A DNA stretch of 64,000 nucleotides, from the NCBI GenBank assembly GCA_963719225.1, contig CAVRAY010000001.1, positions 480,001 through 544,000 on the forward strand, read 5' to 3'. Source of the stretch: Thermoanaerobaculia bacterium (GTDB lineage Bacteria; Acidobacteriota; Thermoanaerobaculia; UBA5066). Of the stretch, positions 1-64,000 are shown one piece after another; the stretch's first letter is position 1, and each line of letters opens with the position of its first letter. The position numbers and the translations under genes are program-made. The notes beneath the pieces are model-generated. The model made no database searches. It had not been told where the DNA came from and worked only from the letters and a program-made list of their open reading frames with translations.

Positions 1-528
1 TCGACGGCGACCCTCGTCCAGAAGGTCTATTTCCCGCGCCTGATCATTCCGCTGGCGGCCATCGTGTCGGGTCTCGTCGATTTCGCGGTCGCGTTCGTCG
101 TCCTCCTCGGAATGATGCCGTTCTACTCGGTGCGGCCGTCCTGGAAGCTCGTCTTCCTCCCGGCTCTTCTCCTTCTCGCCTTTGCCGCGACGACGGGAAT
201 CGGCCTCCTTCTCGCCGCGCTCAACGTGCGCTATCGCGACGTGCGTTACATCGTGCCGTTCTGCATCCAGCTCTGGCTCTTCGCGACTCCGGTCATCTAT
301 CCGATGAGCCGCGTCGCCGAGAAGCTCGACGCGCTCGGCATTCCGCTCTGGATCTACGGCCTGAACCCGATGGTCGGCGTCGTGCAGGGCTTCCGCTGGT
401 CGGTCCTCGGCGCCGGAGCGGGGCTCGAGAGCGTCCTCGTCGCTTCCATCGCCGTTTCCTGTCTTCTCTTCGGGGCCGGACTCGTCTCGTTCCGCCGTCT
501 GGAACGGACGTTCGCCGACGTCGTATAG
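1..528 (+). CDS. wzm: ABC-2 polysaccharide export permease (5'-truncated by window edge)
   Basis: Frame open from base 1 (LVQKVYFPRLIIP...RYRDVRYIVPF...ATPVIYP...LNPM...FADVV); hydrophobic; directly upstream of wzt. Confidence 0.92.
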   Translation, partial: STATLVQKVYFPRLIIPLAAIVSGLVDFAVAFVVLLGMMPFYSVRPSWKLVFLPALLLLAFAATTGIGLLLAALNVRYRDVRYIVPFCIQLWLFATPVIYPMSRVAEKLDALGIPLWIYGLNPMVGVVQGFRWSVLGAGAGLESVLVASIAVSCLLFGAGLVSFRRLERTFADVV

Positions 529-537
529 GAGCCGCAC

Positions 538-1785
538 GTGAGCGTCGCGATTCAGGCACGCGGGCTCGGGAAGCGCTACCGCATCGGCGCGCGGCAGCGC
601 GGGTATCGCACGCTGCGCGAGTCGATCTCCGAGGCGGCGACCCTACCCATCCGCTGGATGCGCGGCGAGGCGCGTGCGGCTGCGTCCGCCGAGACGATCT
701 GGGCCTTCCGGGACATCTCGTTCGACGTGCAGCCCGGCGAGGTCGTCGGACTCGTCGGGCGGAACGGGGCCGGCAAGAGCACGCTCCTCAAGGTGCTGTC
801 GCGGATCACGGAGCCGACCGAAGGCGTCGCCGAGATCCACGGCCGGGTCGGTTCGCTCCTCGAGGTCGGCATGGGTTTTCATCCGGAGCTGACGGGCCGC
901 GAGAACATCTTCCTCATGGGCGCGATCCTCGGGATGAAACGCGCCGAGACGCAGCGGAACCTCGACAGCATCATCGCGTTCGCGGAGATCGACCAGTTCG
1001 CGGACACACCCGTGAAGCGCTACTCGAGCGGCATGTTCCTGCGCCTCGCCTTCGCGGTCGCCGCCCACCTCGAGACGGAGATCCTGCTCGTCGACGAGGT
1101 CCTCGCGGTGGGCGACGTCTTCTTCCAGAAGAAGTGCCTCGGGAAGATCGGCGAGATCGCCCGGGCGGGACGGACGGTCTTCTTCGTGAGTCACAACATG
1201 GCGGCCGTGCAGAACCTCTGTACGCGCGGCATCTGCCTGAGGCCCGGCGAGGTCGCCGTGGACGGGCCGATCTCGACGGTCATCGACGAATACCTGCGGA
1301 CGCTCCGGGACGATTCGCAACCCTCGAACACGGCGCTCGACGTCGTCCCGCGCCCGCCCGGGATGGGCGAGTCGCTCCGGTTCCGCAAGGCACGCATCGA
1401 AGGCCTCGAGGAGTCGCACGTCCCGATGTGGGCCCCCTTGCGTGTGAGGATCGAAGTGGAGGCCAGAGAGCGGCTCCAGGACCTCTCGGTCGGATTCAGC
1501 GTCTTCTCGCCCGACGGCGTGCACCTCTTCACGTGCGAGACGGGCGACGGCGGCGGCGGTGTCGCCCTCGAGGCCGGTGCCGTCTGGCGGGGCGTCGGCG
1601 TCCTCGACCACCCGAACCTCGCGCCCGGGCACTACGTTGTCGGCCTCCGCGCGCGGTGCGGGCCGCGGGTGGTCGACGCCGTGAACGGGGCGATCAACTT
1701 CGAGGTCGGGCCCCTCGGGATCTCGCCCTGGACGAAGTCGGATCGGCAATTCCGGCCGAGCTCGGAATGGACGATCGACGAGTAG
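538..1785 (+). CDS. wzt: ABC polysaccharide export ATPase with C-terminal Wzt_C-like domain
   Basis: Walker A GRNGAGKST, YSSGM signature, LLVDEVLAVGD Walker B, C-terminal beta-rich extension. Confidence 0.93.
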   Translation: MSVAIQARGLGKRYRIGARQRGYRTLRESISEAATLPIRWMRGEARAAASAETIWAFRDISFDVQPGEVVGLVGRNGAGKSTLLKVLSRITEPTEGVAEIHGRVGSLLEVGMGFHPELTGRENIFLMGAILGMKRAETQRNLDSIIAFAEIDQFADTPVKRYSSGMFLRLAFAVAAHLETEILLVDEVLAVGDVFFQKKCLGKIGEIARAGRTVFFVSHNMAAVQNLCTRGICLRPGEVAVDGPISTVIDEYLRTLRDDSQPSNTALDVVPRPPGMGESLRFRKARIEGLEESHVPMWAPLRVRIEVEARERLQDLSVGFSVFSPDGVHLFTCETGDGGGGVALEAGAVWRGVGVLDHPNLAPGHYVVGLRARCGPRVVDAVNGAINFEVGPLGISPWTKSDRQFRPSSEWTIDE

Positions 1786-1859
1786 GCGCGGATCCCGTCC
1801 CCGCGGCCGAGGCGGAGTTCTGGCGGCCGGAGGGCGCGTCCCCGGCGAGGGGCGGTGCC

Positions 1860-2810
1860 GTGTCGGCGGGCGTCGCGGTCGTCATCTGCACGTATGAACG
1901 GCCGTCGAGCCTCGCGAGGTGCATCGCCTCGTTGAAGGGCCAGACCCGGAAACCGGACACACTCCTCGTCGTCGACGCGAGCCGGAGCGCCGAAAGCGAG
2001 CGCGTGCTCGCCGGGGATCGTACGCTCGAGAGCGCGGCCGGCCGCGTCGGATACCTCAGAGTCGCCGAGCGCGACCGCGGCCTCACGCGGCAGCGCAACG
2101 TCGCGCTCCGCCGCGTCACGGAAGACCTCGTCGCCTTCTTCGACGACGACATCGTCCTCGGTCCGACCTGCCTAGCGGCAATGGAGGCGGTCCACCGCGC
2201 GCACGAAGACGCGGTCGTCGGAGTCGGCGCGATGATCGAGGGACAGCCGGAGAGCCCGAACGTCCTGTGGCGCCTCCGGCGCGCTCTCGGCATCGTTCCT
2301 TTCCTGACGCCCGGCCGCTATTGCCGATCCGGGATGTCGATCCCGTGGAGCTTCCTGCGTCGGGACGAAGGCATCGCCGAAGGCGATTGGCTGCCCGGCG
2401 GCGCCGTCATGTGGAAGACGACGGCGGCGCGCGAGGTGGGATTCAACGAGGCCTTCGCGGGCTACGGCCAGGGAGAGGATCTGGACTTCTCGCTGCGGGT
2501 TGCGCGCCACGGCCGGCTCCTGATGGCGTGCGGGGCGCGCCTCCAGCACCTGCACGAAGAGAGCGGACGCCCCGACCCGTTCCGGATCGGGTACATGGCG
2601 ATCCGAAACCGGTACGAAATTCATCGCCGCGGCCTCTCCGATCGCAGGACCAGGGACGTTCTCTGGTTCGCTTACGCGTGGGGCCTGGACTCACTCCTTC
2701 TACTCCGTCACGCGTTCGTCCCGTCGCGCGCGGCCGGTGTCTTCCGCCAGCTCGCCGGCCGCGCCCGCGCGGCATGGGAGCTCGCGCGCGGGACCGCGGA
2801 GTCGCGATGA
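1860..2810 (+). CDS. Glycosyltransferase family 2
   Basis: VVICTYER, LLVVDAS, AFFDDD, GEDLDFS motifs; start uncertain (GTG 1860 or ATG 1767). Confidence 0.85.
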   Translation: MSAGVAVVICTYERPSSLARCIASLKGQTRKPDTLLVVDASRSAESERVLAGDRTLESAAGRVGYLRVAERDRGLTRQRNVALRRVTEDLVAFFDDDIVLGPTCLAAMEAVHRAHEDAVVGVGAMIEGQPESPNVLWRLRRALGIVPFLTPGRYCRSGMSIPWSFLRRDEGIAEGDWLPGGAVMWKTTAAREVGFNEAFAGYGQGEDLDFSLRVARHGRLLMACGARLQHLHEESGRPDPFRIGYMAIRNRYEIHRRGLSDRRTRDVLWFAYAWGLDSLLLLRHAFVPSRAAGVFRQLAGRARAAWELARGTAESR

Positions 2811-3658
2811 GCGCGAAGGCGGGCACCCTCCTCCTGTTCTGGGACTACGACACCCAGTGGGGCGCCGACCGCTCGAGAAGCGGGGGAGGGCCGAAAGCCT
2901 GGGGGCCGCTCGAGTTCGCGAACACGGAGCGGCTGCTCGAGCTGCACGCCGCACATGGCGTCCCAACGTGCTTCGCGGTCGTGGGCGCGGCCGCTTTACC
3001 CGGCGAGCGCCCCTATCACGACCCGGAGCAGATCAGGAGGATCCACGCCGCGGGACACGAGGTCGGAAGCCACGCTTTTCGCCACGAATGGCTCCCGGCG
3101 CTCGGTGCGTCCGCCCTGAGGGAGACGCTCGCGTCGTCACGCGACGCGCTCGAGCAGTGCATCGGAGGACGCGTCGTCTCGTTCGTCCCGCCGTTCAACC
3201 AGCCCTTCGACTATGCGGGCGGAGGTTCGTTCAGCCTCTCGGAGCGGAGGGAGGTTCCGCGCGGGCGGACCGACCTCCGGCGGTTGTGCACCGCGCTCGG
3301 CGAAACGGGTTACCGCTTCGCGCGCGTCGCCTACCGGCCGATCGCGCAGAGGCTCGCGGAGCGCGTCCGCGGCCGTCGGCTCGATCGCCCCTCGCGGCTC
3401 GTCACGATCGACGGCCTTTCCTGCGCCCGGCTCAACACCCCGGGGGGCTTCGATGCCGCGTCGATGTCGATGGTCGAACGCGTCGCGAAAGAAGGCGGGA
3501 TCGCCGTCGTCTATGGGCATCCGCATTCGCTGCGCGCGGGCGGCGCGCAGGACGAACGGCACCTCGTGCCGTTCCTGGAACGAGTCCGGGCCCTCGCGCG
3601 CGAGGGCCGGCTCGAGGTCCGTCTTCCCCGCGAGCTCCTGGGCGGAGGCGGCGCGTGA
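2807..3658 (+). CDS. Polysaccharide deacetylase family protein (NodB-like)
   Basis: WDYD, GHEVGSHAFRH, YGHPH motifs; ATGA overlap with upstream GT2. Confidence 0.85.
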   Translation: MSAKAGTLLLFWDYDTQWGADRSRSGGGPKAWGPLEFANTERLLELHAAHGVPTCFAVVGAAALPGERPYHDPEQIRRIHAAGHEVGSHAFRHEWLPALGASALRETLASSRDALEQCIGGRVVSFVPPFNQPFDYAGGGSFSLSERREVPRGRTDLRRLCTALGETGYRFARVAYRPIAQRLAERVRGRRLDRPSRLVTIDGLSCARLNTPGGFDAASMSMVERVAKEGGIAVVYGHPHSLRAGGAQDERHLVPFLERVRALAREGRLEVRLPRELLGGGGA

Positions 3659-4821
3659 AGCTCTGCGCCGTTTCGTTCAAGGAATGCTGGCCCGGTCCGG
3701 ACGGTCGCTGGATGTCGGACGGCGGATTCCCTCTTCAGATGAGCGCGCTCGCGACCCTCTTCGACGCGATGACGCTCGTGACCGTCGTCGGCGCGCCCCG
3801 CGGCGGCGGCATCCCGCTCCCTCCCTCACTCACGGTCGTTCCGGTGCCGAAGCCCGCGGGCACCGGATGGCGCCGGAAGCTCGACGTCGTGCGATCGAGT
3901 CCCGCGCTCGTGAGGACGCTTCGAAGCGCCTACCGGAAGGCGGACGTCGTTCACACGCCGCTCCCCGGGGACATTCCGCTCGTCGGCTTCGTCGTGGCGC
4001 TTTTCTCCGGCAAGAGGACGATCGCGCGGTACGGCGGCTCCTGGAGGCCGACTGCCGAAACGACCTTCATGAACCGCGTCACGCGTCAGCTCATGCGCTT
4101 CGCCGCGCACGGCTCGAACGTGATGCTCGCGACCGGCGATCCCGCGGACGTCGACGAGTCGCGCGTTCAGGCGATCTTCTCGACAGCCCTCTCCGAAGCG
4201 GAGCTCGCGACCCTCGGTGCGCCGGCCTCCCGCGCACCTCTGCTTCCGGCGCGCGCCGTCTATGCCGGCCGCCTCTCGCCCGAGAAGGGTCTCCTCGTTC
4301 TCATCGAGGCTCTCGTGCGGCTGCGCGCGCGGGGGGCGCCGATGCCGCGCGTCACGATCGCGGGAGAAGGTCCGCAGCGCGCCGCGCTCGAGGCCGCCGC
4401 CCGATCCGGCCGCGTCGCCGAAGCGATCACGTTCGCGGGCCAGCTCGACCGGAGGGCGCTGTCGTCCGCCTTCGCCGATGCCGACTTCTGCGTGCAGCCC
4501 TCTCTCACCGAAGGGTTCAGCAAGGCCTGGCTCGACGCGTTCGCGCACGGGGTTCCTGTCCTCGCGTCCGACGTCGGCGCGGCCGGCGCCGTGATCGGCC
4601 GGTCGGGCGAGCGCGGGTGGCTCGTGCCGCCGGGCGACCCGGAAGCGCTTTCGCGCGCCCTGGAAAGGGTCACCGCCGAGGGGCGCGACTGGACGCACCT
4701 GCGCGCGGCGTGCCGGACGTTCGTAGAGGGGCGGACGCTCGAGGCCTGGACGCGCGAGATCGGGCGCCTGTGCGTCGAACGGATGGGGCTGAGGCTCGAG
4801 CATGGGAAGCTCTGCCCATGA
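3655..4821 (+). CDS. Glycosyltransferase family 4
   Basis: YAGRLSPEKG, PSLTEGFSKAWLDA, GVPVLASDVG; GTGA overlap. Confidence 0.88.
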   Translation: MKLCAVSFKECWPGPDGRWMSDGGFPLQMSALATLFDAMTLVTVVGAPRGGGIPLPPSLTVVPVPKPAGTGWRRKLDVVRSSPALVRTLRSAYRKADVVHTPLPGDIPLVGFVVALFSGKRTIARYGGSWRPTAETTFMNRVTRQLMRFAAHGSNVMLATGDPADVDESRVQAIFSTALSEAELATLGAPASRAPLLPARAVYAGRLSPEKGLLVLIEALVRLRARGAPMPRVTIAGEGPQRAALEAAARSGRVAEAITFAGQLDRRALSSAFADADFCVQPSLTEGFSKAWLDAFAHGVPVLASDVGAAGAVIGRSGERGWLVPPGDPEALSRALERVTAEGRDWTHLRAACRTFVEGRTLEAWTREIGRLCVERMGLRLEHGKLCP

Positions 4822-6260
4822 ACGTCGCCGTCCCCGATCGGTTCGGTCTCGCCCGCGGGGCGCAGAGAGTCGCCGCGCGGCCAGACAGCCCGGCCTTCGC
4901 GGGACGGCTGCTCGTGGTGCTCGTCACGGCGACGTGGGCCAGCAGCCTTTTTCTCGACCTGACGGTCGTCGTCGAGGCGCTCACTGTCATCGGGTTCGCC
5001 GCCGCCCTCGCCGGCGTCGTCAACCCCGCTGCGGGACTCATGGGCGTTGCCATCCTCGGCGCTCTCGACGCCGTGTCCCGCGTCTTCGTGTTCACGGGCG
5101 GACTCCTTCGCTGGAACACGCTGAGCTATTTCCTCCTGGCCGCCGCGGTGATCGGGTGGCGGACGCTGTCGCGCCTGAAGGGCCGCTCGATCGTGCTCCT
5201 CGTGCTGTTCCTGGTCCTCCTCGTGGTGGAGATTCCGTTGGGGACGGACCTCGAGAACGGACTCGCGCACGTCCTGAGCCTCGCGGCCATCCTCGGGCTC
5301 CTCGTCTTCGTCCTCCGGGGGACCCGGCAGGCCGACGTCTGGCCGTGGGTCGCGATCGTGTCCGGCTTTCTCGCGGCAGGAGGCGGCTTCGCGTTCTACC
5401 GGCACGGAGCGCTCGGCGATCTGATCAATCCGAACGCCTGGGTGTACCTCCCGCTCACGGCTCTCCTCCTCGCGGACGTCGCGCTCGCCGTTTCGCCGAT
5501 GTCCGCCGCGGCGAGACGGACGATCGTCGTCCTGTCGGTCTTGAACCTTGGCTGGGCTTTCCTGAGCGGAAGCCGGGGAGGGTTTTTCGCTGCGGTCGTC
5601 GCGATGACCTATCTCGTTCTGGGAGGGCGCACGTCTTTCAAGGCCCGCGTCGGCGCCCTCGTCGCCCTAGCGGGCGTCGCTGCCGTGACGGGCCTCTTCG
5701 GCGATCTCCAGGAGGAGATGGACGCCCGCCTCACGAAGCTCCTCGACCCCACACGCACGCTCGCGAGCCGGACGAGCGGCCGCTCGGACCTCGCGATCGC
5801 GGGCTGGCACGTCTTCCTGGAGCATCCTCTCGGCGTCGGAACCGGAGGCTTCGCCGCCGCGGGCGAAGAGCTCGGCCGGCGCGAGAATCTCTCTCTCTAC
5901 CGGGGCCGCGGTGCGACGCAGGCCCACTCGGCATGGATCAAGACACTCGCGGAAAACGGCGTTCCCGGGATCCTTCTCTTCGCGGGCTTCGTGCTCTCTT
6001 TCGTCCTGACGGGCTTTCGAAGGCGCCGGGACGGGCTCTTCGGCCTTGGCCTCCTGACGACCGCCGTTCTGGCCGTCTCGTTTCTCTCGAGTGAATTCCA
6101 GGCGAAGGGACTGTGGCTCTTCGTGGCCGCGGCGATGGTCACGCTCGAGGCGCGGCCGCGTCTCGGCGACGCGCGCCGGGCGCCACATGTGACGGCGCCC
6201 CTCGCCGACGACGGTCGAAACCCATGGAAAACGAACGCGAACGCCCCCGCGTCGCGCTGA
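4818..6260 (+). CDS. O-antigen ligase / Wzy_C-family polytopic membrane protein
   Basis: Many TM segments; SGSRGG, RTSGR, HPLGVGTGGF, AHSAWIKTLAENG motifs. Confidence 0.82.
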   Translation: MNVAVPDRFGLARGAQRVAARPDSPAFAGRLLVVLVTATWASSLFLDLTVVVEALTVIGFAAALAGVVNPAAGLMGVAILGALDAVSRVFVFTGGLLRWNTLSYFLLAAAVIGWRTLSRLKGRSIVLLVLFLVLLVVEIPLGTDLENGLAHVLSLAAILGLLVFVLRGTRQADVWPWVAIVSGFLAAGGGFAFYRHGALGDLINPNAWVYLPLTALLLADVALAVSPMSAAARRTIVVLSVLNLGWAFLSGSRGGFFAAVVAMTYLVLGGRTSFKARVGALVALAGVAAVTGLFGDLQEEMDARLTKLLDPTRTLASRTSGRSDLAIAGWHVFLEHPLGVGTGGFAAAGEELGRRENLSLYRGRGATQAHSAWIKTLAENGVPGILLFAGFVLSFVLTGFRRRRDGLFGLGLLTTAVLAVSFLSSEFQAKGLWLFVAAAMVTLEARPRLGDARRAPHVTAPLADDGRNPWKTNANAPASR

Positions 6261-7345
6261 TCGCGGGCACGCTGGGGCAGGGCGGCGCGGAGAAGCAGCT
6301 CGTCTACGCCGCGCGGGCCCTCGCCTCTTCGGGCGTCGAGGTCCTCGTCCTGAGCCTGACGCGCGGAGAGCACCACGAGGCCGCGCTCCGGGAGGCGGGA
6401 ATCCCCATGCGCCACGTGGGAGGGAAGGAGGGCGTGGCGCCGCGCCTCGCGAGGATCGCGCGCGAGGTGCGCCGGTTCCGGCCGCAGATCGTGCAGGCCG
6501 CCCACACGTACACGAATCTCTACGCGTCGTTGGCCGCACGCTCGGCCGGCGCTCTCGGCATCGGCGCCCTGCGCAGCAGCGTCGCGCACGTCCGTGCCGG
6601 AAACGGCGCCTGGACGCGCTGGCTCCTGCGCTCCCCGTCGGCGATCGTCGCGAACTCGCACGCCGCCGCGGACGAGCTCGCGAAGCTCCCGGGATTGGCG
6701 CCCCGGCGCCTGTACGTCGTCCCGAACGTCATCGAGGCCGCCTCCGCGCCTCCGGCGGACGCGACGGAGGCCGGGTCGCCCCGGACCGCGATCGTCGGCC
6801 GTCTGATCCGCACGAAGCGTGTCGACCGGTTCCTCGAGGCGCTCGCGCTGGCACGCCGGGAGGTTCCCGGGCTCAGGGGCGTCGTCGTGGGCGACGGGCC
6901 CGAGCGCGCGTCGCTCGAAAGGATCGCCGCCGAGCTCGGCCTCTCTTCCGCCGTGGAGTTCCTCGGCGCGCGCAACGACGTCCCCTCGATCCTCGCGGCC
7001 GTCGACGTCCTCGTCCTCTCGTCGGACGACGAAGGATTTCCCAACGTGCTCCTCGAGGCGATGGACGCCGGCCGGCCCGTCGTCGCGACGGACGTCGGCG
7101 ACGTGCGCGAGGTCGTCCGGGACGAGACGACCGGATACGTCGTCGCGAGGTCCCCGGAAGAGATGGCGAGCCGGATCGCCCTCCTCGCGCGCGACCGGGA
7201 TCTCGCGCGGCGGATGGGGGCCGCGGGACGCGCGCGTCTCGGAGCCGAATACGGCCTGCCGGCCCTCGCCGGGTCGCTCCTCGGCGTGTTCCGCGACCTC
7301 GCGAAGAAGGAGGGGCACGCGCGTGCCTCAGCGGCTTTCGCCTGA
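6224..7345 (+). CDS. Glycosyltransferase family 4
   Basis: GGAEKQL, VGRLIRTKRVD, SSDDEGFPNVLLEAM, PVVATDVG. Confidence 0.9.
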   Translation: MENERERPRVALIAGTLGQGGAEKQLVYAARALASSGVEVLVLSLTRGEHHEAALREAGIPMRHVGGKEGVAPRLARIAREVRRFRPQIVQAAHTYTNLYASLAARSAGALGIGALRSSVAHVRAGNGAWTRWLLRSPSAIVANSHAAADELAKLPGLAPRRLYVVPNVIEAASAPPADATEAGSPRTAIVGRLIRTKRVDRFLEALALARREVPGLRGVVVGDGPERASLERIAAELGLSSAVEFLGARNDVPSILAAVDVLVLSSDDEGFPNVLLEAMDAGRPVVATDVGDVREVVRDETTGYVVARSPEEMASRIALLARDRDLARRMGAAGRARLGAEYGLPALAGSLLGVFRDLAKKEGHARASAAFA

Positions 7346-8384
7346 TCGCCGCTCCGTCCTCGTCGTGGGTGTCATGCCGCCCCCGGCGATGGGCGCGCGT
7401 GCGCAGTCCGAGGAGCTCGCCGGACGGCTCCAGGCTTCGGGCTGGCGCGTGTCGACCGTGTCGCATCGGAAGGGGCGGTTCACGCGCGTCGCGGACATGG
7501 TCGTCTCCGCGTGGCGCTGGCGCGCGCGCTACGAGGCCGCGGAGGTCGACGTCTTCAGCGGCGCCGCTTTCCGGTGGGCGGAGGCCGTGATCGCCGTCCT
7601 TCGGGCGGCGAAGAAGCCCTACGTGCTCGCGCTCCACGGCGGAAACCTGCCGCGATTCGCGCGGGCCGAAGCGCCGCGGGTCCGCCGTCTGCTCGCGGGA
7701 GCCGCCGCCGTGACGGCGCCCTCGCATTACCTGTTCGAAGCCATGCGCGTTTACCGCGAGGATCTCCACTATCTCCCGAACGCGCTCGACGTCGGGACCT
7801 TCCCCTACCGGCCGCGCGCCTCCGCGGCGCCCCGGCTCGTGTGGGTGCGGGCGTTCCACGAGGTGTACAACCCGGTCCTCGCCGTGCGTGTCCTCGCGGC
7901 GCTCGCGGCCGAACGAAAGGACGTGCGCCTCGTCATGATCGGCCGCGACAAGGACGGAACGCTCGCGCGCGTGCGGGAGACCGCCCGCGCGCTCGGCGTC
8001 GAGGATCGGCTCGAGCTGCCTGGCCCGGTTCCGCACGCCCAGATCGGCAGGTGGCTGGCGGACGCCGACGTGTTCCTGAACACGACGAACGTCGACAACA
8101 CGCCCGTGAGCGTCCTCGAGGCCCAGGCGGCCGGGCTCTGTGTCGTGAGCACGAACGTGGGCGGACTGCCATTTCTCCTGGAGGACGGGAAGGACGCGCT
8201 GCTCGTGCCTCCGGACGACGCGCGCGCGATGGCCGCCGCCGTGCTCCGTCTCGTCTCCGAGCCGACGCTCGCGGCTTCGCTCGCGGCGGCCGGCCGCGAG
8301 AAGGTCCAGCGATTCGATTGGGGCCGCGTCCTGCCCGAGTGGGACGCGCTCCTGACGCGCGTAATCGCGCGAGGGCGTCCATGA
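7323..8384 (+). CDS. Glycosyltransferase family 4
   Basis: LHGG, RAFHEVYNP, NTTNVDNTPVSVLEA, VVSTNVGG. Confidence 0.87.
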   Translation: MPQRLSPDRRSVLVVGVMPPPAMGARAQSEELAGRLQASGWRVSTVSHRKGRFTRVADMVVSAWRWRARYEAAEVDVFSGAAFRWAEAVIAVLRAAKKPYVLALHGGNLPRFARAEAPRVRRLLAGAAAVTAPSHYLFEAMRVYREDLHYLPNALDVGTFPYRPRASAAPRLVWVRAFHEVYNPVLAVRVLAALAAERKDVRLVMIGRDKDGTLARVRETARALGVEDRLELPGPVPHAQIGRWLADADVFLNTTNVDNTPVSVLEAQAAGLCVVSTNVGGLPFLLEDGKDALLVPPDDARAMAAAVLRLVSEPTLAASLAAAGREKVQRFDWGRVLPEWDALLTRVIARGRP

Positions 8385-9772
8385 GCCTCCTGGATGCTTT
8401 CTACCTCCGCGCGCCCGTTCCTCTCCAGCAGGCCGCCGTGGCGGCGTGGGGCGTCTGGTGGTACCGCCGGAGGTTCGGACCGATGTTCCGCGCTCTCGTG
8501 CGCGAGCTCGAGAGCCACGACCGGTGGACGTCGGCGCAGTTCGAAGCGCTGCAGCGCGAGAAGCTGCGCGCGGCCCTCGCGGCGGCCACGCGTTCCGCGT
8601 ATTGGAAGGAGACGTTCGCGAAAGCCGGCGTCGACGTGTCAGGGGATCCCATCTCCGCTCTCACAGCACTGCCGCTCCTCTCGAAGGAGACGCTTCGCGT
8701 CAGAGCGCGCGACCTCCTCACGCAGAACCCGCCGCCTCGGGGCACGCTCGTTTTCCGCTCGAGCGGAACCTCGGGAACGCCGACGGAGGTTTACTTCACG
8801 CGCGCGTTTCACGCCCTCGAGCTAGCCGTCCCCGAGGCGCGGACGCTGCACTGGGCCGGCGTGACGCACCGTGACCGGCGCGTCATGTTCGGCGCGCGCA
8901 AGATCTGCCGGCCGGACCAGCGGCGGCCGCCTTTCTGGCGATACAGCCCCGCGGAAGACCTCGCGTACGCCTCCGTCTATCACCTGTCCCCGGCAAACCT
9001 CCCCGCATACGTCCGGTTCCTGTGCCGGTTCCGGCCGGCGGTCGTCATGGGCTATCCGAGCGCCCTCACGACCGTCGCGGCGTGGGCGCTCGAGACGGGA
9101 AACCTTCCCGCCCCCGCCCGCGCCGTCGTGACGACCTCGGAGACCGTGACCTCCGGCGCGCGAAAGGCGATCGAGGCCGCATTCCGCTGCCGCGTCTTCG
9201 ATCGCTACGGTGCGGTCGAGCAATGCGCGTTCGCGTCGCAGTGCGAAGAGGGCCGCTACCACGTGAGCCCCGAGGTCGGCATCGTGGAGATCCTCGATCC
9301 CGAGGGGCGGCCGTGTCCTCCGGGCGTCGTCGGCCAAGTCGTCTGCACGGGGCTCGCGAACACGCTCCAGCCTCTTCTGAGGTACCGCGTCGGGGACGCG
9401 GCGAGCTGGGCGGAAGATCAGAGCTGTCCGTGCGGCCGGCAGATGCCGATCCTCGAGGGGATCGAGGGCCGCTACGAGGACATGTGCGTCACGCCCGACG
9501 GGCGGCGGGTGCTGAGGTTCGACACCGTGTTCAAGGGCGTGTCCGCGATCCGGGAGGCGCAGGTCGTCCAGGAGAGGCGCGATCTCTTCGTCCTGAACGT
9601 CGTCGCGGCCGAGGGGTTCGGTGAGCGGGACGAGAAGACCCTCCTCGAAAACATGCGGCTTCACGTCGGCGACGTCGCGACGGAGGTGCGCCTCGTCGAT
9701 GCGATTCCGCGGACGGCGGCGGGGAAGTTTCGCGCCGTCGTGTGCCACGTGCCCGAAGGGGTCCGGGAGTGA
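8381..9772 (+). CDS. Phenylacetate-CoA ligase-like / CapK adenylate-forming enzyme
   Basis: RSSGTSGTP, GYPS, TTSE, DRYGAVE, LRYRVGD, TAAGKFR motifs. Confidence 0.87.
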   Translation: MSLLDAFYLRAPVPLQQAAVAAWGVWWYRRRFGPMFRALVRELESHDRWTSAQFEALQREKLRAALAAATRSAYWKETFAKAGVDVSGDPISALTALPLLSKETLRVRARDLLTQNPPPRGTLVFRSSGTSGTPTEVYFTRAFHALELAVPEARTLHWAGVTHRDRRVMFGARKICRPDQRRPPFWRYSPAEDLAYASVYHLSPANLPAYVRFLCRFRPAVVMGYPSALTTVAAWALETGNLPAPARAVVTTSETVTSGARKAIEAAFRCRVFDRYGAVEQCAFASQCEEGRYHVSPEVGIVEILDPEGRPCPPGVVGQVVCTGLANTLQPLLRYRVGDAASWAEDQSCPCGRQMPILEGIEGRYEDMCVTPDGRRVLRFDTVFKGVSAIREAQVVQERRDLFVLNVVAAEGFGERDEKTLLENMRLHVGDVATEVRLVDAIPRTAAGKFRAVVCHVPEGVRE

Positions 9773-10689
9773 CCTCGCTTTCGCATCCGCCGCGCCTGTT
9801 CTCGACGCGGCCCCTCGTCGAGATCTGCGCGCGAACGGCGGGCCGCCGACACGGCGTCCGTGAGATCCCCGTCGAGGGCTCCGGACCGAAGCGGTCTCTC
9901 TGCGCCCTCGAGGTCGCGGACCGGCTCGGGCTGAGATCGCTCCTCCTCGCGCCGCTCGGGCTCTACGCGAGCCCCGGCTGGGATGGGCCGCTCGAGAGCC
10001 GCACGATCGCGGACGCCGTCGCCCGTCTCAAGGGCGCCAGGACCCGCAAGTTCAGCTGGAAGGTCCGCTTCGACGAGGAGGAGCTCGCGGCGGACCTCGG
10101 CGCCCTCGGCCTCGAGGCCGAGAAGAACGAGACGCGAATCGTCCCGATCGAACGGGACTACGAGGCCGTGGCGGCGCGCTTCGAGCCGCGGATCCGACGC
10201 CAGATCCGCCAGTCGAGGGAAAAGGGCGTCGCCGTTCGAATCTCGGACGCGGACGCGGCGCGCGCCTACCACGCGCTCCACGAGCGCCTCGCCGCCGGGA
10301 AGAGCGGCTACGACTTCATCTATCCGGTCCAGCTCTTCGTCGACCTCGTTGGGCTCGACGCCGTGCGTCTGTTCGTGGCCGAGCGCGAGGGACGTCTCGC
10401 GGCGGGCGCCCTCTTCTTCCACGACGTCGATTCGCTGGTCTACTGGCACGGCGCGATGGACCGCGACTTTTCGAACGTCTACCCGACCCATCAGATCTTC
10501 GACGAGGCGTTCCGCTGGGGAGCGAGCCTCGGAGCGTCGTTCGTGAACCTCGGAGGGTCGGTCGGGATCGCCTCGCTCGAGTCGTTCAAGGACGCGTGGG
10601 GCGCGCGCGTCGCGTGGAACCATCAGTTCACGTGGCGGAACCCGCTTTGGCGGGCGATGGAGAGACTGCGACGTACTCCCGTGGCATGA
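9769..10689 (+). CDS. FemAB-like GNAT acyl/aminoacyl transferase
   Basis: RRQIRQSREKGV, YWHGA, VNLGGS, LESFKDAWGA pattern. Confidence 0.75.
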   Translation: MTSLSHPPRLFSTRPLVEICARTAGRRHGVREIPVEGSGPKRSLCALEVADRLGLRSLLLAPLGLYASPGWDGPLESRTIADAVARLKGARTRKFSWKVRFDEEELAADLGALGLEAEKNETRIVPIERDYEAVAARFEPRIRRQIRQSREKGVAVRISDADAARAYHALHERLAAGKSGYDFIYPVQLFVDLVGLDAVRLFVAEREGRLAAGALFFHDVDSLVYWHGAMDRDFSNVYPTHQIFDEAFRWGASLGASFVNLGGSVGIASLESFKDAWGARVAWNHQFTWRNPLWRAMERLRRTPVA

Positions 10690-10698
10690 TCATTTCCC

Positions 10699-11880
10699 AT
10701 GTCCGGCTATGAGACAGCCCGGCCCCTGCGGCTCTGCTTCCTGTGCAACGAATATCCGCCGGGGCCTCACGGGGGAATCGGGACCCTCGTGCAGACGTTC
10801 GCGCGCGCGCTCGTCGAGGCGGGGCATTCCGTGCGTGTCGTCGGGATGTATTCCGCGTCGTATCCGGCTCCCGACACCGAAGAGGACCGCGGGGTGCGCA
10901 TCGTCCGCCTGCGCGAGAGCGAGGGACCGGCCGGCTGGGTCCGGTCGCGCGTGCGGCTGTTCCGCACGGTCTCGGGATGGGTGAGGGCGGGCGACGTCGA
11001 CATCGTCGAGCTGCCCGACTGGGAAGGCTGGGCGGCCGGCTGGCCGCGGCTCGCGTGTCCGGTCGTCGTCCGTCTCTCCGGCTCGGCGTCCTACTTCGCC
11101 GACGAGCTGGGGCGGCCGCGGCGGCGGGGGCTCTACTGGCTCGAGCGCGCGTCTCTCAGGCGAGCCGATTTCATCTGTTCCGAGAGCCGGTACCTCGCCG
11201 GGAGAACCGCGGCCGTCTTCGGCCTCTCGCGCGTCCCCGACGCCGTGATCTACAACCCCGTCGAGACGCCGCCCGCTCCGGAACGCGCGCGCGACCGGAA
11301 TCGCATCCTGTACGCCGGCACCCTCACGACGAAGAAGGGAATTCGCTCGCTCCTCGCCGCCTGGCCTTTCGTGACCCGGGAAGAGCCGCACGCGACGCTC
11401 GACGTGTTCGGAAAGGACGGCCGAGCCGAGGAAGGGGGCTCGATGAGAGAGGCGCTGAGCGCCTCTCTCGCGAAAAACGGGATCGAAGGCGTGACGTTTC
11501 GCGGCCACGTGGCGCTCGACGCCCTCGTCGAAGAGCTCTCCCGCGCGTGGGCGATCGTCCTTCCCTCCTACGCGGAAGGGTTCTCGCTCATGCCGCTCCA
11601 TGCGATGGCGGCGGGATGCCCGACCGTCTACACACTCCGCGGGAGCGGCCCCGAGGTCATCGAGGACGGTCGGGACGGCCTCCTCGTCGATCCGGACGAG
11701 CCGGACGCCATCGCGGCGGCGATCCTCCGCCTCCTGAAAGACGATGCGCTCGCGGCGCGCCTGGGAAAGTCGGGACGGGAGACGGTGCGCCGTCGCTTCT
11801 CGCTCGAAGCCCTCACCGCGGCGAACGCCGCTTTCTATCGTTCGTGTCTCGGCGGCGGAAGGAGCGCTCAGGCCGCATGA
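10699..11880 (+). CDS. Glycosyltransferase family 4
   Basis: EYPPGPHGGIGT, YAGTLTTKKG, PSYAEGFSL. Confidence 0.9.
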   Translation: MSGYETARPLRLCFLCNEYPPGPHGGIGTLVQTFARALVEAGHSVRVVGMYSASYPAPDTEEDRGVRIVRLRESEGPAGWVRSRVRLFRTVSGWVRAGDVDIVELPDWEGWAAGWPRLACPVVVRLSGSASYFADELGRPRRRGLYWLERASLRRADFICSESRYLAGRTAAVFGLSRVPDAVIYNPVETPPAPERARDRNRILYAGTLTTKKGIRSLLAAWPFVTREEPHATLDVFGKDGRAEEGGSMREALSASLAKNGIEGVTFRGHVALDALVEELSRAWAIVLPSYAEGFSLMPLHAMAAGCPTVYTLRGSGPEVIEDGRDGLLVDPDEPDAIAAAILRLLKDDALAARLGKSGRETVRRRFSLEALTAANAAFYRSCLGGGRSAQAA

Positions 11881-13052
11881 GCCCCCCCGAGGTCGTCCGG
11901 AAGCGCTCGACCTTCCTCGTCTTCGGCCAGCCCCTGATCGAGGAGGCCGAGAGGCGCGAGGTTCTCGATTCGATGGACAAGGCGTGGCTCGGAACGGGGC
12001 CGAAGGTGGCGCGGTTCGAGCGCGATTTCGCCTCGTACAAGGGCGTGCCGGCGGCTGCCGCGCTGAACTCCTGCACGGCGGCTCTCCATCTCGCGTGCCT
12101 CGCTCTCGACCTGAAGAGAGGCGACGAGGTCGTGACCACGCCGATGACGTTCTGTGCGACCGTGAACGCCATCCTGCACGCGGGGGGGACGCCCGTCCTC
12201 GCGGACGTCGACCCGGCGACGATGAATCTCGATCCCGAAGCGGTCGCGCGCGTCCTCACGCCGCGGACGCGGGCGATCCTTCCGGTTCACTTCGCGGGCC
12301 GGGCGTGCGACATGGACGCGCTCATGGACCTCGCCGCCCGCCACGGCCTCGCCGTCATCGAGGACTGCGCGCACGCGATCGAGACCGAGCATCGGGGCCG
12401 CAAGGCGGGCACGATGGGCGACTTCGGATGCTTCAGCTTCTACTCGACGAAGAACGTCGTCACGGGCGAAGGCGGGATGGTGATCGCGAAGTCCCCCGCT
12501 CACCTCGACCGCATCCGCGTCCTCGGCCTCCACGGCATGAGCAAGGACGCCTGGAAGCGGTTCAGCGACGAAGGCTTCAAGCATTACGACGTCGTCGCGG
12601 CCGGGTTCAAATACAACATGATGGACCTCCAGGCCGCGATCGGAATCCATCAGCTGTCGCGGGTCGAGGCGTGGTGGAAGAGACGCGCGGCGATCTGGGA
12701 GCGCTACCAGCTGGCGTTCGCGGCGCTGCCGGTGGGGATTCCGGCCCCGGTGGAGCCGGACACGCGACACGCCTACCACCTCTATACGATCCTCGTCGAC
12801 GAGACGCGCGCGGGCATCGGCCGCGACGCGTTCCTCGACGGCATGACCCGGCAGAACATCGGCGTCGGCGTCCACTATCGATCCATCGCGGATCATCCTT
12901 ATTACCAGCAGGCGCTGGGCTTTCGTCCGGAGATGACGCCACACGCCAGGAGCATCGGGCGCCGGACGGTGAGCCTGCCGATCTCGCCGAAGCTCACGGA
13001 CGAAGACGTCGAGGACGTGATCCAGGCCGTTGGGGCGCTCGTCCGTCCGTGA
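11877..13052 (+). CDS. DegT/DnrJ/EryC1/StrS PLP-dependent sugar aminotransferase
   Basis: NSCTAALHLA, IEDCAHA, FSFYSTKNVVTGEGG, GFKYN; ATGA overlap. Confidence 0.95.
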   Translation: MSPPEVVRKRSTFLVFGQPLIEEAERREVLDSMDKAWLGTGPKVARFERDFASYKGVPAAAALNSCTAALHLACLALDLKRGDEVVTTPMTFCATVNAILHAGGTPVLADVDPATMNLDPEAVARVLTPRTRAILPVHFAGRACDMDALMDLAARHGLAVIEDCAHAIETEHRGRKAGTMGDFGCFSFYSTKNVVTGEGGMVIAKSPAHLDRIRVLGLHGMSKDAWKRFSDEGFKHYDVVAAGFKYNMMDLQAAIGIHQLSRVEAWWKRRAAIWERYQLAFAALPVGIPAPVEPDTRHAYHLYTILVDETRAGIGRDAFLDGMTRQNIGVGVHYRSIADHPYYQQALGFRPEMTPHARSIGRRTVSLPISPKLTDEDVEDVIQAVGALVRP

Positions 13053-14134
13053 CCGATTCGGCAGGATCGCGGCCCCTGGTCTCCGTGGTGGTTCCCGTGC
13101 GCAACGAAGCCGCGGGCATCGAGCGCGTCGTCGCCGCGATCCTCGCCCAGGATTACCCGCCCGACCGGCTCGAGATCCTCTTCGCGGAGGGACGGTCCAC
13201 GGACGACACGCGCGCGCGCCTCGAACGCTTCGCGGCCGGGGAGCCCCGGCTCCGGATCGTCGACAACCCGGCGGGGATCGTCTCGACGGGCCTGAATGCG
13301 GCTCTCCGGGTCGCGCGCGGCGAGTTCGTCGTCCGCGTGGACGGCCACACGGAAATCGCGCCGGACTACGTGCGCGCGTGCGTCGAGGCGCTCGAGAGAA
13401 CGGGAGCCGACAACGCGGGCGGCCGCATGACGGCGGTCGGCGACTCGGCCTTCGGGCGCGCGGTCGCGGCCGCGACGAGCTCGCGCTTCGGCGTCGGGGG
13501 AGCACGCTTCCACTACTCGGACCGGGAGGAATGGGTCGACACCGTCTACCTCGGTGCGTGGCCGCGCCGGGTGTTCGCGCGCGTCGGTCCCTTCGACGAA
13601 GAGCTCGTCCGCGACCAGGACGACGAGTTCAACTACCGACTGCGGGCCGCCGGCGGACGCATCCTCCTCACGCCGGCCGTGCGGTCGCGGTACACGGTCC
13701 GCGGAAATCCCCGGTCTCTCTTTCGCCAGTATTTCCAGTACGGCTTCTGGAAGGTCCGCGTCCTGCAGAAGCACGCGGCGCAGATGCGGCCGCGGCAGTT
13801 CGCGCCGCCGCTTTTCGCTCTCGCGCTCCTCGCGGCCGCCGCGGGCGCCCTCGCCTTTCCGTTCGAGCCCGGCGCGCGCCTGCCCCTTGCCGGCCTCGCG
13901 GCGCTCTACCTCGCGGCGGACGTGGCGGCGGCGGCGGCGGCCCGCCGGCAGGGAGCGAACTTCGTCCTCCTCGCGCTCGTCTACCCGATCCTCCATCTGG
14001 CCTACGGGTCCGGATTTCTCGCGGGGCTCTTCCGGTTCGCAGGACGGTGGGGAAGCGCGACCTCCGCGGCGGCGCACGAAGAGTCCGGATCCCAACGGTC
14101 CTCCAAACCCCTCGAGACCAAGGAGACCCGATGA
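13049..14134 (+). CDS. Glycosyltransferase family 2 (ExoA-like) with C-terminal TM helices
   Basis: VSVVVPVRNE, VRVDGH, VDTVYLGAW, RDQDDEFNYR, QYFQYGFWK. Confidence 0.9.
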   Translation: MTDSAGSRPLVSVVVPVRNEAAGIERVVAAILAQDYPPDRLEILFAEGRSTDDTRARLERFAAGEPRLRIVDNPAGIVSTGLNAALRVARGEFVVRVDGHTEIAPDYVRACVEALERTGADNAGGRMTAVGDSAFGRAVAAATSSRFGVGGARFHYSDREEWVDTVYLGAWPRRVFARVGPFDEELVRDQDDEFNYRLRAAGGRILLTPAVRSRYTVRGNPRSLFRQYFQYGFWKVRVLQKHAAQMRPRQFAPPLFALALLAAAAGALAFPFEPGARLPLAGLAALYLAADVAAAAAARRQGANFVLLALVYPILHLAYGSGFLAGLFRFAGRWGSATSAAAHEESGSQRSSKPLETKETR

Positions 14135-15383
14135 GCAAGATCGCCGTCCCCTTTTTCGTCCCGATCTTTCCGGCGGCGAGATCGACGAGGTCGTGGCCGT
14201 GCTGAAATCGGGGTGGCTCACGACCGGTCCCAGGACGAAGCGCTTCGAGGAAGACTTCGCGCGCGCCGTCGGGGCCGGTCACGCGATCGCGCTCAACTCG
14301 TGCACGGCCGCCCTTCACCTGGCCGTCGAGGCTCTCGGACTCGAGCCGGGGAATGCCGTGCTCGTGCCGACGATGACGTTCGCGGCCACCGCCGAGGTCG
14401 TCCGATACCTCGGGGCGATCCCCGTTTTCGTCGACTGCGATCCCGGGACGCTCAACCTCGATCTCGCGGATGCCGGGCGGAAGCTCGAGGCTCTCCGGGC
14501 GGGCCGCCTTCCGGGCGGCATTCCGCGCACGGCGAAGCCGGTCGGGATCATGCCCGTCCATGTCGGCGGCCTCATGCTCGACGCGCCCGCCCTGCGCGCC
14601 TGGGCGAAGGCGCGGAACCTCTGGGTCGTCGAGGACGCGGCGCACGCATTTCCCGCCGCGTTCCGGACGACGCCGGAGTCGACGTGGACGCGTTGCGGCG
14701 AGAACACGGCCGACGTGACGTGCTTCTCCTTCTACGCGAACAAGACGATCACGACGGGAGAAGGCGGCATGGCCGTCACGGACGACTCCGCGCTCTCGGA
14801 GCGAATCCGCCTCATGTCGCTCCACGGCCTTTCGAACGACGCCTGGTCCCGCTACTCCGGCGGCCGGGCCTGGGACTACCGGATCCTCGCGCCGGGATTC
14901 AAGTACAACCTCACGGACGTCGCCGCCGCGATCGGGCTTTGCCAGCTCGCGCGGGCGGACGCGATGCGCGAGGCGCGGGCGAGCGTCGTGAACCGGTACC
15001 GCGAGGGACTCTCCGGCCTCGAGGAGCTCGAGCTTCCCGCACGCGCGCCGAACCGCATCCACGCCTGGCACCTCTTCCCGGTTCGCCTGCGTCTCGAACG
15101 GCTGACGCGGGACCGGGCCCAGGTCATCGACGAGCTCCGGGAGGCCGGAGTCGGGTGCTCGGTCCACTGGAGACCCCTGCACCTTCACCCCTATTACTCC
15201 GAGACGTTCGGCTGGCGACCGGTTGACCTTCCGGTCGCCTCCCGGGAATGGGAGCGGCTCGTCAGCCTGCCGCTCTTCCCGGGAATGACGGGCGAGGAGG
15301 TCGAGCACGTCGTGAGCACCCTGCGCTCGGTCGTCGAGCGTCGACGCCTCCCGTCGGCCGCCTCCGCCGCGGTCGCCCGCTGA
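14131..15383 (+). pseudogene. Second DegT-family aminotransferase, frameshifted near codon 9 (or sequencing indel)
   Basis: AAGGAG RBS + ATG 14131 gives MSKIAVPFF, but the conserved body RPDLSGGEIDEVV...FSFYANKTITTGEGG is in the -1 frame; junction CCCCTTTTTC at 14148-14157. Confidence 0.8.
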
Positions 15384-15387
15384 GCCG

Positions 15388-16086
15388 ATGGCTCGCGACC
15401 CTGTCGAGTCCCCAAGAGAGAGCCGTACGGATCGCGGCCTTCCGCGTGCCGTCGACGTCGCGCTGTCTTTCGCGGGCCTCGTCGTGGCGGCTCCGATTCT
15501 CGTCTTCGCGGGGCTGGGGGTCGCCCTGTCGTCGAAGGGTCCCGTACTCTTTCGCCAGGAAAGAGTGGGAAGGGACGGGAGCCGGTTCCACGTCCTGAAA
15601 CTCCGAACGATGCGATCGGGTGCCGGGGGACCGGCGGTGACGGCGGGCGACGACCGCCGCATCACGCCGTTCGGAAGGCTCCTGAGACGAACGAAGGTCG
15701 ACGAGCTCCCCCAGCTCTGGAACGTCCTGGCGGGGGACATGGCCCTCGTCGGTCCGAGGCCGGAGATTCCGGCATACGCCGACCTTACGGGCGCCATATG
15801 GCGTCGCGTCCTCGAGGTCCGGCCTGGCATCACGGATCCGGTCAGCCTCCGGCTCAGGTTCGAGGAGGAGCTGCTCGCCTCGGTCCCGGGCGACCGGGCC
15901 CGCTTCTACCGCGAGGTCCTCGTACCGTTCAAGACCCGTAAGTATCTTGAATATCAATCCATCCGGTCGCCCTGGAGCGACTTGAGGGTCCTTTTCCTGA
16001 CCGTTCTCGTCGGCCTCTTCCCGAGATTTGCGCCCCCTTTCCGTCTTGAAGATCTCGCCGCCCCTCACGATATTCACAGAGGGTGA
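15388..16086 (+). CDS. Bacterial sugar (phosphoglycosyl) transferase
   Basis: GPVLFRQERVG, KLRTM, DELPQLWNVLAGDMALVGPRPE, RPGITD. Confidence 0.93.
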   Translation: MARDPVESPRESRTDRGLPRAVDVALSFAGLVVAAPILVFAGLGVALSSKGPVLFRQERVGRDGSRFHVLKLRTMRSGAGGPAVTAGDDRRITPFGRLLRRTKVDELPQLWNVLAGDMALVGPRPEIPAYADLTGAIWRRVLEVRPGITDPVSLRLRFEEELLASVPGDRARFYREVLVPFKTRKYLEYQSIRSPWSDLRVLFLTVLVGLFPRFAPPFRLEDLAAPHDIHRG

Positions 16087-16180
16087 GCAAGTAATTAACC
16101 GCAGCTGAGACACATTTTTTTGCCAGGCTGATAGTTTTTTCCTTGCGAAACGGCGCGAGAGTGTAATGATTCCGCTTCTC
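16087..16180 (+). promoter_or_regulatory. AT-rich intergenic segment, probable promoter of pglF
   Basis: Sharp local GC drop with T-tracts; TTGCGA (16143) followed by GTGTAATGAT. Confidence 0.4.
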
Positions 16181-16250
16181 AACGGAGGGTCGTCGAGCAG
16201 CCCACGGTCGTGTCCTCGGGAGGTCCTTTCCGGTTCGCGTCGCGAGGTCG

Positions 16251-16428
16251 GTCATGTGTTCTACCGTTGGTGACTTTGTATGAACGAAAAGTTTCGCCGG
16301 GCACGCGCTTTGCGGAACGCTGCGATTGTTGAAATGAATTCCCTCCTTAGAAACCGGAGAGATGCTCTGCCTCGAAGGACGTCGCCTTCGGTTCGAATCG
16401 TCATGTGTTTCACCGCTGGCGGGTTTCT

Positions 16429-16458
<30 letters not shown>
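16251..16458 (+). repeat. Imperfect direct repeat, 149-bp period, duplicating the pglF start region
   Basis: GTCATGTGTT...TATGAACGAAAAGTTTCGCCGG (from 16251) vs GTCATGTGTT...TATGAACGAGAAATTGCGCCGG (from 16400). Confidence 0.8.
16280..16432 (+). CDS. Putative 50-aa upstream ORF (MNEKFRR...) whose stop overlaps the pglF ATG
   Basis: Open frame from ATG 16280 to TGA 16430-16432; ATGA overlap with pglF; translation not shown. Confidence 0.3.
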
Positions 16459-18381
<1,923 letters not shown>

Positions 18382-19114
18382 CGCCGTACTTCGCCAGGAC
18401 GTTGGACACGTGGAACTTGATCGTCCGGCTCGTGAGTTGGCGTTTTCGCGCGATCTCCTTGTTCGACAGATTGAGGAGAAGGTCCTCGAGGATCTCGCTC
18501 TCGCGTGGCGTGAGCGCGGCACGGCTGGCCGGGCGCGGCCGGCTCGTCGACCTGACGGTGAGCTCCACGAACCTCGAGAGGAGAGCGCGGGGAACCCAGA
18601 AGCCCCCGGCCGCGACCGACTCGAGAGCCTGGCACAGCCGCTCGCGCATCTCCGCGTACGTGACGAGGCCTTTCACGCCGGCGCGCAGGAGGTGGAACGC
18701 GTCGGGTTCGTCGTCGAACTGCTCGGCCAGAACGACCATCCGGACGGACGGGTTCATCCGCTCGAGCCGGTCCAGGAGGGGAACGGCCGGGGAGGCCCCG
18801 TGGTTGGTGTCCACGACGACGAGGCGCGCGACGGCGAGATGCGTCGCTTCGGACGGCGCGAGGCCGGTGTCCGGGATCCGGATGTCCGTGACGTCGAACG
18901 AGCTTCCCTCGAGACAAACGCGGAACTCCGCCGCGACGAGCGGATGCCGCCAAAGAAGACACACCGGAAGCGCATTCGCGCGTCCTCCGGCGGAGGTCTT
19001 GTCGGACGTGTGCGTCGATGCCATGAGCAATCGTCGAGTCGCGGGAGCGGCGATCCGCCTGCCGGACCGAAAACCAATCGTAATATACGGTGTTCCGGGA
19101 GGAGGAGAGGAAGC

Positions 19115-19864
19115 ATGAACCGCGCCCGACGCCTCCTGATCGCTTTCGCCCCCCTCGTGCTCCTCTTCGGGACGCCGCTCGTTTCGCGCGCGGACGAGTT
19201 CGCGGAGGCCCGTCTCGCGAGCGGTATCGACGCCTTCAAGGCGAAGCGGTACCCCGAGGCGTCCGACCATTTCCGGATCGCGTGCTTCGGCCTTCTCGAC
19301 CAGCCTGTCCTCCTGACGGAAGGCCTCGTGCGGCTCGCCCTCGCACAGGAGGCGGCGGGACGAAAGGGGGACGCCGAGAAGACGCTCGAGCGGTTCCTGG
19401 ACGTGGAGAGGAAGTTCACCGCCTACGCAAAGGCCCGACTCGACGCGCCGACCCGGGCGGAGTTCCAGACCCTCCTGCGCGGACGGCTGCCGGCCGACGT
19501 CCTCGCGACCGTTCCGTCGCTGTCCCGGCCGTCCGCTCCGCTCGGCGGCCGGGTGGACGAATCCATCGACCGCCCCGCGCTCGCGCAGAGCGCCACCGGC
19601 AGCATCTCCGGCACCGTTCTCGACGAGGCGGGTGCGCCCATTCCTGCAGCCAACGTGACCGCGAAGCACGTGAAGACAGGCGCCATTCGAAACGCGACGA
19701 CGAACGCGAACGGAGCGTTCCTGTTCCCGCTCGTGCCGGTCGGCTCCTACGAGGTGTCCGCGAGCCTCAAGGGTTTTTCCACGTCGAACGTCGGCAAGGC
19801 TGAGATCACCGACGGCGCGGAAACGACCTTCCGGATCAAGATGGCGATCGCGGACGTGAAGTAG
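19115..19864 (+). CDS. Secreted protein: helical N-domain + carboxypeptidase-regulatory-like (Cna-B type) C-domain
   Basis: GGAGG RBS, signal peptide; GSISGTVLDEAGAPIPAANVT...GSYEVSASLKGF. Confidence 0.75.
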   Translation: MNRARRLLIAFAPLVLLFGTPLVSRADEFAEARLASGIDAFKAKRYPEASDHFRIACFGLLDQPVLLTEGLVRLALAQEAAGRKGDAEKTLERFLDVERKFTAYAKARLDAPTRAEFQTLLRGRLPADVLATVPSLSRPSAPLGGRVDESIDRPALAQSATGSISGTVLDEAGAPIPAANVTAKHVKTGAIRNATTNANGAFLFPLVPVGSYEVSASLKGFSTSNVGKAEITDGAETTFRIKMAIADVK

Positions 19865-19867
19865 ACC

Positions 19868-21148
19868 GTGGTCGTCACGAAAGCGTCGCGTCTCTCGTGC
19901 GCCGCGGGGCTTCTGATCCTCTTCTCGAGCGGCCGGGTGCGCGCCCAGCTCGTGACCGACGAGGTCCCGCGCGCGGCCACCGTTCCGGCCCGCGAGGAGC
20001 TTCGGCGCGACCTCGAGGAGAGCCGGTACCGTCTCGGAACGCTCCGCATCGCGCCCAGGCTCTCCCTCGAGAACCTGGGATACAACGACAACATCAACGG
20101 ATCTACCGTCGATCCGATGTCCGAAGTCACGGGCACGGTCGTGGCGGGCGCCCGTCTCACGCAGCCTCTCTCGCCGAAGCTCGCGCTCCGCGCGGACCTC
20201 TTTCCGGCCTACATCTGGTATGCCCACGAGCCGGAACGGCGCGCTTTCGGAGGACAAGCCGCGGCCGCCTTTCTCGCGTTCTTCAATCACCTGACGTTCA
20301 TCGGGTCGGGCTGGGCGACGCGCTCGGACGCCGTCGTGAGCACCGAGGTCCTCGCGATCCAGCGGGAGGACGTCCGCGCCGCGAAGGGGGAGTTCGACCT
20401 CGCTCTTCTCCGCCGGCTCTCGATCGTCGGGAACGGAGAATGGCAGCGGCGCCGGTATAGCGCGGGCGGGGCGACGGACCCGGTCTCCGACTACTCTGTG
20501 AACGACCGCACGGATACCGCGGCGCGCGGCGGGCTCCGTTACCGGTTCCAGGAATCGGTGGACGTCTCGGTCGGCGTCGAGGGGACCTGGACGGATTTCG
20601 TGAGCGTGCCCCTGGAGCGGGACAACACGAGCCGGGCCGTCGTCGTCGGCGTGCACGCCGAGCGGCCCCGGCTCGTCGTCAACCTCTCGGCCGCGTATCG
20701 GAGAGGCGAGGCGCGGAACGGGTCGACGTTTCCCGCCTACGAGGAGCCGACGGGAAGCGGATACGTGTCGGTCACGGTGGTCCGCCCGCTCGACGTGGAG
20801 CTCACGGGGCGGCGCCGTATTTCGTACAGCCTCGGAAACCCGAGCCCGTATTACCTCGAGACCCGTTACGGCGCCGGCGTCCGCCTCCGCGTCGGGTCGC
20901 GCGCGACGCTTCACGCCACTACCGAGCTCGGAGCGAACCGGTACACCGTCGGCGATCGTCCGGACCCGGCGGGTCGCGTCGACGACGCGACGATCTACGG
21001 CGGATCCGTGGAATTCGTCCTGTCGCCCTCCGTGACGCTGGGCGCGTTCATCGCGCGCACGCGATACGATTCCAACGTCGACACGTTCGATCGCCGGTAC
21101 AACCAGTTCGGCGTCGGACTCAGGATTGGAAGGGATTTTCTGCGATGA
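19868..21148 (+). CDS. Outer-membrane beta-barrel protein associated with polysaccharide export
   Basis: Signal peptide, alternating beta-strand pattern, position just before wza. Confidence 0.7.
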   Translation: MVVTKASRLSCAAGLLILFSSGRVRAQLVTDEVPRAATVPAREELRRDLEESRYRLGTLRIAPRLSLENLGYNDNINGSTVDPMSEVTGTVVAGARLTQPLSPKLALRADLFPAYIWYAHEPERRAFGGQAAAAFLAFFNHLTFIGSGWATRSDAVVSTEVLAIQREDVRAAKGEFDLALLRRLSIVGNGEWQRRRYSAGGATDPVSDYSVNDRTDTAARGGLRYRFQESVDVSVGVEGTWTDFVSVPLERDNTSRAVVVGVHAERPRLVVNLSAAYRRGEARNGSTFPAYEEPTGSGYVSVTVVRPLDVELTGRRRISYSLGNPSPYYLETRYGAGVRLRVGSRATLHATTELGANRYTVGDRPDPAGRVDDATIYGGSVEFVLSPSVTLGAFIARTRYDSNVDTFDRRYNQFGVGLRIGRDFLR

Positions 21149-21981
21149 GGCGGTGGTGTCGGGTCCTTTTCCTCGGACTTTTCGCGGCTTTCGCGGCGCG
21201 CGCGGAGGATCCTGCCGCCTCCGTGGAGTACCGCCTCGGACCGAGGGACCTCCTCGAGATCAAGGTGCTCGAGATCCCCGAGCTGAACGTGGAGCGGCGC
21301 GTCTCGGACCGCGGGGCCGTCGCCCTGCCGCTCCTGGGTGACTTTCCGGTCGAGGGCCTGACGGCTGCGGAAGTGCGCGCGAAGCTCGAGGCTCTCCTCA
21401 AGGAAAAGTACGTCAACCGGGCCGACGTCTCGATCATCGTGAAGGACTTCGCGAACAAGCCGGTGTCCATCCTCGGTGCCGTCCAGCGCCCGGGCTCGTT
21501 GAACATCTCGGGCCGCTGGTTCCTCCTGCAGGCGATCTCGGCGGCGGGAGGCGTGACGGAAGCGGCAGGGCGGAAGATCTACGTTCTGCGCCGCAGCGAC
21601 AACGGACTTTCCGACACGCTGGAGGTCTCGACCGACGACCTCTTCCGCAACGCGTCCCAGATGTGGAACATCCCGATCTATCCCTCGGACGTCGTGAACG
21701 TCCCGGCGCGCAGCACGGTGCGGATCTTCTGCATCGGAGAGGTCAAGACTCCGGGCGCGGTCGAGTTCTCGACGGACGACCGGATCACGCTGCTCTCCGT
21801 CCTCTCGAAGGCCGGGGGCCTGACGGACCGCGCCTCGAGGACGCTTCATATCAGACGCCGCGATGCGAGCGGCAAGGACGTCGAGACCTCCGTGGACTAC
21901 AAGCGCGTCCTTTCGGGCAAGGATCCGGATCCCGTCCTGAAGGCGGACGACGTCGTCGTGATCAAGGAGTCGTTCTTCTAG
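21145..21981 (+). CDS. wza: Polysaccharide export protein (Poly_export + SLBB domains)
   Basis: YRLGPRDLLEI, GAVALPLLG, GAVQRPG, GEVKTPG, ends KESFF. Confidence 0.9.
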   Translation: MRRWCRVLFLGLFAAFAARAEDPAASVEYRLGPRDLLEIKVLEIPELNVERRVSDRGAVALPLLGDFPVEGLTAAEVRAKLEALLKEKYVNRADVSIIVKDFANKPVSILGAVQRPGSLNISGRWFLLQAISAAGGVTEAAGRKIYVLRRSDNGLSDTLEVSTDDLFRNASQMWNIPIYPSDVVNVPARSTVRIFCIGEVKTPGAVEFSTDDRITLLSVLSKAGGLTDRASRTLHIRRRDASGKDVETSVDYKRVLSGKDPDPVLKADDVVVIKESFF

Positions 21982-22011
21982 GTCCTTGCGCCCGGACGGA
22001 GCCTTCCATTC

Positions 22012-22746
22012 GTGATCGAGATCCACTTCCATTGCCTTCCGCGCGTCGACGACGGCCCCGCGAATTGGGACGATGCCGTCGCGCTCTGCCGCGCGGCCGC
22101 GGCGGAGGGCACCACTCGGATCGTCGCCACGCCGCACGTCCTCCGAGGCAAGTGGGCCAACACGAATCTGGTCGCGCGGGATGAGCTCGTGGAGTCGCTC
22201 AACGAGTACCTGGGCGGCAAACCGCGGATCCTCTCGGGGTGCGAGTATTTCTACTCGGACGACCTGATCCCGCTCGTCAAGAAAGGAACGGCGAGCCCTT
22301 TGACCGGGCTGGGGCGGGGGCGTTACCTCCTGGTCGAGTTCGGTCCGGGTCACGTCCCGCCGTTGATCGCGTCCGTCTTCCACGAGCTCCGGATCCTGGG
22401 GACCAACCCGGTGATCGCGCATCCGGAGCGCCATCTCGAGTTCGCGCGCCACCCGGAGCGCCTCCAGGAGCTCGTCGGAAGAGGCGCGCTCGTTCAGATC
22501 ACGGCGGGCAGCCTTCTCGGCGATTTCGGAAAGACCGCGCAGAAGGGCTGCGAGGATTTCTTCCGCCTCGGGATCGTGCATGCGATCTCGTCGGACGCGC
22601 ACTCCGTGTCGCGGAGGCCCCCGCGGATGGCGGCCGCGCGGGAAAGGATCCGGAAGAAGTGGGGGGTCGAGGCCGAGCGCGGCCTCTTCGTCGACAACCC
22701 CGAGGCCATCCTGGCCTCGCGTCCGGTCCCGTTCACGGGAGCCTGA
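22012..22746 (+). CDS. cpsB: CpsB/CapC PHP-family tyrosine-protein phosphatase
   Basis: IHFHCLPRVDDG, ATPH, IAHPER, SSDAH. Confidence 0.9.
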   Translation: MIEIHFHCLPRVDDGPANWDDAVALCRAAAAEGTTRIVATPHVLRGKWANTNLVARDELVESLNEYLGGKPRILSGCEYFYSDDLIPLVKKGTASPLTGLGRGRYLLVEFGPGHVPPLIASVFHELRILGTNPVIAHPERHLEFARHPERLQELVGRGALVQITAGSLLGDFGKTAQKGCEDFFRLGIVHAISSDAHSVSRRPPRMAAARERIRKKWGVEAERGLFVDNPEAILASRPVPFTGA

Positions 22747-22764
22747 CCCGCTCCCCGGGAACCC

Positions 22765-24720
22765 CTAGTCCTCGAGGTACGTGTACTGCGAGAGGATCTG
22801 CTCGAAGTCCTTCGCGATCGCCTTCGCCTCGGGCTCCTTGACCTTCTTGCGCTCGGTGGCGCGCCGCAGCTGGCGCCAGATGCCGTCGAGCAGCTCGTCC
22901 TTGTCGTAGTTCATGTACGAGAGAACGCGCTCGCACGACTCGCCCGGGAGGACGTCCTGGATGCGCGTGCGGCCGTCCTCGTCCACGCTCGCGAGCACCT
23001 CGTGTGCCTCGCCGAAGAGGTTGTGGAGGTCGCCGAGAACGTCCTGGTAGGCCCCGACGAGACAAAACCCGATGTAGTACGGGGTCCCCTTGTGGAACGC
23101 GTGGAGCGGCAGCGCTTCCTTGATGTCCCTGAGGTCGATGAACTTCTCGATCTTGCCGTCCGAATCGCACGTGATGTCGGCGAGCGTCCCGTGCTCGCTG
23201 GGCCTCTCGCGCAACCGGTGGATCGGGAGGATCGGGAAGAGCTGGTCGATCGCCCAGACGTCCGGCAGCGACTGGAAGACCGACATGTTCATGACGTACT
23301 TGTCCGCCAGCATGACCTCGAGCTGCTCGAACTCCTCGGGGATGTCCTTGAGCGTGTGGAGATGCCGCCGGATGCGGTCGCAGATGTTCCAGTAGAGGAT
23401 CTCGCCCTTGCTCCGGTCCTCGAGCGAAACGTACCCGAGATTGAAGAGCGTAAAGAGCTCCTCCTTGTACTGGAGGGCGTCGTGATAGCTCTCGCGCATC
23501 GTCTTCGCCGTGACGCCCTGCCAGACGTCGTACATTTCACGCACGACGTGGTTCTCGTCGCCGTCGAGCTTCACGGTGCGGCCCTGCTCGATTCGGTCCG
23601 CGACGTCGAGGACGTTCGTCACGAGGACCGAGTGATACGCCGTGATGGCTCGCCCCGACTCCGTGACGAGCGTCGGGACCGGGACTTTCTCCTCGTCGCA
23701 GATCGACTTGATCGTGTAGACGATGTCGTTCGCGTACTCCTGCACGGTGTAGTTCATCGAGGAGTCGAACGCCGTCTTGCTGCCGTCGTAGTCCACGCCG
23801 AGCCCGCCGCCGAGGTTCAGGAACTTCACCTCCACGCCCGACCGGTAGAGCTTCGCGTAGACGCGCCCCGCCTCCTTGATTGCCTGCTTGACCTTGCGGA
23901 TGTCCGTGATCTGCGAGCCGATGTGGAAATGGAGCATGACGAGGCTGTCGAGCATCTTGCGGTGGCGGAGGATCTCGACGGCCTCGAGCATCTCGGTCGT
24001 CGTCAGGCCGAATTTCGCCGCCTCGCCGCCCGACTTCGCCCATTTACCCGAGCCGCGCGCGTAGAGCTTGCTGCGCATGCCGATCAGGGGCTTGATGCCG
24101 CGCTTCTTGGCGACGTCGAGGATGCGCTCGAGCTCGGAGACCTTCTCGAGGATGAGGACGACGGTCTTGCCCATCCGGATGCCGTTCAGAGCGAGCCGGA
24201 TGAACGCGTCGTCCTTGTAGCCGTTCGTCGTGATGAGGCAGTCGGAGCCGAGGTCCTGCGAGAGGGCCGCGAGGAGCTCCGGCTTCGATCCCGCCTCGAG
24301 GCCATAGCCGTACTTGCGGCCGGACTGGATGATCTCCTTCACGACGACTTTCTTCTGGTTCACCTTGATCGGGAACACGCCACGAAAGACGCCGTCGTAT
24401 TCGTACTCCTTGATGGCGTGCAGAAAAGCCTCGTTGAGCTCCTTCACGGCGGCGTCGAGGATCTGCGGGAACCGGATCACGACAGGCGTCGAGATGCCGC
24501 GCAGGCCCACGTCGTCGATGACGGACTTGAGATCCACGAAGCGGTGGTTCTCGCGGGTGGGGTGGACCAGGAGGTTTCCTTCCTCCGAGACGGAGAAAAA
24601 ACCCTTGCTCCAGTTCTCGATTCCGTAGAGCTTCTCCGCGTCGGCGAACTTCTCCGGGACGCGGACGCGGGAAGGTTTCGGGGCCCTCGAGCCCCGGGAG
24701 ACTGCGGCGTTGCTCGACAT
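22765..24720 (-). CDS. speA: Biosynthetic arginine decarboxylase
   Basis: FPIKVNQ, GLEAGSKPEL, HFHIGSQI, GGGLGVDYDG, TCDSDG, GAYQDVLGDLHNLFG. Confidence 0.95.
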   Translation of the reverse strand: MSSNAAVSRGSRAPKPSRVRVPEKFADAEKLYGIENWSKGFFSVSEEGNLLVHPTRENHRFVDLKSVIDDVGLRGISTPVVIRFPQILDAAVKELNEAFLHAIKEYEYDGVFRGVFPIKVNQKKVVVKEIIQSGRKYGYGLEAGSKPELLAALSQDLGSDCLITTNGYKDDAFIRLALNGIRMGKTVVLILEKVSELERILDVAKKRGIKPLIGMRSKLYARGSGKWAKSGGEAAKFGLTTTEMLEAVEILRHRKMLDSLVMLHFHIGSQITDIRKVKQAIKEAGRVYAKLYRSGVEVKFLNLGGGLGVDYDGSKTAFDSSMNYTVQEYANDIVYTIKSICDEEKVPVPTLVTESGRAITAYHSVLVTNVLDVADRIEQGRTVKLDGDENHVVREMYDVWQGVTAKTMRESYHDALQYKEELFTLFNLGYVSLEDRSKGEILYWNICDRIRRHLHTLKDIPEEFEQLEVMLADKYVMNMSVFQSLPDVWAIDQLFPILPIHRLRERPSEHGTLADITCDSDGKIEKFIDLRDIKEALPLHAFHKGTPYYIGFCLVGAYQDVLGDLHNLFGEAHEVLASVDEDGRTRIQDVLPGESCERVLSYMNYDKDELLDGIWRQLRRATERKKVKEPEAKAIAKDFEQILSQYTYLED

Positions 24721-24727
24721 CGCGCGA

Positions 24728-24776
24728 ATCTTACGCAGGGAAGGCCGGATGGTGTCGAAAATTTCGGCGGTAGGAT
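24728..24776. promoter_or_regulatory. Back-to-back -10 elements for probably leaderless speA and cobW-like genes
   Basis: TAAGAT (minus, 24728-24733) 7 nt before the speA ATG; TAGGAT (plus, 24771-24776) 8 nt before the cobW GTG. Confidence 0.5.
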
Positions 24777-24784
24777 GACCTCCG

Positions 24785-26194
24785 GTGAAAGTCCCCGTCC
24801 ACATCCTCTCCGGGTTCCTCGGAGTCGGAAAGACGACCGCCGTGAAGGATCTCCTCGGCCGCCGGGCCGATCGCGAGCGGATCGCTGTCGTCGTTAACGA
24901 GTTCGGCACGCTCGGGGTGGACGGAGCGCTCCTGTCGGACTGTGCGAGCTGCATCCTCCGCGAGGTGCCGGGCGGCTGCGTGTGCTGCACCGCGATGGCC
25001 GACCTCGAGGCATCGCTGGAGGAGATCTCGGACCTCGTGGCGCCGACGCGCTTCGTCGTGGAGCCGACGGGGCTCGCCAAGCCGTCCGAGCTCGTCGACC
25101 TCCTGCGAGGCGCGCGTTGGGCGAGCCGGTTCGACGTGAGGCCGGTGATCACGCTCCTCGACCCGCAGCAGGACCCGGCGAAGGCCTATGCGGAGAGCGC
25201 GCTGTTCCGCGACCAGGTGGACGCGGGCGACATTCTGGTGGTCAATCGGTGCGACGTGGCGTCGGAAGAAGAGATTCTTCGAGTGGAAGAGTGGGCCCGG
25301 GCGTTGGCACCGCCGAAGCTTCGAATCGTCAGGGCGTCGTACGGAGTCCTTCCCGACGAGATCTGGGACCTCGAGCGGCGGACGCCGGCGCCCGCCACGG
25401 CTCTCCTTGTTTCGAGCGCCTCGCACCCGCACCCTCGTAGAGATTTCTTAGAAGGGTATGTGAGCCGCGGCGTCGCCCAGCCGCCGGAGCGAATCTTCGA
25501 TGCGGATCGACTCCTTTCCGCTCTGGAGTCGCTGCGAGCCGGACGGCTGACTCGAGGCCGCGTCGCCCGCACCAAAGGCCTCTTTCACACGACGGCCGGC
25601 TGGCGCCTCCACGAGATCGCGGGCGGGAGGCTCTCGACCGCACCGACGTCCTGGCGGCGCGACAGCCGCGTGGACGTGATCCTGAAGGACCCGAAGACGG
25701 GGGAGGGAGAGGGAGATTTCTTCGAATGGGAAAGAGCGCTGACGGATGCGCTGGTGCCCGCCGATGCACCACTTCTGATGCTGGAAGACGGCGCCGGGGC
25801 GATGCGCGCATACGACCCAAGAGGCTTCGAAGCCCTGTCGCATTACCTTTCAAAGAAAATCTTTTCTTCCTCTTCCTCTTCCTCTTCCTCTTCCTCTCCC
25901 GCGCCTTCGCTCAACGCCTTTCGCCTTGGTGACGTGATGGCCCACGCCGGCCTCGCTCGCGAAGCGGACTGGATGTGGCTCGTCATGGACTCCGGCCTCT
26001 TCGGCGTCGGCGGGCCGCGCCACGTCCTCGAGAACGGGATCGTGTTCCCAGGAGCCGACGGTTTCCGCTTCGTCCTGCCGGACGACGCGGCACGGGGCTC
26101 CGAGGACGACGTCGACGCCTGCCGGGACCTCACGAACGTCTGCGGCGTTCGCCTCGCCGAGGCGCCGGGGGCGGCCGAAGGGCCACCGGCGTGA
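24785..26194 (+). CDS. CobW/COG0523 metallochaperone GTPase with extra C-terminal domain
   Basis: SGFLGVGKTT, NEFG, GGCVCC, EPTGLA, CobW_C-like RTKGLF; poly-Ser linker then about 100 aa of unknown function. Confidence 0.88.
   Translation: MKVPVHILSGFLGVGKTTAVKDLLGRRADRERIAVVVNEFGTLGVDGALLSDCASCILREVPGGCVCCTAMADLEASLEEISDLVAPTRFVVEPTGLAKPSELVDLLRGARWASRFDVRPVITLLDPQQDPAKAYAESALFRDQVDAGDILVVNRCDVASEEEILRVEEWARALAPPKLRIVRASYGVLPDEIWDLERRTPAPATALLVSSASHPHPRRDFLEGYVSRGVAQPPERIFDADRLLSALESLRAGRLTRGRVARTKGLFHTTAGWRLHEIAGGRLSTAPTSWRRDSRVDVILKDPKTGEGEGDFFEWERALTDALVPADAPLLMLEDGAGAMRAYDPRGFEALSHYLSKKIFSSSSSSSSSSSPAPSLNAFRLGDVMAHAGLAREADWMWLVMDSGLFGVGGPRHVLENGIVFPGADGFRFVLPDDAARGSEDDVDACRDLTNVCGVRLAEAPGAAEGPPA
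25865..25897 (+). repeat. (TCTTCC)5TCT microsatellite encoding Ser11
   Basis: Read directly; in frame within the cobW-like gene. Confidence 0.9.
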
Positions 26195-27312
26195 CGAAGC
26201 GCGGGCGGCGTGCGCCTCGGCGCGGCGCCGGCGACAGCTCGAGCCCGGGCGCGACGTCGAAGCGAGGCCTGCTCCTCTACGGCGCGAACGGCTACACGGG
26301 AAAGCTCATCCTGGACGTCGCGCTCCGTGAGGGGCTCCGTCCCGTCCTGGCGGGTCGCCGCGCGGACGCCGTCGAGCCGATCGCGAAAGCACACTCTCTT
26401 CAGAGCCTGTGCTTCCCGCTGGACGACCCCGAGTTGATGTCGCGCCTCCTCGAGCCGTTCTCCGCGCTCCTGCTCGCGGCGGGCCCGTTCTCGAGGACGA
26501 GCGCTCCGGCCCTCGAGGCCTGCCTGCGCTCGAAGACCTCGTATCTCGACATCACGGGCGAGGTGGACGTCTTCGAATCCGTCTTCGCGCGCGACGCGGA
26601 CGCGAAGAAGGCGGGAATCGCGGTGCTTCCCGGAACCGGTTTCGACGTCGTGCCCTCGGACTGCCTCGCGAAGGCTTTGTCCGAGGAGCTGCCAGGCACC
26701 ACGACGCTCACGCTCGCGTTCCGCGGCTTCAAGTCGAGCGCGGGCACGATGAAGACGGTGGTCGAGAGCCTTCCGAAGGGAGGGCTCGCGCGCGTGGACG
26801 GCTCTCTCGTGCGGGTGCCCGCGGCCTGGAAGACCATGGAGGTTCCTTTCACAGACAAGCCGCGCCTCGCGATGACGATCCCCTGGGGCGATCTCTCGAC
26901 CGCGTTCCGCTCCACGGGGATTCCGAACATCGAGGTTTACATGGCCGTCCCGCCCTCGGCCGTCTCGAGCGCGCGGCGGATGCGCCCGTTCGCGAAGTTC
27001 CTGGGCCTGCCCTTCGTCCAAACGTTCCTCATGCGGCGAATCGAGAGGCGCGTCGTCGGCCCCACGGCGGAAGAGCGCCAGCGCGAGCGCTCCTTCCTGT
27101 GGGGGCGTGTCACGAACGGGACGCGCTCCCTCACGGCCACGCTCGAGACGCCGGAGGGCTACGCGCTCACGGCCGAGACGAGCGTCGCGATCGCGAGGCG
27201 CGTCCTCGAAGGCGGCGTCTCGCCCGGCGTCCACACGCCTTCCCAGGCCTTCGGCGCCCGCTTCATCGAGGCCATTCCGGGGACGAACCTGAGGATCGGC
27301 GACGCCGTCTGA
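26191..27312 (+). CDS. Saccharopine dehydrogenase-like oxidoreductase
   Basis: YGANGYTG, LAGRR, AGPFS, YLDITGE, GFDVVPSD; GTGA overlap. Confidence 0.87.
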   Translation: MTKRGRRAPRRGAGDSSSPGATSKRGLLLYGANGYTGKLILDVALREGLRPVLAGRRADAVEPIAKAHSLQSLCFPLDDPELMSRLLEPFSALLLAAGPFSRTSAPALEACLRSKTSYLDITGEVDVFESVFARDADAKKAGIAVLPGTGFDVVPSDCLAKALSEELPGTTTLTLAFRGFKSSAGTMKTVVESLPKGGLARVDGSLVRVPAAWKTMEVPFTDKPRLAMTIPWGDLSTAFRSTGIPNIEVYMAVPPSAVSSARRMRPFAKFLGLPFVQTFLMRRIERRVVGPTAEERQRERSFLWGRVTNGTRSLTATLETPEGYALTAETSVAIARRVLEGGVSPGVHTPSQAFGARFIEAIPGTNLRIGDAV

Positions 27313-27469
27313 GCGAGGGGAGGCGCAGGGAGAAGGGCGAAGGCAGCGAGAAGGCGAACGGTCGATTTCTTCATGGATCCCTCCCTGGCCCGGGCGAAAA
27401 GCGGCCCGGAACGTCAGAAGGGCCGGCCGCCGAGAAGTCCAGGGGCGAGGCGCCGAAGGGCGCGTCCCG

Positions 27470-27873
27470 ATGAGCGCGATCCGGAACGTCTGGCGGCTCG
27501 TGTCCGTCGTCCTGCCGATCGTCCTGACGAGCCTCTTCAGCCTGTTACGGTCTCGCAGGTGCGCGAGAAGGCGCAGACGCTGCGGGGAGCCTCGGTGGAC
27601 GAGGCGGGTCTCGACACGAGCGTGAGCGCGCTCTACCGCTCGTACGCGAACAACTCGATCTTCCTGACGCGTGACCTCGAGCAGCGCCTGCGCGACCTCT
27701 GGACCCACAGCCTCACGATCCTCCGCGGCGACAAGGTCTCGAAGGCGGACGCCGAGAAGATCGTCGAAGGCATCGCCCGGATCGAGGAGCAGATGCGCCG
27801 GGACCTTCTCATCGACGAGCTCACGGCCGAGCAGAAGCTCCTCCAGCAGCCCGCGGCGGCCCCGGTACGGTGA
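27470..27873 (+). pseudogene. Membrane-anchored helical hypothetical protein, probably frameshifted near 27546
   Basis: ATG 27470 gives hydrophobic MSAIRNVWRLVSVVLPIVLTSLFSL; the coding-like continuation TVSQVREKAQ... is in the -1 frame. Confidence 0.5.
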
Positions 27874-27917
27874 GACCGAGGCTCGACGGAAGGGCCGTGA
27901 CTCGCTAGTCTCTCCGT

Positions 27918-29069
27918 GTGACGCCCGTCCGCCTCGCCGTCCGCCACGTGACGAGCCGTCCTTTGAGGAGCGCCCTCACGGTCGTCGCGATCGGCCTCTC
28001 CGCCGGGCTCGTCGGGTTCCTCTACCTCGTGAACGGAGCGCTCAAGAACGACTGGTCCGAGAACATGGGCCGCCGCGCCATGGTCATGGCGAAGTCGTCG
28101 TTCTTCGAGAAGCTTCCGATGGCGTACCTCGCGAAGATCGAGGACGTCCCGGGCATCCAGCGCGTCTGCCCGTTCGACTTCCTCATGGCGTTCTGGCAGA
28201 ACGACCGGCCCGAGAACCAGGTCCCTTTCCAGGCCGCGCCGACGGACGCGTTCCTCGAGGTCTACATGGAGGCGAAGATCCCGCCCGACCAGGTCGCCGC
28301 TTGGAGAGCCGATCCGACGGGCAGCGTGATCGGCCCGATCCTCGCGAAGCAGCACAAGTGGAAGATTGGCGACCGCATCGTCCTCAAGGCGCCCATCCCG
28401 GGGGGCGTCATCGAGACGACGATCCGGGCGGTCATGACGTACAAGCTCGACAACGGGCTCTACGTCCACAGGAAGTACTACGAGAACCTGACGGGTGACT
28501 CGGGCCAGGTCGGGATGTATTGGATCCTCGCGAAGTCGCGCAACGACGTGCCGAAGATCACTGCCGAGATCGAGCGCCGGCTCGAGAACGCGCCCGTCCC
28601 GATCCGCGCGATGAGCGAGAAGCAGTGGCAGCTCATGTTCATGGAGATGCTCGGGAACGTGCAGGCGCTTCTCGGCGGGATCGGCCTCGCGACGGCGTTC
28701 ACGCTCTTCCTCATCACGAGCAACACGCTCGCGATGTCGGCCCGCGAGAGGCGGAGCGAGGCGGCTCTCCTGAGGGTCCTCGGCTTTCCCCGCAAGACGG
28801 TCCTCCAGCTCCTCGTCCTCGAGGGGGCGTTCTTCGGGGCCGCGGGAGCGATCCTGGCCGTCGGGTTCATGACGCTCTTCGCGCGGATCATCGAAAAAGC
28901 TCTCATCGAGACGCAGTGGGCGGGAATCGGCGCCCTCCTCCAGGCGGACGCGACGATGATCGCGGTCGTGGGCTCCCTCTCCCTCCTCGTCGCGGTCGCC
29001 TCCTCGCTCGTGCCGGCCATCAACCTGTCGCGCCGGCCCGTCGTGAGCCTCGCGCGTGAGGCGGCCTAG
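27918..29069 (+). CDS. FtsX/MacB-family ABC permease
   Basis: RSALTVVAIG, periplasmic domain, NTLAMSARERRSEAALLRVLGF. Confidence 0.88.
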   Translation: MTPVRLAVRHVTSRPLRSALTVVAIGLSAGLVGFLYLVNGALKNDWSENMGRRAMVMAKSSFFEKLPMAYLAKIEDVPGIQRVCPFDFLMAFWQNDRPENQVPFQAAPTDAFLEVYMEAKIPPDQVAAWRADPTGSVIGPILAKQHKWKIGDRIVLKAPIPGGVIETTIRAVMTYKLDNGLYVHRKYYENLTGDSGQVGMYWILAKSRNDVPKITAEIERRLENAPVPIRAMSEKQWQLMFMEMLGNVQALLGGIGLATAFTLFLITSNTLAMSARERRSEAALLRVLGFPRKTVLQLLVLEGAFFGAAGAILAVGFMTLFARIIEKALIETQWAGIGALLQADATMIAVVGSLSLLVAVASSLVPAINLSRRPVVSLAREAA

Positions 29070-29132
29070 GCCGCTCCCGCGGGATCGACCAGGCGAGTCA
29101 ACCCGGTGTCCTCTGCACACGTCTCTCTCGTC

Positions 29133-32100
29133 ATGTCCCGCATCGTGCTCCTCGGCGCTCTCCTGTCTCTTTCGGGTGCCGCGTGGGCGGCGACGCTGTA
29201 CCTCCCCGGCGTCGCGAACACGCTCGGACAGAACGGGACGCGCTTCGAGTCGAGCGTCTTCGTCGTCAATCCCGGCGCTCGCGACACCGTCGTCACGTTC
29301 GCGCTCGTGCCGGCCTCCAGCGTGCCGGCTCCGGGTCCGGTGGCGCGGACGCTGGGCCCCGGCGAATCGCTCGCGTTCTCGAACGCGCTCGCCGAGCTCT
29401 TCGCCCTCGAAGGGACGTTCGGGACGCTCGTGGTCTCGTCCGACGAGCCGCTCGTCCTGCGCGGGACGACGGCGAACGTGAGGGATCCGGCCGCGACCTA
29501 TGGCGTCGGGCTTTCCGCCGTGGATTCCGACGCGACGCTCCTGCCTGGCGAGACGGGACATGCGATCTGGCTCTCGAGCTCTTTGGATCTCTCGCGGGGC
29601 TATCGGACGAACGTGAACGTCTCGCTCCTCACTCCCGACAGCGAGGTCGTCGTCACGCTCTGGGACGATTCGGGCTTCGTGCGCGGCTCGGCGCGGGTCG
29701 CTTCGGCCGTTCCCGTCACGTGGCAGGCCGCCACGGCCGACCTCGCGGGCGATCCCGATCTCGCAAAAGGCCGCGTGACGATCGAAGTCCTCCGAGGCAG
29801 GGCCATCGGTTACACGGCCGTCGTCGACAACGTCACAGGCGACGGCATCGCGGTTTCCGCCGTGCGTGTGCCGTTCGGGCCGGGCGAGATCCTCCTGGAC
29901 GGCGCCGCCCGGGCGTCCGGACTGAACGGAACTCACTGGTCGACGGACCTCCGTCTCTTCAACCCCGGGCTCGGGCCGCTCGCCGTGACGCTCGAGCCGG
30001 TCGGACTTCCCGGCTCCCCGCTGACGATCACGCTCGCGCCGCGCGCTCTCGTCGAGATCGGCGACGTCCTGGGAGCCGGCGGCTTCGGGTTGAGCGAGGG
30101 CGTCGCGGGCGCGATCCGGCTCAGGGCTCCCACCCCCTTTCTCGTCGCCGGACGGACACGCAACTCGGATCCGACCCTTTCCCGACCCGGCGGTTTCAGC
30201 GCGGAGCTCCGGCCCGTTGCCTGGACGTCAGGCCTGACGTCCGCTGGCCGCGAAGCGATCCTCCCGGGGCTCTCGCATTCCGGTTCGACGCCGGGATTCC
30301 GCACGAACGTGGCTCTGCTCGGCGGTCCGGCGGGCGCGACCGGCCGGCTCGTCCTGCGCGACGTCGCGGGGGGAATGGTCGCGACGAGGGCGTTCACGCT
30401 CGGGCCTTCCGAGTGGCGTCAGCAGAGCCTTCCTGCGTGGTTCGGAACGCCCGGTACCGCCATGGGGTCACGAGTCGACCTCGCCGTCGAGACGGGAGCC
30501 GCGGACGCGTACGCGAGCGTCATCGACAACGTCACCGGAGACGCCGCCGTCGCTCCGGCGCTTCCGAGGCCGCCGCCGTGTGCTCTTCCGTCGATCGCAG
30601 TCGTTTCGGCTTCACCGCAGCCGTCGCCTCCCGGCCAGGCGGTGACGCTTCTTCTCTCGGCCGGTGGTGCGACGTCCGTCCGCGTCGAGCCCGGGGGCCT
30701 CGTGCCGGGGGCCGGCGGCGCGGTGACGGTGGCTCCGTCCGTCACGACGACGTACCGCCTCTTTGCCCAGAACGCTTGCGGGACCGCGACGGCGGCCTTC
30801 ACGCTCGAGGTCGCGTCCGCGCCGGCCGTCGTCGCGACCGCGAGCGGCGCGGTCCGCGGCACGATTGCCGGCGGCGCTGCCGTCTACATGGGTATTCCGT
30901 ACGCCGCGCCCCCGCTCGGGCCGCTGCGCCTCAGGCCTCCCGTCGCCTCGGAGCCCTGGAGCACCGTCCGCGATGCGACCCGCTTCGGAAACGTCTGCAC
31001 GCAGCTCGGCAACTTCGGTCAGGTCGTGGGGGCGGAAGACTGTCTCTTTCTGAACGTCTGGGCGCCCGCGATGCGTCCTCCCGCACCTGCTCCCGTTCTC
31101 TTCTGGATCCACGGCGGGGGAAACGTGCAGGGCGCGGGCTCCCTCGCGGTCTACGACGGGCAGGCCTTCGTGGAGCAGAACGGCCTCGTGGTCGTCACGC
31201 TCAATTACCGGCTCGGCGCCCTCGGGTTCCTCGCGCACCCGTCGCTCGACCGCGAAAGCGCGCGGGGCGTGTCGGGGAATTACGGCCTCCTCGACCAGGT
31301 CGCGGCGCTCGAGTGGGTCCGCCGCAACATCGCGGCCTTCGGCGGCGATCCGTCACGCGTGCTCATCGCCGGGGAGTCGGCGGGGGCGGTGGACGTGTGC
31401 TCCCTCGTGGCCTCGCCGCTCGGGAAGGGGCTTTTTGCGCGCGCCCTCATGGAAAGCGGAGGCTGCTCCCAGCCGCTGCTCTCCGCGGCGGAGGCATTCG
31501 GCCAGACCATCGTCGAAGCCGCGGAGTGCGCGGCCGCACCCGACGTTCCCGTGTGCCTGCGCGTCCTTGGCGCCGGAGCACTCACGTCCGCGGTGCCGCC
31601 GCAGTCGAACGTGTCCTCGAGCTCGGGGCAGGTCTACGGCCCGAACGTGGACGGTTTCGCTCTCGGCGCGTCGCCCCTGAGCGCCCTCCTGTCGGGCGCG
31701 CAGCATCGCGTTCCCTTCCTCATCGGGGCGAACGCGGACGAGACCGCCCTCGATGCCCCCGCTCTGCCGACGGACGCCGCGTACCAGGCCGCCATCCTCG
31801 CGCAGTTCGGCGGGATTCTCGGTCCGCGGATCCTCGCGCAATACCCGTCGAGCGCGTTCCCTTCGCCCGAGAAGGCTTACGTCTCCGTGACGACCGACGC
31901 GCGTTTCGTGTGTCCGTCGCGGCGGATCGCACGCGCCGCGGCCGGCAGCCAGTCCGAGCCCGTCTTCCGGTATTTCTTCACGAAGTCGCTGGATTCCACG
32001 GCGGCCGCGTCGCTGGGGGCCTACCACTCCCTGGAGCTCCCGTTCGTTTTCGGCACGCTCGGGAACTTCCCGGGTTTCACGCCGTCCGCGCGCGAACTCG

Positions 32101-32297
32101 CGCTCTCGGGCGCGATGAACGCTTACTGGGCCCGCTTCGCCGCGAACGGGGATCCGAACGGCGCGGGGGTGACTCCCTGGCCGCGCTACGACCCGGCCGT
32201 CGATCCGTTTCTCGACCTCGACAACACGATCTTCTCCGGCGCGGGGGTCCGCACGGCGCGCTGCGACTTCTGGGACGCGCTCGTGGCCCCGCCATGA
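29133..32297 (+). CDS. Secreted multidomain protein: tandem beta-repeat scaffold + type-B carboxylesterase
   Basis: Signal peptide; repeats with GxNGT, YRTNV, ASVIDNVTGD; GIPYAAPP, EDCLFLNVW, WIHGGG, GESAG, NADE, YHSLE. Confidence 0.88.
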   Translation: MSRIVLLGALLSLSGAAWAATLYLPGVANTLGQNGTRFESSVFVVNPGARDTVVTFALVPASSVPAPGPVARTLGPGESLAFSNALAELFALEGTFGTLVVSSDEPLVLRGTTANVRDPAATYGVGLSAVDSDATLLPGETGHAIWLSSSLDLSRGYRTNVNVSLLTPDSEVVVTLWDDSGFVRGSARVASAVPVTWQAATADLAGDPDLAKGRVTIEVLRGRAIGYTAVVDNVTGDGIAVSAVRVPFGPGEILLDGAARASGLNGTHWSTDLRLFNPGLGPLAVTLEPVGLPGSPLTITLAPRALVEIGDVLGAGGFGLSEGVAGAIRLRAPTPFLVAGRTRNSDPTLSRPGGFSAELRPVAWTSGLTSAGREAILPGLSHSGSTPGFRTNVALLGGPAGATGRLVLRDVAGGMVATRAFTLGPSEWRQQSLPAWFGTPGTAMGSRVDLAVETGAADAYASVIDNVTGDAAVAPALPRPPPCALPSIAVVSASPQPSPPGQAVTLLLSAGGATSVRVEPGGLVPGAGGAVTVAPSVTTTYRLFAQNACGTATAAFTLEVASAPAVVATASGAVRGTIAGGAAVYMGIPYAAPPLGPLRLRPPVASEPWSTVRDATRFGNVCTQLGNFGQVVGAEDCLFLNVWAPAMRPPAPAPVLFWIHGGGNVQGAGSLAVYDGQAFVEQNGLVVVTLNYRLGALGFLAHPSLDRESARGVSGNYGLLDQVAALEWVRRNIAAFGGDPSRVLIAGESAGAVDVCSLVASPLGKGLFARALMESGGCSQPLLSAAEAFGQTIVEAAECAAAPDVPVCLRVLGAGALTSAVPPQSNVSSSSGQVYGPNVDGFALGASPLSALLSGAQHRVPFLIGANADETALDAPALPTDAAYQAAILAQFGGILGPRILAQYPSSAFPSPEKAYVSVTTDARFVCPSRRIARAAAGSQSEPVFRYFFTKSLDSTAAASLGAYHSLELPFVFGTLGNFPGFTPSARELALSGAMNAYWARFAANGDPNGAGVTPWPRYDPAVDPFLDLDNTIFSGAGVRTARCDFWDALVAPP

Positions 32298-32325
32298 TCC
32301 CCGGTCCTCGCGACATAATCCCCCC

Positions 32326-33276
32326 ATGAAGTCGCTCTTTCCCGAGATCGAGCCCTTCCGCTCCTTCCGTCTGCGCGTCTCGGAAATCCACGAGCTGCAC
32401 GTGGAGGAAGCCGGAAACCCTTCGGGACCTCCCGTCATCTTCTTTCATGGCGGGCCCGGCGCGGGCATCTCGCCTCTCCACCGCCGGTTCTTCGATCCGG
32501 CGTTCTGGCGCGTCGTTCTGTTCGATCAGCGCGGCTCGGGGAAGTCGACGCCTCTCGGCGAGCTGCGCGAGAACACGACGGGAGACCTCGTCGAGGATAC
32601 CGAGCGCATCCGGACGCACCTCGGCATCGAGAAGTGGCTCGTGTTCGGCGGGTCGTGGGGCTCGACGCTCGGCCTTGCGTACGCCGAGCGGCATCCCGCC
32701 CGCGTCACGGGGCTCATCCTCCGAGGGATTTTTCTGGCCCGGAAATCCGAGCTCGAGTGGAGCTTCTCGGACGGCGTACGGCACATCTGGCCGGACGCGT
32801 GGGAGGCTTTCGTGGCGCCCCTGACGCCGCGGGAACGCGGCTCCATCGTGCGCGCCTACTACCGGCGCCTCACCTCGGAGGACCCGTCGGAACGAAGGGC
32901 CGCCGCGCTCGCGTGGAACGCCTTCGAGGGGATCGCGAGCCACGTCGTCTGCGATCCCAAGCCTCCGGAGGACCAGGACATCGAGCGCGAGATCGCGCTC
33001 GCGCGAATCGAAGCGCACTACTTCATGAACGAATCGTTCCTCGAGACCGACGACCAGCTCCTGCGCGACGCCTGGCGCCTGCGCGCGTTCAAGGGAGTCA
33101 TCGTGCAGGGACGCTACGACCTCGTCTGCCCGATGCAGTCCGCCTGGGAACTCGCGGCCGCCTGGCCCGAGGCGCGCCTCGTCGTCGTGCCGGCGGCGGG
33201 CCACGCGGCGGACGAGCCCGGCATCGCGAGCGCGCTCGTCGAGGCGACCGAGGCCTTCAAGGCTTCGGCCCGCTGA
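32326..33276 (+). CDS. pip: Proline iminopeptidase
   Basis: HGGPG, FDQRGSG, GGSWG, GRYD, AGH catalytic motifs. Confidence 0.95.
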   Translation: MKSLFPEIEPFRSFRLRVSEIHELHVEEAGNPSGPPVIFFHGGPGAGISPLHRRFFDPAFWRVVLFDQRGSGKSTPLGELRENTTGDLVEDTERIRTHLGIEKWLVFGGSWGSTLGLAYAERHPARVTGLILRGIFLARKSELEWSFSDGVRHIWPDAWEAFVAPLTPRERGSIVRAYYRRLTSEDPSERRAAALAWNAFEGIASHVVCDPKPPEDQDIEREIALARIEAHYFMNESFLETDDQLLRDAWRLRAFKGVIVQGRYDLVCPMQSAWELAAAWPEARLVVVPAAGHAADEPGIASALVEATEAFKASAR

Positions 33277-33342
33277 TCCGATTTCCCTCAACGCTTTTGG
33301 CGCCGCGGAAGCCTCGTCAAATGAAGAGCGTAGGAGGCCGAC

Positions 33343-35133
33343 TCATCCCCTTTCGAGGCGCGCCGTCAGGAGCTCGCGCTGCAAGACGAGCTCTTTCGGC
33401 ATCGTGGCCGCGAGCTTCGTGAAGAACTCGCCCTGGTCCTTGAGCTCGGTTTTCCACGCCTCGATGTCGATGGACTCGGCCTCGTCCACGTCCTCCAGCG
33501 GCACGGACATGCCGGAAAGGTCGAACTCGGCCTGATGCGGGACCCACCCGAGCGCCGTCTCCCAGCCGCCGGTGCGACGGTGGGCGCGGTCGATGATCCA
33601 CTTCAGGACGCGCATGTTCTCGCCGAAGCCGGGCCACAGGAACCGCCCGTCCGCGCCCTTGCGGAACCAGTTCACCTGGAAAATCTTGGGCAGGTCCTTG
33701 ATGGCCGTCGCCATCTCCAGCCAGTGGTCGAAGTACCTGCCCATGTCGTAGCCGCAGAACGGGAGCATCGCCATCGGGTCGCGGCGCACGACGCCCACCT
33801 TTCCGGTTGCGGCGGCGGTCGTCTCCGAACCGAGCGTCGCGCCCATGTAGATGCCGTGCACCCAGTTGAAGGCCTGGACGACGAGCGGCACCGTCGTGGA
33901 GCGGCGGCCGCCGAAGACGATCGCCGCGATGGGCACGCCCTCCGGATCGTTCACGTGCGGCGAGAGGTGCGGGTTGTTCGTCATGGGCGACGTGAAGCGG
34001 CTGTTGGGATGCGCCGCTTTCTCGGGGGAGCCCTTTCTCCACGGGCGGCCCTGCCAGTCGATGAGCTCCTCGGGCACCTCGCCGTCCTTGCCCTCCCACC
34101 ACACGTCGCCGTCCGGCGTCATGGCCACGTTCGTGTAGATCGTGTCCCTCGAGATGGTGCGCATCGCGGTGGGGTTCGTGGCGTGGTTCGTCCCGGGCGC
34201 CACGCCGAAATACCCGGCCTCGGGGTTGATGGCCCACAGCCGGCCGTCGGAGCCGGGACGCATCCAGCAGATGTCGTCCCCCACGGTCCAGACCTTCCAG
34301 CGTTCGAAGCGCTTCGGCGGGATGAGCATGGCGAAGTTCGTCTTGCCGCACGCGCTCGGAAACGCCGCGGCCACGTAGGTCGTCTCGCCGTTCGGGTCCT
34401 CGACGCCGACGATCATCATGTGCTCGGCCATCCAGCCCTCGCGCCGCCCCAGGTACGAGCCGATGCGCAGGGCGAGGCACTTCTTTCCGAGCAGGACGTT
34501 GCCGCCGTATCCGCTGCCGATGGACCAGACGGCGTTGTCCTCCGGGAAGTGGCAGATGAACCGGCGGTCCGGGTCGAGGTCGAGCATCGCGTGGAGCCCG
34601 CGGTTGAAGTCGTTCGAGTCGCCGAGCGCGTCGAGGGCGCGCTGGCCCATCCGCGTCATGATCCCCATGTTCAGGACGACGTAGAGGCTGTCCGTGAGCT
34701 CCACGCCGACCTTCGACATCGGAGATCCCAGGGGCCCCATGACGTACGGAACGACGTAGAGCGTGCGGCCGCTCATCGAGCCGTCGAAGAGCCGGGAGAG
34801 CTTCTGGTACGCGTCCTGAGGCGACATCCAGTTGTTCGTGGGACCCGCTTCTTCCCTCGTTTTCGTGCAGATGAACGTGAGCTGCTCGACGCGCGCCACG
34901 TCGTTCGGGTGCGAGCGGTGGAGATAGCAGCCCGGGAGCTTTTCCTGGTTGAGCGGGATGAGGATCCCGAGGCGCACGGCCTCGCGCGTCAGCGTGTCCT
35001 TCTCGGCGGCCGATCCGTCGCACCAGACCACGCGGTCCGGCTTCGTCAGCCGGACGCATTCCTCGATCCACGAGAGGAGATGCGTGTTCCGCGAAAGCGG
35101 GGTGCCGATGCCTGTCGCGAGCGCTGAGCTCAT
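33343..35133 (-). CDS. pckG: Phosphoenolpyruvate carboxykinase (GTP)
   Basis: DVARVE, SGYGGN, FPSACGKTN, VGDDI, HPNSRF, DPMAMLPFCGY, WPGFGEN. Confidence 0.97.
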   Translation of the reverse strand: MSSALATGIGTPLSRNTHLLSWIEECVRLTKPDRVVWCDGSAAEKDTLTREAVRLGILIPLNQEKLPGCYLHRSHPNDVARVEQLTFICTKTREEAGPTNNWMSPQDAYQKLSRLFDGSMSGRTLYVVPYVMGPLGSPMSKVGVELTDSLYVVLNMGIMTRMGQRALDALGDSNDFNRGLHAMLDLDPDRRFICHFPEDNAVWSIGSGYGGNVLLGKKCLALRIGSYLGRREGWMAEHMMIVGVEDPNGETTYVAAAFPSACGKTNFAMLIPPKRFERWKVWTVGDDICWMRPGSDGRLWAINPEAGYFGVAPGTNHATNPTAMRTISRDTIYTNVAMTPDGDVWWEGKDGEVPEELIDWQGRPWRKGSPEKAAHPNSRFTSPMTNNPHLSPHVNDPEGVPIAAIVFGGRRSTTVPLVVQAFNWVHGIYMGATLGSETTAAATGKVGVVRRDPMAMLPFCGYDMGRYFDHWLEMATAIKDLPKIFQVNWFRKGADGRFLWPGFGENMRVLKWIIDRAHRRTGGWETALGWVPHQAEFDLSGMSVPLEDVDEAESIDIEAWKTELKDQGEFFTKLAATMPKELVLQRELLTARLERG

Positions 35134-35209
35134 GGAACTCCTGAGGGCGTCGGCCGCACGGGCGGCGCAAGCCCGAAAATAGCACGGGGACCTTTTCTGC
35201 TACGGTGAG

Positions 35210-36055
35210 ATGGTGCATCGCCTCGTGCGCCTTTACCCCAGGAAGGCCGGTTCCCGCGCGGTGGGCGCGCTCGCGCGGATGCGCCTCTCGGAAGGGCTGC
35301 GCCGCCCGTTCCTCGGGCGCTTCGCCGCCGCGTTCGGCGCGAACCTCGACGAGGCCGAAAAGGACCTCGGCGCGTACGTCTCCTTCCTCGACTTCTTCAC
35401 GCGGCGGCTGAAGCCGGGCGCGAGGCCTCAGGCTCCCGCGGTGCCGGGCGGGATCAACTCTCCGGTGGACGGCGAGGTGATCGCCGAGGGCCGCGTGAAG
35501 GAGGGAACGCTCCTCCAGGCCAAAGGGCTGGAGTACCCCCTCGGCGAGCTGATGGACGGGGATCCCCTGACGCCGGAATTCGCGCGCGCGCGCTACGCGA
35601 CGCTCTACCTCGCCCCGAAGGACTATCACCGCATCCACGTCCCGCTCGCGGGGGCGTGCGTCGCGGTGGGTCGCGTGGAAGGCGAGCTCTGGCCGGTGAA
35701 CGCCTCGTCCACGGCTTCGACGCCGCGGCTCTACGTGAGGAACCGCCGCGCCTACTGGATCGCTCGCGGCGAACGGGAGTCCGAAGGCCTCGTCGTGGCC
35801 GTCGTCATGGTCGCGGCGACGCACGTGGGCGGCGTCGTCGTCGACCCGCGCTGGCTCGGGGGCCGCGCCCTGCCGCGCCGCGGCCGGCTCGAGGTGGCGC
35901 ATCTCCCGTGCGCGAGCGGCGACGATCTCGGCGCATTCGAGCTCGGCTCGACGGTGGTCCTCCTCGTCGGCGGCGGGGGATCGGACCGCTGGGATCTGTC
36001 GCGCGGCCTCGGGCCGGTCCACGTGGGGGAAAGGCTCGGCCTTTTCACCGGCTAA
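35210..36055 (+). CDS. psd: Phosphatidylserine decarboxylase proenzyme
   Basis: FFTRRLK, SPVDG, YLAPKDYHRIH, FELGSTVV self-cleavage motif. Confidence 0.9.
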   Translation: MVHRLVRLYPRKAGSRAVGALARMRLSEGLRRPFLGRFAAAFGANLDEAEKDLGAYVSFLDFFTRRLKPGARPQAPAVPGGINSPVDGEVIAEGRVKEGTLLQAKGLEYPLGELMDGDPLTPEFARARYATLYLAPKDYHRIHVPLAGACVAVGRVEGELWPVNASSTASTPRLYVRNRRAYWIARGERESEGLVVAVVMVAATHVGGVVVDPRWLGGRALPRRGRLEVAHLPCASGDDLGAFELGSTVVLLVGGGGSDRWDLSRGLGPVHVGERLGLFTG

Positions 36056-36161
36056 ACTCTCCCCGCCAAAGTGAGGAGAGATCTCGCATGAACCGGCGGT
36101 CGGCGCAGCTTTCCGGTGTCCTCCTGGGCGCCTGGGAGAAAAAGCCGTAAGACACGCCGCG

Positions 36162-37616
36162 GTGCTGCTCGTCCTCGCCGCCGCCGGGCCGCTCGCGGCC
36201 GCGCCCGGCGGCACGCTGCGCTGGGGCGGCGACGCGGAAGGCGGCGCGCCGTTCGTCGAGGCGGACCCGGCCGATCCCGCCCGCGTGCGCGGCTTCGACG
36301 TGGAGATCGCCGAGGCGCTCGCAAGAGGCCTCGGGCGGACGCCGCAATTCGTGCAGGTGGCGTTCCAGTCGATCGACCAGTCCGCCCAGCGCGGCGATTT
36401 CGACATCGGCCTTTCGGGGATGGAGGACACGCCGGCCCGCCGCGCCGCGCTCTCGGTGACGGTGCCGTACTTCGAGTTTCGAGAAGTGCTCGCCGTGCGC
36501 GCCTCCGACGTGGGCCGGTTCCGGACGCTGGCCGACTTCAGGAGCAGGAGGATCGGCACCCTCGCCGGCACGATCGCGTACGACATCCTCCTGAAGGCGC
36601 GCGCGGAGCAGGGCGTCCTGCCCGTGTCGTACGACGACGACGTCCACCCGTACGAAGACCTCGCCCGCGGGCGCCTCGACGCGGTCCTCCTCGACCACGT
36701 CCTCGCGGCGCGCTCGCTGAAGCGCGTCCCGGGCCTCGCGGTCCTGCCCGAAACGGTCGCGACCGGGCGCTACGTCGGCGTCCTCGCGAAGGAGAACGCC
36801 GCGCTGCGAGACGAAATAGACGTCCTGCTGAAGCAAATGATGCGGGACGGGACGCTGCGGAAGATCTTCGGGAAGTGGAACGTCTGGGACGAGGAGCAGG
36901 CTGCCTTCCAGGCACAAGAAGAGAAGAGGAAGATTTCTTCCCTCCCCTCTTCCCCTTCTAAGAAATCTTCTCTCTCTCTAATTCTTTCTTACTTGCCTTC
37001 CCTCTTCCGCGCCGCGCTCGTGACGATCGTCCTCTCGTGCGTGGCGATGGCGCTCGCCGTCGCCCTCGGGATCGTCATCGCGAGCGGCCGCATTTACGGA
37101 GGCGTTCTCGTGCGCGCGGCGCTCACGGGATACGTGGAGCTCGTCCGCGGCACGCCGGTGCTCCTCCAGCTCTTCGTCCTCTATTACGGCCTCTCGTCCG
37201 TCGTGCGCCTGCCGGCCTTCGTCGCCGCGCTCCTCGGTCTCGGGCTGAACTACGCGGCCTACGAGAGCGAGATCTACCGCGGCGCGCTCGAGGCCGTGCC
37301 GCGGGGACAGCTCGAGGCCGCGCGCACTCTCGGGCTCACGGAAGGACAGATCCTGCGCCTCGTGCGCGGTCCCCAGGCCTTCCGCCTCGCGCTCGCGCCC
37401 ATGACGAACGACTTCGTCGCGCTGCTCAAAGATTCCTCTCTCGTCTCGGTCGTGACCGTCGTCGAGCTCACGAAGCAGACGGCGATCTTCGCCACGAACG
37501 TCGGAAGCTGGGCGCTCCCCGGCGCGCTCTGCGCGGCGCTGTACCTCGCGATGTCTCTTCCGCTCTCTCGCCTCGCCCGGCGCCTGGAGGAACGGTGGAA
37601 CGCGCCCTCGGCCTGA
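36162..37616 (+). CDS. Polar amino-acid ABC transporter, fused substrate-binding + permease
   Basis: GFDVEIAEALA SBP; RGTPVLLQL, AAYESEIYRG, LLKDSSL permease. Confidence 0.92.
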   Translation: MLLVLAAAGPLAAAPGGTLRWGGDAEGGAPFVEADPADPARVRGFDVEIAEALARGLGRTPQFVQVAFQSIDQSAQRGDFDIGLSGMEDTPARRAALSVTVPYFEFREVLAVRASDVGRFRTLADFRSRRIGTLAGTIAYDILLKARAEQGVLPVSYDDDVHPYEDLARGRLDAVLLDHVLAARSLKRVPGLAVLPETVATGRYVGVLAKENAALRDEIDVLLKQMMRDGTLRKIFGKWNVWDEEQAAFQAQEEKRKISSLPSSPSKKSSLSLILSYLPSLFRAALVTIVLSCVAMALAVALGIVIASGRIYGGVLVRAALTGYVELVRGTPVLLQLFVLYYGLSSVVRLPAFVAALLGLGLNYAAYESEIYRGALEAVPRGQLEAARTLGLTEGQILRLVRGPQAFRLALAPMTNDFVALLKDSSLVSVVTVVELTKQTAIFATNVGSWALPGALCAALYLAMSLPLSRLARRLEERWNAPSA

Positions 37617-38368
37617 GGTCGCCGCTGCTGTCGATCAGCGGCCTCCGCCTGTCGCGCGGCGCGGTGGAGGTCGTGAAAGGTGTGGATCTCGCGCTCGAGC
37701 GCGGCGAGCTCGTGGCCCTCATGGGCCCTTCGGGCTGCGGAAAGACGACGATCCTGCGCGCCGTGGCCGCGCTCGAGCCTTTCCAGGCCGGCGCGATCCG
37801 CGTGGACGGCGTGCCGCTCTCTCCCGGGCCGATGCTTCGCGAATCGGCGTTGTCCGAGCTCCGCCGCAAGGTGGGTCTCGTCTTCCAGCTCCACTGCCTC
37901 TTCGACCACCTGTCCGCTCTCGACAACGTCACCCTCGCCCCCATCCACGTGCTGCGGCATTCGCGCACGGAAGCGGAGGAGCGGGCGCTCGCTCTTCTCG
38001 CGAGGCTCGGCGTCGCCGCCCGCGCCCGTTCGAAGCCCCGCGAGCTCTCCGGCGGCGAGGCACAGCGCGTGGCGATTGCGCGGGCTCTCGCGGTCGATCC
38101 CCCTCTGCTCCTGATGGACGAGCCCACCGCATCGCTCGATCCGGCGCGCAGGAACGAGCTCGGGGAGTCGCTGGAGAAGCTGACCGCTCAGGGGCGGTCG
38201 CTCCTCGTGGCGACGCACGACGACGACTTCGCCCGGGACTACGCCACGCGCGTCGTGGTCCTTTCCGGCGGCGTCGTCGTGGAGGACGGCCCCCCGGGCG
38301 AGGTCCTCGTGACCCCCCGGCACCCCGCTACGGCCCAGCTTCTGCAGTCGAAAGGGAAGAAGGTCTAG
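37595..38368 (+). CDS. Polar amino-acid ABC transporter ATP-binding protein
   Basis: GPSGCGKTT, LSGGEAQRVAIARAL, LMDEPT; GGAGG before GTG 37595. Confidence 0.92.
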   Translation: MERALGLRSPLLSISGLRLSRGAVEVVKGVDLALERGELVALMGPSGCGKTTILRAVAALEPFQAGAIRVDGVPLSPGPMLRESALSELRRKVGLVFQLHCLFDHLSALDNVTLAPIHVLRHSRTEAEERALALLARLGVAARARSKPRELSGGEAQRVAIARALAVDPPLLLMDEPTASLDPARRNELGESLEKLTAQGRSLLVATHDDDFARDYATRVVVLSGGVVVEDGPPGEVLVTPRHPATAQLLQSKGKKV

Positions 38369-38397
38369 GGGGCAGGTGCTACCCTTTTTGGGAGCAC

Positions 38398-39390
38398 ATG
38401 GCAACCGCAAGGCGCCTCAGGCAGACGATTCTCAGGGAGGCGGTCCGCGAAAACGTGGACGTCATCGAAAAACGTCTGCCCAGGGGCCTGAGGCGCGCCG
38501 ACCGCTTTCGAAGGCATCTCTTCCGCACCTCCGTCTTCATCGTCGTGCCGCTCGCCCTCTTCCTCTCCATCAACGCCCTGACGACGGGACGCGGCGAACG
38601 CACGGACGTCCTCGTCGTCGCGGGACCGTCCGCGGCCCCGCGGGTCCCCGCGGCCGTCATCAACGCTCCGAACGGCCTCGAACCCTCGCTCTTCCACCTC
38701 GAGGTGCGGTCCGTCGTGATCGACCCGGGACACGGGGGGCTGGATCCCGGAGCGGCGGCCTCCGGAGTCGTGGAAAAGGACGTGACGCTCGACGTCGCGC
38801 GGCGTCTCCGAGAGCTCCTCGTCGCCCAGAAGATCGCCGTATCGCTCACGCGCGACGCGGACACGACGCTGTCGCTGCGCGACCGCGTCTCGCTCGCGAA
38901 CGCGAAAAAAGCCGATCTCTTCGTGTCGATCCACGTGAACTCGCTGCCGGCCGTGAAGGAGAAGCGCGGCGTCGAGACGTATTTTCTCGGCACGACGACC
39001 GACCCGCACGTCCAGCGGCTCGCTCTCGACGAGAACCGAACCTCGGGCTACACGATGGCGGATTTCCGGCGCCTCCTCGAGGGCGTCCTCGCGGACTCGC
39101 GGCAGGGCGAGTCGCGCAAGTTCGCCGAGTCCGTGCAAGGGGGGCTCGTGAACGCGCTCCGCCCGGTCGTGCCCCGCCTGCAGGACCGCGGCGTGCGAAG
39201 CGCGCCCTTCGCGGTCCTCATCGCGACGGAAATGCCGGGTGTGCTCGCGGAGGTGTCGACGGTCTCGAACGAGGACGAGGCGCGCCATCTCCGGGATCCC
39301 GCGTATCGTCAGCAGATCGCGAGGGCTCTCTGCAACGGGATCCTCGCCTACGCGGAGTCGCGGAACCATCCGCCCTCCAAACGGAGTTGA
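38398..39390 (+). CDS. Membrane-anchored N-acetylmuramoyl-L-alanine amidase (Amidase_3)
   Basis: IDPGHGG, EKDVTL, LTRD, SIHVNS, GVETY, VLAEV; N-terminal TM helix. Confidence 0.92.
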   Translation: MATARRLRQTILREAVRENVDVIEKRLPRGLRRADRFRRHLFRTSVFIVVPLALFLSINALTTGRGERTDVLVVAGPSAAPRVPAAVINAPNGLEPSLFHLEVRSVVIDPGHGGLDPGAAASGVVEKDVTLDVARRLRELLVAQKIAVSLTRDADTTLSLRDRVSLANAKKADLFVSIHVNSLPAVKEKRGVETYFLGTTTDPHVQRLALDENRTSGYTMADFRRLLEGVLADSRQGESRKFAESVQGGLVNALRPVVPRLQDRGVRSAPFAVLIATEMPGVLAEVSTVSNEDEARHLRDPAYRQQIARALCNGILAYAESRNHPPSKRS

Positions 39391-39391
39391 C

Positions 39392-40411
39392 ATGAGCGGG
39401 AAGAAGGAAGTTCTCCACGTCGGCATCGACCTCGGCACGTCGCGCAGCGCGATCACGGCGTCGAACGGCGTGCATCACGTGGTCGAGAGCTACGTGGGAT
39501 GGCCCCTGGACATGGTAGCGAGGAAAGTCGTCAAGAAGCCGATCCTCTTCGGCGCCGAGGCCCTCGAGAACCGGCCGATGCTCGACCTGCACCGCCCGCT
39601 CGAGCGCGGCCTCATCAAGCAGGGCTCGGCGAAGGACGAGGAGGCCGTGCACGAGCTCCTGAAACACCTCATCTCGCTCGCCGGGAAGAAAGACGGCCAG
39701 TCCGTCCACGCCGTCGTGGGCGTGCCGGCCGAGGCGCTCCGCGTTTCGCGTTTGCACCTGCGCGGCGCCGTCAAGGGGATCGCCGACGCCCTGCTCATCG
39801 TGTCCGAGCCGTTCGCGGTGGCCTTCGGAATGGACGCGCTGCTGCACACGATGGTCATCGACATCGGCGCGGGGACCACGGACTTCTGCGTCATGAACGG
39901 GCGCTACCCGACCGAGGACGACCAGCGCACGCTGACGCACGCGGGCGACTCCATAGACGAGCAGCTCATGGCTCTCGTGAAGACGAGGCACCCGGACGGC
40001 CGCTTCTCGATCCACATGGTCCGCGACTGGAAGGAGAAGAACAGCTTCATCGGCAACGCGCCGGGACCGGTCGTCGTCCGGTTCCCGGTGAAGGGCAAGC
40101 CGGTCGATGTGGACATCACCGCCGAGATGAAGAAGGCCTGCGAGAGCGTCGTCGGCCCGATCGCCGAGACGATGCTCGATCTGCTCGCGAAGGTCGAGCC
40201 CGAATACCAGGAGAAGGTGCAGCGCAACGTCGTCCTGGCGGGCGGCGGCTCGCAGATGCCCGGTCTCGCCGCCGCGCTCGAGAAGACTCTCGCCGAGCTC
40301 GGCGGGGGCCGCGTGCGCGCCGTGGAGGATCCCGTCTTCGCGGGATCGAACGGCGGGCTCGCCATCGCGCTGGACGCGCCGGAAGGCGACTGGGAGCCGC
40401 TCTCGGCATGA
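39392..40411 (+). CDS. mamK: MamK-like bacterial actin
   Basis: GIDLGTS, VGWPLD, AVVGVPA, IVSEPF, IDIGAGTTD, PEYQ..V..NVVLAGGGS, DPVFAG; resembles MamK rather than MreB by recalled comparison. Confidence 0.85.
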   Translation: MSGKKEVLHVGIDLGTSRSAITASNGVHHVVESYVGWPLDMVARKVVKKPILFGAEALENRPMLDLHRPLERGLIKQGSAKDEEAVHELLKHLISLAGKKDGQSVHAVVGVPAEALRVSRLHLRGAVKGIADALLIVSEPFAVAFGMDALLHTMVIDIGAGTTDFCVMNGRYPTEDDQRTLTHAGDSIDEQLMALVKTRHPDGRFSIHMVRDWKEKNSFIGNAPGPVVVRFPVKGKPVDVDITAEMKKACESVVGPIAETMLDLLAKVEPEYQEKVQRNVVLAGGGSQMPGLAAALEKTLAELGGGRVRAVEDPVFAGSNGGLAIALDAPEGDWEPLSA

Positions 40412-42162
40412 GTCCCGTCGACAGCGGCTTCCCGCGGGATTCCGGCGTGAAGAAGCGGATGCTCCCCTCGGTGACCGAGGTCGTCCGCGAGCTCGCCAAG
40501 GTCGTCTCCGCGGACCCGGCCGTGCTGTTCAAGGGCGCGCGGAGCGTGGTCGCCGAGGAGCTCGCGAAGGTGAAGCAGGGGTTCGAAGCGGCGCCGCTCG
40601 ACGTCCTCGTCAAGAGGGCGCGCCTGCAGCTCGAGCGCGACGGCGAGGCGACCCCCGTGTCCGACCCGCCCATGCCCGTCTTTCCGACACGCCCCGCGCC
40701 GTCGCGCGATGCGGCGGAAACCCCTTCGTCTCCCGCGGGCGGCGCCTCCACGAAGAGGGCGACTCCCGACGATCCCTTTCAGGACGTGGCGTCGCGGGCG
40801 GAGCTCAACTGGGAAAAGGAGATCCCGATCCAACCCGAGGACGCGCCCTTCCGCTCCGCGATCCTTCCCATTCCGCGCAAGTCGCGGGGGCCGCTCGAGA
40901 TTTCCCAGCCCATCGACGCGCCGCACAAACCCGCTTCGGAGCCGAAGGTTGAGCCAAGAGTTGAGCCGAAGGTTGAGCCGACGCCTGGGCTGAAAACCGA
41001 GCCGGCCCCTCGGAAACCGCATCCCGAGCTGGAGCTGGACTTTGCTCGCCCGTCGCCGGCGGCGCCCGAAGCTCCCAAGCCAAAACCGAGAGTCGCGCCT
41101 CCCGAGCCGCCTCCGGTTCGGCCCGAGCCGGCTCCGAAGCCGAAAGCAACGCCTGCCGAGCCCGCGCCGCTCGCGTCCGAGCCCGCAGAACCGGCGCCGA
41201 AGCCGGCCCCGGCCGAGGTTGCGCCGGAAAAGCCGATGCAGCGTCCCGCGGTGGTGTCCGCACCCGCCATCCCGCTCGTGAACCCGCGCGAGCTCGAGCT
41301 CCCCGAGGCCCTCTCCCGGCGCGCTTCGCCGCCTCCCTCGGTTCCCAAGGCTCCTTTCGAGCCGCTTCCGCAGCCCGCCGGCCCGGAGCGGTTCCTCGTG
41401 ACGCCGGCTCCGCCTCCGCGGCGCGAGCCCGCGGTGATGTCCATGTCGGAGATGCCGCCCCTCGCAGAGACTCTCGAGGACCAGATCGAGAACCACGACG
41501 ACACGCAGCCGAACATGGAGGAGTTCAATTTCAAGGCGGCTGAAAATCCCGCCCCGGCGCAGGCCCCGCCGCCCTCCCGCTCGAGCCGAAGGGGCTGGCT
41601 CGTTGCGATCCTGGGCGTCCTCGTGATCGCCGCGGGCCTGACGTGGGCCGTGCGCGAGGGCGTTTTCAAGAGCGACGTCGTCAGGAACCCAGCGCTCGTC
41701 ACGCAACAAATCCCCGACCTGGCGCCGCCCGAAAGCGTGGCGCCCGCACAGGCACCCACGGCTCCGCCACCCGTCCTCGGAAAACCCGCGGGGCCGCCAT
41801 CGAAATCCGCTCCCGCTCCGGCGAAACAGTCTGCCGCCGGTCCCCCCTCGGGCGCCGCGATCCCGAAGGGCCGGGCTGCGGTGCTGCTGACGCCCGACTG
41901 GGCGGGGAAGCCTGTCGTCTACGTCATTCACTTCTCGTCGACGAAGGATCGCGAGAGCGCGGCGAAGGAGGCGCAGAAGCTCGGCGCCGCTCTCGGCGCT
42001 CCCGCACGCGCCGTCGAAGTGGATCTCGGCGAAAAGGGGACCTGGTACCGCGTCGTGATCGGCGAGTTCAAAGACGTCGACGCCGCGCGCGCGTTCCGCG
42101 CGGAGCTCGAGGCGAAGAAGACGCCGGGCATGGGCTTCGTCTACGAGATGCGGGGGCGCTGA
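40408..42162 (+). CDS. Bitopic Pro-rich membrane protein with C-terminal SPOR domain
   Basis: Helical N-domain, long Pro/Glu-rich linker, TM GWLVAILGVLVIAAGLTWAV, SPOR-like YVIHFSS...WYRVVIGEF...AARAF; ATGA overlap with mamK-like gene. Confidence 0.85.
   Translation: MSPVDSGFPRDSGVKKRMLPSVTEVVRELAKVVSADPAVLFKGARSVVAEELAKVKQGFEAAPLDVLVKRARLQLERDGEATPVSDPPMPVFPTRPAPSRDAAETPSSPAGGASTKRATPDDPFQDVASRAELNWEKEIPIQPEDAPFRSAILPIPRKSRGPLEISQPIDAPHKPASEPKVEPRVEPKVEPTPGLKTEPAPRKPHPELELDFARPSPAAPEAPKPKPRVAPPEPPPVRPEPAPKPKATPAEPAPLASEPAEPAPKPAPAEVAPEKPMQRPAVVSAPAIPLVNPRELELPEALSRRASPPPSVPKAPFEPLPQPAGPERFLVTPAPPPRREPAVMSMSEMPPLAETLEDQIENHDDTQPNMEEFNFKAAENPAPAQAPPPSRSSRRGWLVAILGVLVIAAGLTWAVREGVFKSDVVRNPALVTQQIPDLAPPESVAPAQAPTAPPPVLGKPAGPPSKSAPAPAKQSAAGPPSGAAIPKGRAAVLLTPDWAGKPVVYVIHFSSTKDRESAAKEAQKLGAALGAPARAVEVDLGEKGTWYRVVIGEFKDVDAARAFRAELEAKKTPGMGFVYEMRGR
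40939..40980 (+). repeat. 12-bp tandem repeat encoding EPKV/EPRV
   Basis: GAGCCGAAGGTT GAGCCAAGAGTT GAGCCGAAGGTT GAGCCG. Confidence 0.85.
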
Positions 42163-42199
42163 GGCACGAGCGCGCTCGTCTTGTACGTCGCTGCGTCGG

Positions 42200-43680
42200 T
42201 GTCAAAGCTCCTTAGAAGTGTCCCCTCGTAGAGCTCGTTAGAAATGTCCCCTTTTGGTCGTCGTAGTCGTCGCGCGGTGGAAATGTGGAAAACGGGAGGC
42301 CGGCCTCATCGGAGGCCGGCGCGCTCCTTGCGCTCCCATGAAGCCTGGACGCTTGCGGCGGTTAATGGTGTTCTCCAGGGGTGAACATCAGAGGGCGCTT
42401 TGAAAGGGCGGCGTGTTGCCACGGAGGCCGGCTTGATCAGTGGCGCCGGCCGAGGCGGCCGGTTTTTGATTTCGTGAAACTCGAGGGCTCGATGGTAGTG
42501 AAGCAGCACCCGACTGCCATCAAGCCTGTGGCGAACCACGATCTTCTCGCGGCGGCGCGGCATCTGAGACTTGGGCCCGGTAATCTGGAACCAGCGGCCG
42601 TCCCAGGCGACCGTCCAGTCGTTCTGCACGGTGCGCTGCTCTTCGAAGACGAAAACATCCTCGAGCCGTAGGCGCTTGGGCACGGGTCGGTGGTAGTCGA
42701 CTCGGCTAGCCGAGCTGTGCGCGAATCTCTGATTGATCGTCTCGAGGAATCCTCCTCTCAGAAGGGCGTTGGCCGCCTGGAGGTCCTTGATGCCATGCAG
42801 CCTGAACTCCTTGACGAGCCGGTCCTGAAGCACGCCGTGCCGCCGCTCGATCCTGCCCTTGGCCTGAGGGCTGGCTGCGGGAATGATCTGAATCGAGAGC
42901 TTGTGGCAGGCCTTGCCGAAGGCCGTCAGTGCAGGCCGGCCTAAGAGCTGCTCGTCTTTCGTCGGCTCGCGATCAGCCACGTAGAGATTCTTGTGGTCGG
43001 TGTAAAGCGCCTTGGGGATCCCGTAAAGCTCGATCCACCGCCACAGCACCCTCATCGCTCCTTCGGTGGTCTCCTGCTCGAAGAATTCGCCTCCCATCTT
43101 CGCCGTGGCGTCGTCGACGAGGTCGATCAGGCATGGCTTGTGGCCCGTCTCGAGCCAGTCGTGGAAGCTTCCGTCCATCTGAACGAGCTCGCCGAAGTGC
43201 TCCTTCGGCGGCCTCCACCTGCGGTGCGGCCCTCGTTTCCTTTTCTTCTTCCACAGCCCCTCTACCATCAGCCACCGCCGCAACGTCTCGTGAGAAACCC
43301 TCAGCCCCACCTCGAGAAGCTTCTCGGCCGCCAGTGTCGGCCCAAAACCTTCCAGCCGCGTCCGGCAGAGCTCGAGACTCTGCTGCTTGCTCTCAGGGTC
43401 CAACTTCCGATTCGACGGCCGTCCTCGCGAGCGATGCACCAGTCCCTTGGCGCCCTCGGCGCGGTATCTCTTCCAGATCCTCTTGCCCTGCCGCCCGCTC
43501 ATCTGAAGCCGCTCGGCAGCCGCCACGACCGTCTGACGCCCGGCCTTCACCTGCTCGAGCTCCACCAGCCGCGCTCTCTCCTTCGTGCTCAGCCCCACGA
43601 TCTCCTCCATCGCGCCCCCTTCTTTACGAGGGGACACTTCTATCGAGTTATCGAGGGGACACTTTCATGGAGCTACGACA
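42200..43680 (-). mobile_element. Insertion sequence, IS1202 (ex-ISNCY) family, 17-bp target-site duplication
   Basis: TGT...ACA ends; imperfect IRs TGTCAAAGCTCC / TGTCGTAGCTCC with repeated AA(G/A)TGTCCCCT sub-terminal sites; GTACGTCGCTGCGTCGG at 42183-42199 and 43681-43697. Confidence 0.92.
42306..43610 (-). CDS. DDE transposase (IS1202/ISNCY type)
   Basis: N-terminal HTH, GELVQMDGSFHDW, VDDAT, LYTD, SPQAKGRIER..LQDRL. Confidence 0.93.
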   Translation of the reverse strand: MEEIVGLSTKERARLVELEQVKAGRQTVVAAAERLQMSGRQGKRIWKRYRAEGAKGLVHRSRGRPSNRKLDPESKQQSLELCRTRLEGFGPTLAAEKLLEVGLRVSHETLRRWLMVEGLWKKKRKRGPHRRWRPPKEHFGELVQMDGSFHDWLETGHKPCLIDLVDDATAKMGGEFFEQETTEGAMRVLWRWIELYGIPKALYTDHKNLYVADREPTKDEQLLGRPALTAFGKACHKLSIQIIPAASPQAKGRIERRHGVLQDRLVKEFRLHGIKDLQAANALLRGGFLETINQRFAHSSASRVDYHRPVPKRLRLEDVFVFEEQRTVQNDWTVAWDGRWFQITGPKSQMPRRREKIVVRHRLDGSRVLLHYHRALEFHEIKNRPPRPAPLIKPASVATRRPFKAPSDVHPWRTPLTAASVQASWERKERAGLR

Positions 43681-43697
43681 GTACGTCGCTGCGTCGG

Positions 43698-43726
43698 TTG
43701 ACATCTGATGTGTGATGCGTGATGCT
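43698..43726 (+). promoter_or_regulatory. sigma70 promoter and palindromic operator of vapBC
   Basis: TTGACA-17 nt-GATGCT, 6 nt before the ATG; palindrome ACATC-T-GATGT at 43701-43711. Confidence 0.6.
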
Positions 43727-43732
43727 ATCCCG

Positions 43733-43960
43733 ATGAGGACGACACTCGAGATCGACGACGATGTCTTGCAGGCGGCGAAGGAGATCGCGGCCAATCGCTC
43801 GACTACGGCCGGTCGAGTCCTTTCGGCCCTCGCGCGAAAGGCGCTCGAGCCGGGAAGGCAACCGCAGGTACGCAACGGGGTACCCCTGATTCCGCGCCGG
43901 CCGAAAGGGAGCGTCCGCCCGACGATGGCTCTCGTCAATCGGCTCCGGGACGAGGCGTGA
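43733..43960 (+). CDS. vapB: VapB-type antitoxin (RHH)
   Basis: MRTTLEIDDDVLQAAKEIA...RNGVP; GTGA overlap with the PIN gene. Confidence 0.88.
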   Translation: MRTTLEIDDDVLQAAKEIAANRSTTAGRVLSALARKALEPGRQPQVRNGVPLIPRRPKGSVRPTMALVNRLRDEA

Positions 43961-44400
43961 GGCGAGTCGCCCTCCTCGACGTCAACGTCCTCGTCGCGCT
44001 GTTCGATCCGGATCACGTGCACCACGAAGCCGCCCATCAATGGTTTCGCGGCATTCGCCAGGATGGCTGGGCCACCTGCCCGATCACAGAAAACGGGCTC
44101 GTGCGGATTCTCTCGAATCCCGCCTACATGGCCCGCCCCGAGACGCGCGGAGCGATCGTCCGACGCCTCGTCGACTTCTGCGCGAGCGGTGAGCACGTCT
44201 TCTGGTCCGACGAGATCTCGTTTCGAGACCACGGTCTCTTTAAGTGGTCCGCGCCCGTGTCCCACCAGGCGCTCACGGACGTTTACCTGTTGGGTCTTGC
44301 GAGGAGCAGGTCGGGGAAGCTCGCGACGTTCGACCGAAGTATTCCCGTTGCGGCCTTCGTCGGAGCCGACCGAGGAACACTCGAGGTGATCCCGGCCTGA
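43957..44400 (+). CDS. vapC: VapC PIN-domain ribonuclease toxin
   Basis: LLDVNVLVAL, HVHH, TCPITENG, TDVYLL, LATFD. Confidence 0.92.
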   Translation: MRRVALLDVNVLVALFDPDHVHHEAAHQWFRGIRQDGWATCPITENGLVRILSNPAYMARPETRGAIVRRLVDFCASGEHVFWSDEISFRDHGLFKWSAPVSHQALTDVYLLGLARSRSGKLATFDRSIPVAAFVGADRGTLEVIPA

Positions 44401-44437
44401 CGAGCGGCTTGAATCTCCGAGGGGAGACTTCCTCTAT

Positions 44438-45154
44438 TCATTGGCAGCCCCTCTCGGCACGTCGCAACGCGGCCTCCTGTCCGGCCTCCTGCCCTGGTCC
44501 GGGGCCGGGGATAATGACCTTTGCCACCGGCGCGACGGCCTCGTACAAGAGCCTCAAGAATCCATCACCGCCGCCGTTCGAGCGTACGACGCCGTGGGCC
44601 GCCACCAGGGATTCCTGCAGTAGCTTGCACCCGGCCTGCAGCGCCTGCGCACGTCCCTCGTCTTCGGTGTTGGGTTTCTCCCCTTTCGCCAGGGCTGCGC
44701 GGCTCGCTTCAAGAGAACGACGACGGTCCTCCTCGTGGAAAGCGAGTACGCGCTGCGCCTCGCCCCGCAAGAGATTCTCTGGTTCGGAAGGCAGGTTTAG
44801 GGCCTGCCATTTCGCGCGGATGAGCTGTCTGGTGGGGCTGGCCTCAAACTCGGGATCGAACATGTGGGGAATGAAGTTGCGGTAGAGCTCGATGGGAAGG
44901 AAGAGGGCGGGTGTCTTCGCACCGTTGACGTAGTCCTGAATTGGAATATCTCCGCTATTGTTATTGAGGGATACCCGATCAGCAGCTGCGCGACATGCCG
45001 CGGCGCCCGGTGCGAAGCGCGCCGCAAGTCGCTCCTCTGTGGTCCACTGCCACGCCGCCTTCGAACGTGTAGGCGATTGTGATTGGGTCTCCTCAGCCGT
45101 CCCGGGAAAGCCGAGCACACACTGGAGGGACACGGTTAACAAGAGCCTATTCAA
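44438..45154 (-). CDS. Hypothetical exported protein, lower GC than flanks
   Basis: Open frame with signal-like N-terminus (TTG 45154); no recognisable family. Confidence 0.55.
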   Translation of the reverse strand: MNRLLLTVSLQCVLGFPGTAEETQSQSPTRSKAAWQWTTEERLAARFAPGAAACRAAADRVSLNNNSGDIPIQDYVNGAKTPALFLPIELYRNFIPHMFDPEFEASPTRQLIRAKWQALNLPSEPENLLRGEAQRVLAFHEEDRRRSLEASRAALAKGEKPNTEDEGRAQALQAGCKLLQESLVAAHGVVRSNGGGDGFLRLLYEAVAPVAKVIIPGPGPGQEAGQEAALRRAERGCQ

Positions 45155-45202
45155 TGTCGCTTCTTCTTGAGTCCTCGTCAAAGATCATCATCGGCTCCGC
45201 TC

Positions 45203-45232
45203 AAAAAAAATAGGGCCGCGCGAACGCGGCCC
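45203..45232 (-). terminator. Rho-independent terminator of korAB
   Basis: Minus strand GGGCCGCG-TTCG-CGCGGCCC followed by TA-T8. Confidence 0.88.
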
Positions 45233-45255
45233 GAGGCATCCATGGAAGAAGGCCG

Positions 45256-46134
45256 TCAGAATGACGGCTGGAAAGTCTTGATGACGTCGGCGACGGTCGG
45301 CGCCGGCTTGCCGGCGAGCGCGTTCACCTTGACGGCCGCGAGGCGGTCGAGGAGGGTGGGCTCCGAAACTTCGTAGAGCAGCCCCGTCGTCATGAACTCC
45401 TTCTCCCGCGTGTAGGCGAGCGCCGCCGCGCGCGACGAGGGGTCGTGATCCGCGGGGAGCGGCTTCTGCTTGGCCTTGAGCGTCTTGAACAGGTCGTCGC
45501 CGCGCCACGTGACGCAGGGAGACATGATGTTCAGGAACGCGAATCCCTTGTGAGAAAGAGCCTTCACCATGAGCTCGACGGTGCCCTTCAGGTCGCCCGA
45601 GAAGGTGCGCCCGACCCACGTGGCTCCGAACGAGATCGCGAGCTCGCAGGGGTCGACCGAAGGCTCGGGGTTTCCGTAGTGCGTGGACTTCGTCTTGTCT
45701 CCCGCGGGGGTCGTGGGCGCGGCCTGGCCCTTCGTGAGGCCGTAGATCTCGTTGTCCATGAGGAGGTACGTGACGTCCAGATTGCGCCTCGCGGCGTGCA
45801 TGAAGTGGTTGCCGCCGATGGCGATCCCGTCGCCGTCGCCGCCCACGGCGATGACCTTGAGGTCCGGGCGCGCGACCTTGACGCCCGCCGCGAGCGGAAG
45901 AGCGCGGCCGTGAAGGCTGTTCACGCCGAACGTGGCCACGTAGCCGGGGAGGCGCGACGAGCAGCCGATTCCCGAGACGACGACCGTCTCCCAGGGCTTG
46001 ACCTGCAATTCGGTGAGCGCGCGATAGAGGCCGGTCAGGACGCCGAAGTCGCCGCAACCGGCGCACCAGACGGGTTTCAGCTCGGTCTTGTAGTCGGCGG
46101 GCTTGAACTCGGGGAGCGTCGCGGTTTCGCTCAT
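45256..46134 (-). CDS. korB: 2-oxoacid:ferredoxin oxidoreductase beta subunit
   Basis: WCAGCGDFG, SGIGCSS, HGR, GGDGD, DNEIYGLTKGQ, SPCVT. Confidence 0.93.
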   Translation of the reverse strand: MSETATLPEFKPADYKTELKPVWCAGCGDFGVLTGLYRALTELQVKPWETVVVSGIGCSSRLPGYVATFGVNSLHGRALPLAAGVKVARPDLKVIAVGGDGDGIAIGGNHFMHAARRNLDVTYLLMDNEIYGLTKGQAAPTTPAGDKTKSTHYGNPEPSVDPCELAISFGATWVGRTFSGDLKGTVELMVKALSHKGFAFLNIMSPCVTWRGDDLFKTLKAKQKPLPADHDPSSRAAALAYTREKEFMTTGLLYEVSEPTLLDRLAAVKVNALAGKPAPTVADVIKTFQPSF

Positions 46135-47903
46135 GCGGACACCTTTTCCTCGCTACGTTCGCCCGCGAAGAGCGCGGTGATCTCCGCGTCCACTTCGGCG
46201 ACGGTCAGGTGCTTGCCCCCCGACCTCTTGAAGACGTGCGTGCGCCCGGCGGGCAGGTCGATGAACGTGCGGAGGTATTGGTGGAACTGCGCGGCGTACG
46301 AGAGCTCGACGACGAGGATCTGCTTGACGCCTTTCAGGAACGCCTCGAGCTCCTTCTTCGGGAAAGGATGGATCATCTGGGGTATGAAGGCGGCGACCTT
46401 CTGGCCGCGCGCGTTCGCGCGCTGCACGGCTTCGCGCACGACTCCCTTCGACGACCCCCAGCACACGATGCCGACTTCGGCGTCCTCGGGCCCGTAACGC
46501 CGGTGGAACTTGTGGGCGTCGCGGATGGGGACGAGCTTGCGATAGCGCTTCTCGTTCATCCTCTCGTGGAGGAGGTACCCGGAGCCGGGGCTGCCCTCCT
46601 CGTCGTGCTCGAGCCCGTTCGTCTGGTAGATCCCGCCCTTGATGCCCGGGCGCGCGATCGGCGAGACGCCGTCGGCGGTTTCCCGGTAGCGGTGGTAGTC
46701 GGTGAGCTCCTCGGGAGACGGAAGGCGCCGCTCGCGCACCTCGTGGACCAGAGACGCCGGGTCGAAGGTCTCCCGCCGCTGGCCGACGAGCTGGTCGGAG
46801 AGGACGATGACGGGGATCTGATATTCCTCGGCGATGTTGAAGGCCTCGACGGTCGTGTGGAAGCAGTCTTCCACGTCCGAGGGGGCCAGGACGACGCGCG
46901 GCGCGTCGCCGTGCCCGGCGAAGACCGCCTGGAAGAGATCCGACTGCTCGCTCTTCGTGGGAAGGCCGGTGGACGGTCCGCCGCGCTGAACGTTCACGAC
47001 GACACAGGGGAGCTCGGCCATCGACGCGAGCCCGAGCATCTCGGTCATGAGGGAGAGACCGGGGCCGGAGGTGGCCGTCATCGCCTTCTGGCCCGCGAAA
47101 GACGCGCCGAGGACGGCGCCGATGGCGGAGAGCTCGTCTTCCGTCTGCGAGAGCGAGCCGCCCATCTTCGGAAGCCACTCGTCGAGGAACATGAGGATCT
47201 CGGTGGAAGGCGTGATGGGGTAGCCCGCGAAATAGCGACAGCCCGCGTGCAGGGCCCCGATCGCGGAGGCCTCGTTACCCGACATGATGAGCTTGACGGG
47301 GCCCGGCGTGAAGGCGAGCTGGCGCTCCGGCATCGGCGGGAGCGTCTGGCCGAGGAGATACCCGGCTTCGAACGCCTTCAGGGCGCCTTCACCGACCGCC
47401 GCTTTCTTCCGCCCGAAGCGGGAGACGACCGCGCGGCGAAGCGTGTCGAGGGGGAGGCCGAAGAGGGCCGTGAGAACGCCGAGCCCGACGAGGTTCTTCG
47501 ATCCCTTCGCGCCGGAATCCGTGGAGAGCTTCCCGAACGGCAGCTTGATCCAGACGGCATCCGCGTCCAGGCCGAGGTCCTCGGGGGTGCGCGCGACGGG
47601 ATCGGCCTCGTCCGAAAGGACGACGGCGTTCTTCACGGGCGTGCACTCGCCCTTGAAACGGCCGAAGTCGGCCCAGCTGAAGACGACGAGGACGTCCGCG
47701 CCGTCGCCCGATTCGTAGATCGGATCTCCGCTGAGGCGGACGACGCAGGACGATTCGCCGCCCCGGATCTGCGGGCCGTAGGCTTCGGTCTTCAGGACGT
47801 TCAGGCCGTCGCGCGCGGCAGCCTGTGCCAGGACGTCGCCCATCGTGACGATTCCGTCGCCGCCCGCGCCGACCATGGCGATGGTGATATCTCGTTTCGG
47901 CAT
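46131..47903 (-). CDS. korA: 2-oxoacid:ferredoxin oxidoreductase alpha subunit (gamma-alpha fusion)
   Basis: GAGGDG, IRGGES, YPITPSTE, ATSGPG, QRGGPSTGLPTK. Confidence 0.93.
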   Translation of the reverse strand: MPKRDITIAMVGAGGDGIVTMGDVLAQAAARDGLNVLKTEAYGPQIRGGESSCVVRLSGDPIYESGDGADVLVVFSWADFGRFKGECTPVKNAVVLSDEADPVARTPEDLGLDADAVWIKLPFGKLSTDSGAKGSKNLVGLGVLTALFGLPLDTLRRAVVSRFGRKKAAVGEGALKAFEAGYLLGQTLPPMPERQLAFTPGPVKLIMSGNEASAIGALHAGCRYFAGYPITPSTEILMFLDEWLPKMGGSLSQTEDELSAIGAVLGASFAGQKAMTATSGPGLSLMTEMLGLASMAELPCVVVNVQRGGPSTGLPTKSEQSDLFQAVFAGHGDAPRVVLAPSDVEDCFHTTVEAFNIAEEYQIPVIVLSDQLVGQRRETFDPASLVHEVRERRLPSPEELTDYHRYRETADGVSPIARPGIKGGIYQTNGLEHDEEGSPGSGYLLHERMNEKRYRKLVPIRDAHKFHRRYGPEDAEVGIVCWGSSKGVVREAVQRANARGQKVAAFIPQMIHPFPKKELEAFLKGVKQILVVELSYAAQFHQYLRTFIDLPAGRTHVFKRSGGKHLTVAEVDAEITALFAGERSEEKVSA

Positions 47904-48027
47904 CGTTGGCCTCGCCTTCTCCGAACGGCTCGCCGACTCGCCGGAGGGTCCTTCGGGTGCGCGCCAGAGTGCGTGCGGACGCGGGCTACCTCAATGGTGC
48001 AAACGGATCACCCGTTGAGGCTGCGTC

Positions 48028-48807
48028 TCAGGCTGAAATCAGCCGCGCCAGCGAATACGCCGCTCCCGAGGCGAGGGCGCCGACGAGGACGGTGCGCAAC
48101 CCTTCCTGAACGGGCGGCCGGCCCGTCAGCCGACCCTTCACCCCCCCGAAGACGGCGAGCGCAGCCAGCGTGACCCCCACGGACACCGCGAGCGCGGACG
48201 TCACGGGGATAGCGAGGAGGTACGGGGCGAGCGGGATCGCCCCCCCGGCGACGTAGGAGCCGCCGATGGTGAACGCCGAGATGCGCGCGCGCTTCGGATC
48301 GGGCTCCACGAGGTTCAGCTCCTCGCGCATCATGAAATCCACCCAGCGCGTGTGATCCGCGCAGACGGCGTGGGTAGCCTTCTCCAGCGTGTCGCCCTCG
48401 AGGCCCCATCCCCGAAAGACCTTGCGGACCTCCTCCTGCTCCTCGCTCGGAACCTCGGCGACCTCCTCGCGCTCGCGTTTCCGCTCGCTGGCCCAGGTGT
48501 CGGCCTCGCTCCGGGCGGCGAGGTAGCCGCCGAGACCCATCGCGATGGCGCCCGCGGCCAGCTCCGCGACGCCCGCGATGAGAATGACGCGCGCGTTCGC
48601 GACGGCGCCGGAGAGGCCGGCGGCGAGCGCGAACGGAACCGTGAGGCCGTCGGACATTCCGAGGACGACGTCGCGTACCGTCTCGGACCCGGAGAAGTGG
48701 GCCTCGACGTGGTGGTGGCGGGGCCGTGGACGGGACGTGCCCTTCACGTGCGGCGGCGAAGCTGCCGTGTGCGGCCGCGGCTTCTCCTTCGACTTTTGGG
48801 CAGTCAC
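48028..48807 (-). CDS. VIT1/CCC1 Fe2+/Mn2+ transporter
   Basis: RDVVLGMSDGLTVPFALAAG, AGAIAMGLGGYLAA, WVDFMMREEL; His-rich N-terminus. Confidence 0.92.
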   Translation of the reverse strand: MTAQKSKEKPRPHTAASPPHVKGTSRPRPRHHHVEAHFSGSETVRDVVLGMSDGLTVPFALAAGLSGAVANARVILIAGVAELAAGAIAMGLGGYLAARSEADTWASERKREREEVAEVPSEEQEEVRKVFRGWGLEGDTLEKATHAVCADHTRWVDFMMREELNLVEPDPKRARISAFTIGGSYVAGGAIPLAPYLLAIPVTSALAVSVGVTLAALAVFGGVKGRLTGRPPVQEGLRTVLVGALASGAAYSLARLISA

Positions 48808-49514
48808 GGGTTCGTCTGCCAGATCTCGAGGCTCTTCGTCAGGGCGCGGTCGTCGGCCGCGACGAGAGAGACGACCGCGTCCGCCACGTCCTCGGGCTGG
48901 ATCGCGCGCGCCGACTCGAAGGGGAGTCCGGATCTCTTCATGAGATCGGTGCTCACGGTCGACGGGAAGACGCACGTCACGCGCACGTTCGACGTCCGCG
49001 CCTCGTAGAGCAGGACCTCGGAAAGCCCGGCGAGGCCGAACTTCGACGCGCAATAGGCGCCGCCGCCGGCAAACCCGCGGCGGCCCGCGGTCGAGGCGAT
49101 GTTCACGATGTGCCCGCGCTTTCTCGACTTCATCCCGGGCAGGACCGCGCGCGACATGAGGAACGGCCCGCGCAGGTTGACGGCGAGAACGCGGTCGAAG
49201 ACGACCGCATCCATCTTCTCGACGGGAGCGGACGCGAAGATCCCCGCGTTGTTCACGAGCACGTCCACGGGGCCGAGCTGCTGCTCCACGGCGGACACCG
49301 CGCGCGAGACGGCGCCTTCGTCGGCGACGTCCCCGGAGACGGCGCACGTCGTGGCACCCGAGTCCTTCATCTCCTTCTGGACCTCGAGGAGGTTTTTCTT
49401 CGTCTTGCCGAGAAGCGCGACCATCGCTCCGGCGGCCGCGAAGGCGTGCACCAGCGCGCGGCCGATCCCGCGTCCGGCGCCCGTGACGAGAACGACCCTG
49501 CCCTCGAGCTTCAT
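48804..49514 (-). CDS. Short-chain dehydrogenase/reductase
   Basis: TGAGRGIG, NNAG, YCASK. Confidence 0.93.
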   Translation of the reverse strand: MKLEGRVVLVTGAGRGIGRALVHAFAAAGAMVALLGKTKKNLLEVQKEMKDSGATTCAVSGDVADEGAVSRAVSAVEQQLGPVDVLVNNAGIFASAPVEKMDAVVFDRVLAVNLRGPFLMSRAVLPGMKSRKRGHIVNIASTAGRRGFAGGGAYCASKFGLAGLSEVLLYEARTSNVRVTCVFPSTVSTDLMKRSGLPFESARAIQPEDVADAVVSLVAADDRALTKSLEIWQTNP

Positions 49515-49580
49515 CGGCGCCTCCCGGCCGGGATTCTAGAGCCGCACTGGCGTTCGGGGTGGTAACTTGGAGAGAGCCCG

Positions 49581-50662
<1,082 letters not shown>

Positions 50663-50663
<1 letters not shown>

Positions 50664-52054
50664 TGGAGCTCCGGCGAGTCCTCGGTTTCCGGGACCTCGT
50701 CTTTTTCTACACGCTGACGTGCTTCAGCCTCCGGTGGATCGCGACGGCCGCCGAAGCGGGACCGTCTTCGCTCGTGGTCTGGGTGCTCGCGGCTCTCGGG
50801 CTCTTCGTGCCGCTCGTGGCGTCGGTCCTGGAGCTCTCCTCGCGATACCCGGAGGAAGGCGGCCTCTACGTGTGGACGCGTCGGGCGTATGGGGACTTCC
50901 CGGGCTTCATGGCGGGATTCCTCTACTGGGCGAGCAATCTGCCGTTCTTTCCGGCTCTCCTCTATTTCACGGCCGCGAACGCGCTCTTCCTCGGAGGTGA
51001 AAAGGGCGCCGCGCTCCAGGAGAGCCGCGGCTTTTTCCTGGCGTTCTCGCTCGTCGGGCTGGTCCTCGCGACCGCCGTGAACGTCCGCGGCCTCAGGTAC
51101 GGCACGTGGCTGCACAACGCCGCCGCGGTCGCGACGTGGATCCCGGCGATCCTCCTCGTCGTCTCGGGCGGCGTCGTGTTCGCCCGATTCGGCTCGATGA
51201 CGTCCTTTTCCGCGATGCACCTCGTTCCCTCGGCCGGCTTCCAGGACGCCCTCTTCTTCTCCACGATCGCATTCGCATTCGGTGGAATCGAAACCGCGTC
51301 GTTCCTCGGCGACGAGATCCGCGATCCGCGCCGCAACCTGCCTCGCGCCCTCCTCGTCGTGGGCGCGCTCATCACGGCGACCTATCTCGCGGGGACGGCG
51401 AGCCTCCTCGTGGCTTTGCCCGCGAGCGAGGCGAGCGGGCTGACGGGCATCACGCACGCGGTCGCGGCGGCATCGGCGAAGGCGGGGCTGCCGGGAATGG
51501 GAACTCTGGCCGCGCTCCTCATCACGCTCGCTGGAGTCGGCGTGACGGGCGCGTGGCTGGCGACGGCGTCCCGCCTTCCGTTCGTCGGCGGGCTCGACCG
51601 TTTCCTGCCGCCCGCGTTCGCGAAGATCCACCCGAAATGGGGCACGCCCGCCGTCGCCATCCTCGTGCAATCGGGCCTTTCCGCTGTTTTCGTGCTCCTC
51701 AGCCAGGCCGGAACCGGGGTGAAGGGCGCCTACGACGCCCTCGTCGCGATGAGCGTGATCGCGTACTTCGTGCCGTTCCTCTTCCTCTTCGCGTCCACGA
51801 TCCGGCTGTCGAAGGCGCCGCTTCCCGACGGCGCGATCCGCATCCCGGGCGGCCGGCCCGTCTCGGTCGCCCTCGCCTGCGTCGGCTTCTTCACGACGAC
51901 CGTCTCTCTCCTCCTCGCCTTCATCCCGCCCGGCCAGGGGCCGGACCAGGTCTTCGCCGCCGCGAAGATCGTTCTCCTGACTATCTTCCTCGTCGCCGGA
52001 GGCGTCGCGCTCTATGCGTCCTCGGCGCGCCGGCGGCGACTGCTTCGGACGTAG
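50663..52054 (+). CDS. APC-family amino acid/polyamine permease
   Basis: ELSSRYPEEGGLYVW, FAFGGIE, IHPKWGTP; many TMs; TGATG overlap. Confidence 0.92.
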
Positions 52055-52138
52055 CCGCGCGCGCCCTCGCGGCCGCCTGAGTCCTCGTCCGTCCGCCGTT
52101 TTTCCTCCGTTACCCGGTGCTACGATCCGTGCGGCGCA

Positions 52139-52681
52139 ATGGATCCCGAGTCGAACGCCGCCTCCGGTCCGCCGGGTCCGGATTCCCTCACGTTCGAGGC
52201 GCTGTACGACGAGCTGCACGCGCTGGCGCACCGGCAGATCCGGCGTGCGCGCCCCGGCGAAACGCTGCGCACGACGGCGCTCCTGCACGAGGCCTACCTC
52301 AAGCTCGCTCGCGGAGCGTCCCCGAAGGATCGCGCGCACTTCTTCGCTCTCGCGGCGCGGGCCATGCGGCAGGTGCTGGTCGACCACGCGCGCAACCACA
52401 CGGCATTGAAGCGTGGCGGCGGGCTCCGGGTCGCGACGCTCGGGGATGTCGCGTCCGAAGTCGAAGCCGATGCCGCCGAGCTGATCGCGATCGACACCGC
52501 GCTCGAGAAGCTGCAAGGCGCGAATTCGCGGATGGCGCGCGTCGTCGAGCTTCGCTTCTTCGGAGGCCTGTCGGTCGAGGAGACTGCGGAGGCGCTCGAC
52601 GGGTCGACCGCCACGGTCAAGCGCGACTGGCGCGCGGCACGGGCGTTCCTCCTGGCGACGCTCTCCCCGGGCCCGCCGTGA
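52139..52681 (+). CDS. ECF sigma factor, kinase-associated (TIGR02999/ECF43-like)
   Basis: LYDELHALA, TTALLHEAYLKL, HFFALAARAMRQVLVDHAR, VELRFFGGL, TVKRDW. Confidence 0.93.
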   Translation: MDPESNAASGPPGPDSLTFEALYDELHALAHRQIRRARPGETLRTTALLHEAYLKLARGASPKDRAHFFALAARAMRQVLVDHARNHTALKRGGGLRVATLGDVASEVEADAAELIAIDTALEKLQGANSRMARVVELRFFGGLSVEETAEALDGSTATVKRDWRAARAFLLATLSPGPP

Positions 52682-55635
52682 GCACGGACGAAACCTGGAG
52701 TCGCGCGCTCGAGATCTTCCAGGATGTCGCCGATCTCGCGCCTGATGAGCGCGATCTCCGCGTCGCGGCTGCCTGCGGCGGGGACGAGGCGCTCCGCCGG
52801 CGGGTCGCCGATCTCCTGACGGCCGATTCGGAGGCCGACTCTCCTCTCGACGGAGGTGCCGCACGGCGCTTCCCGAGCCTGCTCGATGGTGACGACACCC
52901 CTCTGGATCTTTGGATCGGTCGGCAGCTCGGTCCTTACCGCGTCGTCCGCGAGCTGGGACACGGCGGGATGGGAGCCGTCTTCCTCGGTGAGCGCTGCGA
53001 TGGACACTTCGAGCAGCGTGTTGCACTCAAGGTCGCGCGCCTCAGCCTTGCCGGCGACGAGGCCATCCGGCGCTTTCTCGCCGAGCGCCGGATCCTGGCC
53101 GGGCTCGAGCATCCGCACATCGCCCATCTGCTCGACGGCGGCGTGACTCCCGAGGGTCTTCCTTACTTCGCGATGGAGTATGTCGAGGGAGTCCCGATCG
53201 GGGACTACTGCGACTCGCAAGAGCTTTCTCTTTCGCCGCGCATCGAGCTGTTTCTCGGCGTCTGCGCGGCGGTCGACCACGCTCACCGCCGGCTCGTGGT
53301 GCACCGTGATCTCAAGCCCTCGAACATCCTCGTAACCGCCAGCGGCGACGTCAAGCTCCTGGACTTCGGCATCGCGAAGCTTCTCGGCGACGACGACGAC
53401 GGGACTCGTACGCTCGAGCGCCATTTGACCCCGGCCTATGCCGCGCCCGAGCAGATTCGCGGCGAGCGAGTCACGACCGCGACCGACATCTGGGCTCTGG
53501 GTGTCGTGCTCTACGAGCTGCTCGTCGGACGTCGACCGTTCGCGGCCCGAGGGGGCCCTGAGGAGGCCGCGCTCGCCGTGGCCGGTGAGGAGCCGACCCG
53601 GCCCAGCACGGCGGTGCCGGCTGCCGGACCTGGCGGTTCGTCTCGTCGCCGGCTCCGTCGTGCCCTGCGCGGCGATCTGGACACCATCCTTCTCACCGCA
53701 CTACGAGAGGAGCCCGACCGCCGGTATCCCTCGGCTGCGGCGCTCGCCGAGGATCTTCGGCGGCATCTCTCCTTTCTGCCGATCCGCGCGCGACCGGACA
53801 GCTTCCGCTACCGCGCGGGAAAGTTCGCCGCGCGACATCGCTGGACGCTCGCGGTCGCTGCGACGCTGCTCGTCGCCCTCATCGGTGCTCTCGGGGCCGC
53901 GCTGGAGCAGGCGCGTGCTAAGACCCGTGAGGCGCGCGCCTCGCAGGAGGTGACGTCGTTCCTCGTGCGACTGTTCGAGGGCTCGGATCCGACCCTGGCG
54001 CGAGGCGCGTCGCTGACGGCGCAGGAGCTTCTCGACGAAGGCGTCGACCGGCTGCGATCCGACCTCGCCGGCCAGCCCGGGGTACGCGCCCGGCTGCTTC
54101 ACGCCATGGCGGCATCGTACGCGGCACTCGGCCTCTACGACCGCGCGCTGCCGCTCGCCCAGGAGGCGTTGCAGCTGCGCCGACGGATTCTTCCCACCGG
54201 GAGCGCGGATGTCGCAGAGAGCATGGACCAGCTCGGCGAGCTCTTCCGGCTCGAGGCGGACTTCGCCCGTGCGGAGCCTTTGCTCCGCGACGCCCTGGCG
54301 GCGCGTCGCGCGAGCCTCGGTTCGGACGACCCGGCGGTGATCCAGAGCCTCGGCCACCTCGGCCGGCTGCTCGGGGACGAGGGGAAGTTCGCCCGCGCCG
54401 AGGAGCCGTACCGCGAGGCTCTCGCCGCCAGCGAGCGCCGCTTCGGACCGGTCTCCCCGGAGAGCGCGGGATGCCTGGACGATTTCGCCACGAACCAGTC
54501 GGATCTCGGCCGGGAGACGAAGGCGATCGAGCTGCTGCGGAGGGCCCTGGAGACGCGTGAGAAGACCCTTGGTCCGGAGTCACTCGCGGTGGCCGGCTCG
54601 CTGAACAGTCTCGGCCTTCATCTCGACGGCGCCGGGGCGTATCCGGAGTCGGCCGCGGCGCTCGAGCGTGCGCTCGCGATCCGCCGGAAGGTCCTCGGGT
54701 CCACACATCCGCTCGTGGGCGCGACCCAGATCGACCTGGCCGGCGTCTACGACGACTTAGATCGCCACGACGCCGCCGAGGATGCCGCCCAGAGCGCGCT
54801 CGGGATCCTTCGGCACGCGCTGCCCGAGGATCACCCGAAGATCGGCGAGGCGCTCAATATGCTCGGGATCATCCGCTCCTCGCGCCGCGACTTTACCGGC
54901 GCGGTGCCCGTCTTCCGGGAGCTGCTCACCCGATACCAGCGCGTCTCGGGAAAGGGACACCCCGACACGCTCTCCGTCGAGAACAACCTCGCGATCACGC
55001 TCCTCCACGCGGGCCGAGCTCCCGAGGCGGAGTCGCTGGAGCGCGACGTACTGGCGCAGCTCGGCGGGGACAACGGCCAGGCCACGGGAGCCCTGGCGCG
55101 AGAGAACCTCGCGAGGACGCTCGAGCAGGAAGCGAGGCCTCGCGAAGCGCTCGAGCTCGCGCGGCAGGCACTGGGGCTGCAGCGGAGACGCGAAGGCATG
55201 GCCTCGGGAAACGTGGCCGTGGCCTTACGCGAGGTCGCGCTCGCAGAGGAGATGTGTGGCGAAGCGGGTCTCGCGGAGCAGGACTTTCGCGAGGGCCTCC
55301 GCCTCGGAGAAGGGCTCACGTCCTCCCGCGGCAACGTGACGTACGAATGGAGGATCCCGCTGGCCGACTTCCTCGTCGGCTCCGGCCGCTGTTCCGAGGC
55401 CCTCCCGCTGCTCGCCGGCGCGATCGCCGAGATCACCGGAGCACGCCGTTCCGTGGACCCGATCTGGCGGCTCCAGGCAAGGCTGCTCCAGGCGCGATGC
55501 ACGCAACCCTCCGGCGCGGGAGCCGACGGCGCCAAGGCGGTCCGTGCGGCCCTGCGCCTCATGCCGGCAGTCGAGGTCGATCTTTACCCTACCGCGCGGG
55601 ACCTGCTCTCCGCCCGCGGCACGTCGCTTCCGTGA
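52678..55635 (+). CDS. Membrane Ser/Thr kinase with extracytoplasmic TPR array
   Basis: GHGGMG, VALK, HRDLKPSN, DFG, TPAYAAPEQ; TM then TPR repeats; GTGA overlap with the ECF gene. Confidence 0.93.
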   Translation: MSTDETWSRALEIFQDVADLAPDERDLRVAAACGGDEALRRRVADLLTADSEADSPLDGGAARRFPSLLDGDDTPLDLWIGRQLGPYRVVRELGHGGMGAVFLGERCDGHFEQRVALKVARLSLAGDEAIRRFLAERRILAGLEHPHIAHLLDGGVTPEGLPYFAMEYVEGVPIGDYCDSQELSLSPRIELFLGVCAAVDHAHRRLVVHRDLKPSNILVTASGDVKLLDFGIAKLLGDDDDGTRTLERHLTPAYAAPEQIRGERVTTATDIWALGVVLYELLVGRRPFAARGGPEEAALAVAGEEPTRPSTAVPAAGPGGSSRRRLRRALRGDLDTILLTALREEPDRRYPSAAALAEDLRRHLSFLPIRARPDSFRYRAGKFAARHRWTLAVAATLLVALIGALGAALEQARAKTREARASQEVTSFLVRLFEGSDPTLARGASLTAQELLDEGVDRLRSDLAGQPGVRARLLHAMAASYAALGLYDRALPLAQEALQLRRRILPTGSADVAESMDQLGELFRLEADFARAEPLLRDALAARRASLGSDDPAVIQSLGHLGRLLGDEGKFARAEEPYREALAASERRFGPVSPESAGCLDDFATNQSDLGRETKAIELLRRALETREKTLGPESLAVAGSLNSLGLHLDGAGAYPESAAALERALAIRRKVLGSTHPLVGATQIDLAGVYDDLDRHDAAEDAAQSALGILRHALPEDHPKIGEALNMLGIIRSSRRDFTGAVPVFRELLTRYQRVSGKGHPDTLSVENNLAITLLHAGRAPEAESLERDVLAQLGGDNGQATGALARENLARTLEQEARPREALELARQALGLQRRREGMASGNVAVALREVALAEEMCGEAGLAEQDFREGLRLGEGLTSSRGNVTYEWRIPLADFLVGSGRCSEALPLLAGAIAEITGARRSVDPIWRLQARLLQARCTQPSGAGADGAKAVRAALRLMPAVEVDLYPTARDLLSARGTSLP

Positions 55636-55753
55636 GCACAAGGGAGATGGGAGCGCAGCGCCCCCGCTAAAGAGCTCGCCGCCGCCGCAACCCCCGCTCG
55701 ATGATCCCTGTCTCGCCTCCTTTCCGTTTCTTCCGGATGACGGGAGGTGACCC

Positions 55754-57331
55754 ATGAGATCGAAAACGAGGCGCGAAATCAGGCGAGCCGTCGTCGGCGG
55801 CATGGCGGCTCGAGCTGGCGTCGCCATCGCGGCGGTGCTACTCGCGGGCGCTGCGCCGGGGCAGGCGGAAACGTATGTCCTGCCGTCATCCGCCTACAGC
55901 ACGGGAGCGGGGGGGGCCGAATTCCACTCGGACGTCCGCCTGCTCAACGTCACGAGGTCACCGGTGACGGTGACGGCGACGTTCTACGACCAGGCGAGCG
56001 GCGCGACGTTGCCGGCTTCGCCATTCACGGTCCCGGCGCGGAGCCAGGCGTCCTTCGACAACATCCTCAGGTCCCTCTTCGGAGGTGGCCTTGGGTCGTA
56101 CGGCCCGATCCGGCTCGAGGCGAGCGGTTCTCTCATCGTCTCGTCGAGCGTGAACAACGTGAACGCGTGCGGGACGGGGGCGACTTCGGGGCAGTGGCTC
56201 CCGGGGCTCGCGCTCTCGCAGGCTCTGCGGGTCGGGATCCTGGGTCAGCTCGCGCTCAGCACGAGCTCCGCGACGGGCTACCGGACCAACGTCGTCTTCA
56301 TGAACCCGGGGACGGCGAATGCGACGGTGACGGGGGCGTTGCGGCGCGGGGATGGATCGCTCATCGGGACGGAGACCTTCCCGCCGCTACCCGCCAACGG
56401 ATTCCGGCAGGTCTCCCTCGGCGGCTTTCCGGGGGCCACCGGGACGACGGACACGAACCTCTTCCTCGAGTTCACGAGCGACCAGCCGGTCCTCTCCTTC
56501 GCGTCGGTCATCAACAACGCCTCGGGCGACCCCTTTGCGATCGTCGCGGCGGCCGACACCGCCAGCCAGGAGCTGACCGTGACGCTGCCCGGCGGCGTGC
56601 CGCTGGTGCTGGAGAAGATTCCGAACGGAACGTTTCTGATGGGATCGCCGGGCACGGAACGGAGCCGCGGGAGCGACGAAACGCAGCACCCGGTGACGAT
56701 CTCGGCCGACTACTACATCGGGAAGACCCTCCTGACGCAGGCGCAGTGGCAGGCCGTGATGGGGAGCAATCCGAGCACCTACTCCAGCTGCGGAGGCACG
56801 TGCCCAGTCGAGAACGTGTCCTGGAACGACATCGCGGGAAGCGGAGGATTCCTGGAGAAGCTGAACGCGGCGCTGGGGCTGAGCGGGGCGTCGGCATTCC
56901 GACTCCCCACGGAGGCGGAGTGGGAGCGCGCGGCGCGTGGGGGCACGACGACCCGATTCTGGTTCGGGGATGCTTTGGACTGCGACGACTCTCCGTCCGT
57001 CAGCACGTGCAGCGCAGACCCATACGTCTGGTGGACCGCGAACTCGAGCGGCTTGACCAGCGGGACGCACCCGGTCGGACAGAAGCAGCCGAACCCCTAC
57101 GGGCTGTACGACGCGAACGGCAACCTGTACGAGCGGGTGCAGGACTGGTACGGCGCCTACCCGACGACGGCCGTGACGGATCCCACCGGCCCCGCATCGG
57201 GCGGGGGTCGGGTCGCCCGGGGCGGCGCCTGGGATGTGGTTCTCGCGATCTGCCGGTCCGCGTACCGCGGTGGCAGCGCCGACTCCTACCGCTCCAACAA
57301 CATCGGGTTCCGGATTGCCAGGTCCCAATGA
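55754..57331 (+). CDS. Secreted protein: beta-repeat scaffold + FGE-sulfatase (SUMF1/CLec) domain
   Basis: GGGAGG RBS, signal peptide; GTFLMGS, PVENVSW, RLPTEAEWERAARGG, NPYGLYD, RGGAW, GFR. Confidence 0.9.
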   Translation: MRSKTRREIRRAVVGGMAARAGVAIAAVLLAGAAPGQAETYVLPSSAYSTGAGGAEFHSDVRLLNVTRSPVTVTATFYDQASGATLPASPFTVPARSQASFDNILRSLFGGGLGSYGPIRLEASGSLIVSSSVNNVNACGTGATSGQWLPGLALSQALRVGILGQLALSTSSATGYRTNVVFMNPGTANATVTGALRRGDGSLIGTETFPPLPANGFRQVSLGGFPGATGTTDTNLFLEFTSDQPVLSFASVINNASGDPFAIVAAADTASQELTVTLPGGVPLVLEKIPNGTFLMGSPGTERSRGSDETQHPVTISADYYIGKTLLTQAQWQAVMGSNPSTYSSCGGTCPVENVSWNDIAGSGGFLEKLNAALGLSGASAFRLPTEAEWERAARGGTTTRFWFGDALDCDDSPSVSTCSADPYVWWTANSSGLTSGTHPVGQKQPNPYGLYDANGNLYERVQDWYGAYPTTAVTDPTGPASGGGRVARGGAWDVVLAICRSAYRGGSADSYRSNNIGFRIARSQ

Positions 57332-57403
57332 CCCAAGGCGGAATCGGGCCCAAGTCCTTACTGATCGTGCTCGGCGAACAGCATCAACAAGGGAGTACGA
57401 ACG

Positions 57404-58144
57404 ATGAAGGGGTCACTTCGCCATGGTGTTCTCGTGCTCGAAGCGATCGTCGCATTGGGCTGCAAGAAGGAAGCGGCGCGGCAGGCTTCCCCGTCCACGG
57501 CTCCGGCGGCGGTTGTCTCGGCCCCGAGCGTGCAGGCTTGTGCGCTCATCTCGGCGGCCGAGGTGGGCACGATCTTTGAAAAGACGCTCGTGGCGACGGG
57601 TTCGGGCCGGGAATGTCAGTACGGCCTTGATCCCGCCGAAAAGGAGAAGCAGCTGAACGCGTTGAAGGGCGGCGCGGGCCAGTCGGGCTCGGGTGCGGAC
57701 AGCGCCGACCTCGGCGCTCTTGCGAACAGCCTGGTCAAAGGGGGCGGCTTCAAGATGCCGTCGGCCATCTCGGACCAGCTGCTGGTGAACCTGAGCCTCT
57801 CGCGCGACTCGCAGAGCGAAGGGCAGGTCAAGGCGATCTATTCGGGCGTGGGCAAAACCGTTCGCGGCGTCGTCGAGCCGGAGAAGCGCGGCTTGAACGG
57901 CACGATCGAGGTGGGCAAGGACATCCCTGGCGTCGGTGACTGGGCTTTTGCGACGAATGTCGCGTCGGTAAGCCTGGGGCCGGGATTCTCGTCCCGCGGC
58001 CGTATTCTCGAAGCGCGGCAGGGCGCGTGGCGCGTCACGGTTGGCGCGACGATCGCCCCCGATCCAGGTGAGCCGAAGCTCGACGGAGAGCTCGGCGATG
58101 TTGCGCGCGCGGCGTTCGCGAAGCTGGGGGTGACGGGACGCTGA
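57404..58144 (+). CDS. Hypothetical lipoprotein
   Basis: Lipobox-like ALGC; ACALISAAEV motif; GGGAG RBS. Confidence 0.7.
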   Translation: MKGSLRHGVLVLEAIVALGCKKEAARQASPSTAPAAVVSAPSVQACALISAAEVGTIFEKTLVATGSGRECQYGLDPAEKEKQLNALKGGAGQSGSGADSADLGALANSLVKGGGFKMPSAISDQLLVNLSLSRDSQSEGQVKAIYSGVGKTVRGVVEPEKRGLNGTIEVGKDIPGVGDWAFATNVASVSLGPGFSSRGRILEARQGAWRVTVGATIAPDPGEPKLDGELGDVARAAFAKLGVTGR

Positions 58145-58235
58145 AGTAAGGGTCTCCACGGCCCCTCGCGTCGCGGCACGCCGGGGATCTCGAGAACTGG
58201 ACCGGTCGTTCCATATTGACTACTCTCTCGCGCCC

Positions 58236-59711
58236 ATGTCCGCCTCGGTCGCGCCCCGCTTCGATCCCGCGCGACGGCGGGCGGTGACGATCGCTCTCCT
58301 GCTCGTCACGGCTCTCGCGTCTTTCGAGTCGACGATCGTCTCGACGGCGATGCCGACGATCATCGGCGAGCTCCACGGCCTGCCCCTCTACTCCTGGGTT
58401 TTCTCCGTCTACCTCCTCACGTCCACGGTCACGATGCCGATCTACGGGCGCCTCGCGGACGTCTACGGGAGGCGCCGCATCCTGATGACCGCCATGGCCA
58501 TCTTCCTCGCCGGAGCGGTCACCTGCGCGCTCGCACGCTCGATGCCGCAGCTCATCGTGGCGCGCGGCCTTCAGGGCCTCGGCGCGGGCGGGCTCATTCC
58601 GATCGCCCTCACCGTCTCCGGCGACCTCTACTCCCTCGAGGAACGCGCACGCGTGCAGGCCTTCTTCAGCGGCGTCTGGGGATTCGCGAGTCTCGTGGGC
58701 CCGCTGCTCGGCGCGTTCCTGACGGTGACGTTCGGGTGGCGCTCGATCTTCACGATCAACCTGCCGCTCGGCATCATCGCGTTCACACTCGTCGCGACGA
58801 AGATGATCGAGTCGCGCAAGCCGGGCTCGGACCCTCTGGACGTCGCCGGCGCCGCGACGCTGGCGTCGGGCATCGCCGCGCTTCTCTTCGCGGTGCTCCA
58901 GAGGGCGGGGGCCGGAACTCTCGGGGCCGGCGTTCGGCTCGCACTCGGAGCGTCCGGGCTCCTCCTCCTCGCCGTCTTCGTCCGCCTCCAGCGGAGGCGC
59001 GAACACCCGCTCGTTCCGCCGGAGCTTTTCCGCCACCCGCGGACCGCGGCGCCATACCTGGGCGGCGTTCTCCTGGGCACCACGATCTATGGGGTCGACA
59101 CGTTCGTTCCCCTCTTCGTGCAGGGCGCGCGCGGCGGGACCGCGGGAGCCGCCGGGGCGGTCATCACGCCGCTCGTCCTTTTCTGGGCGCTCTCGGCGGC
59201 GGCCGCCGCCCGCGTGATCATTCGATTCGGCTTCCGGAGGACGGCCCGCGCGGGAGCGCTCCTGATCCTCGCGGGGTTCGTCAGCCTGCTCGTCGCGGCC
59301 CGGCTCGACGCGCCGGTTCTCGCGATCAGCGCGGCGTGCGGACTCGTCGGCGCCGGTCTCGGGCCGTCGTCGCTCGCGCAGGTGCTCGCGATCCAGAACG
59401 TCGTGGAGGAGGGCCGCCGCGGCGTCGCGACGAGCCTCGTGCCGTTCTTTCGCACCGTCGGGGGGTCGCTGGGCGTGGGCGCTCTCGGAGGCATCCTCGC
59501 TTCCGGCCTGACGAGTCGGATGGGAGCGGCCGCCGATTCGGCGGGGGCGGCGCTGGCGGAGGGACGCGTGCCACGCGAGCTCCGGCTCGCGCTCGAGCAG
59601 TCGCTGTTCCCCGTTTTCGCGGTGCTCCTCGCCCTCGCAGCCGTGAATCTCGTCGTGACGTCGCGGTTCCCCGATCTCCAGGTGACGCCGCGGACGCCGA
59701 CGAACGCCTAG
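58236..59711 (+). CDS. MFS transporter (DHA2/EmrB-QacA-like)
   Basis: STIVSTAMPTI, GRLADVYGRR, RGLQGLG, WRSIFTINLP. Confidence 0.93.
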   Translation: MSASVAPRFDPARRRAVTIALLLVTALASFESTIVSTAMPTIIGELHGLPLYSWVFSVYLLTSTVTMPIYGRLADVYGRRRILMTAMAIFLAGAVTCALARSMPQLIVARGLQGLGAGGLIPIALTVSGDLYSLEERARVQAFFSGVWGFASLVGPLLGAFLTVTFGWRSIFTINLPLGIIAFTLVATKMIESRKPGSDPLDVAGAATLASGIAALLFAVLQRAGAGTLGAGVRLALGASGLLLLAVFVRLQRRREHPLVPPELFRHPRTAAPYLGGVLLGTTIYGVDTFVPLFVQGARGGTAGAAGAVITPLVLFWALSAAAAARVIIRFGFRRTARAGALLILAGFVSLLVAARLDAPVLAISAACGLVGAGLGPSSLAQVLAIQNVVEEGRRGVATSLVPFFRTVGGSLGVGALGGILASGLTSRMGAAADSAGAALAEGRVPRELRLALEQSLFPVFAVLLALAAVNLVVTSRFPDLQVTPRTPTNA

Positions 59712-59831
59712 ACGCTCCTCCGAGAGGATACGTTTGCAGGCCGCACTTCGTTCGCGAGATCATGGTTCGTCCCCGCGGCGCGCGGCGAGCCGAGCAAAGC
59801 GACCTGACCCCGGGAGATCTACAATTCGCCC

Positions 59832-60467
59832 ATGAGGGTCTTCATCTCCGCGCTCGTCTCCTTCGCGGTCGCAGCGGCCGGCCCCGTCGCCGCGCAGCAG
59901 GCGACGCCGACTCCCGTCGTCCCGCAACCGACGGCGACTCCCGTCGAGCAGCACGTCGTCGCGCCGGCCCTTCCCGATCAGCCGAACAAGGAAGGCGTCG
60001 TGCGACCGAGCGGATCGATGCCGACCGACGCGGAGGGCTACGTCCGGACGAATCGGGGGACGATCGACCCGACCACCACCGCGTCGCCGGCTCCAGGCGC
60101 AGCACCGGGGCCGGGGATCGCGACCGGAGCGGTCGCGGCGGAGGGTGCCCCCGTCACGGCCTCGGCACCGCCCCCGCGCGGAAAGGCGACCGTCAAGGCC
60201 GCCTACCTCTCCGTGCGCGGCACGGTGAAGGCGTACGAGAAGGGCGTCTCCCTCACGGTCGTGGAAGCCGACGGGCAGGAGCGCACCGTGAAGATCGCGG
60301 GGAAGGCGACGGTGTATGAAGGACTCGTCGTGGGCGACAAGGTCGTCGTGAGAATTCCGCTCGGGAAGCCCGCGGACGGAAAGACGACGGATCATGTCGA
60401 GCGGCAAAGACCCCTGAAGCCGCCTCCGAAGTCGAAGTTCACCCGGGCACAATCGCCGTCCAGCTGA
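59832..60467 (+). CDS. Secreted Pro/Thr-rich hypothetical protein with C-terminal small beta domain
   Basis: Signal peptide ending AAQ; VRGTVKAYEKGVSLTV...GLVVGDKVVV. Confidence 0.7.
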   Translation: MRVFISALVSFAVAAAGPVAAQQATPTPVVPQPTATPVEQHVVAPALPDQPNKEGVVRPSGSMPTDAEGYVRTNRGTIDPTTTASPAPGAAPGPGIATGAVAAEGAPVTASAPPPRGKATVKAAYLSVRGTVKAYEKGVSLTVVEADGQERTVKIAGKATVYEGLVVGDKVVVRIPLGKPADGKTTDHVERQRPLKPPPKSKFTRAQSPSS

Positions 60468-60480
60468 GCCGCGGACCGGG

Positions 60481-61062
60481 ATGCAGCGACTCTTCGTCCG
60501 CTCGGTCGCTCTCGTGGCCGTCCTCGCGGCGCCCCTCGCCGCACAAACGCCCACGCCCACGCCGAGGAACGCGGTCGAGCCGTCGGACCAGTCCGCCGTG
60601 GCCCCGGCGCTTCCGGTGCGTGCGGGCGAGCCGAATCCCGAGGTCACCCTGGGCCGGCCCGCCGCGCCGGCGACGTCGACGGCGGCGCCTCTTCCGGTTC
60701 CGCCGGAGCTCGTCCCCTCCTCCGCGAGAGAGGACACACCGACGGTCTCCTCGCCGCCGAGCTCCTTGTCGCCTGCCGCCGGGAGCGCGCACGCGAGGGC
60801 AGGAGTCGTTTCCGCGAAGCCGGTGACCCTCTCGCAGGGAGCGGCCTCGACCGTCATGAGCTACCGGAAAGGAAAGTCCTTGACCGTAAAGACGCCGTCG
60901 GGTTCGCTCGTGGGATACCGGCTCACGAGGGACTCGGTCCTGCCGCCCGATCTCGCCCCCGGCCGGTCGGTGCTCGTCGAGACGAAGATGGTCGGGAAGC
61001 GCCGTGTCGCGACGAAGGTGTCGTACGCCGAGGGACGCGTCGTCCTCACGAACGTGAACTGA
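60481..61062 (+). CDS. Secreted Pro/Thr-rich hypothetical protein, similar to upstream neighbour
   Basis: Signal peptide ending AAQ; TVMSYRKGKSLTV...DLAPGRSVLV. Confidence 0.7.
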   Translation: MQRLFVRSVALVAVLAAPLAAQTPTPTPRNAVEPSDQSAVAPALPVRAGEPNPEVTLGRPAAPATSTAAPLPVPPELVPSSAREDTPTVSSPPSSLSPAAGSAHARAGVVSAKPVTLSQGAASTVMSYRKGKSLTVKTPSGSLVGYRLTRDSVLPPDLAPGRSVLVETKMVGKRRVATKVSYAEGRVVLTNVN

Positions 61063-61102
61063 CTCTCCGGGAACCGGCGGACGTCGTGACGTTCTCCCTG
61101 AG

Positions 61103-61837
61103 GTGAAGACCCAAGCACGATCGCTGTGGCATAACGCGCGCGTGATCCTCTTCGAGAACGAAGACGTCCTCGCCCTCGACAAGCCGGCGGGCATCTCGAT
61201 GGCGACGTCGACGAAGGAGGGAAAATCCGGCGCGGACGCGGTCGCGCGCCTGTTCGCGGCCTGCGCCCTTCCCACGCCCGATCCGCCTCCGCTCCTCGTC
61301 CACCGCCTGGACGCGGGGACTTCGGGCGTCGTCCTCCTCGCGAAAACGTCCGAGGCGCACCGCGCGCTGAGCCTCGCGCTCCAGGAACGCCGCGTGAAGA
61401 AGACGTACCGCGCACTGGTCTGGGGACACCCGGTCCCCGCGAAGGGAACGATCGACCTCCCGCTCCAGCGCGATCAGAAGGACGGCCGCAAGATGCGCGT
61501 CTCGGCGGAGGGGAAGCCCAGCCGGACGCGCTATGCGACGCTCCGGAGGTTCTCGTCTCTCGCGGATCTCGAGCTCCATCCCGAGACCGGGCGCACGCAT
61601 CAGATCCGCGTCCATCTCTCGGCGAAGGGGCATCCCATCGCGGGCGACGACTTCTACGGCGGGTCGAGCCGGTGGCACGGCATGCGCGACCCGGGACTCC
61701 GCGAGGCGCTCAGGAGAGTCGTGCGGCCGCTTCTCCACGCTTCGCGTGTCGAGATTCCGGAGATGGGCGTCGACGTGACGGCCCCGCTGCCCGGGGATTA
61801 CGTCGAGATCTTGGCTTCCCTCGCGGCCTCAGCGTGA
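61103..61837 (+). CDS. RluA-family pseudouridine synthase
   Basis: DKPAG, VHRLDAGTSG, TGRTHQIRVH, HPIAGD, LHA; true start may be GTG 61142. Confidence 0.93.
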   Translation: MKTQARSLWHNARVILFENEDVLALDKPAGISMATSTKEGKSGADAVARLFAACALPTPDPPPLLVHRLDAGTSGVVLLAKTSEAHRALSLALQERRVKKTYRALVWGHPVPAKGTIDLPLQRDQKDGRKMRVSAEGKPSRTRYATLRRFSSLADLELHPETGRTHQIRVHLSAKGHPIAGDDFYGGSSRWHGMRDPGLREALRRVVRPLLHASRVEIPEMGVDVTAPLPGDYVEILASLAASA

Positions 61838-62974
61838 GGGCGCGGACGAACGCGAGAGCAGGCGCCGGGCCCCGCAACCCTTCGTCGCGAGGAACGTCGC
61901 GGCTCCCGCGAGAAGAACGAGGCTCGCGACGAGCAGAAGGACCAGAGGGCCCTTCTTCGGAGGCGGAAGCTCGCTCGTCACGGGGGCGGCGGCCGGGCGC
62001 CTCGACGTGAGAGGGGCCGTGGAATCGGCGAGGGAGGGCGGGGGGGCGACGTCGGCGAAGGCGGAGATCTCGCGCGTGATCGCGCTCTTGACGGGCCTCG
62101 CGTGGAGATCGCGCCGCGCGACGACGAGGTCGAGGATCATCTGGCCGGCGCTTCCGTATCGATCCAGCGGCTCCTTCTTGAGGGCTCTCGCGACGATCTG
62201 CTTCAGGGTGTCGGGCACGAGGTCGGGCTCGGGCCACGGGTCCGCCTCCTTGGTCATCATCTTGGCCACCATCTGGGTCACGCTCGCGCCCGAGAAGGGG
62301 TGCACGCCGGCCAGCATCTGGTAGAAGACGATGCCGAAGGAGAAGAGGTCCGACCGCTCGTCGAGCGGGTTTCCGAGCGCCTGCTCCGGAGAGAGGTAGT
62401 CGAGCGTGCCGACGATCATTCCCTCGCCCGTCTGCCGGTGCGAGCGGGACGTGTCGCGCGCGCCCTCGGCGAGGAGCTTGCTGAGGCCGAAGTCGAGCAC
62501 CTTGACGCGGCCGTCCGGCGCGAGCATGAGGTTCGAGGGCGTGATGTCCCGGTGGAGGATGCGGTTCTGGTGCGCGACCTTCAGGCCCTCGAGCGCCTGG
62601 ATCGCGATGTCGAGGCACTCCGTGATGGAAAGCCTCCGCTTGTCCATGATCTCGTCGAGACCCTCGCCTTCCAGGTACTCGAGGACGAGATAGAGCGAGC
62701 CCGGTGGAAATCCCACGTCGCGCGCCTCGGTCGTCGCGAGATCGTGGATCGTGATGACGTTCGGATGATTGAGCGCCGCGACGGCGCGCGCCTCGTTCAT
62801 GAACCGCCCGCGCATCTTCGTGTCGCTCTGGAGCGCGGCCGGCAGGATCTTGATGGCGACGCGGCGCCCGAGCGCCGAATCCGTCGCGAGATAGACCTCT
62901 CCCATGCCGCCCCGGCCGAGCAAGCGGAGGATCTCGTACCGGCCGATGCTCTTGGGAAGTGGTTCCGCGGACAA
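61829..62974 (-). CDS. Ser/Thr protein kinase with C-terminal TM anchor
   Basis: LGRGGMGEVY, VAIK, HRDITPSN, DFGL, GTLDYLSPEQ; hydrophobic C-terminal helix. Confidence 0.92.
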   Translation of the reverse strand: MSAEPLPKSIGRYEILRLLGRGGMGEVYLATDSALGRRVAIKILPAALQSDTKMRGRFMNEARAVAALNHPNVITIHDLATTEARDVGFPPGSLYLVLEYLEGEGLDEIMDKRRLSITECLDIAIQALEGLKVAHQNRILHRDITPSNLMLAPDGRVKVLDFGLSKLLAEGARDTSRSHRQTGEGMIVGTLDYLSPEQALGNPLDERSDLFSFGIVFYQMLAGVHPFSGASVTQMVAKMMTKEADPWPEPDLVPDTLKQIVARALKKEPLDRYGSAGQMILDLVVARRDLHARPVKSAITREISAFADVAPPPSLADSTAPLTSRRPAAAPVTSELPPPKKGPLVLLLVASLVLLAGAATFLATKGCGARRLLSRSSAPSR

Positions 62975-63008
62975 CGCGACGCAAGTATAGGGAGTCCGGG
63001 GCCTTCGA

Positions 63009-63590
63009 TCAGGCGGGCGGAAGCGGCGCCGGGTCGAGCGCCATCAATATCGTCAGGGTGTTTCCCCCGTCGCGCGTCGTCGAGGTGAGGCCCGTCCGCG
63101 CGAAGAGACGAAGCATCCGCTCGTTGTTCTTCAGGACCTCGGCTTCGAAGACGGAGATCCCCCGCGCGCGCGCGAGCGTCGCGATTCGATGAAAGAGAAG
63201 GCTTCCGAGGCCCCGGCCCTGAAACGTGTCCGCCACCGTGAACGCGACCTCGGCGTGAGTGGGCCGATCGGGATAGCGCTCCCACCGTGCGACTCCCACG
63301 ATGGCCCCCGCCGTCTCGGCGACGAGGGCGTAACGAGCCTCGTAGTCCACGCGAGCGAGGTACTGCGCCTTCCCCGCGTCCTTGTCGGGAACGGCGAAGA
63401 ACCGGAAATAGAGGCTGTCGGGCGAAAGGCGGTCGTAGAGCGCCAGGAGGCCGGCGGCGTCGTCGCCGCGGATCGGGCGCAGGTGCAGCGCCACGCCGTC
63501 TCGGAGGACGACATCGGATTCGTCCGTGGCCGGATAGGTCGCGCTCGCGCGGGATCGGCCGTCCAGCTCCTCCCGAATCGTTCGAACCAC
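63009..63590 (-). CDS. GNAT acetyltransferase (Pat-like GNAT domain, stand-alone)
   Basis: LRDG..LRPI, SLYFRFF, AEVAFTVAD.FQGRGLGS, NERML. Confidence 0.87.
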   Translation of the reverse strand: MVRTIREELDGRSRASATYPATDESDVVLRDGVALHLRPIRGDDAAGLLALYDRLSPDSLYFRFFAVPDKDAGKAQYLARVDYEARYALVAETAGAIVGVARWERYPDRPTHAEVAFTVADTFQGRGLGSLLFHRIATLARARGISVFEAEVLKNNERMLRLFARTGLTSTTRDGGNTLTILMALDPAPLPPA

Positions 63591-63721
63591 GCTCCGATGA
63601 TTTCACGGAGCCTGGTGTTTTGGCTTCCCGTACACGCGCGTCGGATTTTTCGCGACCTGCTTTCCTTCGACGTCGAAAGGCGATAGAACGCGCCGTCACT
63701 CGGCATCCGAAGGGGGGCGAC

Positions 63722-64000
63722 ATGAAGCTCATCACGACGATCATCCGGCCCGAGAAGCTGGCGGACGTGAAGGCCGCCCTTTTCCGCGCGGGAGTGACCG
63801 GGATTTCGCTGTCGCGGGTGCAGGGGCACGGGGGCGAGCACGAGACCGTCGAGCAGTACCGCGGCACGACGCTCGTCTTCGAGTTCGTCGAGAAGGTGCG
63901 CATCGACATCGCCGTCTCGGAGCCGTTCGTGGAGCCCACGATCGCGGCGATCCTCGCGGGAGCGCGCACGGGCGAAGTCGGCGACGGCAAGATCTTCGTC
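63722..64000 (+). CDS. glnB: PII nitrogen regulatory protein (3'-truncated by window edge)
   Basis: Translated by hand: MKLITTIIRPEKL...YRG...ARTGEVGDGKIFV. Confidence 0.92.
   Translation, partial: MKLITTIIRPEKLADVKAALFRAGVTGISLSRVQGHGGEHETVEQYRGTTLVFEFVEKVRIDIAVSEPFVEPTIAAILAGARTGEVGDGKIFV

Follow-up and report, generated by a model that had tools for sequence, protein, structure and literature searches.

Amidase, actin and SPOR genes in Thermoanaerobaculia

What does a MamK-type actin do beside a cell wall amidase, and which protein ties it to the envelope? The question is raised by a 64,000-nucleotide stretch of a Thermoanaerobaculia genome (the window), in which genes for an amidase, an actin and a proline-rich SPOR protein follow one another (Table 1). 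The original prediction treated all three as one module, with the SPOR protein binding glycan denuded by the amidase and tethering the filament via its N-domain and Pro-rich linker. We favour a two-gene module (probability roughly 0.58, on sequence comparisons), in which the actin would bind an N-terminal helix of the membrane amidase and the filament would place peptidoglycan cleavage.

The three co-oriented genes are tightly coupled, as first described. The amidase TGA ends at 39390 and the actin ATG is at 39392, whilst the actin TGA (40409-40411) overlaps the SPOR-gene ATG at 40408 (ATGA). A scan for promoters and terminators found none above chance level, and a plasmid search gave no match. 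Six RNA runs contained 5-8% of sampled words; three yielded contigs, but these belonged to relatives (mostly 82-95% identity) and therefore cannot show transcription or co-transcription.

Table 1. Features of the locus, numbered from the first nucleotide of the window.
Feature	Position	Strand	Description
Amidase_3 N-acetylmuramoyl-L-alanine amidase, core gene 1	38398..39390	+	330 aa; Pfam PF01520; predicted inner-membrane signal-anchor protein
Amidase N-terminal amphipathic helix, residues ~5-25, centred on Asn19	38410..38472	+	Conserved; predicted cytoplasmic; candidate actin-docking motif
Amidase transmembrane segment (predicted), residues 46-64	38533..38589	+	Kyte-Doolittle mean 2.0 over 19 residues; topology inferred
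Amidase catalytic domain with AmiA-type regulatory region	38713..39345	+	Alignment to AmiA
MamK-type actin-like ATPase, core gene 2	39392..40411	+	339 aa; NCBIfam MamK, PDB MamK, AlphaFold2, tree
SPOR protein, predicted bitopic, lineage-restricted accessory gene	40408..42162	+	584 aa; Pfam SPOR
SPOR-protein N-domain	40441..40641	+	~70 aa, conserved, no known family; alignment of 41 loci
SPOR-protein Pro-rich variable linker, predicted cytoplasmic, residues 81-395	40648..41592	+	26% Pro; poor conservation among relatives
SPOR-protein transmembrane segment (predicted), the one hydrophobic segment after the linker, residues 397-415	41596..41652	+	Hydropathy 2.4
SPOR domain, predicted periplasmic, residues 505-570	41920..42117	+	PF05036 E 1e-9

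The actin is of MamK type and lies outside any magnetosome cluster

Among NCBIfam models the actin scored best with MamK (NF040964, 375.6 bits, cut-off 400), followed by BeeR (211) and MreB (69), and its best PDB matches were MamK chains (E 3e-75 for 5LJW). All seven MamK motifs previously quoted for it were found in the translation. The MamK-type nucleotide motifs are accompanied by a predicted actin fold (AlphaFold2 single-chain model, pLDDT 93.7, pTM 0.90), the actin domain beginning at residue 7 of the model. Close relatives carry an MreB annotation; the actin itself falls far below the MreB cut-off of 293 bits, and a separate mreB-mreD-PBP2-rodA operon is present at C1:64-71 kb (MreD scoring just under its Pfam cut-off), in line with the earlier assignment to MamK rather than MreB. 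The genome also encodes ftsA elsewhere. Two relatives, P0006 and P0009, exceed the MamK cut-off with 425 and 420 bits, so this cut-off is not a clean border.

In the better of two trees, the amidase-linked actins formed a clade of their own (94/84), apart from a 92/89 clade containing all 8 magnetosome-labelled rows, and the actin did not nest among MamKs from magnetosome clusters. A quick tree with an MreB outgroup gave the same split (SH-aLRT 98) but was rooted within the amidase-linked actins, and we do not rely on it because of its long branches. The trees thus disagree on the suggestion that the locus reflects an ancestral context for MamK, the better one giving a sister clade only. Magnetosome MamKs were not monophyletic in the tree sample, where NCBIfam scores and neighbouring genes had served to label the distant cluster representatives. 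From the tree topologies, the amidase-linked clade is most likely sister to the magnetosome MamKs and other MamK-likes. A listing of the clade-specific actin residues (27 columns) defined no docking site.

Because MamK gives both the top family score and the top structural matches, the actin might be a genuine MamK of magnetosomes, or else be left over from a magnetosome cluster that has since been lost. This reading is barely credible and already largely refuted, as profile searches of the 97%-complete genome gave no match above cut-off for MamA, MamB, MamE, MamI or MamM. The best scores against cut-offs were 89.5/350 for MamB, 89.6/350 for MamM, 68/200 for MamA and 153/800 for MamE, with no match for MamI; the MamM and MamH models passed on magnetosome loci L146 and L149 as positive controls, there being none for MamI. 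Moreover, the actin belongs to a separate clade, and mam genes were never beside it in the amidase loci inspected. For these five families, the earlier statement that no magnetosome cluster surrounds the actin thus holds across this genome.

The conserved unit is an actin-amidase pair

An amidase lay directly upstream of the actin in 78 of 80 related loci, an arrangement far beyond chance, the other two having almost no upstream DNA. Among 121 genomes of the class, which include kin and are not independent, the actin was found in 78; 77 of these carry an amidase orthologue (E<1e-50), with 76 pairs adjacent, and the 78th has a partial amidase match (residues 4-227). None of the 43 genomes without the actin has the orthologue, and joint absence recurs within five families (f1, f5, f7, f8 and f11). 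Since 43 of the 121 genomes are without the pair, it is dispensable. Beyond the class, the pair was present in 12/12 matches in the phylum of G434, in 2/9 in the phylum of G435 and in 26 of 80 metagenome loci. At one locus, L194, the 6 kb ahead of a clade actin contain no amidase, although this actin retains most of the residues specific to the clade. Our literature search found no description of the pair.

The third gene is not part of this conserved arrangement. SPOR orthologues were found in 19 of the 121 class genomes, 18 of them among the 78 with actin, and genome G720 keeps the SPOR protein with its N-domain intact, the actin and amidase orthologue not being found there. It is the pair, rather than the three-gene unit, that is conserved. 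These counts also weigh against the SPOR protein as the tether, as do the 0/39 more distant loci with the N-domain downstream and the absence of a docking-like motif from the protein. Tethering by the SPOR protein is therefore very unlikely, despite its translational coupling to the actin, an N-domain directly downstream in 41/41 loci with actin identity of at least 76%, and weak SPOR-like matches downstream of distant loci L151 (E 0.003) and L158 (2e-4). The N-domain had no Pfam match over cut-off. A likeness to the SelA N-terminus (one Pfam match, E 0.097, among 5 N-domains) was rejected, since the comparison with the SelA of this genome scored -0.3, less than shuffled sequences did. Nor does the protein have the FtsN layout of a short cytoplasmic N-terminus and a long periplasmic linker: ~395 residues come before its membrane segment, and it scored 16.8 bits with TIGR02223. 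Three other SPOR proteins are encoded in the genome.

The amidase has AmiA-type catalytic and regulatory residues

The amidase matched Pfam Amidase_3 over residues 106-316 (E 7e-50), and E. coli AmiA (8C2O) was its best PDB match. Alignment to AmiA, with residues as given in PMC10268282, places Zn ligands at H112, E126 and H179, a likely catalytic Glu at E285 and the blocking-helix E212 opposite AmiA Glu167, and four of the five interaction-helix hydrophobics are kept (L226/L227/V230/L231), all as expected from sequence for an AmiA/B/C-type enzyme. H179, E285 and E212 are conserved in 73/73 alignment rows and H112 in 70/73 (3 gaps). Because both AmiA-type blocking and interaction helices are retained, the enzyme is predicted to be autoinhibited and would presumably depend for its activity on a LytM-type factor (EnvC/NlpD type) encoded at another locus; no cognate activator could be assigned among 7 M23 matches in the genome (3 regions inspected). 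An Arg-rich stretch precedes the transmembrane segment. A second, longer amidase type is encoded separately. In all 17 genomes of genus g21, no amidase other than the actin-linked one was matched at E<=1e-20.

Conservation of the blocking Glu would also suit the reverse polarity, in which a wall-bound, mostly autoinhibited amidase anchors the filament to the envelope and the filament positions an organelle, inclusion or DNA. Positioning is a known MamK role according to the available text of PMC11929497 and PMC13170167, and the helix described below recurs on proteins that are not enzymes, next to other actins of MamK type. However, the catalytic residues are equally conserved, and no cargo or organelle gene was common to the eight 15-16 kb loci inspected; we consider this polarity unlikely.

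A conserved N-terminal helix is the candidate docking motif

The only conserved part of the amidase predicted to face the cytoplasm is its N-terminal helix, which is conserved across unselected loci. At a threshold of 12 bits its profile matched 138 of 152 amidase loci, a count that includes the training rows, and 0/62 others, and the amidase was the only match in the genome. The Asn is invariant in alignment A3 because of how that alignment was built. The ESM Atlas yielded no useful match for the N-terminus of the amidase or of the SPOR protein.

A similar helix ends the products of genes that immediately precede other MamK-type actins, some of them in magnetosome-like loci. The proteins bearing it are not related to one another and comprise GGDEF and PAS proteins as well as unannotated ones. 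Of 109 ORFs immediately preceding MamK-type actins that are not amidase-linked, 5 matched a mechanically built amidase-tail motif within their last 45 aa, against 3 of 3180 other ORFs, all three also same-strand upstream genes; the genome control gave 1/1960. A wider hand-made pattern, written after matches had been seen, was found in 16 of 47 loci. In the reciprocal search, a profile from the C-terminal helices ranked the amidase tail 99th of 38,460 ORFs, and the link between the helices is thus suggestive, not proven homology.

A helix of this kind, amphipathic and with an Asn at its centre, might instead serve as a dimerisation coil or bind the membrane. In that case the two genes would merely be co-regulated within one pathway, with no direct actin contact. 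The helix is indeed amphipathic and basic (hydrophobic moment 0.43), and the lone L194 actin fits as well, but on unrelated proteins the motif lies almost solely just upstream of MamK-type actins (22/23 wider-pattern and 8/8 mechanical matches), leaving this account distinctly unlikely. The N-helix of the amidase, not the SPOR linker, is the likely candidate for the tether of the actin.

A model for the pair and its significance

In the favoured two-gene reading, the MamK-type actin would form ATP-dependent filaments under the inner membrane and bind the cytoplasmic N-helix of the predicted membrane-anchored amidase, which, so held, would cut the peptidoglycan stem at chosen wall sites. The likeliest role would be an extra, dispensable wall remodelling (septal splitting or local shaping) beside the genome's own MreB and FtsA. 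The SPOR protein may be an optional add-on in a few families, binding denuded glycan left by the amidase. Of the original prediction there remain the MamK-type actin, the missing magnetosome cluster and the tie to peptidoglycan enzymes; the three-gene module and the SPOR-linker tether do not.

To our knowledge, bacterial actin-hydrolase links go through MreB or FtsA machines. If the model is true, a docking helix on a membrane amidase would let the cytoskeleton steer wall cleavage from inside the cell in an undescribed way, and cells would have another means of patterning cleavage, in which a MamK-type filament keeps hold of a dedicated amidase across the membrane. The pair occurs in about two thirds of the sampled class genomes, plus other phyla, and mamK-like matches alone should not be taken as magnetotaxis. 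We know of no Magnetospirillum chain factors other than MamK in deep-branching magnetotactic bacteria, for which the helix motif names candidate MamK tethers. More tentatively, and with the odds somewhat against it, the N-helix may be a general MamK-family docking peptide grafted onto unrelated proteins; in deep-branching magnetosome loci, where it forms the C-terminus of genes just ahead of mamK, it would be the missing MamJ-equivalent, and magnetosome MamKs would derive by recruitment from a broader set of tethered actins outside magnetosomes.

Comparison with known systems

MamK (NF040964; PDB 5LJW, 5JYG, 5LJV) is the closest characterised family, with nucleotide-binding motifs kept and a likewise needed accessory tether (adaptors MamJ/LimJ). 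The actin differs in scoring under the family cut-off, in its separate clade within a genome where no mam genes were found, and in having a wall amidase as partner, not a magnetosome protein. BeeR (NF053558; PDB 8R2N) is also a MamK-related actin of non-magnetotactic bacteria. However, the actin's 211 bits compare with a BeeR cut-off of 530, it is without BeeR's 30-50 aa disordered N-terminal extension, and the available text of PMC11929497 names no amidase partner for BeeR.

With E. coli AmiA/B/C (8C2O; PMC10268282) the amidase shares the Amidase_3 domain, Zn ligands, blocking-helix Glu and interaction-helix hydrophobics. It differs in its predicted inner-membrane anchor and conserved cytoplasmic helix, and has Asn at the Asp135 position. 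FtsN and FtsA are a familiar case of a bitopic protein that binds an actin through a short cytoplasmic peptide. FcmBC is a two-gene actin-plus-tether unit that shapes cells, according to the available text of PMC12645912. Neither the FtsN nor the FcmC tether is a hydrolase, however, FcmB is ParM-derived, and ftsA here lies outside the actin-amidase pair. A precedent for actin-controlled autolysins is found in Bacillus subtilis, whose MreB isologues control LytE and CwlO (PMC3817527, as far as its available text goes); there, as proposed here, an actin governs the site of wall-hydrolase action. Those actins belong to the MreB family and the enzymes are endopeptidases, CwlO being reached via FtsEX, whereas the single gene pair described here encodes an actin of MamK type together with its own dedicated transmembrane amidase.

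Gene identities and standard machinery

The window corresponds to C1:480001-544000 in a source genome of 4.75 Mb (two contigs, C1 and C2; 97% complete, 6% contaminated). The tight coupling claimed for its three genes was confirmed, with a 1-nt gap between amidase and actin and an ATGA overlap between actin and SPOR gene. The original prediction of a MamK-type actin was also borne out: NCBIfam scores were 375.6 bits for MamK (cut-off 400) and 211 for BeeR, a MamK-related actin of non-magnetotactic bacteria, versus 69 for MreB, and MamK structures were matched at E 3e-75 in a PDB search. An AlphaFold2 model of the actin is confident (pLDDT 93.7). Relatives carrying actins of 60-97% identity have record titles that are mostly Thermoanaerobaculia or Acidobacteriota.

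Coordinates of features in the window, the source genome and fetched loci (L numbers)
Sequence	Position	Strand	Feature
Window	38398-39390	+	Gene 1, Amidase_3 protein (Pfam)
Window	39392-40411	+	Gene 2, MamK-type actin
Window	40408-42162	+	Gene 3, SPOR protein (Pfam)
Window	42306-43637; 43712-44400	-; +	Likely transposase with helix-turn-helix domains, directly 3′ of SPOR gene, then a VapB-like and PIN toxin-antitoxin pair
C1	296425-297927		Another actin-fold protein, DnaK-like type, ~500 aa
C2	217-223 kb; 609-615 kb		Block of longer amidase, tmRNA and tRNA-Pro, present as two diverged copies
L194	5998-7029		Amidase-clade actin without amidase, behind an unrelated 508-aa gene
L031	6990-7190		Frameshifted amidase N-terminus, possibly an assembly error
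L246	6029-7408		Full SPOR protein with intact N-domain (genome G720)

The source genome has its own mreB-mreD-PBP2-rodA operon and ftsA, three further SPOR proteins and a longer amidase in two copies, so the amidase-actin module comes on top of the standard machinery. The tmRNA tags of the two C2 blocks differ by one residue; the blocks may reflect a duplication or belong to the 6% contamination.

Conservation of the amidase-actin pair

The amidase was found directly 5′ of the actin in 78 of the best 80 of 232 genome loci, the other two having almost no upstream DNA. In one draw of 121 genomes from the class, each at least 90% complete, the actin was present in 78. An amidase orthologue (E<1e-50) accompanied it in 77 of these, with a partial match in the remaining one, and was found in none of the 43 genomes without the actin. 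The two genes were adjacent in 76 cases and on separate contigs in one. As kin among the 121 genomes are not independent, no weight is placed on a Fisher value; joint absence of the pair nevertheless recurs within five families. Two genomes are unpublished, G030 (among the actin and the SPOR carriers) and G025 (among the 43 non-carriers); our conclusions are independent of both. A rival explanation of this association is that amidase and actin are merely co-regulated.

Phylum-wide, the actin occurs in 33 of 401 genomes, five of them outside the class. In the phylum of a locus titled Rokubacteria it occurs in 12 of 121 genomes, with the amidase in 12/12, and in that of a locus titled Binatia in 9 of 151, with the amidase in 2/9. 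Among 80 metagenome loci the amidase was present in 26, all at ≥49% identity; L194, with 6 kb of upstream sequence to inspect, and L206, with 0.45 kb, reach that identity and lack it. The actin matched in G581 (L238) has a single TGA within it, possibly an assembly error.

The SPOR N-domain directly follows the actin in all 41 of the 80 loci with actin identity ≥76% and in none of the 39 below, where downstream genes vary. A SPOR orthologue (E<1e-27) was found in 19 of the 121 class genomes, of which 18 also carry the actin. In G720 (99% complete) the full SPOR protein persists, N-domain included, and neither member of the pair was found. The three-gene unit originally proposed did not survive the synteny survey: conservation extends to the amidase and the actin, and the SPOR gene, with orthologues in 18/78 actin carriers, is optional. 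Weak SPOR-like matches 3′ of the actin at two distant loci hint that SPOR partners may be recruited repeatedly. Such repeated recruitment would fit a helper role, because SPOR domains bind amidase-denuded glycan; a less favoured rival has the SPOR protein as the tether.

Relationship to magnetosome MamK

No magnetosome gene sought exceeded its cut-off genome-wide (best score/cut-off: MamB 89.5/350, MamM 89.6/350, MamA 68/200, MamE 153/800), and MamI, whose model had no positive control, gave zero matches. As positive controls, fetched magnetosome loci scored 418/350 with the MamM model and 728/300 with the MamH model.

In a 53-row tree (LG+C20; outgroup of five BeeR-like rows; 32 redundant or long rows removed from 85), 20 amidase-linked actins and L194 formed one clade (94/84) with two subclades (100/100 and 100/97), apart from a sister clade (92/89) in which all 8 magnetosome-labelled rows are mixed with 19 other MamK-likes. 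Of these labels, just two (L146 and L149) are backed by a mam neighbour that exceeds its cut-off, and six are based on MamE or MamM-like matches below threshold, feoB or similarity. A constraint uniting the 8 rows, a test chosen after seeing the tree, was rejected (p-AU 1e-5). In a quick 85-row tree with MreB the root falls inside the amidase group; the better reading is that amidase-linked actins are sister to the clade holding magnetosome MamKs. Neither its gene context nor the tree makes the actin a magnetosome MamK.

Among related proteins, P0014, P0021, P0022, P0024-P0030, P0033, P0035, P0047 and P0060 are MamK-type actins with N-terminal extensions of 300-900 residues, several scoring over the MamK cut-off. 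P0083 joins an FtsZ domain (residues 4-315) and a MamK domain (434-765), as a fusion or gene-calling artefact.

The amidase and its N-terminal helix

In the amidase, a basic N-terminus is followed by a single hydrophobic segment (residues 46-64), a variable linker and a catalytic domain. Aligned to E. coli AmiA and read against the residues named in excerpts of PMC10268282, it keeps the equivalents of His65/Glu80/His133, of blocking-helix Glu167 (E212, kept in 73/73 rows) and of 4/5 interaction-helix hydrophobics; from these residues it is predicted to be autoinhibited and activator-dependent. None of the genome's 7 M23 genes was assigned as activator. In 17/17 genomes of genus g21 (e.g. G215, G260, G345) a single-protein query at E≤1e-20 matched no amidase other than the actin-linked one, which hints at a septal-splitting role.

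Alignments reveal a conserved, predicted amphipathic helix at residues ~5-25 around Asn19, whilst the linker varies freely. Asn invariance in the helix alignment is by construction, since the pattern used to select its rows includes the Asn. At ≥12 bits the helix profile matches 138/152 amidase loci (training rows and repeated genomes counted), 0/62 other loci and one site in the whole source genome. Of the 14 misses, 12 are truncated by the end of the contig or locus; in the other two the helix is visible by eye.

A similar helix recurs beside other MamK-type actins. At non-amidase loci the amidase-trained profile matched 3/102 C-termini of upstream genes at ≥8 bits versus 2/5100 shuffles. 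A mechanically derived pattern matched 5/109 directly upstream ORFs versus 3/3180 others, those three also being same-strand upstream genes, and 1/1960 in a genome control. A wider pattern, written after seeing matches, was found at 16/47 loci with enough upstream DNA, with 22/23 matches upstream of the actin on the same strand. The helix is borne by unrelated proteins, either of GGDEF or PAS type or unannotated. The C-terminal helix sits on the gene just 5′ of the actin at L180, L181, L183, L188, L189, L191, L192, L197, L204, L208-L211, L215, L217 and L218, and on two successive upstream genes at L207 and L211. Helix-bearing loci include ones with magnetosome-like neighbours (L207, L208, L209, L211); the helix was not seen at L145, L146 and L149, the three magnetosome loci with the strongest support. 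A reciprocal profile from the C-terminal helices ranked the window's helix 99th of 38,460 ORFs, which counts against the link. The recurring helix is a candidate general MamK-docking peptide, for which its recurrence is the best available, if indirect, evidence.

Proposed mechanism and known systems

The module most plausibly works like an actin-guided autolysin. The actin would likely polymerise, the amidase's N-terminal helix would likely hold it at the membrane, and the membrane-held actin would thereby probably set where the activator-gated amidase strips stem peptides. A rival reverses the polarity: the amidase would anchor to the wall a filament that positions cargo.

The amidase-actin pair is real and conserved. 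It is apparently undescribed in print: the literature searched, main texts of mostly open-access papers, holds no description of it (related work, as partial texts: PMC10653835, PMC13200544, PMC7203096, PMC12645912, PMC12748827, PMC9376291, PMC13170167, PMC3817527). Non-magnetosome relatives of MamK are already in print, namely BeeR (PMC11929497, in excerpt) and a mamK homologue of Thiomargarita (bioRxiv 10.1101/2022.04.11.487978, in excerpt).
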